Positions 1-64,000 of a DNA stretch of 64,000 bases are shown piece after piece. Origin of the DNA: an uncultured Gammaproteobacteria bacterium (lineage in GTDB: Bacteria; Patescibacteriota; Microgenomatia; CAZETR01; Amesbacteraceae); assembly GCA_964518565.1 (NCBI GenBank), contig CAZFGX010000001.1, forward strand, positions 905,553 through 969,552, in the 5' to 3' direction. The notes beneath the pieces are model-generated. The model saw only the letters and a list, made by a program, of their open reading frames with translations, was not told the origin of the DNA and made no database searches. The position numbers and the translations under genes were made by a program. Position 1 is the stretch's first letter; every line of letters begins with the position of its first letter.

Positions 1-106
1 ACAAATCCGCAAAATACACCACCGTCAGCACCGCGATAAATCCGACCAAAAATCCATGCCAATTCCACAATCCAGCCAAAATACACAATCCCAATATCGC
101 TGCCAT
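1..106 (-). CDS. membrane protein, N-terminal fragment (gene continues beyond window start)
   Basis: Reverse-strand ATG at 106..104 opens a hydrophobic ORF (MAAILGLCILAGLWNWHGFLVGFIAVLTVVYFADL...) that runs off the window start. It is not in the supplied ORF track because it is truncated. Confidence 0.3.
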   Translation of the reverse strand, partial: MAAILGLCILAGLWNWHGFLVGFIAVLTVVYFADL

Positions 107-297
107 GACAATCAGCTGCTTCTTTTCTGACCGTCGAAAAGCGCTCTCTAAATGGGGCAAATCCGTGTGAGTGACATAAGTTACACCTTCACGGTCGGTA
201 AACGGCAGGACCATCCGAAAATTCTACCAGTCAATACAAGCGATAGCCACCAAAAATTCATTTAAATAAAGTAAGAATCGAATAAGAAAATCTTCTA

Positions 298-1968
298 CTA
301 GCCAAAGGTAAAAGCAAATGCCCCAATCCCAGATGAAAATTCCAATCTCAACCGATGTTGACCAGATTTTTCCAATTTCACCAAATCATACAGTCGGTCA
401 GTATCCACTACTATATCTTGCAACTTTTCTCCATCCAACCACACATGCACCGTACCTATTCCAGCGGTCGGTGGTCGCATGACCAAAAACACTCGACTCG
501 CTACAAATTCATACTCCAACACCGCAGCCTGCCCACTAATTGCCGCTTCCGGGGTAATATTCCACTGTCCATCCAAACTAAAATGATTTACCTTCACTTT
601 CGGATTCAAACGAAATTGTTGCACTCCATCATCTGCCTTGCCCACCCCATCCAAATACAACATCCGTCTCGACCCCAAATATGTTTCTGGCGACAAAGCT
701 ACACGAGGCGTGTCGTCACTCATGCTACCCGATTTCAACCCATCCACCGTTTGCCCATTTTCTATCAGCAATGCCCGAATCGCGTCTTCAGTCTTATCAT
801 ATTCTCCTTCACCAAAATGGGTATAGCGAATTACCCCCTTGGCATCAATCAAATATTTTGCCGGCCAATATAAATTTTGATAAGCATTCCAGGTCGCATA
901 ATTATTATCCTGTGCCACTGGGTACAAGATGCCAAATTGTTGTATTGCTCGCTGCACATTTGCTGTCTCTTTTTCAAACGCAAACTCTGGTGTATGCACC
1001 CCCACTACTACAAATCCTTTATCTTTATATGTGTTATACCAGCTGGTCACATGTGGAAGCGTCCGAATACAATTGATACAGGTATATGTCCAAAAATCTA
1101 TCAATACCACCTTACCCCGCAACTCTGCCATGGTCAGCGGTTGTGTATTCAGCCACCGTTCAATGCCCACAAACTCCGGCGCCAGAGTCTTGCCCACTGG
1201 CAACGCCGTCTTACCAGTCAGCTCTCTCAATTCGTTTTGCACCGTAGTACTTTTTTCAAACCCACTCGTCACAACCGCCAAGCCTGGCAACCGTTCAAGA
1301 ATTTTTGCCTGCAATAACACATCGTAATGAAAATAAATTCCTACAGCCACGACTAGCATCACCACACCAAACACCTGCTGGATCTTACCCGTAAATCGGT
1401 TTATCAATTTTGTTCTTGCCAAAAACGCCTGCCCACCATACGAAAATGCAAACAACGGGACTCCTACACCAGCCACATATGCAATCGTCACGGCAATAGC
1501 TTGCACCCCCACTCCACCAGTTGCTGCCAAAGTAGCAATTGCTGCCAATATAGGCCCAGCACATGGGGACCACACTCCACCCAGCGACACTCCAGTCAAA
1601 AATCCTGGCCAAAATCCAGCCTGTTTTTCGTTTCCAGCTTTTCCAAACACATTAGCCAACTTTCCTACCAACAGCTCAAACCCTACTGCCAATCGTGGCA
1701 CGATCATCATCACTGCCAAAATCACCAATACCCCCACCGACACCAATCGCAATACTACCGGATCAATACCAAAAACCCTCACCAAAGCCGAAACAGTCAA
1801 CGTAAACACAGTAAAGCTACTCATCACCCCAAGAGTAATTCCTACAGATCGCACTCTTCCTCCACCTCCTGCCACACTAGCCGACAATACGATTGGCAAA
1901 ATTGGCCAAATACATGGTGCCAAAATTGTCACTAGTCCTGATAAAAATGCAAAAAATAATAACAACAT
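298..1968 (-). CDS. DipZ-like thiol:disulfide interchange protein (CcdA/DsbD membrane domain fused to TlpA/ResA-type thioredoxin and a C-terminal domain)
   Basis: 556 aa. N-terminal polytopic CcdA-like region with conserved Cys. Thioredoxin-like CxxC motif WTYTCINCIRTLPHV. The domain order matches mycobacterial DipZ. Confidence 0.75.
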   Translation of the reverse strand: MLLLFFAFLSGLVTILAPCIWPILPIVLSASVAGGGGRVRSVGITLGVMSSFTVFTLTVSALVRVFGIDPVVLRLVSVGVLVILAVMMIVPRLAVGFELLVGKLANVFGKAGNEKQAGFWPGFLTGVSLGGVWSPCAGPILAAIATLAATGGVGVQAIAVTIAYVAGVGVPLFAFSYGGQAFLARTKLINRFTGKIQQVFGVVMLVVAVGIYFHYDVLLQAKILERLPGLAVVTSGFEKSTTVQNELRELTGKTALPVGKTLAPEFVGIERWLNTQPLTMAELRGKVVLIDFWTYTCINCIRTLPHVTSWYNTYKDKGFVVVGVHTPEFAFEKETANVQRAIQQFGILYPVAQDNNYATWNAYQNLYWPAKYLIDAKGVIRYTHFGEGEYDKTEDAIRALLIENGQTVDGLKSGSMSDDTPRVALSPETYLGSRRMLYLDGVGKADDGVQQFRLNPKVKVNHFSLDGQWNITPEAAISGQAAVLEYEFVASRVFLVMRPPTAGIGTVHVWLDGEKLQDIVVDTDRLYDLVKLEKSGQHRLRLEFSSGIGAFAFTFG

Positions 1969-2024
1969 ATATTTTCCACCTCGCCCCTGTGCATCTTTGA
2001 CAGAGGCGAGAGAGTAAATTTTGC

Positions 2025-2633
2025 CTACTTCGGCATCAACACACTATCAATTACATGAGTGACTCCATTGCTAGAGATCACGTCAGCAATATCAATCATA
2101 GCTGATCCATTAATCCACCATTGACCTTTCTTCATAGTAAAAGTCAGCATCTGTCCATTCACAGTTTTCAGAGTCATTCCTTCTTTGATATCTGTAGAAC
2201 GATAGACTCCTGGCACTACGTGATAGGTCAATATACCAGTCAACTTCATTTTGTTTTCTGGCTTGAGCAGTGTTTCCACAGTGCCTGTTGGCAATTTAGC
2301 AAACGCCTCATTGGTTGGTGCAAAGACTGTAAAGGGTCCTTTACCTTTCAAGGTCTCTACCAGCCCAGCCGCTTTTACCGCAGCTACGACAGTGGTGTGA
2401 TCTTTTGAATTCATCGCATTATCGATGATGTCTTTATCTGCAGTCATCAATGCTCCTCCCACCATCACTCCCTCTTTTTGCATCATTTCTGTTGGCTCCA
2501 AGGTTTGCACAGTGTCATAGTCGGATGGATTCATTGCTCTATCTCCTTCTTTACTCGCTTTCATTACTGCAAATACACCAACAAACAACAAAACTAATAC
2601 AATCAAGATCAACATCAAATTTTTGTTATTCAT
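2025..2633 (-). CDS. fasciclin (FAS1) domain protein, secreted/membrane-anchored
   Basis: 202 aa. N-terminal signal/TM segment. FAS1 motifs TVFAPTNEAF and VTHVIDSVLMP. Confidence 0.8.
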   Translation of the reverse strand: MNNKNLMLILIVLVLLFVGVFAVMKASKEGDRAMNPSDYDTVQTLEPTEMMQKEGVMVGGALMTADKDIIDNAMNSKDHTTVVAAVKAAGLVETLKGKGPFTVFAPTNEAFAKLPTGTVETLLKPENKMKLTGILTYHVVPGVYRSTDIKEGMTLKTVNGQMLTFTMKKGQWWINGSAMIDIADVISSNGVTHVIDSVLMPK

Positions 2634-2665
2634 CGTTACTCACCTCCTCCCCAACTCTTTCTATT

Positions 2666-6137
<3,472 letters not shown>

Positions 6138-6141
<4 letters not shown>

Positions 6142-6446
6142 CGTTTACGCATCAAATTACTCGCTTCTCGTGGCCATTCACTTGTCTCTACCTTTTTTAT
6201 TCCGTTCTCTTCCATAATCTCATCTAGTCTTGTGGTATTCGTAGCTGCCAATTGTTTATAACTATAAATTCCAGCTTCAAACAATGCTTCTTCTACTTTT
6301 TTTGTTATCCCAAAAATTTGCTTCAGATCATCTGGCTCTGACGCAGTCGCAACCACTTCTTGTTTACCCACGCCTCGCCACAAATATCCCAACACAAAAG
6401 ATCCTGCCAACATCACAAATATTTCGATCAAATGTTTATTGAACAT
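6138..6446 (-). CDS. hypothetical small membrane protein with HhH-like C-terminus
   Basis: 102 aa. One N-terminal TM segment. C-terminal LKQIFGITKKVEEALFEAGIYSYKQLA resembles a helix-hairpin-helix. Confidence 0.4.
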
Positions 6447-6912
6447 ACACTTCTACTCGACGAGATTTAGCTTTTTCTTCTTCACTCGCAGTGGCTGATT
6501 GGCCTTCTATTCCTTTGGCTTCTACCATAATTTTTTCCGTCTCGACCCCCATCCCTACTAGTTTTTGCTTAATCACATTTGCTCGAGCCAAAGACATTTG
6601 TTGATACCCAGCAGTTCGCCCCAGGTTTGCACTATACCCAACCAGTCGTACCTTTTTATCGGAATTTTCTTTTACAAAACCGGCCACATCTTTTAAATAT
6701 TGGTCTACTTCAGCACCAGCTGTGTAGTTCACACTACTAGGCAAAAAATAAATTGCATGTGCATTACTAAATTTATTTTCCGCCTCTGTCACCACCTCTA
6801 CTTCAGAGCCAGTGGGCTGCTGGCATTGGCCCTTAATTTTACAAATATACCAATAAGCAGAAAATCCCATCCAGATAATAATTGCGGTCAACACCAAATT
6901 TCGTTTTGTCAT
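6436..6912 (-). CDS. OmpA/MotB-like peptidoglycan-binding domain protein
   Basis: 158 aa. N-terminal TM segment. OmpA-C-like core (RLVGYSANLGRTAGYQQMSLARANVIKQKL...RRVEV). Confidence 0.65.
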   Translation of the reverse strand: MTKRNLVLTAIIIWMGFSAYWYICKIKGQCQQPTGSEVEVVTEAENKFSNAHAIYFLPSSVNYTAGAEVDQYLKDVAGFVKENSDKKVRLVGYSANLGRTAGYQQMSLARANVIKQKLVGMGVETEKIMVEAKGIEGQSATASEEEKAKSRRVEVYVQ

Positions 6913-6967
6913 GCTTTAAATATTTAAACTATTTGCTGTAAATAATCAAGAGCCTATATAGTAGTAG

Positions 6968-7330
6968 ATGACTATGCCAAGCCGTTTTTATCAAAACACT
7001 GTCTGGACCAATCATGCTCTCCAGCGTCTCAGCGATCGTCGCTTGTCCCAGGACATGGCCTGGAAAGCTTTCCAATATCCAGACGAGGTCTTCCAAAAAT
7101 CCGATGGCTCAGCTCAATACAAACGTCGCTATGGTATTCACACTGTTTCAGTTATCGCCAAAAAAAATGACGCCCAAGAATGGGTCATCCTCTCTTGTTG
7201 GATGGACCCACCAGCCAAAGGCACCAAAGACGATTTCAAACGCCAACGCTACTATCGCTACAAAAATGCCGATCTCTGGACCAAGATTCGCATGCAAATC
7301 AATCGCTTATTGTTTGGTTTAGATTTCTAA
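6968..7330 (+). CDS. hypothetical protein
   Basis: 120-aa ORF with no recognised motif. Confidence 0.35.
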   Translation: MTMPSRFYQNTVWTNHALQRLSDRRLSQDMAWKAFQYPDEVFQKSDGSAQYKRRYGIHTVSVIAKKNDAQEWVILSCWMDPPAKGTKDDFKRQRYYRYKNADLWTKIRMQINRLLFGLDF

Positions 7331-7629
7331 TACACACTACAAATCAAGTTTTTCTCTCGAATCGTTGAATAGTCCAACAGCTGTTTTACACCCAATAAAA
7401 AATCCGGGTCATATGATGTGACATACTCTTTCCCTCGCCGCGGATGATCGTAACGCAATCGGGCGGAACTCAACGATAGCAAAAAGTCCTGCCACCATTC
7501 GGTCTCTCCATGCACATATACATCCGGCTCATCGCTCAAAATATGTACCATTCTTCCATAGACCAGCAGCCCACCCATATAAAAATCTTGTACGTCCAAA
7601 GTCTTGTTCATGTGTTCAGCGCGAATCAT
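7327..7629 (-). CDS. hypothetical protein
   Basis: 100-aa ORF with no recognised motif. Confidence 0.3.
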   Translation of the reverse strand: MIRAEHMNKTLDVQDFYMGGLLVYGRMVHILSDEPDVYVHGETEWWQDFLLSLSSARLRYDHPRRGKEYVTSYDPDFLLGVKQLLDYSTIREKNLICSVY

Positions 7630-7645
7630 GGCGCCGATTATACAC

Positions 7646-8815
7646 CTACGATACGAAGGTCAATGCCTTACCCGTGGCCGATCCTCGACCTGTCCGCCCA
7701 ATTCGATGAACATAATCATCATACGTCGCTGGTTCATCAAAATTGATCACATGTGACACCCCATCAATATCCAATCCTCGAGCCGCCACATCTGTCGCGA
7801 CCAAAATGTTCAGAGCATTGTCTTTAAATTGACGTAACACTTTTAGTCGTTGATTTTGAGATTTATTTCCATGAATCGATCCCGCCAAAAATCCATTTTT
7901 TTGTAACGCAATCGCCAGCTTTTCTACTCCCCACTTGGTTCTACCAAAAATAATCACTTTTCGAAATTCATCCTGGACTAACAACTCTCTCAATTTTTCC
8001 AATTTTTCATCCAAATCTCGCACACGAATCACATCCTGATGCACCTGTGACGAAGTCTCCCTCACTTTTACCGACACTTGCACAGGATCTTTGGCAAATG
8101 TCCGAATCAATTGGTCAATATCTTTAGACAGTGTTGCCGAAAAAAACAGCGATTGTCGCTCACTTGGCAACAACCCCAAAATAAATCGGATGTCATGAAT
8201 AAAGCCAATATCCAGCATTCTATCTACTTCATCCAACACCACAGTTTTATAAGCTTGCAAATTGACTGCCTTTCGCCCAATCAAATCCTTCAGCCGTCCT
8301 GGGGTACAAATCAGCACATGCGGTTGGCGTTGTAGCTCCCAAATTTGCTTATTCATACTTCCACCACCAATACAAAGTACTGAATAAATCCCCATTCCAG
8401 TAGTAAATCCTCGCAACTCATCTTGGATTTGGCTAGCCAACTCTCGTGTTGGCGCCATCACCAACAATCGTTCCTGTCGGTTTTGCAACATTTTATGAAT
8501 ACTTGGCAACAAAAACGCCGCTGTTTTCCCTGTGCCAGTATTAGCGATTCCCACTACATCACGACCAGCCAAAATAGGTTTCATTGCCTGATCTTGAATT
8601 GGAGTTGGATAGGTATAACCCTTTTTCCCAATCAAGCTCAACAGTCTTGGATCAAAACCAAAATCCGAAAACGTGTGGGTTGCCTCATATGCTACTTGTT
8701 CCACTTCTTGAACTTGGGTATTCACATATGCTCGAGGGTCTACACTACTACCACCAAAATTCCGCCGTGGTCGCGGCGAATTAAATCTTCGTGATGCTCG
8801 ATATGGTCGGTACAT
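7646..8815 (-). CDS. DEAD-box ATP-dependent RNA helicase
   Basis: 389 aa. Q-motif region, Walker A TGTGKTAAF, DEVD (DEAD variant), SAT, HRIGRTGR. Arg-rich N-terminal tail. Confidence 0.9.
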   Translation of the reverse strand: MYRPYRASRRFNSPRPRRNFGGSSVDPRAYVNTQVQEVEQVAYEATHTFSDFGFDPRLLSLIGKKGYTYPTPIQDQAMKPILAGRDVVGIANTGTGKTAAFLLPSIHKMLQNRQERLLVMAPTRELASQIQDELRGFTTGMGIYSVLCIGGGSMNKQIWELQRQPHVLICTPGRLKDLIGRKAVNLQAYKTVVLDEVDRMLDIGFIHDIRFILGLLPSERQSLFFSATLSKDIDQLIRTFAKDPVQVSVKVRETSSQVHQDVIRVRDLDEKLEKLRELLVQDEFRKVIIFGRTKWGVEKLAIALQKNGFLAGSIHGNKSQNQRLKVLRQFKDNALNILVATDVAARGLDIDGVSHVINFDEPATYDDYVHRIGRTGRGSATGKALTFVS

Positions 8816-8987
8816 AGAAATACAAAAAAATAACGTAAATTTCGATTATTTAAAGAGCCTTCGCATCAAAAACAAAAAACGAATACTGATATGCAAGGCA
8901 AATCGGAGCCGGAAATGAAGTAAAAAAATCTAAATTCTAATCTCTCAATTCAAACTCTACTACCCATTATATACCCCAACTGATCAA

Positions 8988-9449
8988 ATGTCAAAGCACT
9001 ATAGGATATATACACCTATTGAGCTTGGTGGTATCATCGTTCGTATGAAAGGGTTTCGTGATTTTATCCTCCGTGGCAATGTCGTCGATCTGGCCGTAGC
9101 CGTGGTCATCGGTGCCGCCTTCAACAATGTCGTCAATGCACTCGTCAAAGACCTGATTACTCCCCTAATTGGTGCCATTGGTGGCCAACCAGATTTTTCC
9201 AATTTTATGGTCACTATAAACGGCGCAGATTTTGCTATTGGCACCTTTATCAACGCCGTCATTTCCTTCCTGATCATTGCCGCTGTCGTCTATTTCCTAG
9301 TCGTCATGCCAATGTCCAAGTTAATGGCTACCTTAAAAAAATCTGAGCCCACAGCTGCTCCTACTGAAAAAATTTGCCCCGAATGTCTCAGTGCAGTACC
9401 TCTAGCTGCCAAACGCTGCAAATTCTGCACCTCTCCTCTAAAAAAATAG
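8988..9449 (+). CDS. mscL: large-conductance mechanosensitive channel MscL with C-terminal zinc-ribbon extension
   Basis: 153 aa. MscL signature GNVVDLAVAVVIGAAFNNVVNALVKDLITPLIG. Extra C-terminal CPEC...CKFC four-cysteine motif. Confidence 0.8.
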   Translation: MSKHYRIYTPIELGGIIVRMKGFRDFILRGNVVDLAVAVVIGAAFNNVVNALVKDLITPLIGAIGGQPDFSNFMVTINGADFAIGTFINAVISFLIIAAVVYFLVVMPMSKLMATLKKSEPTAAPTEKICPECLSAVPLAAKRCKFCTSPLKK

Positions 9450-9481
9450 CGCCCTCAGATTGCTCCTCAGGCGCCAACTGA

Positions 9482-9937
9482 CTATTTCCACAAAGCCAAC
9501 GCTATAGTAAATACTGTCAAACTTACATATATCGTTACGACAAGTGACAAATCGATAGAAAAACGAATAGTAATCAACTCATCTGGATCCATCTTTACCA
9601 CTCCTTGGCGCAATTTCTTCATCAACGTTTTGATTTCAGAAAATCCAGACAAAATAGGCGTCTTAAAAGAAAGGATCTTTTTGATTTGTCTAAAAACCCC
9701 TTCAAATGGTTCTCGTACATCGCCAGAGATCTGAGGATACCACTGCTGAAGCAGACGTATGAATAACCACAATAGACACACTAACAATCCGACCAATCCA
9801 TACGGCTGGCCAACTAAAACTAGAAAAACACAAAAAACAAATGAGCACCATGCCAGGCTATCGACCAACCACTGTGCAAACGTATACTTCTGCCTATCTG
9901 AACCATTGTCCATGTCTATACCTCCAAATATTCTCAA
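9482..9937 (-). CDS. hypothetical membrane protein
   Basis: 151 aa with three or more hydrophobic segments and no recognised motif. Confidence 0.4.
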   Translation of the reverse strand: MRIFGGIDMDNGSDRQKYTFAQWLVDSLAWCSFVFCVFLVLVGQPYGLVGLLVCLLWLFIRLLQQWYPQISGDVREPFEGVFRQIKKILSFKTPILSGFSEIKTLMKKLRQGVVKMDPDELITIRFSIDLSLVVTIYVSLTVFTIALALWK

Positions 9938-10079
9938 AGTACAACAAACTATGTTTTATCTCATAAAACAGCCATTTGTTTTTGAGTAAAACAGGTAAAT
10001 TATAACAAAACTTCTTTTTATCAAAATCTTACAAATTTTTTATACTCTTCTTATCTCACGGTTTTTTAATCAAAATTGT

Positions 10080-10622
10080 ATGAAAGCATATCGAACCGGA
10101 AAAATTCATTCCGAAAATTTCACTATCCCAATCAAATTGTATCCAGTTGTTAAAAAGCCGCCCAAGCTGGCCAAATTAATCGACAAAAAAATACACCCCT
10201 CTATAGGTCTGGACTACTTCTCCAAAAAAATTCTCACCTATCAACCCACAACCACATACACCAACAAATCCGTGTTTCCTATTCTCCAATTTTGCAATCT
10301 CAATCAAGTCGATTGGCGTTTATTAAACAAATCCTACTACGCCATACCCTGCAAAAAAACCGACGGCTGGTACGAAGCCCTTACCCATGTCTTATTTTAT
10401 ACAAAAAAGGCTGCTGTTATTGGATTTCCCACTCGAGCCTCAAATATATCTTCGGCTATTTTGATGAGCAATTCAGACTACTTACTTCTATTTCAACTCC
10501 ACAACTTCAACCAACTATCTCCTATTCCCCAATATTCCACTCCTATCTCAGATCCTCAAAAAAATCAGCTCCTACTAAAACAAGTGAATCAACAAACCAA
10601 ATGCTTTCCCTCACTAGATTAA
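10080..10622 (+). CDS. Ku-like protein (minimal/divergent Ku beta-barrel core)
   Basis: 180 aa. The N-terminus MKAYRTGKIHSENFTIPIKLYPV resembles bacterial Ku (…IWKGSISFGLVNIPVKLYSA). The central block NKSYYAIPCKKTDGWYEALTHVLFYTKKAAVIGF resembles Ku (DRSYFLEPD…KSYVLLAKTLAETDRMAIVHF). It is shorter than typical Ku (about 260-300 aa). Confidence 0.4.
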   Translation: MKAYRTGKIHSENFTIPIKLYPVVKKPPKLAKLIDKKIHPSIGLDYFSKKILTYQPTTTYTNKSVFPILQFCNLNQVDWRLLNKSYYAIPCKKTDGWYEALTHVLFYTKKAAVIGFPTRASNISSAILMSNSDYLLLFQLHNFNQLSPIPQYSTPISDPQKNQLLLKQVNQQTKCFPSLD

Positions 10623-10642
10623 TCTCAAACCGACTCGAAAAA

Positions 10643-10855
10643 TTATTGACCTGAATTTGGAGTATTAATATTTACATCCACCTTATCAGGCACTGAAATC
10701 TGAGGTGGTGTTGTAGCTCGTCGCAACATCGGCAAACCGTATACAAAGAACAAAAATCCCATGACCAAAACGATCAATAAAGCAACAATAGTCCCGACAC
10801 TATTGTCAGATCCTCCTGAGTTGTTTGCTGGTGGGGTGTTTACAATTGTTGTCAT
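10643..10855 (-). CDS. hypothetical small membrane protein
   Basis: 70 aa with a single TM (IVALLIVLVMGFLFFVYGL). Confidence 0.3.
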   Translation of the reverse strand: MTTIVNTPPANNSGGSDNSVGTIVALLIVLVMGFLFFVYGLPMLRRATTPPQISVPDKVDVNINTPNSGQ

Positions 10856-10928
10856 AAAAATTATCTATCTGTAGATTAAAACAACCACATAAAATACTCA
10901 TCAGAAAAATGTAAGGAAATTGTAAGTT

Positions 10929-11480
10929 TTACTTCTTTGTCGGCTTTGTCACCAACCACAAACCTATTCCACTTCCCACTATCGTTGCCAACCATGTACC
11001 TATCACCAGTCGCGTTACCATATCAATTCTCTTTTCCACCTCGCGCAAAGATCTGCCTACAGTCACATAACCTTTTTTCGCCCCATCAAACCACACAGTT
11101 ACGGTAGCCAATCTGAGGCCTGGCTTCGGTGCCCAAGTCACTCGATTTTGCCCATGGGCTTTGGCATACTCCAATACTCCACTCGGCAGTACTGGTGTTT
11201 TCCCATCAATCTGTGTCGTACTTCCCTGGACCACCCCCTGATCATCAAATACCAAAATAAACGGCGACAAACTTACACTCGGATCTACTGTTCCATCCAA
11301 AAACCATCCTGTCGAATATTTGCCCTCAAAACCTATCCATCGTGCCAAATCCTCGGCCATCTGCACCGGCACTTCGTTTGCTTCCTGTCGAATATTTTGC
11401 TGCATTGCTACAAAAACGGATCCCAAGATTCCCGAACTCACCAAAATGACCAATACCCATATTTTCATCCGCCAACTCAT
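10929..11480 (-). CDS. hypothetical membrane-anchored protein
   Basis: 183 aa with an N-terminal and a C-terminal TM segment. Unknown family. Confidence 0.45.
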   Translation of the reverse strand: MSWRMKIWVLVILVSSGILGSVFVAMQQNIRQEANEVPVQMAEDLARWIGFEGKYSTGWFLDGTVDPSVSLSPFILVFDDQGVVQGSTTQIDGKTPVLPSGVLEYAKAHGQNRVTWAPKPGLRLATVTVWFDGAKKGYVTVGRSLREVEKRIDMVTRLVIGTWLATIVGSGIGLWLVTKPTKK

Positions 11481-11506
11481 ACTCTATATAGAGAGTATAC
11501 ACAACT

Positions 11507-12058
11507 CTACGCGTTTGGATCTGGCGGCAAAAATTCTTCCCCACCCGAATTATCAAATGACTGTTCAGCCTTCAACCATTCTATATAGTCACACCCTGTG
11601 GCCTTCTTTGTCTCACGATCCCAGCCAGACGTACTACATTTTTTCATCTTTTTTCCAGCTGCCGTAGTAAACAACACTAATTTTTCTCCACATTTTGGAC
11701 ATACTTCATCTAGCTGTTCCGTTGTTCCATTTATCCATTCCACATAATCACACCCCGTAGCTTTCTTTGCCGCACTATCCCATCCTCCAGTACTACATTT
11801 TTTCATCTTTTTACCAAATCGTGTCACTTGGAGTACCAAAGGATTTCCACATTTCGGACAATTCTCATCCAGCACTTTTGGCTCCACCGCCAACCATTTT
11901 ACATAGTCACACCCTTCATTTTTTTTTGTTTCTTTATTCCAACTACCATTACTACACCGTTGCAATTTTCGCCCTGTCGGCGTTTCAGTTACATCACCCA
12001 GTGGTGAACCACATTTTGGACAAAGCTCTGCATCCATGGTGGAAAGCATATCACACAC
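11507..12058 (-). CDS. protein composed of three tandem topoisomerase-type C4 zinc-ribbon repeats
   Basis: 183 aa. Three units of about 58 aa, each CPKCG…(K)KMKKCS(T)GW(D)…KKATGCDY(V/I)EW, as in the topoisomerase I/YrdD DNA-binding zinc ribbons. The DNA shows the corresponding ~174-nt periodicity. Confidence 0.65.
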   Translation of the reverse strand: MCDMLSTMDAELCPKCGSPLGDVTETPTGRKLQRCSNGSWNKETKKNEGCDYVKWLAVEPKVLDENCPKCGNPLVLQVTRFGKKMKKCSTGGWDSAAKKATGCDYVEWINGTTEQLDEVCPKCGEKLVLFTTAAGKKMKKCSTSGWDRETKKATGCDYIEWLKAEQSFDNSGGEEFLPPDPNA

Positions 12059-12061
12059 CCA

Positions 12062-12472
12062 TTACCACGTCACCTGTTTTTTCATCCATTCTACAAATGT
12101 CTCCGGACAAGCCATAGTCGACAGCCTTCCTTGCTTCACCAGAGCAAAATCTGCAAACTGTTTTTCTCCTTTTACCTGAGCTAGACTCACTTGTTCACCT
12201 TCTGCAAACTTCTTCTCAAACCCTATTTTGGCTACCCAACTCGGCCTACTGTCTGCTGTATTTTCATAAGGCTCCCCTAGCACCTTGGCTATTCCTACAA
12301 TTCGTTTTTGTTCGCCCGAATGGTAAATAAATATGCGGTCTCCTGTTTTCCAAGACCGAATCACCGCTATCGCAGTATAGTTGTGTACCCCATCCCACAC
12401 CGTCTCTCCATCCCGCTCCAGATCTTCTATGGAATAAGTGCCCGGTTCAGTCTTGGCCAAAAAATAATTCAT
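12062..12472 (-). CDS. EVE (PUA-like) domain protein
   Basis: Start moved to the internal ATG at 12472 (MNYFLAKTEPGTYSIEDL…) from the longer 12694 ORF. EVE-type motifs YHSGEQKRIVGIAKV and WVAKIGF. Confidence 0.65.
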   Translation of the reverse strand: MNYFLAKTEPGTYSIEDLERDGETVWDGVHNYTAIAVIRSWKTGDRIFIYHSGEQKRIVGIAKVLGEPYENTADSRPSWVAKIGFEKKFAEGEQVSLAQVKGEKQFADFALVKQGRLSTMACPETFVEWMKKQVTW

Positions 12473-12533
12473 AGCCCTAATTGTAATATATCCACAAACA
12501 TCCACAACATGTGCACAACTGCCACGACATTGC

Positions 12534-12977
12534 GTGGATAACATGTGGATGATATCGTGTAGAAATATGGCATATATCAAAGTCCACATTGTCCCAAACC
12601 AAGAAATTTCTCTTGAAGGTGATGATCTCACAATCGAGCGTGTATTAGATAAATATTTCCCCCCCGCGCCAGTCGTCACGCAACCCACCACCAACTCTTC
12701 GCTCCACGACCTAGTTTACAAATCTTTACCCAAATCAGAAGCCGAATGGCTCATAATTTACGCATATTATCTAGATAAATCAGAATTTACTCGCCAAGAT
12801 ATTATTACGTCGTACAAATCCACGCAAAGATACACGCACAATCACAGTAAAAACCTAAGTTTCAATATAAAAACTTGTATCAAAAATTCTTGGATTCGTG
12901 CCATTTCAGCCTCCACATTTGCCCTTACCCCTACTGGCCAAAACCATATCCAGACTATTTTGTCTCGAAATGCATAA
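12534..12977 (+). CDS. hypothetical protein
   Basis: 147-aa ORF with no motif. The true start may be the internal MAYIKV. Confidence 0.3.
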   Translation: MDNMWMISCRNMAYIKVHIVPNQEISLEGDDLTIERVLDKYFPPAPVVTQPTTNSSLHDLVYKSLPKSEAEWLIIYAYYLDKSEFTRQDIITSYKSTQRYTHNHSKNLSFNIKTCIKNSWIRAISASTFALTPTGQNHIQTILSRNA

Positions 12978-13015
12978 AAAAAGGGCGGATAGCTTTACAG
13001 CCACCCGCCCAACGA

Positions 13016-13381
13016 TCAACTAATCGATTCAAACGCTTCAATCACCTCACGAGAAATATTTGAGTCCGGCTGTCCAAAATCCGTTATCGTAACTGATCCA
13101 CCAATAAGCGGGGCTTTCAAAGTGAAACGAATATGGACGCACCGTGGCTTCTGGCCATCCTCGCCTTCATGTTTCTGAAATTCACACCAATGAAACAATC
13201 GCCAGTTAAGCATCCGAGCATCATTCGCAATAGCATGAATTACATCAGTAAAACGAATCGTTAGTGTCGCATTTCCTTGCATCTCCAACTGTTTCACATA
13301 GACAGTGTTCCAATCAATCACATAGGCCACCTTGCCGCCAAACTCCTCCGTCCCATAATGGGTTATTCCTGTTGTTAACAT
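13016..13381 (-). CDS. hypothetical protein
   Basis: 121 aa. Strong SD AAGGAGGG 7 nt upstream of the ATG. Confidence 0.45.
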   Translation of the reverse strand: MLTTGITHYGTEEFGGKVAYVIDWNTVYVKQLEMQGNATLTIRFTDVIHAIANDARMLNWRLFHWCEFQKHEGEDGQKPRCVHIRFTLKAPLIGGSVTITDFGQPDSNISREVIEAFESIS

Positions 13382-13393
13382 ACAACCCTCCTT

Positions 13394-13777
13394 CTATCGT
13401 GGTGGGTCATTCGGTCGCAACGAAGCCCGAAATGCCCGAATCACTTCTTGGGGAATATCTGCCAGATCCAGATCCCGAACGTCTACCACATCTCCATTTT
13501 GACGCAATATCCACTCAATGCCGGTCACGCTACCGTCCTTATAAAGAAGTAGCACAAACCATCGCAAATTTGGGATCTTCTGATAGTCAGCACCAAAGGC
13601 CAATTCTACGACCGACCGAAACAAATACGTTGACGCACTATACATCGTCGTATTTCCTCTCGCTACGCGTTCTTGCAAAAACACTCGTGGTCCATCAGTA
13701 GCAAAAGCCGCCAACATTCCCCAATCACGCCCTGGAGTAGAAACTAATCCAGTTACCCAATGTTCAGCAATCTTCAT
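13394..13777 (-). CDS. hypothetical protein (possible paralog of 13016..13381)
   Basis: Start moved to the ATG at 13777 (MKIAEHW…), which follows SD GGAGGT. The C-terminus EVIRAF echoes EVIEAF in the neighbouring gene. Confidence 0.4.
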   Translation of the reverse strand: MKIAEHWVTGLVSTPGRDWGMLAAFATDGPRVFLQERVARGNTTMYSASTYLFRSVVELAFGADYQKIPNLRWFVLLLYKDGSVTGIEWILRQNGDVVDVRDLDLADIPQEVIRAFRASLRPNDPPR

Positions 13778-13950
13778 ACCATACCTCCAAATTTTGAATC
13801 GAAAATTGATTTGCAAAGTACTGCCGATATCAGCCTCGTATTGAGACCACACCAACTCGAACCCTTATTATATCAACAGCAGCCTCAAAATAAAACTATA
13901 GGTCATATGTTAAACTAGAAGAAATCTATTCAAAAGGAGGTGATATCAAA

Positions 13951-14184
13951 ATGAAAACCATGACTTGCAAACAAATGGGTGGACCATGCGACACTGCATT
14001 TACCGCCGACACCCCAGACGAAATGATGAATCTCGGTGCTGCTCACGTAATGGAAATGAAAGACAAAGATGCCGAACACGCAGCAGCAGCCAAAATGATG
14101 GAAGATGCCCGCACAAATCCCCAACTAGCCGAACAATGGGCAACCAAATTCCACGCCGACTTCGCCGCCCTGCCCGAAAACTAA
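13951..14184 (+). CDS. DUF1059 family small protein
   Basis: 77 aa, MKTMTCKQMGGPCDTAFTADT…; strong SD AAAGGAGGTG. Paralog at 34240..34476. Confidence 0.75.
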   Translation: MKTMTCKQMGGPCDTAFTADTPDEMMNLGAAHVMEMKDKDAEHAAAAKMMEDARTNPQLAEQWATKFHADFAALPEN

Positions 14185-14248
14185 TTTTTGCAAAAAAAAA
14201 TGGCGGAGAGAAAAGTCTCTCCGCCATAACCCGGAAACTAGCTACAAA

Positions 14249-16096
14249 TCAATTCGAACACGCACGGACAGCTTGGTTACACACCTTACCCACATTCACA
14301 TCTTTACTATCAGTACCTGCTAAACCATCCAAAGTTAAGGTGTCGCTCACCTTCGTAAGGGACATAATTTTGGCGGTAGGGCTGTCCTTGGACAACGAAA
14401 AAATCACACCCGGATACTGGACTAGCTGAAATTGGATTTCATTACCCAAGTCACTAATCCGAGACACCTCACCTTTATACAAAGTCACCCCAGCTGCCTT
14501 CTGCATGTCGGGCGAAGCATCACTATCCCCAGCAATTTGTCGTTGCAACTTAGCGTAAGCTTCATTTAGTGTTGGAGCAATGATCACCTTTGGAGCATCT
14601 GTGTTTGCGTATCGAGCTCGAAAGAATGCAAATCCCATGTGCTTTCCGCGCAAAGAATTTGCCTCATCTGGATCGACCAGCAAACAATAGACCACCTTCT
14701 CACCCAACACATCAGTCAGAATACAGTTATCCGCTTCGGCATCTTTTGCCATACCCGGAGTGTTGCGTACCCGTTCAGTCACCAATGTATCAATCGACTC
14801 AATAGTCGAAAGAGGAACTGGCGGCTTAATGGCAATCGCCTCCCCAGTACGAGGATCTACATACAAAATCCTGGCAATCTGTGTCCCCTTACTCTCATCA
14901 GTGAAAGTAATCTGATATGCCATTCGTGGCAATCGTGACACATAGTTGAACCGATCAATCTTCATTCGTCGGTCAAAATTCGTTTGAGGGCACCATGTAG
15001 CCTCTGAAAATTGTCCCCAAGCTTGTGCATACTTTTGCACATAATCCGGAGAAAAAATTCGATCCACATCTGCCGGCATGTCTGCCAACGAAGTCGTAGT
15101 AATTTGCCCAGTAAATGGATCCATCAACAGAGCTGAATCCATGGTATCGCCATCGACTCCCAAAGTCGGCTTCAAAACCCCAGCTGTATATATAGCTCGC
15201 CCATCATCCATCACTTCAATCCCCGGATCATCAGCAATTGCCTGATTCGGTAGTTCAAAATCATAGTACAAATGAGCCTTCAAGTTTTGACCACTCGAGA
15301 ATCGAATATCATAGACATATTTGATTTTCTGATCCAAAACGATAATCGGCTTTGACACCGAACGATTTGTCGCATCAATCAATATATATCCCGGCACCAT
15401 GCCACCTTTCTTAAAAAAGGTGTTAAACGACTTACCATCCAATCCTAGAACTTCACCCGCAACTTCACGCGGCTTCAGCTCAGCATGCCAGTACAAATGA
15501 CCATTGATAGTCTCCAAGTATGGATGCTCAGCCACATCTAGCCAACCACCCAAATCCTGTCCCATAACGTCCAGCGCATTTGCATAGGCTTCACGCTCTG
15601 AGCGCTGTGGCAGCTGGTCAAGCGGCACATCAAATCGGTAACCATCTTGCTGCTTGACCTTCAAAACTCCCGCAAACTGCTGGTTAATCTGGTCATAAGC
15701 CGAACCACAGATAAATGGCCTACTAGTGATAGGCCCCTGTGGATTAAAGATCGTAGCTCCTATCAGAAGAACAAACAACCCCACAAAAGCAATCATTTGA
15801 ATGATTAATGCCGATGGCGAACCATCACCATACGAACGGCCAGCAAGCCCAATCGCCTCAAGAACAATAAAAACAACAAGCGGCACAAAACTCAACCAAA
15901 AGTAATCCCCAAAAGGAAAAACCTTGAGATGGACGCTTGCATATCCAGTAATAATCCAGATAAGAAAAGCGTTAACCAATAAACCAGCAACTGACACAGT
16001 AATCGCCTTTACGACTCGCCCCTCCAAAATACCAAAGATCAAACTGATCAACGCTGGTATCAAGGGGAACGCAAACATCATTCCTGTTTGTGACAT
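14249..16096 (-). CDS. large polytopic membrane protein with big extracytoplasmic domain, unknown function
   Basis: 615 aa. About six N-terminal TM helices, then a ~450-aa soluble region. No recognised motif. Confidence 0.5.
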   Translation of the reverse strand: MSQTGMMFAFPLIPALISLIFGILEGRVVKAITVSVAGLLVNAFLIWIITGYASVHLKVFPFGDYFWLSFVPLVVFIVLEAIGLAGRSYGDGSPSALIIQMIAFVGLFVLLIGATIFNPQGPITSRPFICGSAYDQINQQFAGVLKVKQQDGYRFDVPLDQLPQRSEREAYANALDVMGQDLGGWLDVAEHPYLETINGHLYWHAELKPREVAGEVLGLDGKSFNTFFKKGGMVPGYILIDATNRSVSKPIIVLDQKIKYVYDIRFSSGQNLKAHLYYDFELPNQAIADDPGIEVMDDGRAIYTAGVLKPTLGVDGDTMDSALLMDPFTGQITTTSLADMPADVDRIFSPDYVQKYAQAWGQFSEATWCPQTNFDRRMKIDRFNYVSRLPRMAYQITFTDESKGTQIARILYVDPRTGEAIAIKPPVPLSTIESIDTLVTERVRNTPGMAKDAEADNCILTDVLGEKVVYCLLVDPDEANSLRGKHMGFAFFRARYANTDAPKVIIAPTLNEAYAKLQRQIAGDSDASPDMQKAAGVTLYKGEVSRISDLGNEIQFQLVQYPGVIFSLSKDSPTAKIMSLTKVSDTLTLDGLAGTDSKDVNVGKVCNQAVRACSN

Positions 16097-16116
16097 AACT
16101 CAATATCCTTTCCCAG

Positions 16117-16875
16117 CTAAGGCTGGGTAATCGAAAGCTCATTGTTAGGTTGTACACGATAGAGTGTCGACTTTTGCACTTGGCTCAACTCATCAATCGG
16201 TACAGTATCATCATTCACCTGCCATACATTTCCCTCCATATCAATTACAGATATTGTTCTTGGAAAAATTTTCGAGGTAAACGGCTGCCCCACATTCAAG
16301 ACATAGGTAAAACCGTTGTATACAAAAGTAGCCGAAGTCCGCAAAACGCTCACCGCCTGAAAATGCGCCGGATTATTTACCTTTTTCCAAGGCGCCTGTG
16401 ACGCAAATTTGAGACTGATATGTTTTGCATATTTCACACTTCGCTCGTCCAAAAATGCAAAATTCACCACATCTGGCTGATTTCGAAGCAGCAAAGCCTC
16501 CGAAGGAGACATCCACTCGATATCAGACCACATAGGCTTTTTTACAACATCAGTTGGTACGACATATACAGCTGGAAGTGCTGTCGGCGAAGCATACGGT
16601 TGAGACGGAGAAAACAAGTAGTCATATCCGTTTCTCACTTGAGAGAGTAACCCCACCAGGCAAACGACCAACAAAATTGCCGGCCACAAAGCCGAAACAC
16701 CTACCTGCCATACCCATGAAAGTTTTTGGCCGAAATCCATTTTCGGCAAAGAACGAGTTTTAGGCGCAGGCGAAGGTGTTTTTTCACCCTTAGCCTCAGC
16801 CAATTGTTGGTCAACAAAGTTTCTATACCATTCGTCAAACCGCTGGTTATACCTATCACGTAACCATTTCCACAT
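16117..16875 (-). CDS. membrane-anchored hypothetical protein
   Basis: 252 aa with a single TM near residue 55. Lies 20 bp upstream of 14249..16096, so the two are probably co-transcribed. Confidence 0.45.
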   Translation of the reverse strand: MWKWLRDRYNQRFDEWYRNFVDQQLAEAKGEKTPSPAPKTRSLPKMDFGQKLSWVWQVGVSALWPAILLVVCLVGLLSQVRNGYDYLFSPSQPYASPTALPAVYVVPTDVVKKPMWSDIEWMSPSEALLLRNQPDVVNFAFLDERSVKYAKHISLKFASQAPWKKVNNPAHFQAVSVLRTSATFVYNGFTYVLNVGQPFTSKIFPRTISVIDMEGNVWQVNDDTVPIDELSQVQKSTLYRVQPNNELSITQP

Positions 16876-17030
16876 ATAGATCTCCTTATAAAATTTGTAG
16901 CTAAATTCTCAAGGTACAAGACGCTTTATCCTCCAAAAACACGTAGAGTGAATTCTTAAGATAAAAGTGAGTAATTATACCATACTATAGGTCTATTTAC
17001 CATCGTAGAGTAATCGCATATTCTATTCTC

Positions 17031-17549
17031 ATGCCCCCACTCCAACTTCTAGTCGTCTTGGCCAAATTTCTCCTCCCCCTGCTATTTCTTACCCAACCTC
17101 TAGCCATCTGGGCCAATTATTTTCTAGACATCATCGATGGCGATCTGCTGCGATATCTGGGCATGTCTGAATACTGGTACCAGACCATAGACAAATCTGC
17201 CGATTACATTTCATATGTCTGTATGCTGCTTATGGCCAGAAAGTGGCGTATTCGCCAAACTGTGGTCTTTCTGTTTATCTATCGCACCTTTGGCCAACTC
17301 CTCTTCTTTATCACTCGAGACGAACAGATGTTTTTCCTGTTCCAAAACTTTTTGGAACCGTTACTTCTCATCTATGTCTTACTTATTGTAAAAACCAAAT
17401 CCGAATCCAAAGCCTATACCCTCTACCAAAAACATCGCACCTTCATTTGGATAGCTGTTATTTTCTACAAAGTAGTCAACGAATGGTATCTCCACATCGC
17501 CAATATCGATCTTTCCAGTATTTTCTTCGGTTTCAACGGCGGCAACTAA
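17031..17549 (+). CDS. hypothetical membrane protein
   Basis: 172 aa with several hydrophobic segments. Confidence 0.4.
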   Translation: MPPLQLLVVLAKFLLPLLFLTQPLAIWANYFLDIIDGDLLRYLGMSEYWYQTIDKSADYISYVCMLLMARKWRIRQTVVFLFIYRTFGQLLFFITRDEQMFFLFQNFLEPLLLIYVLLIVKTKSESKAYTLYQKHRTFIWIAVIFYKVVNEWYLHIANIDLSSIFFGFNGGN

Positions 17550-17567
17550 TTGTTTCTACGCTTCAAT

Positions 17568-18101
17568 TTAAAACGGATATCCTTTAAATCCATGCACACC
17601 TTTAAGCGCTGCCAATTCTCCCCCCAAGCTAAATGTGTGCCCTGCCACAAACCCCAACAACATGTCTGCCAACGTTTTCTTCCCCCACGCCCCTAAATCA
17701 ATTTCTTTTTCCAGATCTGCATCTACCAGACTAGCCACATAAGCATCTGTTGCAGCATACACAGCCTTCGCATAATCCCGCATTGCAACCATATTGATCT
17801 TCACAGACTTAGACCATGCTTCATTATTTTTCTCCCAATCTGCATCCATTGCTGGCATTGGCGTGCTCGCCCCAGTCTTATCTCTCCACATATCTGCAAA
17901 AAGTGGAGTCTTACCTTGAATCATACTATTTACAATTACATCTTCAGAAAAAATCAGATGAGCATACGTCGCCCCAAGTGGAAACGCCTTACCTCCTGGA
18001 TCCACATTGATATGAGCTTCAGAAATATCCGCCGCAGTTCCCTCAAAAACATCCCGCGCACTTTTGATCTGATTTTTTATTATCTGTAGCGCACTCAACA
18101 T
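17568..18101 (-). CDS. DinB/YfiT-like (DinB_2 superfamily) protein
   Basis: 177-aa four-helix-bundle-type sequence with spaced His residues (HLIFSED…HTFSLGGEL). Weak family call. Confidence 0.45.
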   Translation of the reverse strand: MLSALQIIKNQIKSARDVFEGTAADISEAHINVDPGGKAFPLGATYAHLIFSEDVIVNSMIQGKTPLFADMWRDKTGASTPMPAMDADWEKNNEAWSKSVKINMVAMRDYAKAVYAATDAYVASLVDADLEKEIDLGAWGKKTLADMLLGFVAGHTFSLGGELAALKGVHGFKGYPF

Positions 18102-18109
18102 ATATTTAA

Positions 18110-18514
18110 CTACTTAGTCCCTTTTGGTAAACTCTCACACGCTTCCCCATCCTTGTCTCCATCCAATCGGTTCAAGTCATTTCCTGTCCCTCCCACTTTT
18201 TGGAAAAATACCTGCGCTTTTGGTTGATCGGCAAAATCATCACAATTATATTTGTCTGCTTCTTTACCTTTTGTCGCATCAGTCGTCACATTTCCATCAG
18301 CATCAAACAATACATTCCCCTTAGCATCTCGAGCAACTTTAGATTCTTGCAACGACTCGCCCTTTAGCAGCTTTCCCAAATCAAAATCAGTATTAGACGC
18401 CTCGAGTCCAAATGCCCCCAAAAGGAGTGCAATTACTGGAATCAAAATAATTTTAATGGTCTTTTTAGCTCCCTCGCTTGACTCAGCTAGTGGTTTAAAT
18501 TTTGGAATATTCAT
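18110..18514 (-). CDS. Excalibur calcium-binding domain protein, secreted
   Basis: 134 aa. N-terminal signal/TM. C-terminal DGDKDGEACESLP matches the Excalibur DxDxDGxxCE motif. Confidence 0.6.
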   Translation of the reverse strand: MNIPKFKPLAESSEGAKKTIKIILIPVIALLLGAFGLEASNTDFDLGKLLKGESLQESKVARDAKGNVLFDADGNVTTDATKGKEADKYNCDDFADQPKAQVFFQKVGGTGNDLNRLDGDKDGEACESLPKGTK

Positions 18515-18622
18515 ATCACCACACCGAATACAGCATATAAACAGCGATCAAAATAAGTACTCCAATAACCACCAATCGAACAACTTTATTACCCCGTAAC
18601 TTTTGCATACCCTAAGTATATC

Positions 18623-18976
18623 TTATTCCCACGGCGTCATCAATTGGAAGTAGTTTCCGTCTGGATCTGCCAGTGTTGCTACCCACGCCTTACCCATCTC
18701 ATATGGCTCTTTTATCACGGTTGCCCCAGCTGCTTTCATCCGCTCAAATTCTTCCTTTACTTCAGCGATTTCAAAATTAAACATGACTCGTTGAGGTTGA
18801 TTGTTTTTCCCATGAACCTCAGAATGTGCTCCAATACCCAAAAATCCCTCTCCTACCGCCCAACCAGCCCAGCCCTCTTCCACCATATCTGGCTTCCTGT
18901 CCAAAACCTTTTCATAAAAATCCGCCATCACTTTTTGTTGATCAGTACCAATCATGACAGAACTTAATTTCAACAT
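18623..18976 (-). CDS. VOC/glyoxalase-bleomycin resistance family protein
   Basis: 117 aa. Glyoxalase-like betaalphabetabetabeta motifs (GATVIKEPYEMG…DPDGNYFQL). Confidence 0.6.
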   Translation of the reverse strand: MLKLSSVMIGTDQQKVMADFYEKVLDRKPDMVEEGWAGWAVGEGFLGIGAHSEVHGKNNQPQRVMFNFEIAEVKEEFERMKAAGATVIKEPYEMGKAWVATLADPDGNYFQLMTPWE

Positions 18977-19004
18977 TTCTTCATCCTATCACACCCTCGC
19001 TAAA

Positions 19005-19808
19005 TCACAAACACGTCTTCAACGCTCCAGTACTCAATCCTTTTTCAAAAGATTGTACCCGCTGTTTTGAAGATCCATGTGTCCAAGTCTCCGGATTAAT
19101 ATACCCGCCATACTTTTTCTGCACCCTATCATCCCCTACAGCCGCCGCAGCATCGATAGCTTCACTTATCTCCCCCGACTCGACCACCTTTCGCTCCTCC
19201 ACTGACTTAGCCCAAGCCCCTGCCAGACAATCTGCCTGCAATTCAGTCTGCACGCTTTCGTTGGCAGTTTGTGCCTTTTTCAAAAGTCCCAGCTGATACT
19301 GCACATGATGTCCCACTTCATGAGCCATCACATATGCTTCTGCCACATCTCCACCCTTGGCTCCCAATTGGCCAGTGAGTACATCAAAAAACGTTTCATC
19401 CAAATAAATTGTCTGATCCAACGGACAATAATGCGGCCCCATACTCGAATCGGCTCCACCACAATCAGACTGAGTAGCATCACGAAACAGCACCATTTTT
19501 GGCTCTACATATGTTTTATTCATCTGACGAAATTCTTTTTTCCACAAATCATTTGCAGATCCCAACACGCTACTCGCAAATAGTTTATATTCCGAATCCG
19601 GAGCCACTTGCTGTTCATTTGCTTGCTGCTCCATAACCTGCCCTCCCAACTGGCTCAACACATCACCCAAATTTCCTCCGCTAAAATAATTCAACGCCAC
19701 CAAAAGTATCACTCCCCCTATTCCTAGTCCTCCACCAATTCTGACTCGGGAATTTCCCCTGCGATCTTCTACCTCACCCCGAGTTTCAATTGCATCCCAA
19801 TCAGCCAT
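19005..19808 (-). CDS. YpfJ-family putative neutral zinc metallopeptidase
   Basis: 267 aa. N-terminal TM. HEXXH site (AHEVGHHVQ) in the YpfJ-like context. Confidence 0.65.
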   Translation of the reverse strand: MADWDAIETRGEVEDRRGNSRVRIGGGLGIGGVILLVALNYFSGGNLGDVLSQLGGQVMEQQANEQQVAPDSEYKLFASSVLGSANDLWKKEFRQMNKTYVEPKMVLFRDATQSDCGGADSSMGPHYCPLDQTIYLDETFFDVLTGQLGAKGGDVAEAYVMAHEVGHHVQYQLGLLKKAQTANESVQTELQADCLAGAWAKSVEERKVVESGEISEAIDAAAAVGDDRVQKKYGGYINPETWTHGSSKQRVQSFEKGLSTGALKTCL

Positions 19809-19842
19809 ATACCCAATTCTACAACCCCGAGTAAATATTCAG

Positions 19843-20583
19843 TTATTTCTTTTGAAGGAGTTTTTTTACTTTTTTTGCTCGCTCATATGCTGTCAAAAAT
19901 GGTGATACTGGTGGCCAAACAGGCTGGCTCGCCTCTCCTTGAATTTTTCTCAGCACATACACATTGTAGTACTCGCCCACCACATGAGTCTCTTGTGCAT
20001 TGAGCCGTTCAATAAACAATCGGTCGCGTTGGGACCACACCCCAACTCGCATTTTTTTCCACACCAACGGCATAATTTCTCGGTAATATTTACCCCATTC
20101 AATTACCATATCACCTAAATCTTTTCCCCTATTTCCCCATTCACCCACCCCTTTAGCCCACCACTGTGACAAAGCTTTAGGCAACTCAAAATTCACAAAC
20201 ACTTCTGGCGTCATTCCGCTCCAGTCTCGCGAATCTTTCGCATGAGGGTCAAAAATCTTGTGCTGCGCCAAAAATTGCTTTGCCACCGCATAATCCATCA
20301 AACCAATATGTGGTCGTAGCAATTCCTGTTGCTTCAAATGTTGCAAAATAACCCCTCGCGGATCTTTCTGTGCCAACGATTCATCTGCTCGCATTGTGGC
20401 TTCTAGCTCATCCGTAAAAATATCAGAAAATCTCCCCAAATATTTCACCGCAGAACTAAACAATTCAGCTCGAGGTTCGCTCATCTGCCAACCCAAAGAA
20501 ATCTCTATTTGTCGCTGTTTTGCCAGTCTCAATAAATTTGGCGAAATCTCGGCTCGGCCGGTTACCTGCTCTACTCTGCCCAT
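19843..20583 (-). CDS. hypothetical protein
   Basis: 246-aa ORF with no recognised motif. Confidence 0.4.
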   Translation of the reverse strand: MGRVEQVTGRAEISPNLLRLAKQRQIEISLGWQMSEPRAELFSSAVKYLGRFSDIFTDELEATMRADESLAQKDPRGVILQHLKQQELLRPHIGLMDYAVAKQFLAQHKIFDPHAKDSRDWSGMTPEVFVNFELPKALSQWWAKGVGEWGNRGKDLGDMVIEWGKYYREIMPLVWKKMRVGVWSQRDRLFIERLNAQETHVVGEYYNVYVLRKIQGEASQPVWPPVSPFLTAYERAKKVKKLLQKK

Positions 20584-20588
20584 AAAAG

Positions 20589-22358
20589 CTAATAAATATC
20601 AAAGCTGCGCAACAGCTTTTTATTCCCTTCTACCTGATATTTGAGCAGTTCAGAGTACAACCCTTTCCGTTTTGCCAGCTCGCCCGGTGTGCCCATATCT
20701 GCAATCGTCCCCTTTTCCAATACCACAATCCGATCCACGTTTTGAATCGTCGAAAAACGATGCGCAATAATAATCACCAACCGGTTTTTAAACAATTTTT
20801 CCAAAGCATCCTGTACCAATTTCTCAGATTTAGAATCCAGACTACTCGTCGCTTCATCCAAAATCAAGATCGGTTTATCATGCAAAATTGCCCGAGCAAT
20901 CTGCAATCGTTGTTTCTGTCCACCAGACAATTTTACCCCCCGCTCACCCACCTGAGCATCCAGCTTATCAGCAAACTTTTCCACAAATTCATCTGCATTT
21001 GCTTGTTTCAACGCTTTCCAAATTTGTGCATCACTCACCTCACCTACTCCATACGCCACATTTTCTCGCACAGTCGAAGAAAACAATTCATTGTCTTGAA
21101 ATACCAAGGCCATATGTTCCCGCACAAACGCATGATCCAACTGTGCATAAGATTTACTCGACAACAAAATCTTTCCACCCGTCGGTTCATACAGTTTCAA
21201 AATCAAATTGACCAAAGTTGTCTTACCCGCACCAGAATTTCCCACCAGTGCCACAGTCTCCTGTTTATCCAAGGTAAAGTTCAGATCTGTCAAAACCGGC
21301 GCCCCATCTTCATAGGCAAAGGCCACGTTATCAAATGTAATTGTCGGTTTCTTACCCACCCCAGTCACCGCTTTTGTCATAAACTTTTCTGTCTCTGGCA
21401 AATCCAATACTTCAAAAAACGCTTTCGAATCAGCTTCTGCCCGTTGCACCTGTTCCAAAATATAACTCATACCAAATAGTGGCCACCGCAACTGGTTCAA
21501 CAGTTGAATCACCAGTACCATTTCTCCCAAAGTAAATGTTCCCAAAAATGTATTGCGGAAAATCAAAAACAAAATCACCACAAACGCAATCTCCAGCCCA
21601 AACTGTCTCACAAAATTCAATATGTGATACTGTGTGGATTGACGATCATAAATCTGATTTATCTTTTCATATTGATCAGAAATATATGCCCATTCTCGCT
21701 GTTGTGTGTTATAGGTTTTTACCAGTTTAATATTGGCCACAGCTTCACCGATCCGTCCTCGGCTAGCATCCTCATGCACATTTTTCTTCTCTTGTAACAC
21801 TCCCCAACGCTTGGTCGAATAGGTCGAAATGGCAATATAGACGGGAAACACCGACAGGGCCAACAATCCAATGATCACGTTGTAATGTACCAGCACTCCA
21901 ATCCCAAAAATCGCTTGCAAAATAGCCGGCAAAATAAAATTGCTCATTGAACCCACAAATCCTTGAATAGACAAAATTCCCCGGTTCAGTTGATTGACAA
22001 TCTTCCCCGACAATTCCCCGTCAAAATATTTTTGCGGCAGCTGAAAAATCTTTTTGTAATAGACTTCGGTCAAATAGCGTCCTAGTCGCGAAGAAATATA
22101 ATCCCCAATTCGCTGATTCACTGCATCAAACACCACTCCACCGATATTGATACCCAAAATCAGCACAAACAACCAAATCAATTTCTGATAATCTCCACCC
22201 CCACCAGAAATCTGTTTGGACAGCTCATCCACCACATATTTGAGAGTTATGGGTGTCGCCTGCAACAAAACCGCTTGCAAAGTAATCAATACACATGCCA
22301 CCCCAATCCAGCGGTGGTACGGCCGCGCAAGTTTAATAATTTTCCAAATATTTTTCAT
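20589..22358 (-). CDS. ABC transporter, fused permease/ATP-binding exporter (MsbA-like)
   Basis: 589 aa. Six-TM N-terminal domain, Walker A GNSGAGKTT, ABC signature LSGGQKQRLQIARAIL, Walker B ILILDEATSSLD. Confidence 0.9.
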   Translation of the reverse strand: MKNIWKIIKLARPYHRWIGVACVLITLQAVLLQATPITLKYVVDELSKQISGGGGDYQKLIWLFVLILGINIGGVVFDAVNQRIGDYISSRLGRYLTEVYYKKIFQLPQKYFDGELSGKIVNQLNRGILSIQGFVGSMSNFILPAILQAIFGIGVLVHYNVIIGLLALSVFPVYIAISTYSTKRWGVLQEKKNVHEDASRGRIGEAVANIKLVKTYNTQQREWAYISDQYEKINQIYDRQSTQYHILNFVRQFGLEIAFVVILFLIFRNTFLGTFTLGEMVLVIQLLNQLRWPLFGMSYILEQVQRAEADSKAFFEVLDLPETEKFMTKAVTGVGKKPTITFDNVAFAYEDGAPVLTDLNFTLDKQETVALVGNSGAGKTTLVNLILKLYEPTGGKILLSSKSYAQLDHAFVREHMALVFQDNELFSSTVRENVAYGVGEVSDAQIWKALKQANADEFVEKFADKLDAQVGERGVKLSGGQKQRLQIARAILHDKPILILDEATSSLDSKSEKLVQDALEKLFKNRLVIIIAHRFSTIQNVDRIVVLEKGTIADMGTPGELAKRKGLYSELLKYQVEGNKKLLRSFDIY

Positions 22359-22385
22359 GTGGTCTGCAAATTATACCCGAAACGG

Positions 22386-22886
22386 CTATTTTATATCCAA
22401 AAGCACAAATCCTCTTTTAGTATCATATCCAAAATGATCCAAAGGCGAATCAGCCACTACACTAGACCGTTCTACTGGAATATCTACCCTATCACTTTTT
22501 AACCAATCCAATATCTCCTGACGATTTTTACTCATATTTACTTGTCGCATCTCACCTTCTTTTTGGTCTGCAGCATTCACTCTTTCTACATACTTAACCG
22601 TAGTAGCTCCCTCCCTTTTTAATTCAGCAATCTCTTCTTCCAGCATATTCACATTCCATCTAGGATTCACATGTATTGCTGCCATCACCTCTGACCCACG
22701 AGTAATCACAACTGGTACACACACCGCCACACCCGGAAATTCCAACAAATCATATTTCTCCTGACCAGGTTGCGGTTTCCACAACATCCCATCTGTCACC
22801 GTATACTCCCTCGGCTCACCATGAAAATCCACCTCTACAGTTGGCAGTCCTCGCTCAGACATAAAAAAACCGCCCATAAAATTCAA
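22386..22886 (-). CDS. hypothetical protein
   Basis: 166-aa ORF with no motif. Confidence 0.35.
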   Translation of the reverse strand: MNFMGGFFMSERGLPTVEVDFHGEPREYTVTDGMLWKPQPGQEKYDLLEFPGVAVCVPVVITRGSEVMAAIHVNPRWNVNMLEEEIAELKREGATTVKYVERVNAADQKEGEMRQVNMSKNRQEILDWLKSDRVDIPVERSSVVADSPLDHFGYDTKRGFVLLDIK

Positions 22887-23062
22887 TCAATTGCTCTGGT
22901 TCATCTGCCTGGATCTTAAAATAAGCAATGGCGTTCATGACCAATCTCAGTATAACAAAAAAATCCCCCCAGATTCCTCTGAGGGGATAATACATTTTAT
23001 TTCTTTTCCAGAAAAAACTTTAGTCGCACATGACCAAGTCATCTCTTCAAAAAAACTGACTT

Positions 23063-23398
23063 CTAACTCGCATTCTTTGCCGTAAACACATATGTTTTTT
23101 CCGGATAATCGCTGTGATCGGGCTGATGAACTTCTACATTCCAACCCTTACCTCGATACACATCAACAAACGTCTCAAACCATCCATGAGCATTAATATC
23201 TGCTAAAGGCACACCCGCACCAGTGACGCACTGATGCAACTCATGTTGGCCAAATCTGGCCACGCCCTGCTTTAACTTTAATCGCAACAATTGATTGATT
23301 GCACCAATCATAGCCGGCGAAATAGTTGCAGAACGCATTGCTTCCTCGGGACCAATTGCCCAATCTTCAGGATTACCACGATCTTTAAAATTACTCAT
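23063..23398 (-). CDS. small protein, member A of a four-paralog family in this locus
   Basis: 111 aa. SD GGAGGAATATG. C-terminal block W-x-F-x2-(V/L)Y-x3-GW-…-Y-F-x3-NA, shared with 25349..25675 and, more loosely, with 23422..23772 and 25692..26012. Confidence 0.5.
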   Translation of the reverse strand: MSNFKDRGNPEDWAIGPEEAMRSATISPAMIGAINQLLRLKLKQGVARFGQHELHQCVTGAGVPLADINAHGWFETFVDVYRGKGWNVEVHQPDHSDYPEKTYVFTAKNAS

Positions 23399-23421
23399 AT
23401 TCCTCCAAGGTCAAAAAATCA

Positions 23422-23772
23422 CTAGTAACGCTTAGCTTGAGATGTACGAACAGATTTTGGGTTTTTGTTTATAGGCGTAAACACATACACTGCGCCACCA
23501 CCAGCTCGTTGGTCTTGATATTCGATTTTCACATCCCATCCGTATTTTCCATACAATTCACTGAAATTCCACCAATTGTAATGATCTGCAGCCCCCAAGC
23601 TAAAATTCGGTTTTTCTTGAAGACATTCGACCAACGCGGATTTTGGTATTTTTGCTACACCTTCCCGAAAATAAATTCGGATCAACCCATCGATCACATC
23701 CACCATTTCCTGAGGAATTGGTTTCAATGAAGCCATTAATTCATCAGGAGTTATAGGTCTCGCCTGTTTCAT
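23422..23772 (-). CDS. small protein, member B of the four-paralog family
   Basis: Start moved to the ATG at 23772 (MKQARPI…), which follows SD GGAGGTGAATATG. Clear paralog of 25692..26012 (IPQEMVDVIDGLIR…WWNFSELYGKYGWDVKIEY versus IPDVMIDIINGLIR…WWNFDALYRFNGWDVSVK). Confidence 0.5.
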   Translation of the reverse strand: MKQARPITPDELMASLKPIPQEMVDVIDGLIRIYFREGVAKIPKSALVECLQEKPNFSLGAADHYNWWNFSELYGKYGWDVKIEYQDQRAGGGAVYVFTPINKNPKSVRTSQAKRY

Positions 23773-23804
23773 ATTCACCTCCAAAATACACAACCTAGGT
23801 AAAC

Positions 23805-24296
23805 TTACCGCCCAGTCGTCGGAATCGCAGTTGCAACCCGATGTATCACAGTCGGTCGAGGGGTACCCTCAATTTCAGTAATCGACCTCACACTCAACAA
23901 TTTACTTCCATGTGACCCGGGAATTCCTTGGCCACAAGTAGTGCTTATCTGTGAACCGCTAGAATCTCTCGTCACATATTCAATATCGGTATTTAACCAA
24001 TCTCGATATTCGTAAACAATTGTTGCATTTTCTTCCTGAACAATGCTTTTCAGTTTGTTTGCCAAATCTTCATCCAACGTACAAAACACATATGTATTGT
24101 CACCAAAAATCCACAGTTGCGTGAGTCCATTATTCAACGGTTCAACATTACTAATAACTCCCCGCCCGACTCCTGGCTTTTTTGCAATTCCATCACTCGT
24201 ATTCCCCTTTGGCGTCGAAAGACACGCCATACTCAAAAACAAAATGAGCATCAACCCAAAAAAATACTGTACCGTTCTATTTTTACCCATATTCAC
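23805..24296 (-). CDS. lipoprotein, unknown function
   Basis: 163 aa. Signal peptide with lipobox LSMAC. The start MNMG and the 5' UTR are identical to those of 25692..26012. Confidence 0.5.
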   Translation of the reverse strand: MNMGKNRTVQYFFGLMLILFLSMACLSTPKGNTSDGIAKKPGVGRGVISNVEPLNNGLTQLWIFGDNTYVFCTLDEDLANKLKSIVQEENATIVYEYRDWLNTDIEYVTRDSSGSQISTTCGQGIPGSHGSKLLSVRSITEIEGTPRPTVIHRVATAIPTTGR

Positions 24297-24431
24297 CTCT
24301 CAAATTTCAATGTACTGCGCCATGAAATTGCGCCTGCACATTGTACCTAAAAATAGCCCACAAATCAAAACTATAGGCCTTAATACCACAAAAAAGGGCC
24401 GCGAGCATTTCTGCCCCCGGCCATGTGTTAC

Positions 24432-25334
24432 TTAAGAAAAATTGCCCGGATTCGCCCAAGACTCAAAATCCACCCACGCCGCAAACAGTGGCATAGGGAT
24501 TCCTTGTCGGCTAATCCAAAACAAAAACGGTTGATCGATCACCATAGGGCGATCCAGCGATACTGACTCAAATGAAACAGAGATTCCTGCCGCACTTTCA
24601 GCTTTCGCTGCCTTGTGATTCATCTTCAACTTGCTCTGTTGCTTGGCCTCCACTACTCGAGCAATCTGGTCTATTTTAAATGTTTCGGTCCAGATCCCCT
24701 TCAACCAATCCAGCGAAGTATCCACGTTCAAATCCACCATCGGAAAATGCAATGCGGAAAATTCACCTGTTCGCTTCATGTCCCGCTGAGTTGCCCGAGC
24801 AAAAAGCGACAACTCAAATGGGGAAATTTCCGCGCCCAACTTACATGGCATCATATATGCCACATCGCGCGTATCTTTGGTCGCTACACTAGCAATCGAC
24901 AGGTGATCCAAGGAATAAAAGCTCAGCCCCCGTCGCTTCATGTACACCCCGTCATAGTCCTTTCCATTCTCTCCACGCAATTTCTGCTCAGAACCAGCTT
25001 GTTGCCATGTCAACAAGTGGGAGTAAATACATCCCAAATAAAACATCTCCTGATCCGGCTGAGGTTTGGCCGTCAGCTTAATGGAAAACCCATTATCTGC
25101 AAACCATTTGTTAATGATTTTGACATCCCAAGTCGACTTGCCTTTCATCAGCTTATCAGCTGTCAGTCCAGGGATATGTTGACGCACCTCCTTCATATAA
25201 TCCAAAAACACCAACTGCTCAAAAGGCATAGATTCTTTTGCCTGCCAAATGCTCCCAACTGGCAAAATGCCATCCACTTCGGCCTGTACCAACGCTCCAA
25301 CAATATCAAAAATCGAACTCACACGACTAGTCAT
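24432..25334 (-). CDS. serpin-like protein (short serine-protease-inhibitor homolog)
   Basis: 300 aa. The C-terminus carries a hinge-like NHKAAKAESAAGIS and the serpin signature …DRPMVIDQPFLFWI…PMPLF. Shorter than the usual ~380-420 aa serpin. Confidence 0.4.
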   Translation of the reverse strand: MTSRVSSIFDIVGALVQAEVDGILPVGSIWQAKESMPFEQLVFLDYMKEVRQHIPGLTADKLMKGKSTWDVKIINKWFADNGFSIKLTAKPQPDQEMFYLGCIYSHLLTWQQAGSEQKLRGENGKDYDGVYMKRRGLSFYSLDHLSIASVATKDTRDVAYMMPCKLGAEISPFELSLFARATQRDMKRTGEFSALHFPMVDLNVDTSLDWLKGIWTETFKIDQIARVVEAKQQSKLKMNHKAAKAESAAGISVSFESVSLDRPMVIDQPFLFWISRQGIPMPLFAAWVDFESWANPGNFS

Positions 25335-25348
25335 AATTATTTTCTCCT

Positions 25349-25675
25349 TTACTCAGCATTCTGTTTTACAAACGTGTAATATGGTGCAAAAACTTCTTGC
25401 CCTGGAACAGGTGTGTGATACGTACACATCCACCCTTTAGTGCAATACAACGGCTCAAAATTCAGCCACTGCTGATGAGCGTCCAACTCATCCTGACTCA
25501 GACCTTTATGAAAAATTTCCTCCATCAGCGTAGCCAAAGTAATGACCAACACTGGACCCTTAGTCAAAAACTCTGCCATCACCAAACGAAAATCCACTGC
25601 ATTCAACACTTCATCCGGAATTCTTTCTAAACTCTCATTCACCACAGTCGGATTTGTAGCCGAAAACGTCGCCAT
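25349..25675 (-). CDS. small protein, member C of the four-paralog family
   Basis: 108 aa. SD GGAGGTGAACAATG. C-terminal W-x-F-x-LY…GW…Y-F-x-NAE block like 23063..23398. Confidence 0.5.
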   Translation of the reverse strand: MATFSATNPTVVNESLERIPDEVLNAVDFRLVMAEFLTKGPVLVITLATLMEEIFHKGLSQDELDAHQQWLNFEPLYCTKGWMCTYHTPVPGQEVFAPYYTFVKQNAE

Positions 25676-25691
25676 TGTTCACCTCCAAAAG

Positions 25692-26012
25692 CTATCGTGG
25701 TCGTTTTCTTTCTGGTTTGGTTTTCCTCTCGGGTATAAATGTGTATCGTCCATCCTTCACACTCACATCCCAACCATTGAATCGATACAATGCGTCAAAA
25801 TTCCACCAGCCATAGCGATCTGCATCTTCAGATTGAATATCGTCAGCCAACAACTCCATCAATTCACCCTTGTTAAATGTAGCCTTACCGTCCCGAAACT
25901 CACGCCGAATCAATCCATTAATGATATCTATCATTACATCTGGAATCGGCAACACCTTCTCTTTCAAATCAGTCGGCCGTATTGGCCTCACCTTCTTCGT
26001 TCCCATATTCAC
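25692..26012 (-). CDS. small protein, member D of the four-paralog family
   Basis: 106 aa. Paralog of 23422..23772. Its 5' region is identical to that of lipoprotein 23805..24296. Confidence 0.5.
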   Translation of the reverse strand: MNMGTKKVRPIRPTDLKEKVLPIPDVMIDIINGLIRREFRDGKATFNKGELMELLADDIQSEDADRYGWWNFDALYRFNGWDVSVKDGRYTFIPERKTKPERKRPR

Positions 26013-26114
26013 CTCTTAAATTTCAATGTACTGCGCCCAATTGCGCGGTCAGCGGATTATACCTGAAACTATAGGTCTATTCAAAATTTACACATCTAAT
26101 GTTAGGATACACAC

Positions 26115-26555
26115 ATGGCCGCCGTTAGTACCTATATCAATTGCGCTCGTCAGACTCGTGAAGCCTTTGAATTCTATCGCTCCGTCTTCAAAACCGAATT
26201 TGTTGGTCAAACCATGACTTTTGGCCAAGTCCCCCAAGACCCTGCCCATCCTCTCGCCGATTCAGATAAAGATCTCATCATGCATATCGCCCTCCCCACA
26301 ATTGGTGGCCATGTTCTCCATGGTACCGATGCGCCAGAATCTATGGGCTTTCATCTCAAACCCGGAGACAACATCCATATCATGTTAGAACCCGATACTC
26401 GCGAAGAAGCAGATCGTCTATATACTGCTCTCTCCGCAGGTTCAAATGTCACCATGCCCATGCAAGACCAGTTTTGGGGTGACTACTTTGGCTCACTCAC
26501 TGATAAATTTGGCATCAACTGGATGATAAACCACCACACTACCCCAAATAACTAA
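26115..26555 (+). CDS. PhnB-like VOC family protein
   Basis: 146 aa. PhnB/3-demethylubiquinone methyltransferase-like fold signature (YINCARQTREAFEFYRSVF…FWGDYFGSLTDKFGINWMI). Confidence 0.55.
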   Translation: MAAVSTYINCARQTREAFEFYRSVFKTEFVGQTMTFGQVPQDPAHPLADSDKDLIMHIALPTIGGHVLHGTDAPESMGFHLKPGDNIHIMLEPDTREEADRLYTALSAGSNVTMPMQDQFWGDYFGSLTDKFGINWMINHHTTPNN

Positions 26556-26570
26556 ATCCAAACAATATCC

Positions 26571-26930
26571 ATGCGCAAAGAAACCCTTTTTATTCTGGCT
26601 TGCATCGGCGTAATCAGTCTGATTACCATTCTCTACAAATTCTCCACCCGCCCTTCCATGCCACCCACTCCACACCAAGGCTCCATTACTGGTGCCATCG
26701 AATGCCTCCCCCACAAAAACACTTCTGGTCCCCAAACTCTTGAATGTGCTTTTGGTCTGCGTGGTGACGACGACCAACACTATCTCCTTGTGTACAAACC
26801 TGCGACTCAAGACCATATTCCAGTCGGCCAACGCGTCAAAGTCTTTGGCGATATTACTGCCCAAACCCATCCAGTGTACGACATCATCGCCAAAATCTCT
26901 GTTTCAAACATCAAATCTCTAGGCAAATAA
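26571..26930 (+). CDS. membrane-anchored hypothetical protein
   Basis: 119 aa with an N-terminal TM. A hairpin follows at 26935..26960. Confidence 0.4.
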   Translation: MRKETLFILACIGVISLITILYKFSTRPSMPPTPHQGSITGAIECLPHKNTSGPQTLECAFGLRGDDDQHYLLVYKPATQDHIPVGQRVKVFGDITAQTHPVYDIIAKISVSNIKSLGK

Positions 26931-26970
26931 AAAAAGGCGGTTCGCTTTCGCTCCCCGCCTAAGAAAAAAA
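26929..26970. terminator. bidirectional hairpin terminator between convergent genes
   Basis: A-run, then AGGCGG (26935-40), a 14-nt loop, CCGCCT (26955-60), then an A/T run. Contains the repeated core TCGCTTTCGCTCCCC. Confidence 0.45.
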
Positions 26971-26990
26971 TCGGCTGTTAAATTATTTTT

Positions 26991-27461
26991 TTAACTCACT
27001 GGTAAAAACAAATTCGTCTTGGATGCATTACGGATACTTCCCACAGCAGGAGCATCTACCTCTCTATCTCGATGAGACAAGACCTGAATCCGAACTACAT
27101 CACTACCCACAGACAGTACTGATACTGGCACATTCACCACCCGACCAATACCATAATGCATCCATCGAGCTCGAAAACCCTTTGCAAACAGCTGCTCATC
27201 CACAGTAAAAAACAACGAGCTCAAAGCTACTGTTTGCATAGAATGCATCGGGGGCACATCGTGTCCAATCCAAGAATGAGGCAATACCCTGATCGACGCC
27301 ATACCCACCTCGCGCATGACATTAGACACACGCACCGGCACACACACCAAACGTCGATAACCCAAAAAAATCCATCTCGCTTCATCATCAATAGACAATT
27401 GAACCGTCCCATCAGCCAATATCTGTTGATTTCGACGTAAAATCGCCACAAATCTGTGCAT
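26991..27461 (-). CDS. hypothetical protein (first of a tandem triplet of ~155-aa proteins)
   Basis: Start moved to the ATG at 27461 (MHRFVAILRR…), which follows AGGAGGCGTTATGCA. This is the identical context used by 27470..27955. Confidence 0.4.
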   Translation of the reverse strand: MHRFVAILRRNQQILADGTVQLSIDDEARWIFLGYRRLVCVPVRVSNVMREVGMASIRVLPHSWIGHDVPPMHSMQTVALSSLFFTVDEQLFAKGFRARWMHYGIGRVVNVPVSVLSVGSDVVRIQVLSHRDREVDAPAVGSIRNASKTNLFLPVS

Positions 27462-27469
27462 AACGCCTC

Positions 27470-27955
27470 CTACAACACCGGCAATCTCAATTGAAACTTT
27501 GGCACACACACAGTTGCACCAATTTGGGGATTAAAAAGCCACATCGGCTTTATCAACCCAACTACAGAAATAATCACAGTATCGTCAGCATTGACTCGAA
27601 TGACCCTTGCCCAAGCTTGCGCCTCACCAGGCCAAGCAGGTTTATGCCAATACACGCCTTGATTCGCTTGCAAAGATTGGTCCACAGACCGCACCATAGC
27701 TCCCATTTTGTCGGTACACGTAAACAGAAATCTTCCAGCTACTACAATATTTTGATTCAAGAATTCATTTACTGGGGGCTCGGTCAAAAAATACAACACT
27801 TGCACGTGTAGTTCACCTCGGTCATTACATGGAACAACGACGACGCCAATACCCATATAAACCACTTCTTCTGTTGGCGGCTTTGTAAAATAAAACCCAA
27901 CGCGATCCCCAATTTCCAATTTCCGATACTCATCGTAACTCATCATCGTATGCAT
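27470..27955 (-). CDS. hypothetical protein (second of triplet)
   Basis: 161 aa. SD/start context AGGAGGCGTTATGCA. 8-bp gap to the neighbours on each side. Confidence 0.45.
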   Translation of the reverse strand: MHTMMSYDEYRKLEIGDRVGFYFTKPPTEEVVYMGIGVVVVPCNDRGELHVQVLYFLTEPPVNEFLNQNIVVAGRFLFTCTDKMGAMVRSVDQSLQANQGVYWHKPAWPGEAQAWARVIRVNADDTVIISVVGLIKPMWLFNPQIGATVCVPKFQLRLPVL

Positions 27956-27963
27956 AACGCCTC

Positions 27964-28421
27964 CTAATCAGCAATCAAAATAATCGACAACGGATCCACC
28001 GGAAATTCCTGCCCCACACCATAATAAAAGTGTCCACGTAATACGCGTTCGACCTTCAATGTTGCCGGTCGAAAACGCCGCTTGCCATGAGTGCAGTGCA
28101 CCATGCCTCGTTCTCCTTTTTCGTTCAGAAAATGGATAACTGGAGCCCCATTTGGCAATTTGTCCACTTCTTGTGGTTCCAGCATAATCCAGCGCAAATC
28201 CGTAAAAGAAGCCGAAATAGTTTGGCCAAACTCAAACGAATCAAGGCCTGGCACAGCGACACCTTCATAGCGTAGCAAGGCACACTGGTGATCACGATCC
28301 AATGACAAAATTCGCACTTTTCCAATCTTGCCGTCTTGCCACCCCTGCCGCTCTAACGCCAAGACCATGTTCGGCTTCAAAATGTCATATTCACTCGGAT
28401 AAACTTTCAGCGTAAACATAT
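27964..28421 (-). CDS. hypothetical protein (third of triplet)
   Basis: Start moved to the ATG at 28421 (MFTLKVYPSEYD…), which follows SD AAGGAGAG. 152 aa. Confidence 0.4.
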
Positions 28422-28540
28422 ATTCTCTCCTTAACAGCCAATTTTCAAAGTTCGAAAAGGCCAAAAAAGCGCATTGCTTCGCGGCCTTCACCACATGATA
28501 TTTTATCTCCCCCAGACCAGAAAATCAAACACTACAGGAT

Positions 28541-28575
28541 AAAAAAAGGGGCAGGTCGCTTTCGCTCCCCACCCC
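28541..28575. repeat. second copy of the A7-GG…TCGCTTTCGCTCCCC hairpin element
   Basis: aaaaaaaggggcaggTCGCTTTCGCTCCCCacccc shares a 15-nt core with 26942..26956. Read on the minus strand it gives a GC hairpin plus T-run, consistent with a terminator for 28604..28879. Confidence 0.4.
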
Positions 28576-28603
28576 AAACAAACCAAACTGCTTTTTGCTA
28601 CCA

Positions 28604-28879
28604 TTACAAATGGTAAAAATCACCAAACATAGCTACAAATTTGTCTCCAATCTTCACTTGTTCTTTTTTAGGAATAAATAGCCCTCTCTTGAGAAATTTT
28701 TCGACTTGTACCACCCGAGTATTCACCGCTTGTTCAGCCACAACCTTAACTTTCACCACTTGAAGAGTGCGACCTGCTCCAAAAATTACACATGCGAGAC
28801 TTCCCACTGTCAAAGCTTGCGCCTCTGGCCCAGTCATGGGCTTATACCCCTCTTTTTCACTCTTTGGTTGATTTGCCAC
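28604..28879 (-). CDS. hypothetical small protein
   Basis: 91 aa. Contains the TLQVVKVKVVAEQ motif, resembling KQVFRVKVVQ in the upstream gene. Confidence 0.4.
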   Translation of the reverse strand: MANQPKSEKEGYKPMTGPEAQALTVGSLACVIFGAGRTLQVVKVKVVAEQAVNTRVVQVEKFLKRGLFIPKKEQVKIGDKFVAMFGDFYHL

Positions 28880-28881
28880 AA

Positions 28882-29159
28882 TTACTCCTTCTCAAAGAAG
28901 ATTCCATCTGCATCAGACCAAACGATACAATTCAAATCGTAATCTGAATCATGCACCGCTGCTGAACCGATATGAATAATTTCCAAAATCTGGAAACTCC
29001 CCAGTGATTTAGGTGGCTGCACCACCTTCACACGAAACACTTGCTTCGTCGCTGGATCGTCACCGATAATCAAAATTACTGTTTGGCCAGCGTTCAAGGC
29101 TGCAAATTGTGCATCTGTGACGTTCGCGTACCGAGATCTGTCAAATGTAGCTAACATAG
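28882..29159 (-). CDS. hypothetical small protein
   Basis: Start moved to the ATG at 29159 (MLATFDRSRY…), which follows SD GGAGGG. 92 aa. First gene downstream of the 29255..29292 promoter. Confidence 0.4.
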
Positions 29160-29254
29160 CCCTCCAACAAAAAAAGCAATCTATTAATGTACGAACGAAA
29201 TACCTCGTCTTCTTGCAATCCAAAAATAGAAATACTTCGTTTTACAGCAAGTGA

Positions 29255-29292
29255 ATTAGTTCACTTGATATATCAATATTATAGCCAAAAAT
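29255..29292 (-). promoter_or_regulatory. sigma70-type promoter (TTGACT-N17-TATAAT) with downstream operator-like palindrome
   Basis: The minus strand reads TTGACTttacgcctatttttggcTATAAT. A perfect inverted repeat CAAGTGAA-N4-TTCACTTG (29244..29263) lies at about +7 to +26. Confidence 0.45.
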
Positions 29293-29319
29293 AGGCGTAA
29301 AGTCAAACTATAGGCCTAA

Positions 29320-29676
29320 TTAGGCTCGATCTACATTAGAATGTCGCGATTCATACACAAATCGCACCACATCTTCTACCACCTTCACAGATAACGGCTT
29401 TGAAAATGGCAATTGGAGTGTAGCTCGACCAGAAATTTTTGCCCCACCTAGATCCGGCATAGCCTTTGCCAGACCATCTGGTATTGGATAAATGGACAAA
29501 TATGTTTTCCACGCCCCAAAGTATACAATCGGCTTCCCATGTATCTTGTACCCAATAATGCCATAACTAATCGCCTCCTCTGCTTCAGGTATCATCTTCA
29601 AAATCACCTTACGTACCAAAACCAACCGTTCCTGTACATCTTTTGGGAAACTATCGATATACGCGTTTACTGTCAT
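29320..29676 (-). CDS. DUF1801 (YdhG-like) domain protein
   Basis: 118 aa. YdhG-like core (IIGYKIHGKPIVYFGAWKTYLSIYP). Confidence 0.55.
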   Translation of the reverse strand: MTVNAYIDSFPKDVQERLVLVRKVILKMIPEAEEAISYGIIGYKIHGKPIVYFGAWKTYLSIYPIPDGLAKAMPDLGGAKISGRATLQLPFSKPLSVKVVEDVVRFVYESRHSNVDRA

Positions 29677-29993
29677 AACAGATTTCCCAACTTCTTTTGT
29701 TTACTCAAAATCCCCTTGATCGACGGGCTCAATTCTTTATCTGTCCGATGAATACACCCAATCCAACAACATGGCCGCCGTTTTCCCTCCTTCAGTTGCC
29801 TCACTGTCCTTTTGACATGATCCTCGCGTGTTTTCTCCGTCTTTGGAAACAATACCCAACAAATCCACTCGTTCCTCGCCAGCGGCGTCAACCCTTCCCA
29901 TAATGCCAAAGATTTTGCGTCATCCCCCAAAGCCTTACCCAAATCCTCAGGCATAGTGTGTACTACTCCAGCTGATATTTGTGTCTGATTCAT
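29673..29993 (-). CDS. YdeI/OmpD-associated family protein
   Basis: 106 aa. Motif NEWICWVLFPKTEKTREDHVKRTV, typical of PF13376. Confidence 0.55.
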   Translation of the reverse strand: MNQTQISAGVVHTMPEDLGKALGDDAKSLALWEGLTPLARNEWICWVLFPKTEKTREDHVKRTVRQLKEGKRRPCCWIGCIHRTDKELSPSIKGILSKQKKLGNLL

Positions 29994-30002
29994 ATACCAA
30001 TT

Positions 30003-30425
30003 TTAGCGCACTTGGCCAGCCCCACCCACTTTTTCAGCTTTTTTCAAAATCTCCTTCAACACCTGCATATCAATATCTGCCAACTTCTTAAACCGAATAC
30101 AACTCTTACCAATACTCGCTTTTGGCAATTTGTCCTTATACTGCTCTGCAATATAAATACCATCTTCTATGGCACAAACATATACCGATATATAATTTTT
30201 CTGACTCGCCAAAGCCACCAGTGACCAATCTCCTTCTTTTCCCGAAGCATACCGATAATGATACGTCCCGTACCCAATCATTCCCGACAAAATATGTGGT
30301 TTCAAATCCGGAACCGTCTTTTGAATAAACGCATGCAACACTTCTACTTCTTTTCTCCTCGGCTCCTCAATTGCCAAAATATACTCCTCCGGCGTCTTGG
30401 CTAGTGTCGGTTTAAACATATTCAT
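30003..30425 (-). CDS. DUF1801 domain protein
   Basis: Start moved to the internal ATG at 30425 (MNMFKPTLAK…). YdhG-like pattern. Confidence 0.5.
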   Translation of the reverse strand: MNMFKPTLAKTPEEYILAIEEPRRKEVEVLHAFIQKTVPDLKPHILSGMIGYGTYHYRYASGKEGDWSLVALASQKNYISVYVCAIEDGIYIAEQYKDKLPKASIGKSCIRFKKLADIDMQVLKEILKKAEKVGGAGQVR

Positions 30426-30443
30426 ACCCCATAAGTATAAAAT

Positions 30444-31025
30444 ATGACTATGAATATCTCCAAAAATAATTATTACCAAGAAAAGCTATCCCAAATCATC
30501 GCCTCAAAGCAAACATATACAGAAATTGAATTTGAAGATTGTGAATTCTTCGAATGTCATTGGATAGATTGCACGTTTGAAAAATGCAAATTTATCAATT
30601 GCCGATTTCATGACTGCCTTATTAGTGCCACCCGACTGACCAATTCGCGCTTTAGAGAAACCATATTCAAAAACTGTAAAGTCATTGGTATTGATTGGAC
30701 TACGACACAAAGTCTTCAGTATCTTTCGTTTGAAAATTGCCAAATAAATTATTCAAACTTTCATGCTCTCTATTTATCTGAATTAAAAATTCTATCCTGC
30801 GAAGCAGTAGAGGTAGACTTCTCTGAAACAAATCTCACCCAAGCAATACTCACAAATACTGATTTCAATCAAAGTATTTTCTCAAAAACCAATCTGCATA
30901 AAGCCGATCTCCAAGGCGCCAAAAACTATTACATTGACCCTCGGCAAAACACCATCAAAGATGCCACTTTTTCACTCCCCGAAGCTCTTTCTCTCCTAGA
31001 AACGTTAGACATAATACTAAAATAA
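30444..31025 (+). CDS. pentapeptide repeat protein
   Basis: 193 aa with tandem A(D/N)LxX-type pentapeptides (CEFFECHWIDCTFEKCKFINCRFHDC…). Confidence 0.8.
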   Translation: MTMNISKNNYYQEKLSQIIASKQTYTEIEFEDCEFFECHWIDCTFEKCKFINCRFHDCLISATRLTNSRFRETIFKNCKVIGIDWTTTQSLQYLSFENCQINYSNFHALYLSELKILSCEAVEVDFSETNLTQAILTNTDFNQSIFSKTNLHKADLQGAKNYYIDPRQNTIKDATFSLPEALSLLETLDIILK

Positions 31026-31487
31026 TTATCGAAACACTCGCTGCTCCTTCAAAATTTTCAAAATCTTTCCTCGCGTACCCACCACTCTTCCAATCATCAC
31101 TCCGGCTGAAATCGCCATACTCATGCCTCCTACCATGGAAGCATAAAAGAAATAGCCAATAATTTGTCTTCGAACAATCACAAATGCTATATAAAGTACC
31201 AGTATCACAATTCCAAACGCATCCAATCGCGATACAATTTTTTTAGCATCATGGTCCCAAGATAAATGAAACATTCGCGCCACTCCAACTCCCAAAAAAA
31301 TTCCCATCACAACACCAAGCAATGCAAACCCCACAGTCACCATACCAAACAAAATTTCATACCCCACTACACCTAGCAACAAAAAGGACAGCACAAAATA
31401 CCACCGCATGCGGTTTTTCAGTTTCTTATCCAAATGCTTTTCCAGCATACGATGACGAATTCGTCTTCCCATGTCATAAATATACAA
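31026..31487 (-). CDS. hypothetical membrane protein
   Basis: 153 aa with three or four TM segments. Confidence 0.4.
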   Translation of the reverse strand: MYIYDMGRRIRHRMLEKHLDKKLKNRMRWYFVLSFLLLGVVGYEILFGMVTVGFALLGVVMGIFLGVGVARMFHLSWDHDAKKIVSRLDAFGIVILVLYIAFVIVRRQIIGYFFYASMVGGMSMAISAGVMIGRVVGTRGKILKILKEQRVFR

Positions 31488-31592
31488 GAATAAAAAAAGT
31501 GCTGTCTATTCCTAAACAGCGCTATGAAAAACTATTCCAAACTTGTCAATTTAATGTTTTGCGGACCCAAGTCAGAACCCAACTTACGATTG

Positions 31593-32264
31593 CTAACGAG
31601 TCAAAAGTAACAACCGTTTCACACCATTTTCAACTATACGTATATCTTTCTCATCATACGAATGATGCTTCATGTAAACTAAAACTTTCGTTTTCATTTC
31701 TTCAGTCCAACCTCGAAAATTAAAGGTGTCAACATACACTTCCTGACCGCCACTTCCTTTCATATAATTTCTTTCGTTGTTGTCAAAATAAAAAGGAATC
31801 TCAAGTTGGCGTAATACATCAATTACCCTTGCCATAGATCTGTCTTCGCCATCTTTTAATCCTCTATCAACCTTATTAAGCATCTTCTGGACGCCTGCTT
31901 TTGAAAAGGTCTCACCATATACTCGCTCTCGAAAATTCAAAGACAAACCCTTTCCATTCAATCTACCATATGCTGCATATATCCGAGGAAAATTATCAGG
32001 AAATAAAGTGCAAAGAATTTGATGGTTATAGTACACCGCCTTGGCTTCTTCAGGTGAAGATTCCTTATAACTCACTGCAACCAACTTATCTGGATCATTT
32101 TCCAATGCCGCTACAGCCATTCTTCCTCCCTCACCTACAAAATTCCAATCTGTTTTTAATAGTTGTGCTACATCATTACTCGACACATTTCCGCGCTCAA
32201 ACAAGTCTTGTAAAACAATTCGAGAATCAACAGATAAAGATTCTGATGAAAAAAGTTCGGGCAT
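31593..32264 (-). CDS. hypothetical protein, third gene of the DUF2975-XRE operon
   Basis: Start moved to the ATG at 32264 (MPELFSSES…), directly after the XRE gene stop. 223 aa, no motif. Confidence 0.4.
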   Translation of the reverse strand: MPELFSSESLSVDSRIVLQDLFERGNVSSNDVAQLLKTDWNFVGEGGRMAVAALENDPDKLVAVSYKESSPEEAKAVYYNHQILCTLFPDNFPRIYAAYGRLNGKGLSLNFRERVYGETFSKAGVQKMLNKVDRGLKDGEDRSMARVIDVLRQLEIPFYFDNNERNYMKGSGGQEVYVDTFNFRGWTEEMKTKVLVYMKHHSYDEKDIRIVENGVKRLLLLTR

Positions 32265-32268
32265 ACAT

Positions 32269-32472
32269 TTATTTCTTGTATTCCAAAATATCTCCCGGCT
32301 GACAGTCCAATGCTTTACAAATAGCTTCCAATGTTGAAAAACGAATTGCGCGCGCCTTATCATTTTTCAAAATCGACAAATTTGCCATCGTAATCCCCAC
32401 CTTGTCTGCTAGTTCCGTCACACTCATTTTTCGCCTTGCCAGCATCACGTCTAGATTAATCACAATTCCCAT
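32269..32472 (-). CDS. XRE-family helix-turn-helix transcriptional regulator (YozG-like)
   Basis: 67 aa with an HTH (MSVTELADKVGITMANLSILKN). Confidence 0.8.
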   Translation of the reverse strand: MGIVINLDVMLARRKMSVTELADKVGITMANLSILKNDKARAIRFSTLEAICKALDCQPGDILEYKK

Positions 32473-32476
32473 ATAT

Positions 32477-32953
32477 TTAAATCGTTAATTCATTTTCTGA
32501 TTTTAAATCCACTGCATTTTTGAATAGCTTTTCAAATACAGCCGCCGCAGTCGCAATCACGGCAATTGCAAACGACACCATAAACCCCAACATAATCGGC
32601 CCAGTAGGATCATCACCATTTGCAAAAAACCTTAAATATAACTGTGCCGCAACAATAAAACCAATTTGCAAAATAGAAACCAATTTAATATTCCGTAGTC
32701 TCTTCACTGCTTCCTTGGAAAACGCTCTATTCGCATCAATCAACTGCAACAATTTAAAAGCTTGAAACAGTCCTACAAAAAACGGTATTGATCCAATGTA
32801 TATATAGATAATTAGCGGATCAGCATAAATCTGCAACAGACTCAACCCTTGTGCCCGTCCTTCAGTCTGTGGAAATCTAATCATCATAGCCACTACTCCC
32901 ACGGCCACCATCAACAGCACCAATTTCAAAAAACCTGTTGTTCCTCGTTTCAT
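32477..32953 (-). CDS. DUF2975-family membrane protein
   Basis: 158 aa with four TM segments. Immediately upstream of a short XRE regulator, which is the usual DUF2975/YozG pairing. Confidence 0.65.
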   Translation of the reverse strand: MKRGTTGFLKLVLLMVAVGVVAMMIRFPQTEGRAQGLSLLQIYADPLIIYIYIGSIPFFVGLFQAFKLLQLIDANRAFSKEAVKRLRNIKLVSILQIGFIVAAQLYLRFFANGDDPTGPIMLGFMVSFAIAVIATAAAVFEKLFKNAVDLKSENELTI

Positions 32954-33055
32954 ATCATAATAATAATTGATTATTTATCGTTTGTCAATAAATTATTATT
33001 GATATACATAACATTACCTCTAAAATAGCTTATCAAATAAGCTATACTTCCATAT

Positions 33056-33958
33056 ATGCTTACCGAAGAAAAAATTCGTCAAACTGAAAACGTAGAAGTT
33101 CCCCCACCCTCCGCAGAACTATTCAACAAACTTACAAGAATCGAGTCTCTACCAGAAACAGAATCTTCAAAACAACTTAAAGACATTCTCAAACAAAAAT
33201 CCCAAGACATGCTAAAAGCGTGGCAAGACAGAGGTTTTATATCTACCCAAGAAGCAAACTCTGTCAGCACTGCTTGGGAGAATACCATTATATTAGACAG
33301 CCAAGGAATGGAAATGTTTGGCCAATATCAATCTTCTATTTTTGAAAAAGCCAAAATAGAATTAGACGCCAGAAATTCAGAACCAGAGATGGCCACCTTA
33401 GCCGAAAAAGCCAAAGCAATAATTGAATCTACAAAACTTACCTGCAAACAAGCTGGTGCTCTCACCTTTAGACCCAGCTCTATGCAAGCCGAAGAATCCA
33501 ACATCGACACACCTCTTCCCTCATTTATTCTTATAAACACAGATAAAACCACCACAGAAAATCCAGGAAAAATAAACGCTACTGCATTTGAAGAAACTGC
33601 CCACCTCATCAGCAAGTTAAGCCAATATCCAGAAGCCAACACCAAATGGCTAGAAGAAACCATGGCTCGAGTTGTAGCATTTGAAACTCCCTCTGCTCAT
33701 GGCGACCAAAACGAAAAAGATTCAAAGACAGCTGCAGATATACTCAGATATCATGACTACAAATTATTGTTTCATATAGTAAATAAACAAATTGGCGATA
33801 ACGGCGAAACCCTACTTCGGATGTTTTTTGGTCGAGAACCACTCAATAGTCCACTTGTTTCAAAAGCCGAAAAAGCCATCAAATCAGTAGACATGATCGC
33901 TCAAATAGTTGACGCTGGCATACCCCTCGACAACCTCCTCGAACAAAAGGATAAGTAA
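33056..33958 (+). CDS. hypothetical protein
   Basis: 300 aa, acidic/helical, no motif. Confidence 0.4.
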   Translation: MLTEEKIRQTENVEVPPPSAELFNKLTRIESLPETESSKQLKDILKQKSQDMLKAWQDRGFISTQEANSVSTAWENTIILDSQGMEMFGQYQSSIFEKAKIELDARNSEPEMATLAEKAKAIIESTKLTCKQAGALTFRPSSMQAEESNIDTPLPSFILINTDKTTTENPGKINATAFEETAHLISKLSQYPEANTKWLEETMARVVAFETPSAHGDQNEKDSKTAADILRYHDYKLLFHIVNKQIGDNGETLLRMFFGREPLNSPLVSKAEKAIKSVDMIAQIVDAGIPLDNLLEQKDK

Positions 33959-34239
33959 ACCTTATTTCCTGCTACAATTAATTTACGAAATGGTTGATTG
34001 CTTTGTATTATTGGCGATGGCAACAGTGGCCAAGGTTTCAATACTGCATCTGGCGGCATTGGACCTGGCCAATCCTACAACATCCAATCGTATATCAATA
34101 TAAATAAACCCAACGGCACATATTCAGGAGCCAATGTTGTGAAATATGGCGACAACTGTTCCACCACCAATGGCACAGTCATCGACACAGTCTCTTACAC
34201 TATTACCCTTACTGATTAATATTGTGTATAATAATTAGT

Positions 34240-34476
34240 ATGAAAACCATGACTTGCAAACAATTAGCCGGAGCCTGTGACTTGGAATTTCATGCCGAAA
34301 CTTTTGATGACATAGCCAAGCTTAGCCAACAACACGGCATGGAAATGTTTCAAAAAGGAGATGCTCCCCATCTGGAGGCTCAACAAAAAATGATGCAGCT
34401 TATGTCAGATCCTACTGCAATGCAAAAATGGATGGATGAAAAACGCGCCGAATTTGACGCCCTGCCCACTGCTTAA
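34240..34476 (+). CDS. DUF1059 family small protein
   Basis: Start at MKTMTCKQLAGACDLEFHAETFDDIAKL… Paralog of 13951..14184. Confidence 0.7.
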   Translation: MKTMTCKQLAGACDLEFHAETFDDIAKLSQQHGMEMFQKGDAPHLEAQQKMMQLMSDPTAMQKWMDEKRAEFDALPTA

Positions 34477-34781
34477 ACTTTTATCTCCAAAGTAAAACTT
34501 ATCTGTTTATTCACCTCCACCTTCTCCTTCTTTCTCACCTCTGCTTTAAGCGGTAAAAGATATGCATTCAGCTTTTTATCCGGAAAAATTGATGTCTCCC
34601 AAACAGTTTTCCCCAGAGTTACTTTTACCGCCAGTGACCCCCAACCTCTCTTAAAATCTCCAAATTGTTGCTTAATTTCTTTTGACATCTCCTCAGGTAT
34701 CGTCACAAAATACCAACCCGCCATGCTCGGATACACCCAAACGTCTGCCTGCAATTTATATCTTTTATTATCACTACTCAT
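34473..34781 (-). CDS. DUF1905 domain protein
   Basis: 102 aa. WVYPSMAGWYFVTIPEE…IFPDKKLNAYLLPLKAEVRK matches the DUF1905 pattern. Confidence 0.6.
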   Translation of the reverse strand: MSSDNKRYKLQADVWVYPSMAGWYFVTIPEEMSKEIKQQFGDFKRGWGSLAVKVTLGKTVWETSIFPDKKLNAYLLPLKAEVRKKEKVEVNKQISFTLEIKV

Positions 34782-35136
34782 TCTTATTTTTACTATTCAA
34801 TTTCACCGCTTCCTGAATCAATTTCACAAAAGCCTCCTCATCAATCTTGTCATTCTCGTGAATCAAAATTGCTCTGTGGGCGTTAATAATCCCTTTCGGG
34901 TCATAGTCTTTCAGTTCTACTCCTTTAGACAAGGTTAGTCTCAAATGTTGTTTATAAATCTCTCCTGTCGAAATAATTCCATTTTTACTCCATACCAAAT
35001 TTCCATCTGGATTAGACGGTTTTCTCCACTTCACCTCCTCCACAATTTCCGAATTGGCTTCGGCCATCAACTGCCGAATTTTTGTCATCACCTCTCCCCG
35101 CCAATCATTAGGTAATGGATAATCAATTTTTATCAT
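34774..35136 (-). CDS. DUF1801 (YdhG-like) domain protein
   Basis: 120 aa. Motif KWRKPSNPDGNLVWSKNGIISTGEIYKQHLRLTL. Confidence 0.45.
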   Translation of the reverse strand: MIKIDYPLPNDWRGEVMTKIRQLMAEANSEIVEEVKWRKPSNPDGNLVWSKNGIISTGEIYKQHLRLTLSKGVELKDYDPKGIINAHRAILIHENDKIDEEAFVKLIQEAVKLNSKNKNE

Positions 35137-35353
35137 AACGATTCCTTGGTTGTGAATTTGTTTTTAAAGACTCCAATAAAATCTTAGCATCTTTGCTAAT
35201 TGCCAAAACTGCCTCCTCAAAAACTTTTTTATTCACTTGTGACGGCTGTCTAAACCCCGACAACTTTCTCACAAATTGCAATGCAGCAGCAGATATTTCG
35301 TCTGCTGTTGCTGGCGGATCAAAATTGTAAAGTGTTTTTATACTTCTACACAT
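35123..35353 (-). CDS. DUF2277 domain protein
   Basis: 76 aa. MCRSIKTLYNFDPPATADEISAAALQFVRKLSGF matches the DUF2277 N-terminal consensus. Confidence 0.7.
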   Translation of the reverse strand: MCRSIKTLYNFDPPATADEISAAALQFVRKLSGFRQPSQVNKKVFEEAVLAISKDAKILLESLKTNSQPRNRYDKN

Positions 35354-35376
35354 AGTTATCAGTCATTATAAAACGT

Positions 35377-35637
35377 TTACTCCACATCAAATTTATCATT
35401 CGCCACACTCGGAGCCTTTATGACCAATAGTTCTGTATTAGGCTGAGCACTAATATTTCGCAATGCTGCTTCGGGATACACTACCAAAAAATCCCGCTGT
35501 TTTAGTTCTACTGTTTCTCCATTTATCTCCACCACGTACCCACCAGAAACAACTACATTCACCTCGACTCCTACTTTATGAAAATGTGCTTGATTTTCTT
35601 CAAAATGCGTCGGCAATTTTTTCCAAGCCACTTCCAT
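35377..35637 (-). CDS. cupin domain protein
   Basis: 86-aa small beta-barrel with His residues (HFHKVGVEVNVVVSGG). Confidence 0.5.
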   Translation of the reverse strand: MEVAWKKLPTHFEENQAHFHKVGVEVNVVVSGGYVVEINGETVELKQRDFLVVYPEAALRNISAQPNTELLVIKAPSVANDKFDVE

Positions 35638-35737
35638 CTCTTCAGTTGCTAAATCGGGAAAGCCCTTATCTCCTTAAAACCTACCCACAAAATATCCCTT
35701 CGTCGATTCAAAGTCGTCCACGGTTCCTTTTACAAAT

Positions 35738-36235
35738 TTATTCACCCGCATTTCGGATTGCTTCAAGATCAAGTTTTTTCATCGGCATAAACACTTTTGT
35801 AACAGCTTCCGCTTTTTTAGGATCACGCATATATTCATCCAAAATCCTTGGGGTTACTTGCCATGTGACACCAAATTTATCTGTACACCAACCACATTGT
35901 TCGGCTTCAGGTACAGCAGACAGTTTCTCCCAGAAAAAATCTATCTCTTCTTGAGTTTCACATTCGATAATATAAGAAGTTGCGCCATTAAGTTTGAATT
36001 GCTCCACAGGACCACCATTAAGAAACATAAAACTAATTCCATCAATATCACATTCCGCTGTCATGACAGACCCCTCTGGCCTGCCAGACACTTCTTCGCT
36101 GGCCTTTGGCGCTTTGGTAACATCTCCCATTTTAGCCTCGTGATTCCCTGGAGCCGAATTAAAAGTATCCATATAATACTTTACCGCCTCTTCACCATTG
36201 TTATTGGCAAACCAGATACATGTAATTAGTTTACT
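35738..36235 (-). CDS. PhnB-like VOC family protein
   Basis: Start moved to MSKLITCIWFANNNGEEAVKYY… (typical PhnB start). Motif GWCTDKFGVTWQV. Confidence 0.6.
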   Translation of the reverse strand, partial: SKLITCIWFANNNGEEAVKYYMDTFNSAPGNHEAKMGDVTKAPKASEEVSGRPEGSVMTAECDIDGISFMFLNGGPVEQFKLNGATSYIIECETQEEIDFFWEKLSAVPEAEQCGWCTDKFGVTWQVTPRILDEYMRDPKKAEAVTKVFMPMKKLDLEAIRNAGE

Positions 36236-36239
36236 CATT

Positions 36240-36665
36240 TTAGTTTGTACAAAACTCAATTATCCACTCAATCCCATATTTATCTCGAAACATTCCTGCA
36301 TAAGATCCCCAAGGACTCTCTCCCATCGGCCCCTCCACTTCTCCCTCAACCGACAATCCATCAAACCATTTCTGTGCTTGGTCTTTAGTATCCGCCTTCA
36401 CCAAAATTTTACTTCTATTCTCTCGCTCATTTACTTTGCCCAACACCTCTGGCACATCGTTAGCAATCAACAAATTATCTTTCCCAATCGGTAAGGCAAT
36501 ATACATGATTTTATTTTCCTCTTTCGGATCCACTGGAAATTCCGCCGTCGCAATATCTTTAAACCGCACAATCTTTTCGAACTCTCCCCCAAAAACAGAT
36601 TTATAAAAATCAAACGCCTCCTGCGCATTCCCGTTAAAATTGATCCAAGGATTCAAACTCGCCAT
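36240..36665 (-). CDS. PhnB-like VOC family protein
   Basis: 141 aa. INFNGNAQEAFDFYKSVFGG…WGSYAGMFRDKYGIEWII. Paralog of 26115..26555. Confidence 0.6.
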   Translation of the reverse strand: MASLNPWINFNGNAQEAFDFYKSVFGGEFEKIVRFKDIATAEFPVDPKEENKIMYIALPIGKDNLLIANDVPEVLGKVNERENRSKILVKADTKDQAQKWFDGLSVEGEVEGPMGESPWGSYAGMFRDKYGIEWIIEFCTN

Positions 36666-36735
36666 TCACAAATGATAACAAATTAAAGTAAAAAGACAAA
36701 AATAGTCCAATTAGAAATTATTTCACACAAATAGC

Positions 36736-37218
36736 TTAATTCTGATTAAGGAGTTCGTGAATAGTTTTAATTAACTCAACGTCCTCAATGTCGTATTGGC
36801 AGCTTCCAATAGACTCAACTCCACTCTGAGTAAAAATATAATACGTAACTTCTGGCCCATCGTATGCACTCGGACACATTTCTGTAAAAGGTTTGGATTT
36901 TATTTTCTCAAAATCTGTACTTTGAATTTCACTCGTAAGGATAGACAGTTCATTTTTGCCCAATTTCACACTCGACCCCTGACCATTTAAAGAATCGCCA
37001 TTTTTTCTAATAAAAGATTGAGAAAAACAAGGACCGTCTGGACACAACCCCCCCTCCGCATTTATCACGACCAAATAGTCACTTGAAGACTCTATCGTTT
37101 TTTTATCAATTGGAGTTCTGTTTGGGTAGAAATAAGTTTTGTATATGTAAAACAAACCGCAGACAGCAACCCCTAAGACCAGGAAAAACACTAATCGCCT
37201 TCTCATTAACCAAGCCAT
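36736..37218 (-). CDS. membrane-anchored hypothetical protein
   Basis: 160 aa with an N-terminal TM, in an AT-rich region. Confidence 0.35.
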   Translation of the reverse strand: MAWLMRRRLVFFLVLGVAVCGLFYIYKTYFYPNRTPIDKKTIESSSDYLVVINAEGGLCPDGPCFSQSFIRKNGDSLNGQGSSVKLGKNELSILTSEIQSTDFEKIKSKPFTEMCPSAYDGPEVTYYIFTQSGVESIGSCQYDIEDVELIKTIHELLNQN

Positions 37219-37322
37219 ATAACCAGAATATCACTTTTGAATTAATGTTTAACGAGTAGTGTGAGAATTAAAAATTCGAAGCTAAAATGTCTGGCTCCGC
37301 CTTTAAGAGGCTATCCGAATGT

Positions 37323-37811
37323 TTAATTTAGCAAATTATCATTCAGATCTATTTGCTTTTTGAGCTCCACAAAATAACTCCATTTTTTGTCCTGATCGGA
37401 AAGAGAATTATAAAAAGCCTTAATTGTTTTATGCATCTTCTTCCCAATAGATAAATGGGGCCAAGGTTTAGTTTTTGCTCCATACCGATTTCTGGTATAG
37501 GTTAAATGAGCAACCTGCTTATCAGCTTTTCTTGCAACAAACAACAAATCCTTCTTCATTGTTTTGTTTTGTTTAAAAGTAAATAGGTTAGATGAATAAT
37601 GATATGCGAACATGTCATCAGGTCGCCTAACTTTCATTCTCTTTGGATAGAAGAAATCAAGAAGGCTTCTGGCATGTATTGCAAATGCGTCAAGAAGAAT
37701 ATTAACTTCAATATGGTTTCTAGGAGTTAGTAAAAGTAATAAAGTTTGGTAGAACATCCAAATTTCATAATAAATATGCTCGGATGCCTTTTTTAACTTC
37801 CGTTTTGTCAT
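37323..37811 (-). CDS. hypothetical protein
   Basis: 162 aa, Lys-rich, in an AT-rich region adjacent to a tRNA. Confidence 0.35.
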   Translation of the reverse strand: MTKRKLKKASEHIYYEIWMFYQTLLLLLTPRNHIEVNILLDAFAIHARSLLDFFYPKRMKVRRPDDMFAYHYSSNLFTFKQNKTMKKDLLFVARKADKQVAHLTYTRNRYGAKTKPWPHLSIGKKMHKTIKAFYNSLSDQDKKWSYFVELKKQIDLNDNLLN

Positions 37812-37844
37812 GAGTATTATGAAGTTCGGATAACGTCTATAGTG

Positions 37845-38106
37845 CTCCCCCGCAGGGATTCGAACCCCGAACCTTTTCGTTACAAGAACCCTCGCATTAC
37901 TGCAAGGCTTGGACTATCTCATCGACCACATGGGCCGCCAGGTATATAGTCTCTACACATTTACTACATATATTTATATGTAGATTTAGCTCGGGATTGT
38001 CCTACAAATGTAGGAGTTCCCCGAATTAGCCTGATTTTTCCACTCGATGTTGCCACCAAGGGCTGCCAATTGACAGCGAATTGCTCTACCGTTGAGCTAC
38101 AGGGGA
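37845..38106 (-). tRNA. tRNA-Asn(GUU) interrupted by a ~190-nt putative group I intron
   Basis: Exon 1 (38106..38073): UCCCCUG-UA-GCUC-AACGGUA-GAGC-A-AUUCG-CUGU. Exon 2 (37882..37845): UAA-CGAAA-AGGUU-CGGGG-UUCGAAU-CCCUG-CGGGGGA-G. Joined, they give a standard cloverleaf with a U1-A72 start like E. coli tRNA-Asn, anticodon loop CUGUUAA and discriminator G. No CCA is encoded. Because both intron flanks carry a full loop, the splice position is ambiguous; an Asp(GUC) reading is possible but lacks the U-1/omegaG boundaries. Confidence 0.6.
37883..38072 (-). ncRNA. putative group I intron inserted in the tRNA anticodon loop (between positions 35 and 36)
   Basis: The 5' exon ends in U and the intron ends in G (omegaG). 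There is an R-like element AGAGACUAUA (plus 37945..37954) and an S-like element GAGAUAGUCC (plus 37911..37920) that could form P7 (GACUA/UAGUC). Several local hairpins. No ORF inside. Confidence 0.55.
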
Positions 38107-38227
38107 ATAAATTGTTAATGTAATTCACCTGTACCAACGGTTCCGTTGAGCTATCACGATCCCGCAATGCGGGAGAGAGATAGAGAAATTTAGCTTGGCT
38201 AAATTTCGATACAGGGGAATAAATTGT
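38098..38227. repeat. partial tandem duplication of the tRNA-Asn 5' end in its leader
   Basis: The 18-nt direct repeat tacaggggaataaattgt occurs at 38098..38115 and 38210..38227 (tRNA nt 1-9 plus 9 nt of leader). The D-arm block ccgttgagcta is duplicated at 38089..38099 and 38143..38153. Hairpins lie between (cccgcaatgcggg; aaatttagc-ttg-gctaaattt). Confidence 0.6.
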
Positions 38228-38280
38228 CAAACCACATTATACTGCACTCCAGCAAAACCTTGTAGAACCTACAAAAACCA

Positions 38281-38320
38281 CAAACACTCCTCACGGGCAG
38301 GAGTGTTCGTACAAAAAACA
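38281..38320 (-). terminator. rho-independent terminator downstream of the DUF378 gene
   Basis: The minus strand reads ACACTCCTgcccgtgAGGAGTGT (8-bp stem) followed by TTGTGGTTTTTGT. Confidence 0.6.
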
Positions 38321-38324
38321 ACGA

Positions 38325-38567
38325 CTATTTCTTTTTCTTCTTAGACTTCATGTCATTCATACACAACATGCAGGTTTTCATATGATTGGCCGCTTCCCAT
38401 ACAGCAGAAGCACCTACGGCTATATATACCAAACTTTCCAACACTGGCATCATGCCAAAAATCACATGCACCACATTCAATCCCAGCAGTCCAACGAGTC
38501 CCCAATTTACTCCACCAACAATAACCAAAATCCAAGTGACCATATGTAGTTGTTTCACATCTCTCAC
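38325..38567 (-). CDS. DUF378 family membrane protein
   Basis: 80 aa. HMVTWILVIVGGVNWGLVGLLGLNVVHVIFG matches the DUF378 consensus. Confidence 0.7.
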   Translation of the reverse strand: MRDVKQLHMVTWILVIVGGVNWGLVGLLGLNVVHVIFGMMPVLESLVYIAVGASAVWEAANHMKTCMLCMNDMKSKKKKK

Positions 38568-38695
38568 CCCCTCAAAAAATATCTATATCTACTATACACA
38601 TTCTTCACGCGATTCTCATCCAGATATCTTACGCCCCTCTTACCCAGGCTGGTTAGACTAAAAAATATGAAATTCAAAGGAGGTGAATACAACAA

Positions 38696-39259
38696 ATGAA
38701 AACAGTGTTAATCGTTCTAATTGGTGTAGTAATTCTCGGTGGTTTAGTCTGGTACGCCGCCGAAAGTCAAAATCAGACTCCCATGACCAATCAAACAGTG
38801 GACGCACCTAGCGACTACGATCTGTCCAACTCGCCTACCACCACCTCAACTCCACCTATGGGCACTACCAATATCAGCCCTACCAGCTCTGAAGCCATGA
38901 CCTCTTCGCCAGTCACAACCCAAGCGGTCACCAGCTTAGTGATCAAGCTTGGATCAGTCAACGATTCCGGTCAAACAGGTACCGCCACACTGACTGAATC
39001 AAACGGCAAGGTCACAGTCAAAATTATGCTCACTGGCACACCCACAGGCTCAGACGAACCTGCCCATATACACACAGGACAATGTCCAGACGTGGGTGAC
39101 GTAAAGTATCCTCTGGCCAACGTTAAAAATGGCCAATCCACGACCCAAATCAACGCCACGATCGCCCAACTGCAAAATCAATTGCCACTGGCAATCAATG
39201 TCCACAAATCCGCCGCGGAATCCAAAACCTATACTGCCTGCGGCGATCTAATCTTCTAA
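38696..39259 (+). CDS. secreted CHRD-like domain protein with Ser/Thr-rich linker
   Basis: 187 aa. Strong SD AAAGGAGGTG. Signal/TM segment, a long S/T/P-rich stretch, then AHIHTGQCPDVGDV…LAINVHKS. Confidence 0.4.
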   Translation: MKTVLIVLIGVVILGGLVWYAAESQNQTPMTNQTVDAPSDYDLSNSPTTTSTPPMGTTNISPTSSEAMTSSPVTTQAVTSLVIKLGSVNDSGQTGTATLTESNGKVTVKIMLTGTPTGSDEPAHIHTGQCPDVGDVKYPLANVKNGQSTTQINATIAQLQNQLPLAINVHKSAAESKTYTACGDLIF

Positions 39260-39265
39260 AAAATC

Positions 39266-39310
39266 GCGCCTCATATCATGCAAAAAAGCAAAATGAGGCG
39301 CATTTTTTTT
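39266..39310 (+). terminator. rho-independent terminator
   Basis: GCGCCTCAT (39268-76), a ~16-nt loop, ATGAGGCGC (39293-301), then T8. Confidence 0.7.
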
Positions 39311-39341
39311 CGCCAAGTCAGTATAATAACTCGCACATCCC

Positions 39342-40037
39342 GTGAATCCGCACAATCTTCACAACGCCAAAATATACGCCGAAAACAGTGCTGCCGCAGC
39401 CAATTTTTTAGCCACCAGCCAAGTCGTCCAATCAGCTCTTCGTCACTGGATCGAAAAATTTGTCTCCACCAACCCTATTCGCATACTCGAACTCGGCAGC
39501 AGTTCTCGTCTAGATCGCTGGCAAATTATTAGTCGCCAGACGACTCGCACATACGATATCGTTTTGTCAGACTTCACCCTCTCAGCCCTGCCTCAAGATC
39601 TGCCTTCCACCGATCAAATGAAACTTCGGGCTATTCAGCTAGATCTGCTCAAAGACAAATTTCCCAAATACCCCTTCAATCTTATTTTGGCTACCTACGT
39701 CTTTGATGCTATTTGGTTTCCTCAAGATCAATATATGAATCATATTCACTACCCCGGCGGGCTGATAGCCAAAGTCCAAGAAGCCTTCTCTACCTGTCTA
39801 GATCGGACTGGCATCTTTATGTCCATTGATCGCACCTCTACCAAATTTGTCCCTGAATATGAAATGTCTGGTACTGCTCGGTTCAAGACCGAAAATTATG
39901 AACTGGCCAAACAAGCGCTCTCCGGCCACGGATTTCGTGCAGATATTCTCAATCTCAATCATTTTCTCGAGCTCGCCGGTACCCGCCTACCCTTAGATTT
40001 ATCAGATCACTCCGTCTTAATCGTTACCAACAGCTGA
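39342..40037 (+). CDS. putative class I SAM-dependent methyltransferase-like protein
   Basis: 231 aa. Motif I-like ILELGSSS, acidic YDIVLSDFT, motif II-like FNLILATYVFDAIW. Weak call. Confidence 0.4.
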   Translation: MNPHNLHNAKIYAENSAAAANFLATSQVVQSALRHWIEKFVSTNPIRILELGSSSRLDRWQIISRQTTRTYDIVLSDFTLSALPQDLPSTDQMKLRAIQLDLLKDKFPKYPFNLILATYVFDAIWFPQDQYMNHIHYPGGLIAKVQEAFSTCLDRTGIFMSIDRTSTKFVPEYEMSGTARFKTENYELAKQALSGHGFRADILNLNHFLELAGTRLPLDLSDHSVLIVTNS

Positions 40038-40049
40038 TACAATATATCT

Positions 40050-40253
40050 ATGGCCAAAAGTCCTCGCCACAATCTCATCAAATATATCCTCGCCGGTGGC
40101 GCCCTCATCTTTTTTTGGCGCGGCATTTGGGGCTTAGCCGACTTATATCTCATCCCCCATATTCCAGCTGCCAGTTATATCGTCTCTGTCATTATTGGCA
40201 TTGTATTACTGGTTATCGACCACCGTTATCTCAAAGAATTACAAAACCACTAA
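40050..40253 (+). CDS. hypothetical small membrane protein
   Basis: 67 aa with two TM segments. Confidence 0.3.
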   Translation: MAKSPRHNLIKYILAGGALIFFWRGIWGLADLYLIPHIPAASYIVSVIIGIVLLVIDHRYLKELQNH

Positions 40254-40254
40254 C

Positions 40255-41187
40255 ATGCGTATTCTGATTACTGGCGGTGCCGGCTTTATTGGTTCACACA
40301 TCCAAGATGCGTTGATTGCTGCAGGTCACGAAGTGGCCATTCTCGATAGTCTCCGCTCCGGAAATACCTCCAATCTCCACCCGAAATCAGTCTTCCATCA
40401 AGTAGATATTCGAGACACACAAAAAGTACCCGAAATATTCAAATCTTTCATACCAGAAGCCGTTTTTCATCTAGCAGCTCAAAACGAAGTCCCTCATTCC
40501 ATGTCGCACCCCCAAGAAGACCTAGATATAAACATCGTCGGCGGATTCAATCTCCTAGAAGCCTGTCGTCAAACTGGTGTAAAAAAACTTATTTATTCAA
40601 ATACTGGCGGTGCCTACTATGGCGAAGTGCCCGAAAGTGCTCTCCCCATCACTGAAGACGAGCCCATCAAAAAACCCACCAGCTTCTACGGTGTCTCCAA
40701 AGCTACATTTGAACAATATCTCAAGCTCTACAGCACTGTCTTTGGCCTATCATATGTTTCTCTCCGTTATTCAAATGTCTACGGCCCTCGCCAAGCTGGC
40801 AACAAAGAAGCCGGCATTATTGCCATCTTCACCACCAAAATGCTCGCTGGAGAGACTCCCACCATCTTTGGCGACGGTGGCCACACCCGGGATTATGTCT
40901 ATGTAGCCGATGTCGTCGCCGCCAATCTAGCAGCTCTCGACTATTCTCAAAACGATTATTTCAACATCTGCACCAGCGTCGAGACGTCAAACAACCAAGT
41001 CTACGCCGCACTAGAATCCGTCCTCAAAACTGGCAAACCCGCCAATTACGGCCCCGATCGCCCTGGCGATGTCCGTCGCAATGTCCTCTCCAACACCAAA
41101 GCCAAAAAACTCCTCAACTGGTCTCCAAAAACAGATCTAGCATCCGGCGTCCACCAAACCGTCGAATTTTACCAGCACGCCAAATGA
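40255..41187 (+). CDS. NAD-dependent epimerase/dehydratase (UDP-glucose 4-epimerase-like)
   Basis: Start at MRILITGGAGFIGSHI (Rossmann GxxGxxG). Catalytic YGVSK (YxxxK). 310 aa. Confidence 0.85.
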   Translation: MRILITGGAGFIGSHIQDALIAAGHEVAILDSLRSGNTSNLHPKSVFHQVDIRDTQKVPEIFKSFIPEAVFHLAAQNEVPHSMSHPQEDLDINIVGGFNLLEACRQTGVKKLIYSNTGGAYYGEVPESALPITEDEPIKKPTSFYGVSKATFEQYLKLYSTVFGLSYVSLRYSNVYGPRQAGNKEAGIIAIFTTKMLAGETPTIFGDGGHTRDYVYVADVVAANLAALDYSQNDYFNICTSVETSNNQVYAALESVLKTGKPANYGPDRPGDVRRNVLSNTKAKKLLNWSPKTDLASGVHQTVEFYQHAK

Positions 41188-41588
41188 TTACCCTCGCCCA
41201 GTGGACCACTCTGCACCACCTCAATATCACTCCTCATACCTTTGACCAATCGACCCATACTGCCGCCCAAGCCGCTACTCAACTTGGCTGCGACATTGGC
41301 CAAATAGCCAAATCTATCGTCTTCAAAACCCCCGAAGGATTTGTTTTGGCTATTGGCCGTGGTGGCCAACAAATCGATCTGCCACATCCCAAAGCCTCTG
41401 CCCAAGAAGTGCTCTCTGCCACCGGTTACCAGATAGGCGGTGTCCCACCATTTGCCCTACCTCAGCCCTTCTTTGATCCCAAACTTCTCGACTACCCTAT
41501 CGTCTACGCCTCAGCCGGTACAGCCAATTCTGTCTTTGCCATTGCTCCCAAAAAACTTCTCGAATTCACCCAAGCCCAACTAATCTAG
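41184..41588 (+). CDS. YbaK/ProX-type aminoacyl-tRNA deacylase domain protein
   Basis: 134 aa. KSIVFK…GGVPPF motifs of the YbaK/ProRS-associated domain. Confidence 0.65.
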
Positions 41589-42671
41589 ATAATCCTGCAA
41601 TTTCTTCCGTCGTGATGGATGCTTCAGCTTTCGCAAAGCTTTCGCTTCGATTTGTCGAATACGTTCTCGAGTCACCCCAAACTCTCGTCCCACTTCTTCC
41701 AAAGTCATTGGGTTCTTACCTTCCAATCCAAATCGCATTTTCAGTACTTTCGCTTCCCGATCAGTCAATGTAGACAACACTTCATCGATATTTTCTTTCA
41801 ACAATTCTCGTGAAGCCTGTTCTATCGGTGACAATTGGGACGTGTCAGCAATAAAGTCTCCCAGCATCGAGTCTTCTTCATCACCCACTGGCGTTTCTAA
41901 GCTGGTCGTATCTTGAGCGATCTTCAAAATCTCTCGTACCCGAGTCGGCGTCATTCCATCTCCCATGACTTCAGCCACTTCTTCCGCTGTTGGCTCGCGA
42001 CCCAATTGCTGCATCAGCTGACGTTGAATCCGAATCAGTTTATTGATGGTTTCCACCATATGTACAGGAATACGAATGGTTCGAGCCTGATCCGCAATTG
42101 CCCGGGTAATCGCCTGGCGAATCCACCAGGTGGCATAGGTACTAAATTTAAATCCCTTTCGCCAATCATACTTCTCTACCGCCCGAATCAAGCCTTGATT
42201 TCCTTCCTGAATCAGGTCGAGTAAAGATAGTCCTCTCATCACATATTTTTTGGCGATAGATACGACTAAACGCAAATTACTTTCTGTCAGTTTTCGCTTC
42301 GCCTTCCGATCACCCTTTTCATTTTTCTGTGCCAAAGAAATTTCTTCTTCAGAAGACAGCAATGGAATCTTTCCGATCTCTCGCAAATACATCCGTACCG
42401 GATCCGTAGACACTCCACCTTCCACTTTGGTCAATGCCTCTATCTCTTTATCTAGTTCCACCAAAGATTTTTCATCCACTTCAGCTTCTTCTTCCGTTAC
42501 CGTTTCAAATACATCAATATTTTGTTCCAACAATTGTCGAAACAGCTCATCCAATTCTGCTACTCGATCTTCAGCGTCTGGAAATGCCTCCAAAATCTCA
42601 TCAATGGTCAAATAGCCTTGTTTTTTACCTGTTTGAATTAATTTTTCCATAATAAAACGGTTCTCAACCAA
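41580..42671 (-). CDS. rpoD: RNA polymerase sigma factor RpoD (sigma70)
   Basis: Regions 1.2-4 with [34 protein letters not shown] and the region 4 HTH. The ORF-track start is a TTG at 42671; an ATG alternative at 42650 gives MEKLIQ…. Confidence 0.9.
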
Positions 42672-42709
42672 AAAAAGCCCCTGTCAATAGGCTAGCCGAT
42701 TTTACCTGC

Positions 42710-44437
42710 CTACTTCCCCCGAGTCAACTCGGATAATTTTTTCACCAAATCGGCCGTTTTTCCCAAGCCATCCTCTTGTCCCGCCAACCGATCCAATTGT
42801 TCACGAATATCCACGATCTCCAGTTCTTGCACTGCTCGTTTCCATTCGTTTCGCACATCTTTGACCTGGTTATCAGCCAACAACACATCTTGCACCTGAC
42901 CCACCAGTTCAGCCGGTAATTTCCCCACCGCTTCACGAACACTAACGGCTGACATATCCAATTTTTCCAACACCCGCTTCCAAAAACTCGTCTGAACAAG
43001 TGCTCGCATATGAGTATCAGCAACCAATTCTAATGTTTCATATCCCAATGCCAACCCCACCACATATGCTTCCAAAACTTCTCGCCTACTCTTCTTACCC
43101 GCAACTTTTTTTACTTCAACCGCAGGAGCAGATACCGGCTTATTAGCCTTACCCAACTGTACTCGCACGTCTTCCTCTCGCACTCCCAAAGTTTGTGCCA
43201 ACAAATGTATGTAATGAGCTTTGACGATCTCATCTGAAATTTTAGAAATAACTGGCATCATCTCCTCACCAATTTTCTTTTTCCCTTGTACATCCAAACC
43301 AAATCGCTTCACTGCAGACTGTAAATAAAAATCATAAACTGGTATCGCTTCTTCTACAACTCGTTTCCACAAATCTGGATCCGCAATTGCCATCTCCCCT
43401 GGATCTTTATATGTTGTATTGTATGCCGCAAAATTTGTCACTTTCACAAACAGTCCCGCCTGAAAAGCAATATCAATTCCTCGTCGCGCAGCTGCATCAC
43501 CTGCCACATCCGCATCCAAAGACAAGACCACAGTCTCTGCCAAACGTCGAATCAGCTCTACTTGCCGTTCAGTCAATGCCGACCCTTTAATTGCCACTAC
43601 ATGCCGCACACCAGCCTGCCAACTGGCGATACTATCCAACTCCCCCTCCACCACCACTGCCACTCCCTCGCGTTTTATATCCGAACGATTCAAATCCAAT
43701 CCATACAACAATTCGCTCTTGTGATACAGCTCTGTCTCTGCCGTATTTACATACTTCGCTTCTTGACTAGCCTGATCACTTGGCAATACCCGTCCAGCAA
43801 ATCCCACCACCTGTCCTCGCTGATTTGCCAATGGAAACATCAACCGATTCCGGAATCGGTCAAAATATTTGCCCGTCCGCTCACTCTTCCCCACTAGTCC
43901 CACCGCCACAAGTTCCGCCACCTCATATCCTTTTTTCTTCACCGCAAACCCTTCCAAAAAATGCCAATCATTCGGCGCAAATCCCAGCTTATATCTCACC
44001 AGTGTTTCCCGAGTTATCCCCCGTGCCAAAATATATTCCAGTGCCGGCTTACCCATCGCGTGTTGCAGCAACAGCCAATGATATGCCTCAGCCACGACAG
44101 TGTTCACCGCCACCATTCGTTCCCGCTTCTTCTCATTATCATTTGGCGAGTAATGCTGCAGCTGTACCCCTACTCGTTTTGCCAAATACTGCAAACTCTC
44201 AGAAAAATTCATCCCTTCGATGTCCTCCATAAACCGAAAACAATCTCCTCCTTTTCCACATCCAAAACATTTATAGATCTGCAATTCCGTATTCACCATA
44301 AACGATGGCGATTTCTCACCATGAAACGGACACAGACCTTTGTAGTTGCGTCCAGCCTTTTTCAGTTGAACATATTCACCTACCAAGGTCACCATATCCA
44401 CTTTTTGTTTCACTTCTTCTACCTGATCCACTCCCAA
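42710..44437 (-). CDS. dnaG: DNA primase DnaG
   Basis: 575 aa. Zinc-ribbon CPFHGEKSPSF…CFGCG and TOPRIM (EGELD, DAD). Forms the dnaG-rpoD pair. Confidence 0.9.
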   Translation of the reverse strand: MGVDQVEEVKQKVDMVTLVGEYVQLKKAGRNYKGLCPFHGEKSPSFMVNTELQIYKCFGCGKGGDCFRFMEDIEGMNFSESLQYLAKRVGVQLQHYSPNDNEKKRERMVAVNTVVAEAYHWLLLQHAMGKPALEYILARGITRETLVRYKLGFAPNDWHFLEGFAVKKKGYEVAELVAVGLVGKSERTGKYFDRFRNRLMFPLANQRGQVVGFAGRVLPSDQASQEAKYVNTAETELYHKSELLYGLDLNRSDIKREGVAVVVEGELDSIASWQAGVRHVVAIKGSALTERQVELIRRLAETVVLSLDADVAGDAAARRGIDIAFQAGLFVKVTNFAAYNTTYKDPGEMAIADPDLWKRVVEEAIPVYDFYLQSAVKRFGLDVQGKKKIGEEMMPVISKISDEIVKAHYIHLLAQTLGVREEDVRVQLGKANKPVSAPAVEVKKVAGKKSRREVLEAYVVGLALGYETLELVADTHMRALVQTSFWKRVLEKLDMSAVSVREAVGKLPAELVGQVQDVLLADNQVKDVRNEWKRAVQELEIVDIREQLDRLAGQEDGLGKTADLVKKLSELTRGK

Positions 44438-44440
44438 ATC

Positions 44441-45862
44441 TTACCACTTGATCTCTACATCGCGATCGACAATCAAATCTGAAACAATCGACCCATTCCG
44501 AATCAATTGAAAACCAAAATTCTCAACCCCCGGCTGCCGTCGTACCAACAATCCATTAAATCGCTGGTTTCCCACCAACGAAACTTGCGCCTCAGCCTGT
44601 CCACTTGCCGGCACTCGCGCCCAAAATCCAATGAGTTGTAAATTATCTCTCCCTTCGACGTCATACTCACCTTCAGATCGACCTACCAAAATCGATGCGG
44701 GTTGTTTGCCTACTTCATGGCTTCGTCGTTTCAACACTTGCTCACCAATTCGCACATAATCCACCAAATATTCCTTACGCACCACCACTCGTGTATATAC
44801 TAAATAATCCCCACCCCAAAATACTGGCGGCCTAGGCGTAGAAAAGGGGTTATCATTCTGCCAATCAATAGTTATCTGATTCCTCACTCCATTATCCTCC
44901 ACCCAAAGCTCTTGTTTTATTTTTCGTCCCACTAATCCGTTGGCTTTATTCGCTCCCAAATTATTTTCCACGACATATAAATAATCTTCTCCACCGGATC
45001 TAGTATCCAGTCGTCCAGTCCAATCTTTTTGTTTCATCCAATCCTGAACCATTTTGTCATCAAACCACACCAAAATTTGCTTTTTTTGCAAATTGTCATA
45101 CACCAATCGGCCCAATCCAACCAACTGCTCCAAACGAGCCCTTTTTGTCGATTCCAACAAAGCGCTTCCCACTACACTGAGAAAATCCCGCTTGTTAGTA
45201 TTACCAGAAAAAGTCCGTGTTTCAGCATATTTTTGAGCAAGTGAATACAAATTATTTTCAGTGATAATCTCATCATATGTTTCTGTTTTTACTTGTCCAA
45301 ATATTCCCAACCATGCCGACAATAGATCGAAATTCACTGCCACCACACCATCCACCTGACTTTCTCCCCCTTGTTGAAAAAACCACCTCACCGCCGGACC
45401 AGCTACTTCAAAATCAGGATCCCAATTCGCGTCACGCAATTTCCACCACCCTTGTCCAAAAGCTTCTTGTATAGGATACGGCGGTTCTACATGTCCGACC
45501 AATTGCCCATCAGGTTGGTAAATATCTTCCACTTGTACCGGCTTCATACCTGAATTTTTAAATTCTAGCTTCACATATGTCCCCATAAACCCCCCGCTCG
45601 ACCGTAGTTCAGTATTATTTTGCAAAAGTACCAAATACACCCGATCCTGAAAAATTTTTTCCCACCAACCTGTCGTACACCGATTTGCAATCCGAAACGG
45701 CAATCCCTGATAGTCAGAGTCTTCTTGCAATATTTGTCGTACAGATCCCGCAATCACAAATCCACACCCGCCTATTACTACTACGCCAACCAAAAATAGA
45801 ATTGCGACTACTCCAAACACTCCATACACAATTTTACTCATCAATCTATCATAAACCATCAA
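44441..45862 (-). CDS. membrane-anchored DUF4012-like protein
   Basis: 473 aa. N-terminal TM then a large extracytoplasmic domain. The resemblance to DUF4012 is from memory only. Confidence 0.35.
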   Translation of the reverse strand: MMVYDRLMSKIVYGVFGVVAILFLVGVVVIGGCGFVIAGSVRQILQEDSDYQGLPFRIANRCTTGWWEKIFQDRVYLVLLQNNTELRSSGGFMGTYVKLEFKNSGMKPVQVEDIYQPDGQLVGHVEPPYPIQEAFGQGWWKLRDANWDPDFEVAGPAVRWFFQQGGESQVDGVVAVNFDLLSAWLGIFGQVKTETYDEIITENNLYSLAQKYAETRTFSGNTNKRDFLSVVGSALLESTKRARLEQLVGLGRLVYDNLQKKQILVWFDDKMVQDWMKQKDWTGRLDTRSGGEDYLYVVENNLGANKANGLVGRKIKQELWVEDNGVRNQITIDWQNDNPFSTPRPPVFWGGDYLVYTRVVVRKEYLVDYVRIGEQVLKRRSHEVGKQPASILVGRSEGEYDVEGRDNLQLIGFWARVPASGQAEAQVSLVGNQRFNGLLVRRQPGVENFGFQLIRNGSIVSDLIVDRDVEIKW

Positions 45863-46018
45863 AAATATTTTCTCTTTTGAAAAAAAATTTAATAAAAGTT
45901 ACACCTTTAAATAGATAAATTAATTATTTTTTGTACACAAAAAATACTCCCAGAAAAATAGCTAAATTAACTTTCCAAAATACCCAAAAGAAAAGCGAAA
46001 AATTGCTATACTATTTAT

Positions 46019-46519
46019 ATGTTGCCAATATTTGTTCGCGCCTTTCTGGTTTTTTTACCAGCCGGTATCGCCAACATGACTCCAATACTAGCTGCTCATA
46101 CTCCAGCCCTAAAAAAGTTCGCCACCCCTTTAGATTTTGGCCACCACTTTCACCATAAACGCATCTTTGGTGATCACAAAACCTGGCGCGGACTAATAAC
46201 TGGTGTATTCACCGGCACCCTCACCAGCTTATTTTTCGGTCTACCGATCAGCTATGGTCTATTAGTTAGTTTCGGCGCCTTGGCCGGAGATGCGATCAAA
46301 AGCTTTTTCAAACGCCGCTTTAATGTCGCCTCTGGCCGTTCTTGGTTTCCTTTTGATCAAGTCGACTTTATTCTCGGCGGTCTACTTCTCGCCGCCTTGC
46401 TTGGCTCAGCCAACCCCACCCGTGGATTGGAAGTCTACATTTTCCTTCTCTATTTCGGTCTCCATCTTATTTCCAGTTTTGTCGGTTATCTTTTAAAATT
46501 AAAATCTAGTCCAATATGA
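46019..46519 (+). CDS. CDP-archaeol synthase (CarS/DUF46) family protein
   Basis: 166-aa membrane protein with the signature FGDHKTWRGLITG and downstream GDAIKSFFKRR. Confidence 0.55.
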   Translation: MLPIFVRAFLVFLPAGIANMTPILAAHTPALKKFATPLDFGHHFHHKRIFGDHKTWRGLITGVFTGTLTSLFFGLPISYGLLVSFGALAGDAIKSFFKRRFNVASGRSWFPFDQVDFILGGLLLAALLGSANPTRGLEVYIFLLYFGLHLISSFVGYLLKLKSSPI

Positions 46520-47220
46520 AACGTCTCAGTGCCTATCTAGTTCATACATTGACTGCCACAGGCACCGTCTGCGGCCTACTTGCTCTCTATACCATTCATA
46601 CTCGAGAATACCAAACCACCTTCATCTTGCTGGCTATTGGTCTAATCATCGATGGTATAGACGGCACATTGGCTCGTAAAGTCGATATCAAACACTCCGG
46701 GGTCAAAATAGACGGTGCTCTCATGGACAATATTATCGACTACCTCACATATGCAATCGTCCCGGCCTTTTTCTTTCTTACCACCCCCTATTTATTACCC
46801 CAATGGCGCGTTCCAATAGCCGCAGCCATCGCCCTCTCCTCTGCTTTCCAGTTTAGCCAAACAGACGCCAAAACCGATGATCATTTCTTCAAAGGCTTCC
46901 CCGACTACTGGAACATTCTCATGTTCTACTTTTTCATTCTCAATCTCTCACCACTTCTAAATACTCTTATTGTCGGCCTCTGTATTCTGCTTGTCTTTAT
47001 TCCCATCAAATATGTCTACCCATCTCGACCAGATTATGTGACCAAATCCAAAATCATCAGGAAAACCATCAGCATTTCCACCTTAGTCTGGATTTTGTCT
47101 CTCTTTTTCTTACTTCTCTCTTTTCCCACATCCCATCGCACCACCCTCAACCTCAGTCTCCTCTACTGTGGCGCCTATGTCGCCATCAGCCTCTACCGCA
47201 CCTTCCGACCTCTAAAGTAA
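46516..47220 (+). CDS. CDP-alcohol phosphatidyltransferase family protein
   Basis: 234 aa. Motif DGIDGTLARK…GALMDNIIDY (D-G-x2-A-R…G-x3-D-x3-D). Overlaps the CarS-like gene by 4 bp. Confidence 0.7.
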   Translation: MKRLSAYLVHTLTATGTVCGLLALYTIHTREYQTTFILLAIGLIIDGIDGTLARKVDIKHSGVKIDGALMDNIIDYLTYAIVPAFFFLTTPYLLPQWRVPIAAAIALSSAFQFSQTDAKTDDHFFKGFPDYWNILMFYFFILNLSPLLNTLIVGLCILLVFIPIKYVYPSRPDYVTKSKIIRKTISISTLVWILSLFFLLLSFPTSHRTTLNLSLLYCGAYVAISLYRTFRPLK

Positions 47221-47310
47221 TGGCGGAGAGGGCGAGATTCGAACTCGCGGTGAACTTGCGCCCACACACGCTTTCCAAGCGTGCGCACTAGACCGCTATG
47301 CGACCTCTCC
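47221..47310 (-). tRNA. tRNA-Ser(GGA)
   Basis: Reverse complement: GGAGAGG-UC-GCAU…anticodon loop UUGGAAA, long variable arm, T-arm GCGAGUUCGAAUCUCGC, acceptor CCUCUCC-G-CCA. Confidence 0.8.
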
Positions 47311-47333
47311 AGGTTTAAACAACGAGACGTGCA

Positions 47334-47365
47334 ATATCGAATCTCATTCGATATGCGACCTCTCC
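47334..47365. repeat. leader copy of the tRNA-Ser(GGA) 5' end plus a 9-bp-stem hairpin
   Basis: tatgcgacctctcc at 47352..47365 repeats tRNA nt 1-14 (47297..47310). Palindrome atatcgaat-ctc-attcgatat at 47334..47354. Confidence 0.55.
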
Positions 47366-47407
47366 AAAAACATCTAATTTTACTCTACCAAATAAACCTC
47401 TAGCAAA

Positions 47408-48205
47408 TTAATGTAGATTTGCACCATACCCAAATGTATATAGCCAAGAAACAATTTGTCGAATTGGACTCGGCCATATAAGCGAAAACATATATCTATC
47501 TTCCACCATCCGTTTAGAATCTTCTATACGAATTACTGTCTCCATATCAGAGTGAATTCTGTGTTTCACCAGATCCCTATCTACATATACAAAACTTCCT
47601 GTCATTGCAGCGATTCTCCACCAAGCTTCCCAATCCAACGCGACTACCATATCATCGCGAAAAACAAATTTTCCCAATCGCGCTTTATGAAACATCACAC
47701 TTGGACATAAAATCGGACAACCCAATACCAACAAAGCCCGCTTCCGCCACAATTGACTAGCCCCACCCCAAATAAAAATTCCCGACAACAGCTGTTTAAT
47801 CAGCAAGCTAAAATATCCTCTCTTAGGATCAGTACGCAATTCAGAATATTTAGTAAAAATGATCAATGAGTTAGAACGTTGTCGTGCCGCCAACAAGCAA
47901 CATTCTGTATAGCTCGAATCATAGATATCATCTTGGTGCGCCAAGGTCACGTATTGTGTCTTGGCCAAAGCATAGGCTTTTGACCAATCTGGGCCAATAC
48001 CCTTCCCTGAATGGGGATACAATCTGAGACGATATTTTTCAGCAATTTTTTTTAAAAAAGGACTGGGAGTAGATGTAGAAATAAAAATTTCGCTTTTCAC
48101 TGTTTGTGCCAACAACGAGCGAATACAATCTTCCAAATAAACGGAGTCTTTATAAGCCAATACTACAAAACTATGTACGTAATCCATCAAAAACATATTA
48201 TACAA
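47408..48205 (-). CDS. glycosyltransferase family 2
   Basis: 265 aa. GT-A fold with DxD-like LAHQDDIYD. Confidence 0.65.
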   Translation of the reverse strand: MYNMFLMDYVHSFVVLAYKDSVYLEDCIRSLLAQTVKSEIFISTSTPSPFLKKIAEKYRLRLYPHSGKGIGPDWSKAYALAKTQYVTLAHQDDIYDSSYTECCLLAARQRSNSLIIFTKYSELRTDPKRGYFSLLIKQLLSGIFIWGGASQLWRKRALLVLGCPILCPSVMFHKARLGKFVFRDDMVVALDWEAWWRIAAMTGSFVYVDRDLVKHRIHSDMETVIRIEDSKRMVEDRYMFSLIWPSPIRQIVSWLYTFGYGANLH

Positions 48206-48229
48206 ACATTTTTGGTAAAATAATTCGTA

Positions 48230-48922
48230 ATGAAGCCAAAAATTTCGCTAATCATCCCCTGCTTTAACGAAGCAGAAAGCATAGGCTCAGTACTCAAGTC
48301 CATACCAAAAACAGCAAATATCGAAACAATAGTCATCGACAACAATTCACGAGACCAAACAGCAACTATTGCCAAAAAAATGGGAGCCAAAGTAATCTTT
48401 GAACCCAGACAAGGAAAGGGATATGCAGTGAGAACTGGAATAAAAAATATCGACAAAAAATCTGAATATGTTGTAATGCTTGACGGTGACAACACCTACA
48501 GACCAGAAGAAATATTTCGTCTAGTTGAACCACTACAAAATAATTTTTGCGATGTCATATTGGGTTCGCGCCTGAGTGGAAAAGTAAAACCAAACTCAAT
48601 GAAATTCCATAGCCGAGTCGGAAATTGGTTCTTTTCCTTTTTAGTTAGATTTTTTTACGTGACAAATGTTACAGATGTCCTCACGGGATACTTTGCCTGG
48701 AAAACTGATGCGATTAAAAAACTTCTTCCTGTATTAACCTCCCAAGGTTTTGAAATAGAAATGGAAATGATCACAAAAATGGCCAAAATGGGCTATGGCA
48801 TATACTCTGTTCCAATTACCTACGACAAAAGGATTGGCAAATCAAACCTAAGCAGTATAAAAGATGGAATAAAAATCTTTAAAGAATTTTTAAAAAATTT
48901 ACAATGGAAACCACAAAAATAA
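48230..48922 (+). CDS. glycosyltransferase family 2 (dolichyl-/polyprenyl-phosphate sugar transferase-like)
   Basis: 230 aa. ISLIIPCFNEAESI…MLDGDNTYRPEE. Confidence 0.8.
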   Translation: MKPKISLIIPCFNEAESIGSVLKSIPKTANIETIVIDNNSRDQTATIAKKMGAKVIFEPRQGKGYAVRTGIKNIDKKSEYVVMLDGDNTYRPEEIFRLVEPLQNNFCDVILGSRLSGKVKPNSMKFHSRVGNWFFSFLVRFFYVTNVTDVLTGYFAWKTDAIKKLLPVLTSQGFEIEMEMITKMAKMGYGIYSVPITYDKRIGKSNLSSIKDGIKIFKEFLKNLQWKPQK

Positions 48923-50109
48923 AAATTTTTTGGATAGTTCCACATTTAAATCTTTGGCAAGGGGGGTATAGATTTATCGCAGACTTATGCAAACAAACAT
49001 CAAATCAAATAACGACCACAATTGGTTACTCATCAGGAAAACAGGATTTAATTAGACATTTTGAACAAAGCAATGTCATAACAAAAAAAATTGGCGCTAT
49101 TGGAACAAATATCTTTTGGTATTGGGTACTAAGTCCACTATTTATTCTAGTTGAAATCATTTGTTCGTTAAAAACAACTAAAAATAACGACAAGGTAATC
49201 GCTTCACTTTTCCCCTCCATCTTCGTTTCCGCTGTATGCGCAAAAATATTTAAAAAAGATTTCATTCATTTTTGTTTTGTACCTTATCCATGGTTCTATG
49301 ACGAAAAATTTATCGACGAGCACAAATTTTATTTACGCGTCGCATTCAAGTTCTTAAGGTTTATATACACACCCTTAGATAAATGGGCTGCCAAATCTGC
49401 CAAAAAAACAATAACCCTGGATCCAATTAGTGCTGAACAAATCCATACGGTATATGGAATAAAAGCATTTCAAATTTCGTTAGGAATCGATACAAAACAT
49501 TTTCGGCCAATAAATAAAAAAAGAAATGAGATATATAAAAAATATTCATCTAATAAAATAATTTTTCATTCAACCGATTATTCACATTTAAAAAAAACAG
49601 AGAGAGTAATTGACATATTTACCGACGTTCAAAAAAAAATACCCAATACATTATTACTTATTAGTACTACCAGACCAGGAACCGCGGATGAAATTCGAAT
49701 TAAGAACAAAATAGTAAAACTAGGATTAAGCAAAAAAATTATTCTAACGGGAAAAATTGAGTATCAATTACTACCATACTACTTCTCAGCTGCAAGTTGT
49801 TACATTTCCCTTGCTGAAAATACCGCCATGTCAAATGTAAACTTACCTGTAAAGGAGGCGCTCGCCTGCGAAACAGCAGCAATAAGAACCCAAACCATAG
49901 TTCCAGATGTAACGAACAACAAATCCGGTTTCATAGTTAATCCCAATAACAAAAACCAAGTTATAAACAGAATCATGTATCTACTCAACAATCCGCTTCG
50001 TGCAAAAAAAATGGGCGTTTGGGGGAGGAAATCGATAATTCAACAATACTCATGGGAAAGAACTAGCGAAAAATTTGTTTCATTAATAGCTAATAACAAA
50101 AGTAATTAA
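48904..50109 (+). CDS. glycosyltransferase family 4 (GT-B)
   Basis: 401 aa. C-terminal GT-B region with the E-x7-E-like VKEALACETAAI. Confidence 0.6.
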   Translation: METTKIKIFWIVPHLNLWQGGYRFIADLCKQTSNQITTTIGYSSGKQDLIRHFEQSNVITKKIGAIGTNIFWYWVLSPLFILVEIICSLKTTKNNDKVIASLFPSIFVSAVCAKIFKKDFIHFCFVPYPWFYDEKFIDEHKFYLRVAFKFLRFIYTPLDKWAAKSAKKTITLDPISAEQIHTVYGIKAFQISLGIDTKHFRPINKKRNEIYKKYSSNKIIFHSTDYSHLKKTERVIDIFTDVQKKIPNTLLLISTTRPGTADEIRIKNKIVKLGLSKKIILTGKIEYQLLPYYFSAASCYISLAENTAMSNVNLPVKEALACETAAIRTQTIVPDVTNNKSGFIVNPNNKNQVINRIMYLLNNPLRAKKMGVWGRKSIIQQYSWERTSEKFVSLIANNKSN

Positions 50110-50842
50110 CTGTCCCCACAAGCAAAATATTACGGTAATGTTTTTTTAAAATTTTTGAGATTGAATTAAATTTATCACGATCAAGTGATTCAAAAAACAA
50201 ATATTTAGGCTTGTATTTAGAAAAGTCTAAGCCTATTAAGGCCTCAAGCTCATAACCTTCCAAATCAAGAGAGAGAAAATCTATTTGCCTAATTTTGCAC
50301 TGATCAAATAACTTAGTAAGAGTAATAGTAGGTACAGTATAAGAATATTTACGAACAAACGGGGACCCAGAATTCCAAAATGAAATATGATTTTTTATTT
50401 GAGCATCCGACATAGAATTTCTAACAACAGAAGACAAGCCTGAATAAAGTATTTCAATAAAAGAATTTTTGAAATACTTCGAAACCAAGGCAAATTGAAA
50501 AACCAAAGACCGGTTTCTATTCATTTTACATAACAATGCTTCTTTAGTATTTGGCTCAATTAATATTCCCCGCCACCCCAGTGCTTTTTCTAAAAAATAT
50601 GTATTACTTAAAAAAACCCCATTTGCAGCACCAGCTTCCACAAAAAAACCATCCCTAAAATTTAAGAATTTATTGAAAACGAGTTGAAAATCTTTTTCTT
50701 CGGTATGAGAAAAATAATAAATTCCAAATCGTTCAAAAAATGGCCGAAAGATAGTTACCTTTATCCAATAAATTCTATGAGGAATAAAATTCAATAGTAT
50801 TCGAAAAAAAATCTTCACGTTAATCAAAGCATAAATAATCAA
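50090..50842 (-). CDS. FkbM-family methyltransferase
   Basis: 250 aa. FVEAGAANGVFLSNTYFLEK…IDFLSLDLEGYE. Confidence 0.65.
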   Translation of the reverse strand: MIIYALINVKIFFRILLNFIPHRIYWIKVTIFRPFFERFGIYYFSHTEEKDFQLVFNKFLNFRDGFFVEAGAANGVFLSNTYFLEKALGWRGILIEPNTKEALLCKMNRNRSLVFQFALVSKYFKNSFIEILYSGLSSVVRNSMSDAQIKNHISFWNSGSPFVRKYSYTVPTITLTKLFDQCKIRQIDFLSLDLEGYELEALIGLDFSKYKPKYLFFESLDRDKFNSISKILKKHYRNILLVGTVNYFCY

Positions 50843-51554
50843 TGGAATTAATTTTTTGAATGGTTGAATAGTATCTTTTTAATAATGTGGCGACTTGTAC
50901 AAATTTATCTTTTGTTTGCGCCTCAAAAAGTAAAAATCTTGGTTTATATCTCGAAAAGTCTAAACCGGTCAACGCTTCATATTCGTAGCCTTCAACATCT
51001 AATGACAAAAAATCAATTTTTGAAATTCCACTTTGACGAATAATGTCATTCAAAGTCATCGCAGGCACAGTTCGCTCACCACGAACAGTCCATGGAGAAA
51101 CAGACCTAATTTTTTCAATATGAACCTTTTTCGATACATCATCCATCGCTCCACTAACCACACTCCCCAATCCCGCTTGAGAAATAGAAATAGAGGATCT
51201 TCGAAAATTTTTACCAACTAAAGCGCATGAAAAAACTGTCGAGCGCTTTCTATTTTTATTACACAAAGCAGCGTATTCAGGAATAGGTTCAACCAAAACA
51301 CCATGCCAATGACGAAATTTTTCCAGAAAATATGTATTACTAAATAAAACACCATCCCATGCCCCTGCTTCAAGGAAAACACCATTTTCAAAATTAAAAT
51401 GTTCATCAATTAATTTATCCAAACCCATTATTTCCATCCTTGAAAACCAAGTTAATCCAAACATTTCCGCAAAAGGTCTCAAAAACGCAGCCTTTATTCT
51501 ATAGTAAACATTAAACAAAACGGTAGAAAAGCGACCAGTTTTATTTATAGCCAT
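50820..51554 (-). CDS. FkbM-family methyltransferase (tandem paralog)
   Basis: 244 aa. FLEAGAWDGVLFSNTYFLEK…IDFLSLDVEGYE. About 50% identical to its neighbour. Confidence 0.65.
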   Translation of the reverse strand: MAINKTGRFSTVLFNVYYRIKAAFLRPFAEMFGLTWFSRMEIMGLDKLIDEHFNFENGVFLEAGAWDGVLFSNTYFLEKFRHWHGVLVEPIPEYAALCNKNRKRSTVFSCALVGKNFRRSSISISQAGLGSVVSGAMDDVSKKVHIEKIRSVSPWTVRGERTVPAMTLNDIIRQSGISKIDFLSLDVEGYEYEALTGLDFSRYKPRFLLFEAQTKDKFVQVATLLKRYYSTIQKINSIDYLCFD

Positions 51555-52953
51555 ACCACAAAAACAAATATTGCAAAATAAAAATATACATCAAAACAAA
51601 CAATAGAACCAAAATGAGATAATAAATTTTCATCCTTGAAGCCAAAATAGTAATTTTTGATTTTGCCGCAAATGGTGCAGCAGCTATTAACAACAAAGGT
51701 ACAAAATATTTACCTTGTACGCCATTTACCCACACGACATCTGCTGCGGTATTCGCTATAAATAAATACATATAAAGCAAGATAACCGACGAAACAACAC
51801 CAAAAACCAACAATCTTTTCTCTACTAAATAAAATGAAAATTTATCAACTACTCCATCCATCCACAATCCCAATACAGACATAAGTCCTAAAACAACAAC
51901 TCCCATTCCAAAATAAAAACGTACATCCAATCCTAGATAACCAAAAAATTCAGCCGGCAAAAAAGCAATAGTCATAGCAGATGTGTACAACGATGCTTTA
52001 ATAAAAATCAAAGGATGAAAAATTATTTGTTTTATTTGATACAACTGATCAAAACGGAAATCTGTGCCCTCTAGCAAATGCACATTTGATTCTTGAAAAA
52101 ACGTGTACTGATCCATCCGAGTGGCATTATTTACAGATGGATGAAACAAAAATACACTAGTCAAATAATAAAAAATTATTCCTAGAACCAAAATATTGAC
52201 TCCGATCAATAACTTTCTAAGCAAGAAAAATTTCTGAAAAAGTAAAAAGCTAAATACAAAAAAAATAGGGTAATAAAACGGTTTCAAAATAACTGCCGCT
52301 ATACCAGGCAAACAACACATCAACCACCATTTAGATATTGACCGAAAACGTATAAGTCTCAAAAAAACCGCAAACAATAAAAAAAGTCCCGGAGTTGAAA
52401 GTGAGTCATAACTAATAGTTGCAAAATGTAGTAAAACTACCGGCAATAAACCAAGCGCAAAAAATAGTCGTTTAAAATCAGGCGTAATACGAATCGCAGC
52501 AGCAACCAACAATAGACCAAATACTGAATTAAACACTCTTCCAAAATACAATTCATGAATTGGCGATAAACTAAAAAAATGAGCCAAAAAAATTCCAACT
52601 GCTGCTGCAGTATGACCATACAAAGGCGCTCCACAGACTAATGTCCTGACTGATTGATATGAAGAATCAGGCAGAGACTGGTATGAAAAAACTCGAGTCC
52701 AGTCAAATCCAGGCGGTGGAACAACCATAGATTTATCCAGTCCCATTTGCTCAATCAAATGTAATCGATTTTTTGAAATCAGATGCTGACCATCGTTACA
52801 AAAAACATGACCTTCTACCAATGCACTTGCAGCCAAATAATGTCTTTGCTCGTCAGGAATACGAAACGGAGGAATAAATATAGCAAAAAACACACAAGCC
52901 AAACCACCAAACACCAAATAAATGACAGGCAATTTTTTTTCAAAAACTCTCAT
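51541..52953 (-). CDS. DUF2142-like polytopic membrane protein (putative GT-C-type glycosyltransferase)
   Basis: 470 aa with more than ten TM segments. N-terminal PDEQRHY motif. Confidence 0.45.
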   Translation of the reverse strand: MRVFEKKLPVIYLVFGGLACVFFAIFIPPFRIPDEQRHYLAASALVEGHVFCNDGQHLISKNRLHLIEQMGLDKSMVVPPPGFDWTRVFSYQSLPDSSYQSVRTLVCGAPLYGHTAAAVGIFLAHFFSLSPIHELYFGRVFNSVFGLLLVAAAIRITPDFKRLFFALGLLPVVLLHFATISYDSLSTPGLFLLFAVFLRLIRFRSISKWWLMCCLPGIAAVILKPFYYPIFFVFSFLLFQKFFLLRKLLIGVNILVLGIIFYYLTSVFLFHPSVNNATRMDQYTFFQESNVHLLEGTDFRFDQLYQIKQIIFHPLIFIKASLYTSAMTIAFLPAEFFGYLGLDVRFYFGMGVVVLGLMSVLGLWMDGVVDKFSFYLVEKRLLVFGVVSSVILLYMYLFIANTAADVVWVNGVQGKYFVPLLLIAAAPFAAKSKITILASRMKIYYLILVLLFVLMYIFILQYLFLWYGYK

Positions 52954-54464
52954 TTTGACGGCGCAGCATAAATAATAGCCGTTTTATCCTCGTAGACATT
53001 GTGCCACCCTGCCTCCTCAAGTGTATGTAAAAACTGCACCGGTTCCTTATAATTCAAAAATTGTAGAACCATATTTGGCACAGGAAAGTTTAACAAGCTC
53101 GAAGTCTTTACTCCAGGTTTAGGCCACAACACTCTCTGTATTTTATATTTTTCAAAATATGGTTGAAAATTTCCTTTTTCCGAAATATCTATGATATCTG
53201 CAAATGCCGATAGACTCTCCTCTTCTGGAGCCATATCTCTTTTCCAAATAGCCATTCGTCCATCAATAAATACTTTTTTCTCTGGATATTGCCAGATCAA
53301 ATACCCTCCCCATCCATATTCAGCCAACAAATTACCTTCAAATGGATGCTCCTTCAAATACTCAATCGCTCCAATAGGATAATATCGACTTCTATTCGGA
53401 TCGGCCAATTGACTCACTAGTTGCCAACCACACACCCACACAAAAAATAACCCAGCAATCCCCAGCAACACTCCAAAAAATATTTTTGCCCGCGCCAAAT
53501 TACCCGCCACCAACCGTTCAAACTCAGCAAACACTTTGGGCCACAAAAACAAAAACAGCACCGCAAATAATGCTACATGACGAGTACTCAATATTGCTTC
53601 CAATATAATCGCTCCTATAAGCAACCCTGTCCAAGACGAAAATCTGGATCGAAAATACCAGTATCCAAATCCCAAAAGTACTGCTGCAAAAATAAACGCG
53701 GGTTCGAAATTAAACACTGAAGGCATCCACTCGATAATGTAAGTGCGCATTTGGTTCCCCCACAAAGTCATACCCACTTCCCGCCACAATTCAAATCCAT
53801 AGGGAGTTAACAACGTCACAACCAAACCAGTTACCCAGGCTAATAAATCTTTCCACAAAATCCTTTTTTTCATCCAAGATTCCACCACTGCCGTCATCGC
53901 CCACACCGCCAATCCCACAATAAACCCTCCGTGTAAATTTGCCCAAAACCAAATACACGTAACCAATGCAAGATATCTCAACCTTGAGGTCCAATGTAAC
54001 ACCCGAAGAAAAATTGCAAACAACAACCAATCTACTACCTGTGTTCGTACAGAAAATCTCAACAAAAACATTGGCGCAGCCAACAACAAACCCAATACCG
54101 ATCGCAAAGAATATTCGGGGTAAACAGCCACCAAAACGGTCAAAACCACAATTGCTGCATATAATCCAGCCAAAACCGTCATTCCCAATTTCGGATAAAC
54201 TATTGCCCAAATCACATCTGACAACCAAGCATGATCCACATAGGGATAACTTGGCATGGTGTAGGAAAATGGGTCTGTTTTTGGAATCTGTCGATGTTGC
54301 ACAACATAATTTCCCGTCATCAAATGCCAACCAAAATCTGGATCCAGTCGCACTGCCGCCTGAACAGAAAATATTCCAAAAATTATTATCAATAAAAGCC
54401 ACCACATCCATTTCATAAGTAAAACTAAGTATACGTTACTCTCGAACAAAAATTTGTGCTTCAC
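52950..54464 (-). CDS. polytopic membrane protein, putative GT-C-fold glycosyltransferase
   Basis: 504 aa. N-terminal block RLDPDFGWHLMTGNY…PKTDPFSYTMPSYPYVDHAWL, then about ten TM segments and a C-terminal soluble domain. Confidence 0.45.
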   Translation of the reverse strand: MKHKFLFESNVYLVLLMKWMWWLLLIIIFGIFSVQAAVRLDPDFGWHLMTGNYVVQHRQIPKTDPFSYTMPSYPYVDHAWLSDVIWAIVYPKLGMTVLAGLYAAIVVLTVLVAVYPEYSLRSVLGLLLAAPMFLLRFSVRTQVVDWLLFAIFLRVLHWTSRLRYLALVTCIWFWANLHGGFIVGLAVWAMTAVVESWMKKRILWKDLLAWVTGLVVTLLTPYGFELWREVGMTLWGNQMRTYIIEWMPSVFNFEPAFIFAAVLLGFGYWYFRSRFSSWTGLLIGAIILEAILSTRHVALFAVLFLFLWPKVFAEFERLVAGNLARAKIFFGVLLGIAGLFFVWVCGWQLVSQLADPNRSRYYPIGAIEYLKEHPFEGNLLAEYGWGGYLIWQYPEKKVFIDGRMAIWKRDMAPEEESLSAFADIIDISEKGNFQPYFEKYKIQRVLWPKPGVKTSSLLNFPVPNMVLQFLNYKEPVQFLHTLEEAGWHNVYEDKTAIIYAAPSK

Positions 54465-55911
54465 TATCTTTATATTCCTCGATCCAACCGTTTTGTAACA
54501 AATAACTCGAGAATTGTTCTATATCTGCAGCTGGATAAACACCTATTCGTTTCCAAAATCTATCTTTCCAAGACTCCTCTGAAACCACTGGCCAAAGAAC
54601 TCGTCGTATATTAAATTTATCAAACAATTGACGAGAGTTTCCATTTCGAATCGATAAATAATCCCACATAGCATACTGACTCTCCGCTGCATTAGCCCGC
54701 CATTGACTCCAGGAACCTTCTCTCCAAGACGGCATTCTTCCATCAATAAACATTTTTCTCTCGGGGTATTGCCAGATCAAATATCCTCCCCATTGATAAG
54801 CCGCAAACAAGTTTCCTTGAATATTTTGGTTTTTTAAAAAATTCACAGCCTCAACTGGATACCCAAAAAATCTTCCTTGACCAATAGTCTGAATAAAATT
54901 CCAGCTCGCCTGTAAATCAATAACCAAAGCGACCCCTACTAAAATGCCTCCAAACACATTCATTCTATGTTTCGCTACTGAGTTATTGTTCATCTCATCG
55001 GCAAAATGTTTTAAAATTGACCCAGAAACCCATATAGCAACGAGCACAAAAAATGCCGCATGTCGCACACTCAAACAGCTCATTATTAATGTAACCAAAA
55101 ACAAACCTAATTGCTCCGCAGACAATCGACGCTTCCATATCCACACCAAGGCGGCAGAAAATGCAAGAATCATCATAGTACCAAACTCTAAATATTTATA
55201 TATCGGTTGCCATTCTTGAATAAATTTCGGCAAATTTTTATCACTCATTTGCATCCATACCTCCGTCCAAATCCGATAACCATACGGAGTAATAAATGTC
55301 GCCAAAACAACAAAAATACCAATCAATAGATCAATAAATACAATTCGTTTTTGTCGAAAAAATTTCACCAAACTAAAAAATCCCACCACTCCTACTCCCC
55401 AAACCACGCTTCCATGCATATTAGACCAAAACAAAAACAATATTGGTAAACTCCATCGCCATTTGCGCCAATTCGCGTCAGCAAAAATCTTCAAAACCAA
55501 AGCAAAAAATACCCAGCTCAAAACCTGGGGCCGTATTCCTGCACGATTCCACAAAACAGAGACTCCTAAAAATACAGGGATGACAAAAAATTGCCAGTCA
55601 TGTCTATTAATCACCAAAAAGAGCGCCACTGTCGCAATCAGAGCAAATAATATTGCCAATCCACCAAAACCAATCGTATCGTATCCCACAGCCAAACCCA
55701 AATTCGTTAGCCATTCATGATCGACAAATGGAAAACTAGGCATTGTATAAGAAAACGGGTCAATCTTTGGCACTCGACCTTCTTGCAAAACATGCTTTCC
55801 CAGCTGGTAATGCCAACCAAAATCTGGATCCAATCGAAAAAATCCCGCCACCCAAAATACAGCTGCGATAAAAAAAATTCCCACCCAAAATCCCGCCAAT
55901 CGAAGATTCAT
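54436..55911 (-). CDS. polytopic membrane protein, paralog of 52950..54464
   Basis: 491 aa. RLDPDFGWHYQLGKH…PKIDPFSYTMPSFPFVDHEWL. Same architecture as its neighbour. Confidence 0.45.
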   Translation of the reverse strand: MNLRLAGFWVGIFFIAAVFWVAGFFRLDPDFGWHYQLGKHVLQEGRVPKIDPFSYTMPSFPFVDHEWLTNLGLAVGYDTIGFGGLAILFALIATVALFLVINRHDWQFFVIPVFLGVSVLWNRAGIRPQVLSWVFFALVLKIFADANWRKWRWSLPILFLFWSNMHGSVVWGVGVVGFFSLVKFFRQKRIVFIDLLIGIFVVLATFITPYGYRIWTEVWMQMSDKNLPKFIQEWQPIYKYLEFGTMMILAFSAALVWIWKRRLSAEQLGLFLVTLIMSCLSVRHAAFFVLVAIWVSGSILKHFADEMNNNSVAKHRMNVFGGILVGVALVIDLQASWNFIQTIGQGRFFGYPVEAVNFLKNQNIQGNLFAAYQWGGYLIWQYPERKMFIDGRMPSWREGSWSQWRANAAESQYAMWDYLSIRNGNSRQLFDKFNIRRVLWPVVSEESWKDRFWKRIGVYPAADIEQFSSYLLQNGWIEEYKDSEAQIFVRE

Positions 55912-55983
55912 AGCTAAAGTATACGGGACAAATGGTAAAATTAAGGCCTAAAACTAGGCTGTCGGAAGACACATTCACAATTT

Positions 55984-56055
55984 GCTCTCGTAGCTCAATG
56001 GATAGAGTAACAGTTTGCGGAACTGTTGATGCAGGTTCGATTCCTGCCGGGAGCA
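55984..56055 (+). tRNA. tRNA-Arg (anticodon reads GCG)
   Basis: GCUCUCG-UA-GCUC-AAUGGAUA-GAGU-A-ACAGU-UUGCGGA-ACUGU-UGAU-GCAGG-UUCGAUU-CCUGC-CGGGAGC-A. The D-arm matches E. coli tRNA-Arg. The 3' end is CCCA, so CCA is not cleanly encoded. Confidence 0.7.
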
Positions 56056-56065
56056 CCCAACCTTT

Positions 56066-56155
56066 GGAGAGGTGCAGGAGTGGTTGATCTGGCCGCTCTC
56101 GAAAAGCGGTAGGGCGGTAACGTCCTCGTGGGTTCAAATCCCACCCTCTCCGCCA
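56066..56155 (+). tRNA. tRNA-Ser(CGA)
   Basis: GGAGAGG acceptor, anticodon loop CUCGAAA, long variable arm, T-arm GUGGGUUCAAAUCCCAC, then CCUCUCC-G-CCA. Confidence 0.8.
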
Positions 56156-56163
56156 CGCCAAAT

Positions 56164-56235
56164 GCCCTCATAGCTCAACGGATAGAGTACCAGTTTCCGG
56201 AACTGATGATGATGGTTCAATTCCATCTGAGGGCA
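56164..56235 (+). tRNA. tRNA-Arg(CCG)
   Basis: GCCCUCA-UA-GCUC-AACGGAUA-GAGU…anticodon loop UUCCGGA…T-loop UUCAAUU…UGAGGGC-A. No CCA encoded. Confidence 0.75.
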
Positions 56236-56763
56236 CTACTTCACCAATTTAGCTTCCGATAATGGAAACTTATCTCCCAACCACTTCCCCATTTTATCCA
56301 TATCCGTATCAGCTGGTCGTTCATGCAAAAGTAAAGTGTTCATGACTTTTTCGACCTGCATAGGCTTTGTCTCCCCGAGCGGTACAACAACCCGTCCCAC
56401 AATCTCAGCTGGTGTCTCCAAACACAACAATTCATGCTCCCATTTTGTCTCCATCCACCACCGAGTAAACACGTTCCATTCATACAATTTTCCCGCTATA
56501 CGCAATCCTCTACTCGTAATTTTATAGTCAATCAATTCCGCCGGCACCACAGACCAGGTGTAATACGCAAACACCAATGCTGCTACGACAGCGATGAGCA
56601 TCCATTCTCCTGCCGTAATTAAAATCACTCCCACCAAAAAAGCAATTACCAATGGCAAAGTCATAAACCCCTTACCTTTTTTTTGATACGGCCGCGCTGG
56701 CGCCCGCCATTCTAAATAAATTTGTTCTTGTATTGGAGTGTTTACCGAAGCACGATCTTCCAT
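56236..56763 (-). CDS. hypothetical membrane protein
   Basis: 175 aa with two central TM segments. Confidence 0.4.
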   Translation of the reverse strand: MEDRASVNTPIQEQIYLEWRAPARPYQKKGKGFMTLPLVIAFLVGVILITAGEWMLIAVVAALVFAYYTWSVVPAELIDYKITSRGLRIAGKLYEWNVFTRWWMETKWEHELLCLETPAEIVGRVVVPLGETKPMQVEKVMNTLLLHERPADTDMDKMGKWLGDKFPLSEAKLVK

Positions 56764-56776
56764 TGATTTAAATATA

Positions 56777-57679
56777 TCACACCGACTTCTCTAGTCGCTG
56801 CTGGACTTTCAGCTCACAAATCTGACTACAAGAGCTCAAGTGTTTTAGCTCACAATTCTCACACCCCACAAACAACTCATCACATCCAAACGCCGCACAA
56901 TCAACCAATCTCGTAACACTCTTTTTACAATATATACATGTAGATATCACGACTGGATTTACTTTATTTACCGCCACATGCAATCTCTTATCAAACACAA
57001 ACATCTCACCCTCAAAATATTTCCCCCCCGTCTTTTCCCCATATTGAAAAATCCCCCCATGTAGTTGACGGACCTTTTTAAATCCCCTCTCTTTCAAATA
57101 AGCCGATGCCTTCTCGCATCTGACCCCACCCGTACAGTATGTCACCACTTGCTTGTCTTTATATTTACCCAAACTATTCTCTACAAAAGCTGGAAAATCT
57201 CTAAAATTATCCAGTTTCGGTGTAATCGCATTCTTAAACTTTCCTACACTCATCTCATAATCATTTCTAGCGTCAACCAGCACCACATCTTCACCGTTCT
57301 CATATAGCTTCTCCAGTTCCTCTGGTTCAATATAATCAGCCCTGTTGGCAATATCTACATCGGTTCCTGTCTTTTTAACCCCCAACGTCACGATTTCGTC
57401 TCTCACCACGACTCTCAATTTTGGAAACACTTGTTCGCCGGCATAAGACACCTTCCATTCCATATCCGCAAACTCTATTCTCATATTCGTCTCCTCCATA
57501 TATACTTCTACATTTTTCTCCTCACCCGCCACCGTCCCATTCATCCCTTCAGTCGATACGATTATCCTGCCTTTCAAACCCAACCGTTCACACAGTCCTC
57601 TCTGCCATCCACGCACCTCTTCCGGATTTTCCAAAGAAATATATTTGTAATATAGCAAAATTTTAAATTGGTTTACCAT
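56777..57679 (-). CDS. rhodanese-domain protein, TrhO/YceA (UPF0176) family
   Basis: Start moved to the internal ATG at 57679 (MVNQFKILLYYKY…). Rhodanese active-site region YCTGGVRCEKASAYL. C-terminal CxxC…C cluster. Confidence 0.7.
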   Translation of the reverse strand: MVNQFKILLYYKYISLENPEEVRGWQRGLCERLGLKGRIIVSTEGMNGTVAGEEKNVEVYMEETNMRIEFADMEWKVSYAGEQVFPKLRVVVRDEIVTLGVKKTGTDVDIANRADYIEPEELEKLYENGEDVVLVDARNDYEMSVGKFKNAITPKLDNFRDFPAFVENSLGKYKDKQVVTYCTGGVRCEKASAYLKERGFKKVRQLHGGIFQYGEKTGGKYFEGEMFVFDKRLHVAVNKVNPVVISTCIYCKKSVTRLVDCAAFGCDELFVGCENCELKHLSSCSQICELKVQQRLEKSV

Positions 57680-57732
57680 AATTTCATATTTTATCAGCTT
57701 CAAGGTAAAATACTCCAAACCAGTCCATTTCA

Positions 57733-57819
57733 GGAGAGGTCGCATAGTGGCCTAGTGCGGAGGTCTTGAAAACCTCTGTGGCGGCAACGTCACCGTGGGT
57801 TCGAATCCCACCCTCTCCG
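57733..57819 (+). tRNA. tRNA-Ser(UGA)
   Basis: GGAGAGG-UC-GCAU…anticodon loop CUUGAAA, long variable arm, GUGGGUUCGAAUCCCAC-CCUCUCC-G. Confidence 0.8.
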
Positions 57820-57839
57820 CAAAAAACCAAGCCACATCT

Positions 57840-57924
57840 GGAGGGGTCGCATAGTGGCCGAGTGCAGCGGTTTACTAAACCGCCATATCGCAAGATATCG
57901 CGAGTTCGAATCTCGCCCCCTCCG
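57840..57924 (+). tRNA. type II (Ser-like) tRNA whose anticodon reads ACU
   Basis: GGAGGGG-UC-GCAU-AGUGGCCGA-GUGC-A-GCGGU-UUACUAA-ACCGC, hairpin variable arm, GCGAG-UUCGAAU-CUCGC-CCCCUCC-G. A34 is unexpected for a bacterial tRNA-Ser (normally GCU). Confidence 0.55.
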
Positions 57925-58148
57925 CAGAAGGTCTTCGGTTGCTCCAAGACCCATCTACTATGCTCGATTAGCCCTATGTGGCTTGCTAAAAAGACGCTAA
58001 GAATCGCAAGTATCCCAAACATAGCCTGTAATGTATAAAATCGCCTAAATGGCCCTCAAGGTATTTGCGCTCGGTTCTAAGCTTTTGATGAAAAGAGCTG
58101 CTTTAGCCCTACGTTAGTGAAAAATCCTCGTTCTAATCTCGTTTTTCC

Positions 58149-58796
58149 TTACTTGAAGTTAAATGTGGGGAGTATTTGATCAGTAATTGCTTTATTTGCT
58201 GGAGTCGGAGGAAGAGTTGAGACAGAAAACAGCTTATTGCCTTTTAAAACGATAGTTATATATCGTGTTTTTGGTCCTAGAATAAGACCTTCAATTCCTT
58301 TATAGCCATCAATCGTAGTTTCTTTAATGCTCGCTGGATCCATTTCTGTTTTTGTTCGTTCTAAATCTTGTTCAGTCGCATCTTTATATTGTTCATATAA
58401 ACCATACATTTGATACTCAGGATTATTCTCTGTGCCTTTGGTTAGAAAGAACCCAGCAGTTCGGATGCTTCCTGCGTTATCAGCAATTTCTTTACGGTAA
58501 ACGAGATCTTTGGGATGTTGAAGGGACAATCCGATTTCATCTATCATTTCTGATTGCAGATCGGGGCTGGTAGGTACTTGCTTAGTAAAGTTCCTGCCGT
58601 CAGGAGTTTTACATTGCTCAGGATAGCTCTCCATGATGGGGTATCCCGCTTGAGCACATTCCTCAAAAGTACTAATACTCTGTACTTTTGAAATTTTCTG
58701 ATATTTCCACACAACAACACTAGCGATAAGGAGAACGACGAAAACTGCGATGAGTTTGATATTTTTATTCATCATCATACGTATGTATTGTATCAA
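58149..58796 (-). CDS. membrane-anchored hypothetical protein
   Basis: 215 aa with an N-terminal TM. Confidence 0.4.
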   Translation of the reverse strand: MIQYIRMMMNKNIKLIAVFVVLLIASVVVWKYQKISKVQSISTFEECAQAGYPIMESYPEQCKTPDGRNFTKQVPTSPDLQSEMIDEIGLSLQHPKDLVYRKEIADNAGSIRTAGFFLTKGTENNPEYQMYGLYEQYKDATEQDLERTKTEMDPASIKETTIDGYKGIEGLILGPKTRYITIVLKGNKLFSVSTLPPTPANKAITDQILPTFNFK

Positions 58797-58802
58797 TTTT
58801 TG

Positions 58803-60116
58803 TCAGATAAGGCTAAGCTGTCTGTCTCTCAGGCTGAATTTCGAATTTACACCTTTGAGGATTTTGAGTCTTTCCTCTGGAGTTCCAAATTGAAGAACGT
58901 GGAGTAAATATTCTTTGAGCATTTCGGTATGTGTTTCGCTATATTCTCTCGGACTCTGGTCGCCTGTGTTATGAGGAGTGATTTCTACTCTGGGTATATA
59001 GTCACTAATCACGTTTGCTTTGAAATGTTGCAGTCTTTTTACTTCTACTTCAAACTCTTGCATCAGATATGAGGTGTTTAGTTTGATTTTTGGTAGATAA
59101 CCGATTAGTTGTTTGATCAACTCTTGCTCTGTAATGTATGGCTCGGGGCAATCATATTTCTTGATGCGATTACAGTGATAATAAATGTGCGAATTTACTA
59201 TGTTTGCTTTCGTTCTTCGGTATTTTAGTTCAGCGGTTACACTTCCACCGCACGACCCGCAGATACAAATTTTCTTGAACGGAAACAGTTGTTTATTCCA
59301 TTGTCTCGGTGCAACTTGAAGTTGAATTTGCACCCTTTCAAATAACGCTTTTGTGATGAGTGGTTCATAGGTTCCTTTGTACCAGATATTTCCGTACTGA
59401 AACTCGCCGTAGTAAAAAGCGTTTTGGAGAGCAACGTAGATTTTACTCAGAGGCATTTTGCATCCACTCTTTGTGGTAAATCCTATGTCATCCAACCATT
59501 TCTTGACCATCCGTCCTGAGAATCCTTGATCGGCAACCTTATGAAATATTTGTTTGATAACTGGTGCTCGTTCAGGATCGAGTTCCACCGTTGATATCCG
59601 GTTTACTTTTAGGACATTTCTATACCCAATTGGTGCAACTCCAGGTCTGATTCCAATCTGACATTTATTGCGTAACCCTCGTTTAACATTCACACCTCGA
59701 TTATCATTCTCCAGCTTTGCTTGTGAGCAGAGAATCATCAGTAAGAATTTCTCGTTGGGATTATCGGTAAACGATTGAGAGTAGGTTTTGATATGGGTCA
59801 GTTTTCCTTGATCCATTAAATCAACAATTCGTCCTAAATCTCCAGCATTTCGAGATAACCGATCAGGAGCCCATGTGAGAATACTGTTGTATCGTCCTTC
59901 AGTTACTCCAAGCAGAAGATTGTTAAACTCTGGTCGTTGGCCCGATTCTTTGGCTGAGTGGCTTTCTGTAATTGTCTCAGTAATATCAAGTTTTTCTCGC
60001 TTTGCAAGAAGTTGCATTTCTTTAAGTTGACCGTCAATCGACATTGCTTGCCGTTCATCCGATTCGCTTGATTTACGGGCGTATAAGCAGTATTTCAGCC
60101 TGGTAGCATCTTTCAT
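58803..60116 (-). CDS. large serine recombinase (resolvase/invertase catalytic domain + recombinase domain + zinc ribbon)
   Basis: Start moved to MKDATRLKYCLYARKSSESDE… (catalytic Ser in YARKSS). Downstream DRLSRN and a C-terminal CxxC…C ribbon. 438 aa. Confidence 0.8.
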   Translation of the reverse strand: MKDATRLKYCLYARKSSESDERQAMSIDGQLKEMQLLAKREKLDITETITESHSAKESGQRPEFNNLLLGVTEGRYNSILTWAPDRLSRNAGDLGRIVDLMDQGKLTHIKTYSQSFTDNPNEKFLLMILCSQAKLENDNRGVNVKRGLRNKCQIGIRPGVAPIGYRNVLKVNRISTVELDPERAPVIKQIFHKVADQGFSGRMVKKWLDDIGFTTKSGCKMPLSKIYVALQNAFYYGEFQYGNIWYKGTYEPLITKALFERVQIQLQVAPRQWNKQLFPFKKICICGSCGGSVTAELKYRRTKANIVNSHIYYHCNRIKKYDCPEPYITEQELIKQLIGYLPKIKLNTSYLMQEFEVEVKRLQHFKANVISDYIPRVEITPHNTGDQSPREYSETHTEMLKEYLLHVLQFGTPEERLKILKGVNSKFSLRDRQLSLI

Positions 60117-60207
60117 CAGGTACAAGGTACCGCAAAGGTTCTGGAAGTCTAGTCGGGGAATACTATAACCCCGCGATGAAAACCTCCAACCTTTAAGGAC
60201 TCTCTTT

Positions 60208-60402
60208 TTACTTACTAGTCCAAGCAAAAAAATGAGTTATTAAAGTAAAACCGAGGGCAATCCATCCGACAATTGCTGGTAAAAATGCATTGCCAACCAG
60301 GTAGTGCTGCAATAAAATTGCCGCACCAAATCCTCCAACTGCGTGGGAAAGACTTGATAACATAACGTGCTTTGACCAATAATTTATAGGTTTTTCAATC
60401 AT
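60208..60402 (-). CDS. small two-TM membrane protein (paralog of 62091..62285)
   Basis: 64 aa. YWSKHVMLSSLSHAVGGFGAAILLQ…, about 65% identical to its paralog. Confidence 0.45.
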   Translation of the reverse strand: MIEKPINYWSKHVMLSSLSHAVGGFGAAILLQHYLVGNAFLPAIVGWIALGFTLITHFFAWTSK

Positions 60403-60404
60403 TT

Positions 60405-60917
60405 TTATACACCTCCTTTCTTAATTTTATTTTTGTTATAATTTTTCAGTATTCTCCAGGAAATATATGTAGAGAAAATTGCTACGGTTATGCTTGTAAA
60501 TATATCAATCGGATGATGCACCTCTGCAAGTATCCGCGCAAAACCCACAAGTAATCCTAATAGAAATAAGACTGATCCTAAGCGTTTATTAAAAACGAAT
60601 ACTATCGAGGCAATACTCATCACAAGTAATGTGTGATCTGATGGAAATCCATTATTTGCTGCATGAGGAATAAGAGGCTTTACATGTTCGACTACGAAAG
60701 GTCGTGGATTATAGAACAACCTCCCAAGAATATTGGCAATAATAAAGGCAAGAGGTAAGGTAAGAAGCACTAATTTGAGGATATCTTTTCTTGCTGTTTG
60801 GTTTGTAAAAACTACTGCAGTGATTGCAATCAAAGTGATGACTATATAAAGATAATTTGCTAAAAGAATGATAATTGAGTTAATCATAGTTCTTAAGAGT
60901 AATTGCCTCATCCGCAA
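60405..60917 (-). CDS. PAP2-family phosphatase (type 2 phosphatidic acid/undecaprenyl-PP phosphatase-like)
   Basis: 170 aa. Membrane protein with the PSDH and SxH…R-type motifs (GFPSDHTLLV). Confidence 0.65.
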   Translation of the reverse strand: MRMRQLLLRTMINSIIILLANYLYIVITLIAITAVVFTNQTARKDILKLVLLTLPLAFIIANILGRLFYNPRPFVVEHVKPLIPHAANNGFPSDHTLLVMSIASIVFVFNKRLGSVLFLLGLLVGFARILAEVHHPIDIFTSITVAIFSTYISWRILKNYNKNKIKKGGV

Positions 60918-62094
60918 CTACTTTTCCCCATGTTTGCTTCATAAAAAAGAGAGCAAACGCATGAAGTTTCATCAGTTTCATAACTTGATTTCTTGCCCAT
61001 AATTCAAAGGGAGACCCTGGAACAACTGTACGCAGAAGCTTAATATTTTTCTGTTTTTGTTCTACAAATGGCCGAAGCTCTTTTTCATACGCTGGAAAAG
61101 CAATCTTGTAATCACCATCCGCTGCTTTTAGCTCGCCAGCGAGGATATATGCACCGACCATTGCCAACTGTGAGCCATAACCAGTAAGTAGGGTTGGACA
61201 GTATCCTGCATCTCCGACTAAAGCAACGCGTCCTTTTGACCAAGTATCCATCTGCACTTGACTGACAACGTCAAAGAAGAAATCCTTAGTTGTTTTCATG
61301 GATTCAAGCAAGCTTGGTATCTCCCATTCCTTCTCTGGAAATAATTCAGAAAGTAGCTGTTTTTGCCTCTCGGTATCATGGAAATCATATTTCAGTTGTG
61401 TTTCATGTCTCAGGGTAAAAACGGCTATAACCCCTCCCTCTTTCAAGTGGTAGAGTGTCACGCTTTTGCCAGGCATGGTATAAAAACTAACTTCCCCATA
61501 GCGCGATGGGTGATTGGGTATAGTAAATGCTGCAACATAATGCCCCATATACTGCTTGAAGCGTGATTCATCACCAAAGACAAGCGTACGTACTTCTGAA
61601 TGTAGCCCATCAGCTCCTATAACCAAATCGAATTTTCTGCTCTTGCCGCTTTCAAAGGTAGCGTTTACGTCCTCAGCATCTTCAGCAAGCTTCTTTATTG
61701 GATCTCCAAAAATGTAGTCAACAGTATCTTTTGTATAGTCATATAAAATCCGTGCCAAGTCGGCCCTTCGCATGTAGGTAATCTGCCGACCTGTAATTTC
61801 TTTTGTCAGCTCTCCCACATTCATGACTGATATGGGTTTATTGTCCTTATCAACAAAAGTCCATTGATACCCTTCAAACCGTTCTTTCTCTACCTGAGGC
61901 CACACACCCATTCGTTCAAGCACTTCGACCCCTCTTTTGCCATCCAGTCCAAAGATATATCCGCCTTGTCTGGGAACAGGTGATTTCTCAACTACAGTCG
62001 GGTTGAAGCCGTATTTTTTAAGCCAATAGGCAAGTGTTGGGCCAGCAATACCAGCTCCTGAGATGAGTATGTTTTTATTTGTCATATTTTTCAC
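60880..62094 (-). CDS. FAD-dependent monooxygenase (group A flavin monooxygenase, TetX/UbiH-like fold)
   Basis: 404 aa. N-terminal GAGIAGPTLAYWL dinucleotide fold, DLVIGADGLHSEVR, GDAGYCPTLLTGYGSQLA. Confidence 0.8.
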   Translation of the reverse strand: MKNMTNKNILISGAGIAGPTLAYWLKKYGFNPTVVEKSPVPRQGGYIFGLDGKRGVEVLERMGVWPQVEKERFEGYQWTFVDKDNKPISVMNVGELTKEITGRQITYMRRADLARILYDYTKDTVDYIFGDPIKKLAEDAEDVNATFESGKSRKFDLVIGADGLHSEVRTLVFGDESRFKQYMGHYVAAFTIPNHPSRYGEVSFYTMPGKSVTLYHLKEGGVIAVFTLRHETQLKYDFHDTERQKQLLSELFPEKEWEIPSLLESMKTTKDFFFDVVSQVQMDTWSKGRVALVGDAGYCPTLLTGYGSQLAMVGAYILAGELKAADGDYKIAFPAYEKELRPFVEQKQKNIKLLRTVVPGSPFELWARNQVMKLMKLHAFALFFMKQTWGKVVADEAITLKNYD

Positions 62095-62285
62095 TTACTC
62101 CTATGAGCGATTACATGAGTTATCAGGGTAAACCCGAGGGCTACCCACCCAACTACAACTGGCACGAATACATCACCAGCTATATAGTTCTGCAAAACCA
62201 CTGCTGCTCCAAAACCTCCGGCGGTATGGGACAAACTTGACAAAACAACATGCTTTGACCAATATTTAATAGCATTTTCAAACAT
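62091..62285 (-). CDS. small two-TM membrane protein (paralog of 60208..60402)
   Basis: 64 aa. Overlaps the upstream monooxygenase stop by 4 bp. Confidence 0.45.
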   Translation of the reverse strand: MFENAIKYWSKHVVLSSLSHTAGGFGAAVVLQNYIAGDVFVPVVVGWVALGFTLITHVIAHRSK

Positions 62286-62302
62286 TTTTATTCACCTCCT
62301 TC

Positions 62303-63517
62303 CTATAACTTTTCATAGTCTTTTAAGACAAATGATTCACGAAACATTTTCCCATAAGTCATTCTTGCTACAGGGCGAGACAGTAAAGGCGAAGATAAAA
62401 GTTTTAATACATGATTTCTTATCCAGAGTAAAATAGCGCTATCTGGGACAAGTTGCATTCCTGTTCCTCGTGCTTCTTTTGTTTTTTGTTCTACAAAGGG
62501 CTTAAATTCTTGCTCGTATGCAGCAAAGGCGGTCTTATAATCACCGTCTGCTGCTTTGAGTTCTCCTGCCAATATATATGCTCCGATGAGAGATAAACTC
62601 ACACCCCATGCAGATAAAGGGGTGGGGTATCCTGCATCGCCAACAAGAACAACCCGACCTTTTGACCACTTGTCAATTTGAATAAGATTGGCTGAATCAA
62701 ACAGAAAATCCTGCACTTTCTTTGCTTGCTCAAGAATTTCTGGCATCGGCTTCCAGTGAAATTTTGAGAACTCTTCTGCAAACAATTTCTTTTGCGTATC
62801 AATATCGTGGTGATCAATTTTAAATTTTTCAGTTCGTCTAAAAACTGCGTAGACCATTGCGCGGTTATTGGCAAAGCCAAAGAGGGAGATAAATTTTCCA
62901 GGTGTGGTAAATGAGATGTTTGTCCCGATTTTTGTTGGGTAGTCTACCCAAAACGAAACTTGATAGTATCCCATGTAATGGGCTATGTGGGACTCTTCTC
63001 CAAAGACTAAAGAACGTACCTTTGAGTGAATACCATCTGCTCCTATAACAAGATCGAATCTCCTTGTTTTTCCGCTTTCCAATACAACCTCTACACTGTC
63101 TGTGTCTTCTTTCATTGATTGAATAGAGTCACCAAAAATATATTCCACATTTTCTTTTGTTTTGTCATATAAAATCTTGGCCAAATCCACTCTTAAAATC
63201 TGGGTTTGTGCTCGACTTGGGTCATCAAAAGTTTCTTTAAACATCCGCTCTATATCCACTTTTGCTGCAACTTCATTTGCTTCATTCATAAACAACATCT
63301 CTTTGGGACTATATTGTTTTTCTCTGACTTGATCCATGATACCCATTTGCTCTGCAACCTTTATGCCAGTCCCACGAAAATCGACTAAATATCCGCCTTC
63401 ACGAGGTTTAGGTGCATGTTCTACCACAGTAGGGTTAAACCCATACTTTTTGAGCCAATACGCCAAAGATGGGCCTGCAATACCTGCTCCTGAAATAAGA
63501 ATGTTTTTGTTTGTCAT
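62303..63517 (-). CDS. FAD-dependent monooxygenase (paralog of 60880..62094)
   Basis: Start moved to MTNKNILISGAGIAGPSLAYWL…. Same motif set; about 50% identical to its paralog. Confidence 0.8.
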   Translation of the reverse strand: MTNKNILISGAGIAGPSLAYWLKKYGFNPTVVEHAPKPREGGYLVDFRGTGIKVAEQMGIMDQVREKQYSPKEMLFMNEANEVAAKVDIERMFKETFDDPSRAQTQILRVDLAKILYDKTKENVEYIFGDSIQSMKEDTDSVEVVLESGKTRRFDLVIGADGIHSKVRSLVFGEESHIAHYMGYYQVSFWVDYPTKIGTNISFTTPGKFISLFGFANNRAMVYAVFRRTEKFKIDHHDIDTQKKLFAEEFSKFHWKPMPEILEQAKKVQDFLFDSANLIQIDKWSKGRVVLVGDAGYPTPLSAWGVSLSLIGAYILAGELKAADGDYKTAFAAYEQEFKPFVEQKTKEARGTGMQLVPDSAILLWIRNHVLKLLSSPLLSRPVARMTYGKMFRESFVLKDYEKL

Positions 63518-63518
63518 A

Positions 63519-64000
63519 CTATGATGCCCTACTTCGTAGTAGCCGAACGCCATTTAACACCACAAGCACTTCACCAAATTCATCAATAAATAATATGTGA
63601 CTAACAGATAACAGCATAAAGACTGCCAAAATCATCATGCTCACTTGTAGGACAGTTGAAAAGAGTAGGTTTTGTTTAACGATCTGCTTTGCATAATAGG
63701 AGAGGCGAATTGCTTCAGGAATTTTGCTTAAGTCATCACCCATGATGGCAACGTCGGCCGCTTCCAGTGCTGCGTCAGTTCCGGCTGTTCCCATTGCCAT
63801 ACCCACAGAGCTTTCCGCAAGAGCCGGCGCATCATTAATGCCATCACCAACCATGACTACATGACCATATTTCTTTTTCAACTCCTTAATTTTTTCTACT
63901 TTTTGATCTGGCTTGAGTTCAGCAAAAATCGTATCTACCCCAAGTGACCTACCTATCTGTTCTCCAACTAAGGTATGGTCACCAGTAAGCATGACTGTTT
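63519..64000 (-). CDS. heavy-metal-translocating P-type ATPase, C-terminal part (N-terminus beyond window)
   Basis: The hinge motif VGDGINDAPAL and the final two TM helices. The gene clearly continues past coordinate 64000. Confidence 0.85.
   Translation of the reverse strand, partial: TVMLTGDHTLVGEQIGRSLGVDTIFAELKPDQKVEKIKELKKKYGHVVMVGDGINDAPALAESSVGMAMGTAGTDAALEAADVAIMGDDLSKIPEAIRLSYYAKQIVKQNLLFSTVLQVSMMILAVFMLLSVSHILFIDEFGEVLVVLNGVRLLRSRAS

Follow-up and report, generated by a model that had tools for sequence, protein, structure and literature searches.

The question raised by this locus is whether the DNA that follows a pair of tRNA-Ser genes in the last part of the window (the whole stretch of DNA analysed, 64,000 nucleotides) is host chromosome or an inserted element and, if inserted, how its site was chosen. 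An earlier note had proposed an island, associated with tRNA-Ser, that carries a large serine recombinase and an oxidoreductase/metal-efflux cargo, and this proposal is supported by composition, domain matches and comparative loci. Very probably an integrated element occupies the interval from 57,926 to past 65,850, inserted by its recombinase at the 3' end of tRNA-Ser(ACT) and recently acquired. As an island the element is ordinary; a serine recombinase that targets a tRNA gene and is accompanied by a tRNA-mimicking arm is unusual, and no description of one was found in the literature. The host is a Patescibacteria/CPR bacterium with a tiny genome. The features of the tRNA-proximal part, with the second copy of one of them, are:

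57733..57820, plus strand: tRNA-Ser(TGA), a host gene and the unoccupied neighbour of the target tRNA (ARAGORN; Rfam tRNA, 56.9 bits).
57840..57925, plus strand: tRNA-Ser(ACT), the target tRNA (ARAGORN, Rfam).
57926..58148, no strand assigned: the C region, a conserved non-coding element end made up of the attachment site's P' side and about 200 nt more.
58149..58796, minus strand: ORF for a 215-aa protein that begins with a hydrophobic helix at its N-terminus; the slot it fills, between recombinase and C region, is optional.
58803..60116, minus strand: large serine recombinase (integrase), 437 aa from the ATG at 60116 (Pfam, phrog_95).
60114..60169, minus strand: R2, a conserved stretch of about 57 nt that precedes the recombinase and resembles a leader or promoter (alignment of 22 loci; nhmmer E = 4e-12).
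About 65793-65847, outside the window and past the cargo: R1, a second copy of R2 (nhmmer E = 4e-11).

All six tRNAs of the earlier note, these two included, are as it described them; the recombinase is not the first gene past the tRNAs, as it had stated, because the 215-aa membrane-anchored ORF comes first. The recombinase exceeds the Pfam cut-offs for Resolvase (69 bits), Recombinase (44 bits) and Zn_ribbon_recom (31 bits), and matches the phrog_95 integrase (9e-58). Its family is very widespread, with at least 7,900 clusters at 90% identity (E <= 1e-80), and the few matches bearing a source name all come from Patescibacteria lineages. The 215-aa protein has no match in Pfam, PHROG or NCBIfam; homologues (cluster c22) fill this slot in L035, L037, L039 and L041, and in other loci it holds a different ORF (c13) or is empty.

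The family's attachment sites can be read from genome comparisons, for which 79 related metagenome loci were used. In these, likeness to the window is limited to the recombinase, some 57 nt on its upstream side, and the 160-220 nt that separate it from a tRNA-Ser gene. Among the loci with closer relatives, the recombinase is always linked to the tRNA by the same non-coding stretch, beginning directly after the tRNA's CTCCGC, and the anticodon of the adjoining tRNA-Ser varies by locus (GGA, TGA, CGA, GCT or ACT). This C region is 72-95% identical across at least 30 loci, beside differing tRNA-Ser genes. It is non-coding, with stops in some members and variability equal over the three codon phases, and a search for RNA structure within it gave no covariation support (covariation term -0.28; compensatory pairs 1/31). 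Its length, 160-220 nt, goes far beyond what an att arm requires. When about 30 attL junctions were aligned, host-specific T and acceptor stems, intact where they adjoin the element, were found to run through CTCCGC and then into conserved element sequence. In the window, CTCCGC at 57920-57925 forms the final six bases of tRNA-Ser(ACT) and is the core common to tRNA and element, which places the attL junction there. The sequence 3' of tRNA-Ser(TGA) at 57733-57820 differs from the C region, and unoccupied tRNA-Ser genes, three of them in the window, are likewise followed by sequence unrelated to the element. In the loci examined that carry all four isoacceptors inside about 20 kb, the adjoining one is present just once. 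The occurrence of the same recombinase module at five tRNA-Ser isoacceptors in other genomes reinforces the island reading. The B' half-sites show no conservation, an unusual trait among large serine recombinases.

The far end (attR) in at least 15 loci is a conserved arm, the P arm, which imitates the 3' end of a tRNA-Ser (GGTTCCAGACC..TGCTCCGC). This motif is found once per locus, on the predicted side and in the predicted orientation, in L024, L025, L027, L028, L029, L031, L032 and L036, and likewise in L039, L049, L053, L055, L058, L064 and L065. Conservation of the P arm ends exactly past CTCCGC, and opposite-strand copies of its motif are without CTCCGC; the reverse complement of R2, GAAGTCCAGAC.CA.GAT.CT, also resembles it. 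Conserved host genes (c5/c6) lie directly outside several P arms and also beside the window's tRNA cluster. In tandem arrays (L014, L057, L064), P arm and C region meet in attP-type junctions without a tRNA, and these arrays, together with the family-defined attL and attR ends, further strengthen the island reading. Elements measure 2.5 to 11.4 kb or more and their cargo is highly varied. The island's end had been predicted to lie outside the window, and no P arm of the window's own element occurs up to 65,850. No empty site was found in a close host relative, the nearest genomes of a GTDB scan being only 54-66% identical in TrhO and not syntenic. A direct repeat of the tRNA 3' end had been suggested as a search target, but a long one is not expected: tRNA and element share a core of only about 6 nt (CTCCGC), and the element brings its own tRNA-like mimic as its far end.

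The cargo was followed past the window's end on Logan contig L001, which is 100% identical to 60051-64000 and reaches 65850:

60208..60402, minus strand: 64-aa ORF with hydrophobic stretches, a two-helix membrane protein by eye (gene call on L001).
60405..60917, minus strand: PAP2-family phosphatase, undecaprenyl-diphosphatase-like (Pfam PAP2, 62 bits).
60880..62085, minus strand: group A flavin monooxygenase 1, 401 aa (FAD_binding_3).
62091..62285, minus strand: 64-aa ORF with hydrophobic stretches, paralogue of that at 60208-60402.
62303..63517, minus strand: group A flavin monooxygenase 2, 404 aa (FAD_binding_3), about 48% identical to monooxygenase 1.
63519..64000, minus strand: 3' part of a P1B-type heavy-metal ATPase, whose full gene (627 aa) extends to about 65402.
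About 65399-65719, outside the window: ArsR/SmtB regulator preceding the ATPase (HTH_metalloreg 94 bits, cut-off 55).

The two FAD_binding_3 monooxygenases, the PAP2 protein and the P-type ATPase cut by the window end had all been correctly recognised earlier; the two 64-aa ORFs had been omitted. The latter are paralogues, as shown by a direct repeat (D1, 217 nt, 73% identical), and the one at 60208-60402 has no family match. The PAP2 protein reaches 71.5 bits against NCBIfam PRK11837, under its cut-off of 229, and the ATPase exceeds the cut-offs of TIGR01525 (587 bits, cut-off 346) and TIGR01512 (482 bits, cut-off 313). This is probably a detoxification/resistance set, in which an ArsR-regulated, putatively Cd/Zn-type efflux ATPase is joined by the PAP2 phosphatase and two tetracycline-destructase-like monooxygenases, each followed by a 64-aa membrane protein.

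A proposed comparison of the monooxygenases with the tetracycline-destructase and rifampicin-monooxygenase families bore out kinship with the former, at scores under both family cut-offs: monooxygenase 1 obtains 268 bits for NCBIfam tet_destruct (cut-off 550) and 33 bits for rif_monoox (cut-off 800), and monooxygenase 2 obtains 256 bits for tet_destruct (cut-off 550). The closest solved relatives of monooxygenase 1 are Tet(56) (E = 2e-66) and Tet(50) (E = 7e-66), and the top PDB match of monooxygenase 2 is Tet(56) (213 bits, residues 3-347). Both resemble the tetracycline destructases (Tet(47)-Tet(56), TetX) in giving alignments of 204-228 bits, spanning residues 3-347, to Tet(56), Tet(50), Tet(51) and Tet(55), and in retaining the GAGIAGP and GDAGY motifs for FAD binding. 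They differ from that family in their scores (256-268 bits) and in their C-terminal 55 residues, which do not align; they score higher (345-370) against the uncharacterised PRK07588 model, and chains deposited as 6-hydroxynicotinate 3-monooxygenase match them about equally well.

Other members carry unrelated cargo (his operon, MFS transporter, nucleoside hydrolase, primase-helicase, type I restriction-modification genes, reverse transcriptase, ParB-methylase/TerS/TerL), and the last of these raises the possibility that the block belongs not to a cargo island but to a complete temperate phage, of which it would form the integrase end. ParB-methylase, TerS and TerL (phrog_38, 1e-80) lie upstream of the recombinase in about 20 related loci, the methylase/TerS module falls within the att-bounded element in L024 and L058, and four such contigs are classed as viral in IMG/VR. 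However, among the subset of ORFs annotated, portal, capsid, tail and lysis genes were recognised in none of the loci, many complete att-bounded members are just 2.5-8 kb long and carry cargo only, none of the best 120 TerL matches lies on the window's contig, and the roughly 7.9 kb visible here are cargo alone, making a prophage improbable.

It is quite improbable, too, that the locus is an assembly chimera, in which another organism's cargo was joined via conserved recombinase, C region or tRNA sequence. The element core is 82-95% identical between co-occurring genomes, independent short-read Logan contigs break at tRNA-Ser genes (L099, L100) and, in the case of L001, 65 nt inside the recombinase, the host-cargo link over 57.9-60.05 kb comes from the window's own assembly, and a mis-join would likewise yield a total lack of amelioration. 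Yet the source is one single contig of 1,001,365 nt, and the C region directly adjoins a host-specific tRNA-Ser(ACT), just as the junction is built in about 30 other loci. Moreover, L001, 100% identical to the window, holds both the cargo and the 5' end of the recombinase, which links the cargo to this recombinase allele.

Between the recombinase and its copies in many metagenomes, identity is 97-99% in amino acids and 86-89% in nucleotides, and the codon differences (136-189 synonymous vs 5-37 non-synonymous) indicate strong purifying selection. Such amino-acid conservation despite many synonymous changes, along with the tRNA-Ser that always adjoins the gene, might suggest a domesticated, vertically inherited host gene in an immobile block. 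This is very improbable, however, given the unrelated host flanks of the five tRNA-Ser isoacceptors, the defined far ends at variable distance (2.5-11.4 kb), the tandem arrays and attP-type junctions, one insertion at a non-tRNA pseudo-site (L019), and a composition foreign to this host. The earlier note had named uniform composition and conserved synteny of the block as signs against an island, and neither was found.

Across most of 1-57 kb, plus-strand GC skew in 2-kb windows is about -0.2 to -0.4, weakening to -0.10 to -0.19 in a low-GC block at 47-51 kb; from 58 kb on it is +0.01 to -0.14. The 72 host ORFs have a median plus-strand GC3 skew of -0.57 (range -0.93 to -0.17), and since those on the plus strand (-0.55, n = 18) and the minus strand (-0.59, n = 54) are equally skewed, the bias is one of replication strand and not a coding-strand effect. 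Nine island ORFs at 58.1-65.7 kb all fall within -0.25 to +0.12 (Mann-Whitney p = 1.3e-6 against the host ORFs), and the maximum-likelihood change point, 57,733 (2-lnL interval 57,602-57,840; log-likelihood ratio 63), falls at the tRNA-Ser pair. The switch noted earlier at about 58.1 kb is thus real, but the plus strand does not become clearly G-rich; its C-richness is lost and its skew is about 0. On its own coding strand the recombinase has a GC3 skew of -0.11, compared with a mean of -0.06 in 16 relatives and +0.57 in the host, and its differences from the relatives show no excess of G over C: its composition is that of relatives elsewhere, not of this host. That the change marks a replication origin/terminus or other chromosomal boundary is hardly credible, for although the very strong host skew must switch somewhere in the genome and just about 7.8 kb are visible past the change point, inversion to about +0.3 (GC3 about +0.57) would be expected rather than the near-zero values seen, the change lies within 200 nt of an att junction defined independently from other genomes, and the recombinase matches relatives in other hosts. 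The element probably arrived too recently for any of it to have adopted the host's extreme strand bias.

For an integrated element of this kind, the free form would be circular, with an attP composed of P arm, CTCCGC and C region. The P arm (..TATGGGAYA-N4-GGTTCCAGACC-CAGNTG-) appears to imitate the T-arm and acceptor 3' half of tRNA-Ser (GGTTCGAATCC-NNCCCT-), and the recombinase would pair attP with the genuine 3' end of any tRNA-Ser gene. Strand exchange would occur inside CTCCGC or at its edge, the symmetry of the AGACC/GGTCT motifs suggesting a centre near CT-CC-GC. After insertion the tRNA would be intact and wholly host-derived, followed at attL by C region, recombinase and cargo; the P arm would be placed at the far junction as attR, with the cargo between it and the recombinase's own leader (R). 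Because the P arm resembles a tRNA-Ser end, later elements could insert there, giving rise to tandem arrays. The element may still be active and may move between cells.

Like phiC31, Bxb1, TP901-1 and CcrAB of SCCmec, the recombinase combines Resolvase, Recombinase and zinc ribbon domains, and as in phage and ICE systems its attP forms an imperfect inverted repeat (ATGGG..AGACC, core, GGTCT..CCCAT) that has just a short core in common with attB; unlike in those systems, integration is directed at the end of a tRNA gene, where the B' side is not conserved. Every NCBIfam equivalog score is far under its cut-off (CcrB, the top match, 89 bits vs 900; XisF 60 vs 375), the sole solved relative is a 169-aa fragment (E = 9e-6), and no recombination directionality factor was identified for the element. 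P4-type and other tyrosine-integrase tRNA islands likewise insert at a tRNA gene 3' end, have their integrase gene next to the tRNA, vary in cargo, deviate in composition and accumulate in tandem at one tRNA. They differ in that the element here uses a large serine recombinase, has only about 6 nt (CTCCGC) in common with its target instead of a long tRNA 3' direct repeat, does not rebuild the tRNA from its own DNA, and ends in a conserved tRNA-like mimic. In Mycobacterium prophages and satellites, tyrosine integrases use tRNA sites and serine integrases go elsewhere (PMC10654092). Tycheposons of Prochlorococcus and other marine bacteria are also tRNA-targeting integrative elements in streamlined genomes, modular, with a single integration module common to cargo-bearing and terminase-bearing (satellite-like) forms, and stacked in islands beside the target tRNA; 910 of the 937 elements studied, including the tRNA-associated ones, have tyrosine recombinases (Hackl et al., bioRxiv 10.1101/2020.12.28.424599). 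In contrast, the hosts here are Patescibacteria, replication genes (AEP primase-helicase) were seen in only a few members, and the integrase is a serine recombinase, one type of which uses all tRNA-Ser isoacceptors.

At the integration site, the similarity to the window of the 79 loci returned by a metagenome scan for the recombinase module is limited to three pieces, namely the recombinase gene, a leader of ~57 nt upstream of it (R), and a region of 160-220 nt (C region) that lies between the recombinase and a tRNA-Ser gene, with the sequence further upstream varying by locus. The adjoining tRNA-Ser has the anticodon GGA, TGA, CGA, GCT or ACT, depending on the locus, and where all four isoacceptors are found in the fetched stretch, the adjoining one is present once only. 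The C region always begins immediately 3' of the terminal CTCCGC of the tRNA, the T and acceptor stems of which are intact and host-specific beside it. Downstream of unoccupied tRNA-Ser genes, including three in the window, the sequence is unrelated to the C region. Presence/absence variation is thus found in the form typical of islands, because the occupied tRNA-Ser differs among genomes and many loci hold unoccupied tRNA-Ser genes. In the window, tRNA-Ser(ACT) ends at 57925, the element begins at 57926 and the recombinase lies at 58803-60116, an integrase adjacent to a tRNA as expected of a genomic island, with attL intact (57920-57925 joined to 57926). An earlier note had read this end of the window as a tRNA-Ser-associated island with a large serine recombinase, and the intact attL, the foreign composition and the family comparison all bear this out.

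The C region was also considered in other roles. It was rejected as a gene (no conserved ORF, no codon periodicity) and as a structured RNA (no covariation with RNAalifold, and Rfam matches to tRNAs only), and a hairpin beside the tRNA, GGTCTT..AAGACC, was rejected as a terminator because it is not kept in variants. No terminator or promoter consensus was found above chance. In one metagenome locus (L019, 11,563), the C region abuts GGGTTGTTCAAGAACACCGC, a sequence that is not a tRNA, and this junction looks like a pseudo-site. In another (L017, 3,270-3,493), a 13-nt repeat of the 3' end of tRNA-Ser(GCT) lies directly 5' of the C region, with 130 nt of inserted sequence between this repeat and the tRNA. 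Two unoccupied tRNA-Ser(TGA) genes (L027, 14,554-14,641; L031, 11,772-11,856) have their own 3' ends repeated directly, over short stretches, 14-50 nt downstream; these repeats may be scars of other elements.

The genes of the window's element are all on the minus strand and are listed here outward from the tRNA.

58149-58796, minus strand: 215-aa protein with an N-terminal hydrophobic helix, without family match
58803-60116, minus strand: large serine recombinase (Resolvase, Recombinase and Zn ribbon domains)
60208-60402, minus strand: 64-aa ORF with hydrophobic stretches
60405-60917, minus strand: PAP2 phosphatase
60880-62085, minus strand: flavin monooxygenase 1
62091-62285, minus strand: second 64-aa paralogue
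62303-63517, minus strand: flavin monooxygenase 2
63519 to ~65402, minus strand: P1B heavy-metal ATPase, partly outside the window
~65399-65719, minus strand: ArsR/SmtB regulator, outside the window

The window itself holds only the last 157 aa of the 627-aa ATPase. A 5.8-kb Logan contig matched by the 404-aa form of monooxygenase 2 extends the sequence to 65,850, whereas exact-protein look-ups with the recombinase, the 215-aa protein, the flanking host protein TrhO (300-aa form) and a 416-aa form of monooxygenase 2 gave no match. The full protein, read from a Logan contig identical to the end of the window (L001), is a P1B heavy-metal P-type ATPase by family cut-offs (TIGR01525, 587 bits, cut-off 346; TIGR01512, 482 bits, cut-off 313). 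For the monooxygenases, which the earlier note had proposed to compare with tetracycline-destructase and rifampicin-monooxygenase families, kinship with the destructases stood and membership of either family did not. They are nearest to tetracycline destructases from soil, aligning along residues 3-347 with Tet(56), Tet(50), Tet(51) and Tet(55) at 204-228 bits, but they score 256.2 and 267.6 bits with the tetracycline destructase model NF033476, under its cut-off of 550, and 40.7 and 33.4 bits with the rifampin monooxygenase model NF033145, under its cut-off of 800. Because the NCBIfam scores fall under these cut-offs, they are described as destructase relatives and not as demonstrable family members. 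A direct repeat of 217 nt with 73% identity (60205-60421 and 62088-62304) corresponds to the two paralogous 64-aa ORFs, each downstream of a monooxygenase.

Two other loci (L096, 4,259-12,633; L098, 3,546-8,896) contain a related cargo module with ArsR, the P1B ATPase, PAP2 and either one or two monooxygenases, at 75-85% nucleotide identity and within larger metal-resistance regions encoding a Cu ATPase, CsoR, DsbD and a CDF transporter. In L096, the two monooxygenase genes abut, without 64-aa genes between them. The idea that this cargo travels with the recombinase elsewhere was rejected, as the related modules lack the recombinase, R and the far-end sequence described below. Their recurrence without recombinase or att sequences argues that the cargo was captured from a metal-resistance region. 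The metal-efflux and monooxygenase genes of the window are recent imports and do not belong to core metabolism. The cargo junction had no match in IMG/VR.

That the element is a complete prophage is unlikely. About 20 related loci do carry, upstream of the recombinase, one or more ParB-N6 methylases, a small terminase-like protein and a large terminase (phrog_38, 1e-80), and in two of them (L024, L058) the methylase/TerS module lies within an att-bounded element. However, even relatives with TerS/TerL and methylases have no portal, capsid or tail genes recognised among their annotated ORFs, no virion structural or packaging gene (terminase, portal, capsid, tail) is present in 57.9-65.85 kb, and no TerL homologue on the source contig of the window was among the best 120 hits. 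Many complete members consist of cargo only. An assembly chimera, in which the cargo would have been joined to the site through the conserved core shared by so many loci, is improbable, since in the independent contig L001 the cargo is linked, at 100% identity, to the window's own allele of the recombinase, and the window derives from one 1.0-Mb contig (1,001,365 nt), a length in keeping with a complete CPR genome.

The recombinase has the three domains of a large serine recombinase, in order the resolvase catalytic domain (PF00239, 69.3 bits, cut-off 23.3), the recombinase domain (PF07508, 44.4 bits, cut-off 21.1) and the zinc beta-ribbon (PF13408, 30.6 bits, cut-off 25.3), and it matches the phrog_95 integrase (9e-58). 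Large serine recombinases catalyze integration between attP and attB and need a directionality factor for excision; no candidate for such a factor was recognised. The best relatives from the metagenome scan are 93-99% identical in protein and only 80-89% in DNA, and the comparison with 16 relatives gives 136-189 synonymous against 5-37 non-synonymous codon differences, an excess that points to strong purifying selection. Across samples of different metagenome projects, the protein is 97-99% identical. The family comprises at least 7,900 clusters at 90% identity with E <= 1e-80. Only a few hits name their source, and each of these is from Patescibacteria, among them Curtissbacteria (76% identity) and Roizmanbacteria (72%).

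The far end of the element was defined in related loci. In L014, L057 and L064, the C region is joined to ..GGTTCCAGACC-N6-8-CTCCGC with no tRNA there, a sequence resembling the 3' half of tRNA-Ser, GGTTCGAATCC-N7-CTCCGC. This tRNA-like arm (P arm) occurs once each in L024, L025, L027, L028, L029, L031, L032, L036, L039, L049, L053, L055, L058, L064 and L065, every time in the predicted orientation and on the side of the recombinase away from the tRNA. Its conservation extends over ~45 nt and ends exactly at CTCCGC, and matches on the opposite strand, which lack CTCCGC, are attributable to chance. Directly outside several P arms lie conserved host genes (protein clusters c5 and c6). Contigs retrieved with the c5 protein of the host end at the tRNA-Ser genes. 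With both ends visible, elements measure 2.5 kb (L064), 4.7-6.0 kb (L025, L027, L028, L029, L031, L049, L065), ~8 kb (L032, L036) and 11.4 kb (L024). Extending the window to 65,850 brought no P arm of its own element into view, compared with at least 15 related loci in which the arm is defined; the length of this element therefore exceeds 7.9 kb, and its end lies beyond the available sequence. A direct repeat of the tRNA-Ser 3' end, which the earlier note had suggested seeking downstream of the window, was not found inside it.

Three junction forms can therefore be written from these two ends: attL (tRNA...CTCCGC joined to the C region), attR (P arm...CTCCGC joined to host sequence), and an attP type (P arm...CTCCGC joined to the C region). 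Junctions of the attP type would be expected if the tRNA-like P arm of one element served as the insertion site of a second. The attP reconstructed from the L014, L057 and L064 junctions, ATGGG-N13-AGACC-CAGNTGCTCCGCATAA-GGTCT-N15-CCCAT, is an imperfect inverted repeat centered within CTCCGC, the core shared with the tRNA. Imperfect inverted repeats are the usual build of serine-integrase attP sites, and judged from sequence, this inverted repeat, the short core and the lack of a long direct repeat at the ends are consistent with such a site, with crossover probably within CTCCGC. In L014 (9,070-10,142), three P-arm copies stand in tandem at spacings of ~450-620 nt, and the C region adjoins the innermost, an arrangement that suggests a history of insertion and deletion more than once.

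The leader R was at first a candidate for the far end, but the discovery of the true P arm ruled this out, R being internal. One copy (R2, 60114-60169) stands in front of the recombinase and another (R1, ~65793-65847; L001 4-58) in front of the ArsR operon, so that the two bracket the cargo, a layout also seen in L019, L029, L044 and L048. Read in reverse complement (GAAGTCCAGAC.CA.GAT.CT), R is similar to the P arm, and it may be speculated that R is a leader bound by the recombinase, permitting autoregulation, or a secondary site.

More distant recombinases, at 45-54% identity, adjoin the 3' ends of genes for tRNA-Lys, tRNA-Arg and tRNA-Trp (loci with 47-54% identity: L067 11,358-11,431; L076 11,359-11,432; L074 11,670-11,742). 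Those at tRNA-Lys and tRNA-Arg have in common a conserved end sequence of their own, CACATGCTAA.TCAGGTGACTGA.TGGCAT, and after it a terminator-like hairpin. An XRE-type regulator is frequent in related loci, and cargo elsewhere includes an MFS transporter, nucleoside hydrolase, Fic-MerR, glycosyltransferases, an AEP primase-helicase (L032, L033 and L055 only), reverse transcriptase and type I restriction-modification genes. In L012 (600-9,950 of a 995-kb contig), the interval from an XRE gene to the recombinase contains tRNA-His together with the entire operon for histidine biosynthesis (hisG to hisE), possibly a striking cargo for a Patescibacteria genome. That the recombinase is instead a domesticated host gene, conserved under the selection described, is less probable even than a chimera, being at odds with the use of five different tRNAs as targets, with the tandem junctions and with far ends that are defined.

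The genomes of Patescibacteria (CPR) are ~1 Mb in size, few mobile elements have been recognised in them, and little is known of how they acquire genes. A broader joint reading, with slightly less than an even chance of being right as a whole, is that of a very large family of serine-recombinase elements across Patescibacteria, for which no description was found and in which an attP mimicking the tRNA 3' end gives a single enzyme access to every tRNA-Ser isoacceptor, tRNA-Lys, tRNA-Arg or tRNA-Trp is the target in sister clades, and the far end serves as a new landing pad that builds tandem cargo arrays. If this is true, the family could be a main route of gene gain for bacteria with tiny genomes, from metal and drug detoxification to the histidine operon of L012, and would offer a ready-made set of attP, attB and integrase for genetic work in CPR. 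The att sites are readable from sequence, attB as the tRNA-Ser 3' end CTCCGC and attP as the tRNA-mimic arm plus the C region. They provide a concrete, testable model of tRNA targeting by a serine integrase, a pair of short motifs that can be searched for to locate genes gained horizontally by CPR bacteria, and a candidate tool for integrating DNA in organisms whose genetic manipulation is very difficult.

As a genomic island, the element is of an ordinary kind, functionally a tRNA-associated integrative island, and it is set apart by its targeting mode and the size of its family. Targeting of tRNA genes is normally the task of tyrosine integrases. The closest concept is the tycheposon, which likewise has cargo-carrying and terminase-carrying forms with a common integration module, stacked at tRNAs in streamlined genomes. 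Targeting of tRNA and stacking are present here, whereas the integrase class differs, tRNA-associated tycheposons using tyrosine recombinases (bioRxiv 10.1101/2020.12.28.424599), and a primase-helicase is found in few members. In Mycobacterium, tRNA attB sites are also used by tyrosine integrases, and serine integrases integrate elsewhere (PMC10654092). In contrast to these tyrosine-integrase systems, the present family combines a serine integrase, a 6-nt core, a tRNA-mimic arm and the use of any tRNA-Ser. A description of this family was not found in the literature, which is not proof of novelty.

The composition of the island differs from that of the host sequence beside it. Both tRNA-Ser(TGA) (57733-57820) and tRNA-Ser(ACT) (57840-57925) were confirmed with ARAGORN and Rfam. 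In 2-kb windows, GC skew of the plus strand is ~-0.2 to -0.4 across most of 1-57 kb, weaker (-0.10 to -0.19) in a low-GC block at 47-51 kb, and +0.01 to -0.14 from 58 kb onward. The 72 host ORFs have a median plus-strand GC3 skew of -0.57 (range -0.93 to -0.17), with equal medians for plus-strand (-0.55, n=18) and minus-strand ORFs (-0.59, n=54), indicating that host skew tracks the replication strand and not the coding strand. The nine island ORFs (58,149-65,719, a set including ~1.85 kb from the identical Logan contig) range from -0.25 to +0.12 against this host median (p = 1.3e-6, Mann-Whitney), as expected of a tRNA-associated island. A two-segment likelihood scan places the change point at 57,733 (support interval 57,602-57,840; log-likelihood ratio 63). 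The break noticed earlier near 58.1 kb is thus real and well above window-size noise. A replication origin or terminus, which could also change composition abruptly, is the least probable of all explanations, as it would invert the skew, which is here abolished.

For the recombinase, GC3 skew is -0.11, close to the mean of its relatives (-0.06) and far from the host expectation on that strand (+0.57), and its differences from relatives show no G-for-C excess. This relative-like composition indicates that the insertion is recent on the time scale of host mutational bias. No empty site was found in a close relative of the host, as a GTDB scan with the flanking host gene TrhO gave only distant, non-syntenic genomes (Saccharimonadales and other Patescibacteria assemblies, 54-66% identity).

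The host sequence itself (1-57,700) shows extreme replication-strand asymmetry, with a median GC3 skew of -0.57 on both strands and a whole-sequence GC skew of ~-0.3, which to our knowledge is unusually strong among bacteria; in the other Patescibacteria loci examined, skew reaches at most ~+/-0.3, in single 1-kb windows. Between 47,400 and 52,000, GC is 0.29-0.36 compared with ~0.44 around, skew is weaker, and glycosyltransferases, Methyltransf_21 proteins and a DUF2142 protein are encoded, in what looks like a variable cell-envelope glycan locus. Bacteria usually have tRNA-Ser with anticodon GCT in place of ACT. The ACT (A34) form at 57840-57925 is also found in L041 (12172-12259), L042 (21126-21213), L063 (1703-1790) and L090 (1934-2019). 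A tRNA-Arg at 55983-56059 has anticodon GCG in place of ACG, and codon counts in host genes are 185 for AGT, 87 for AGC and 136 for AGA.
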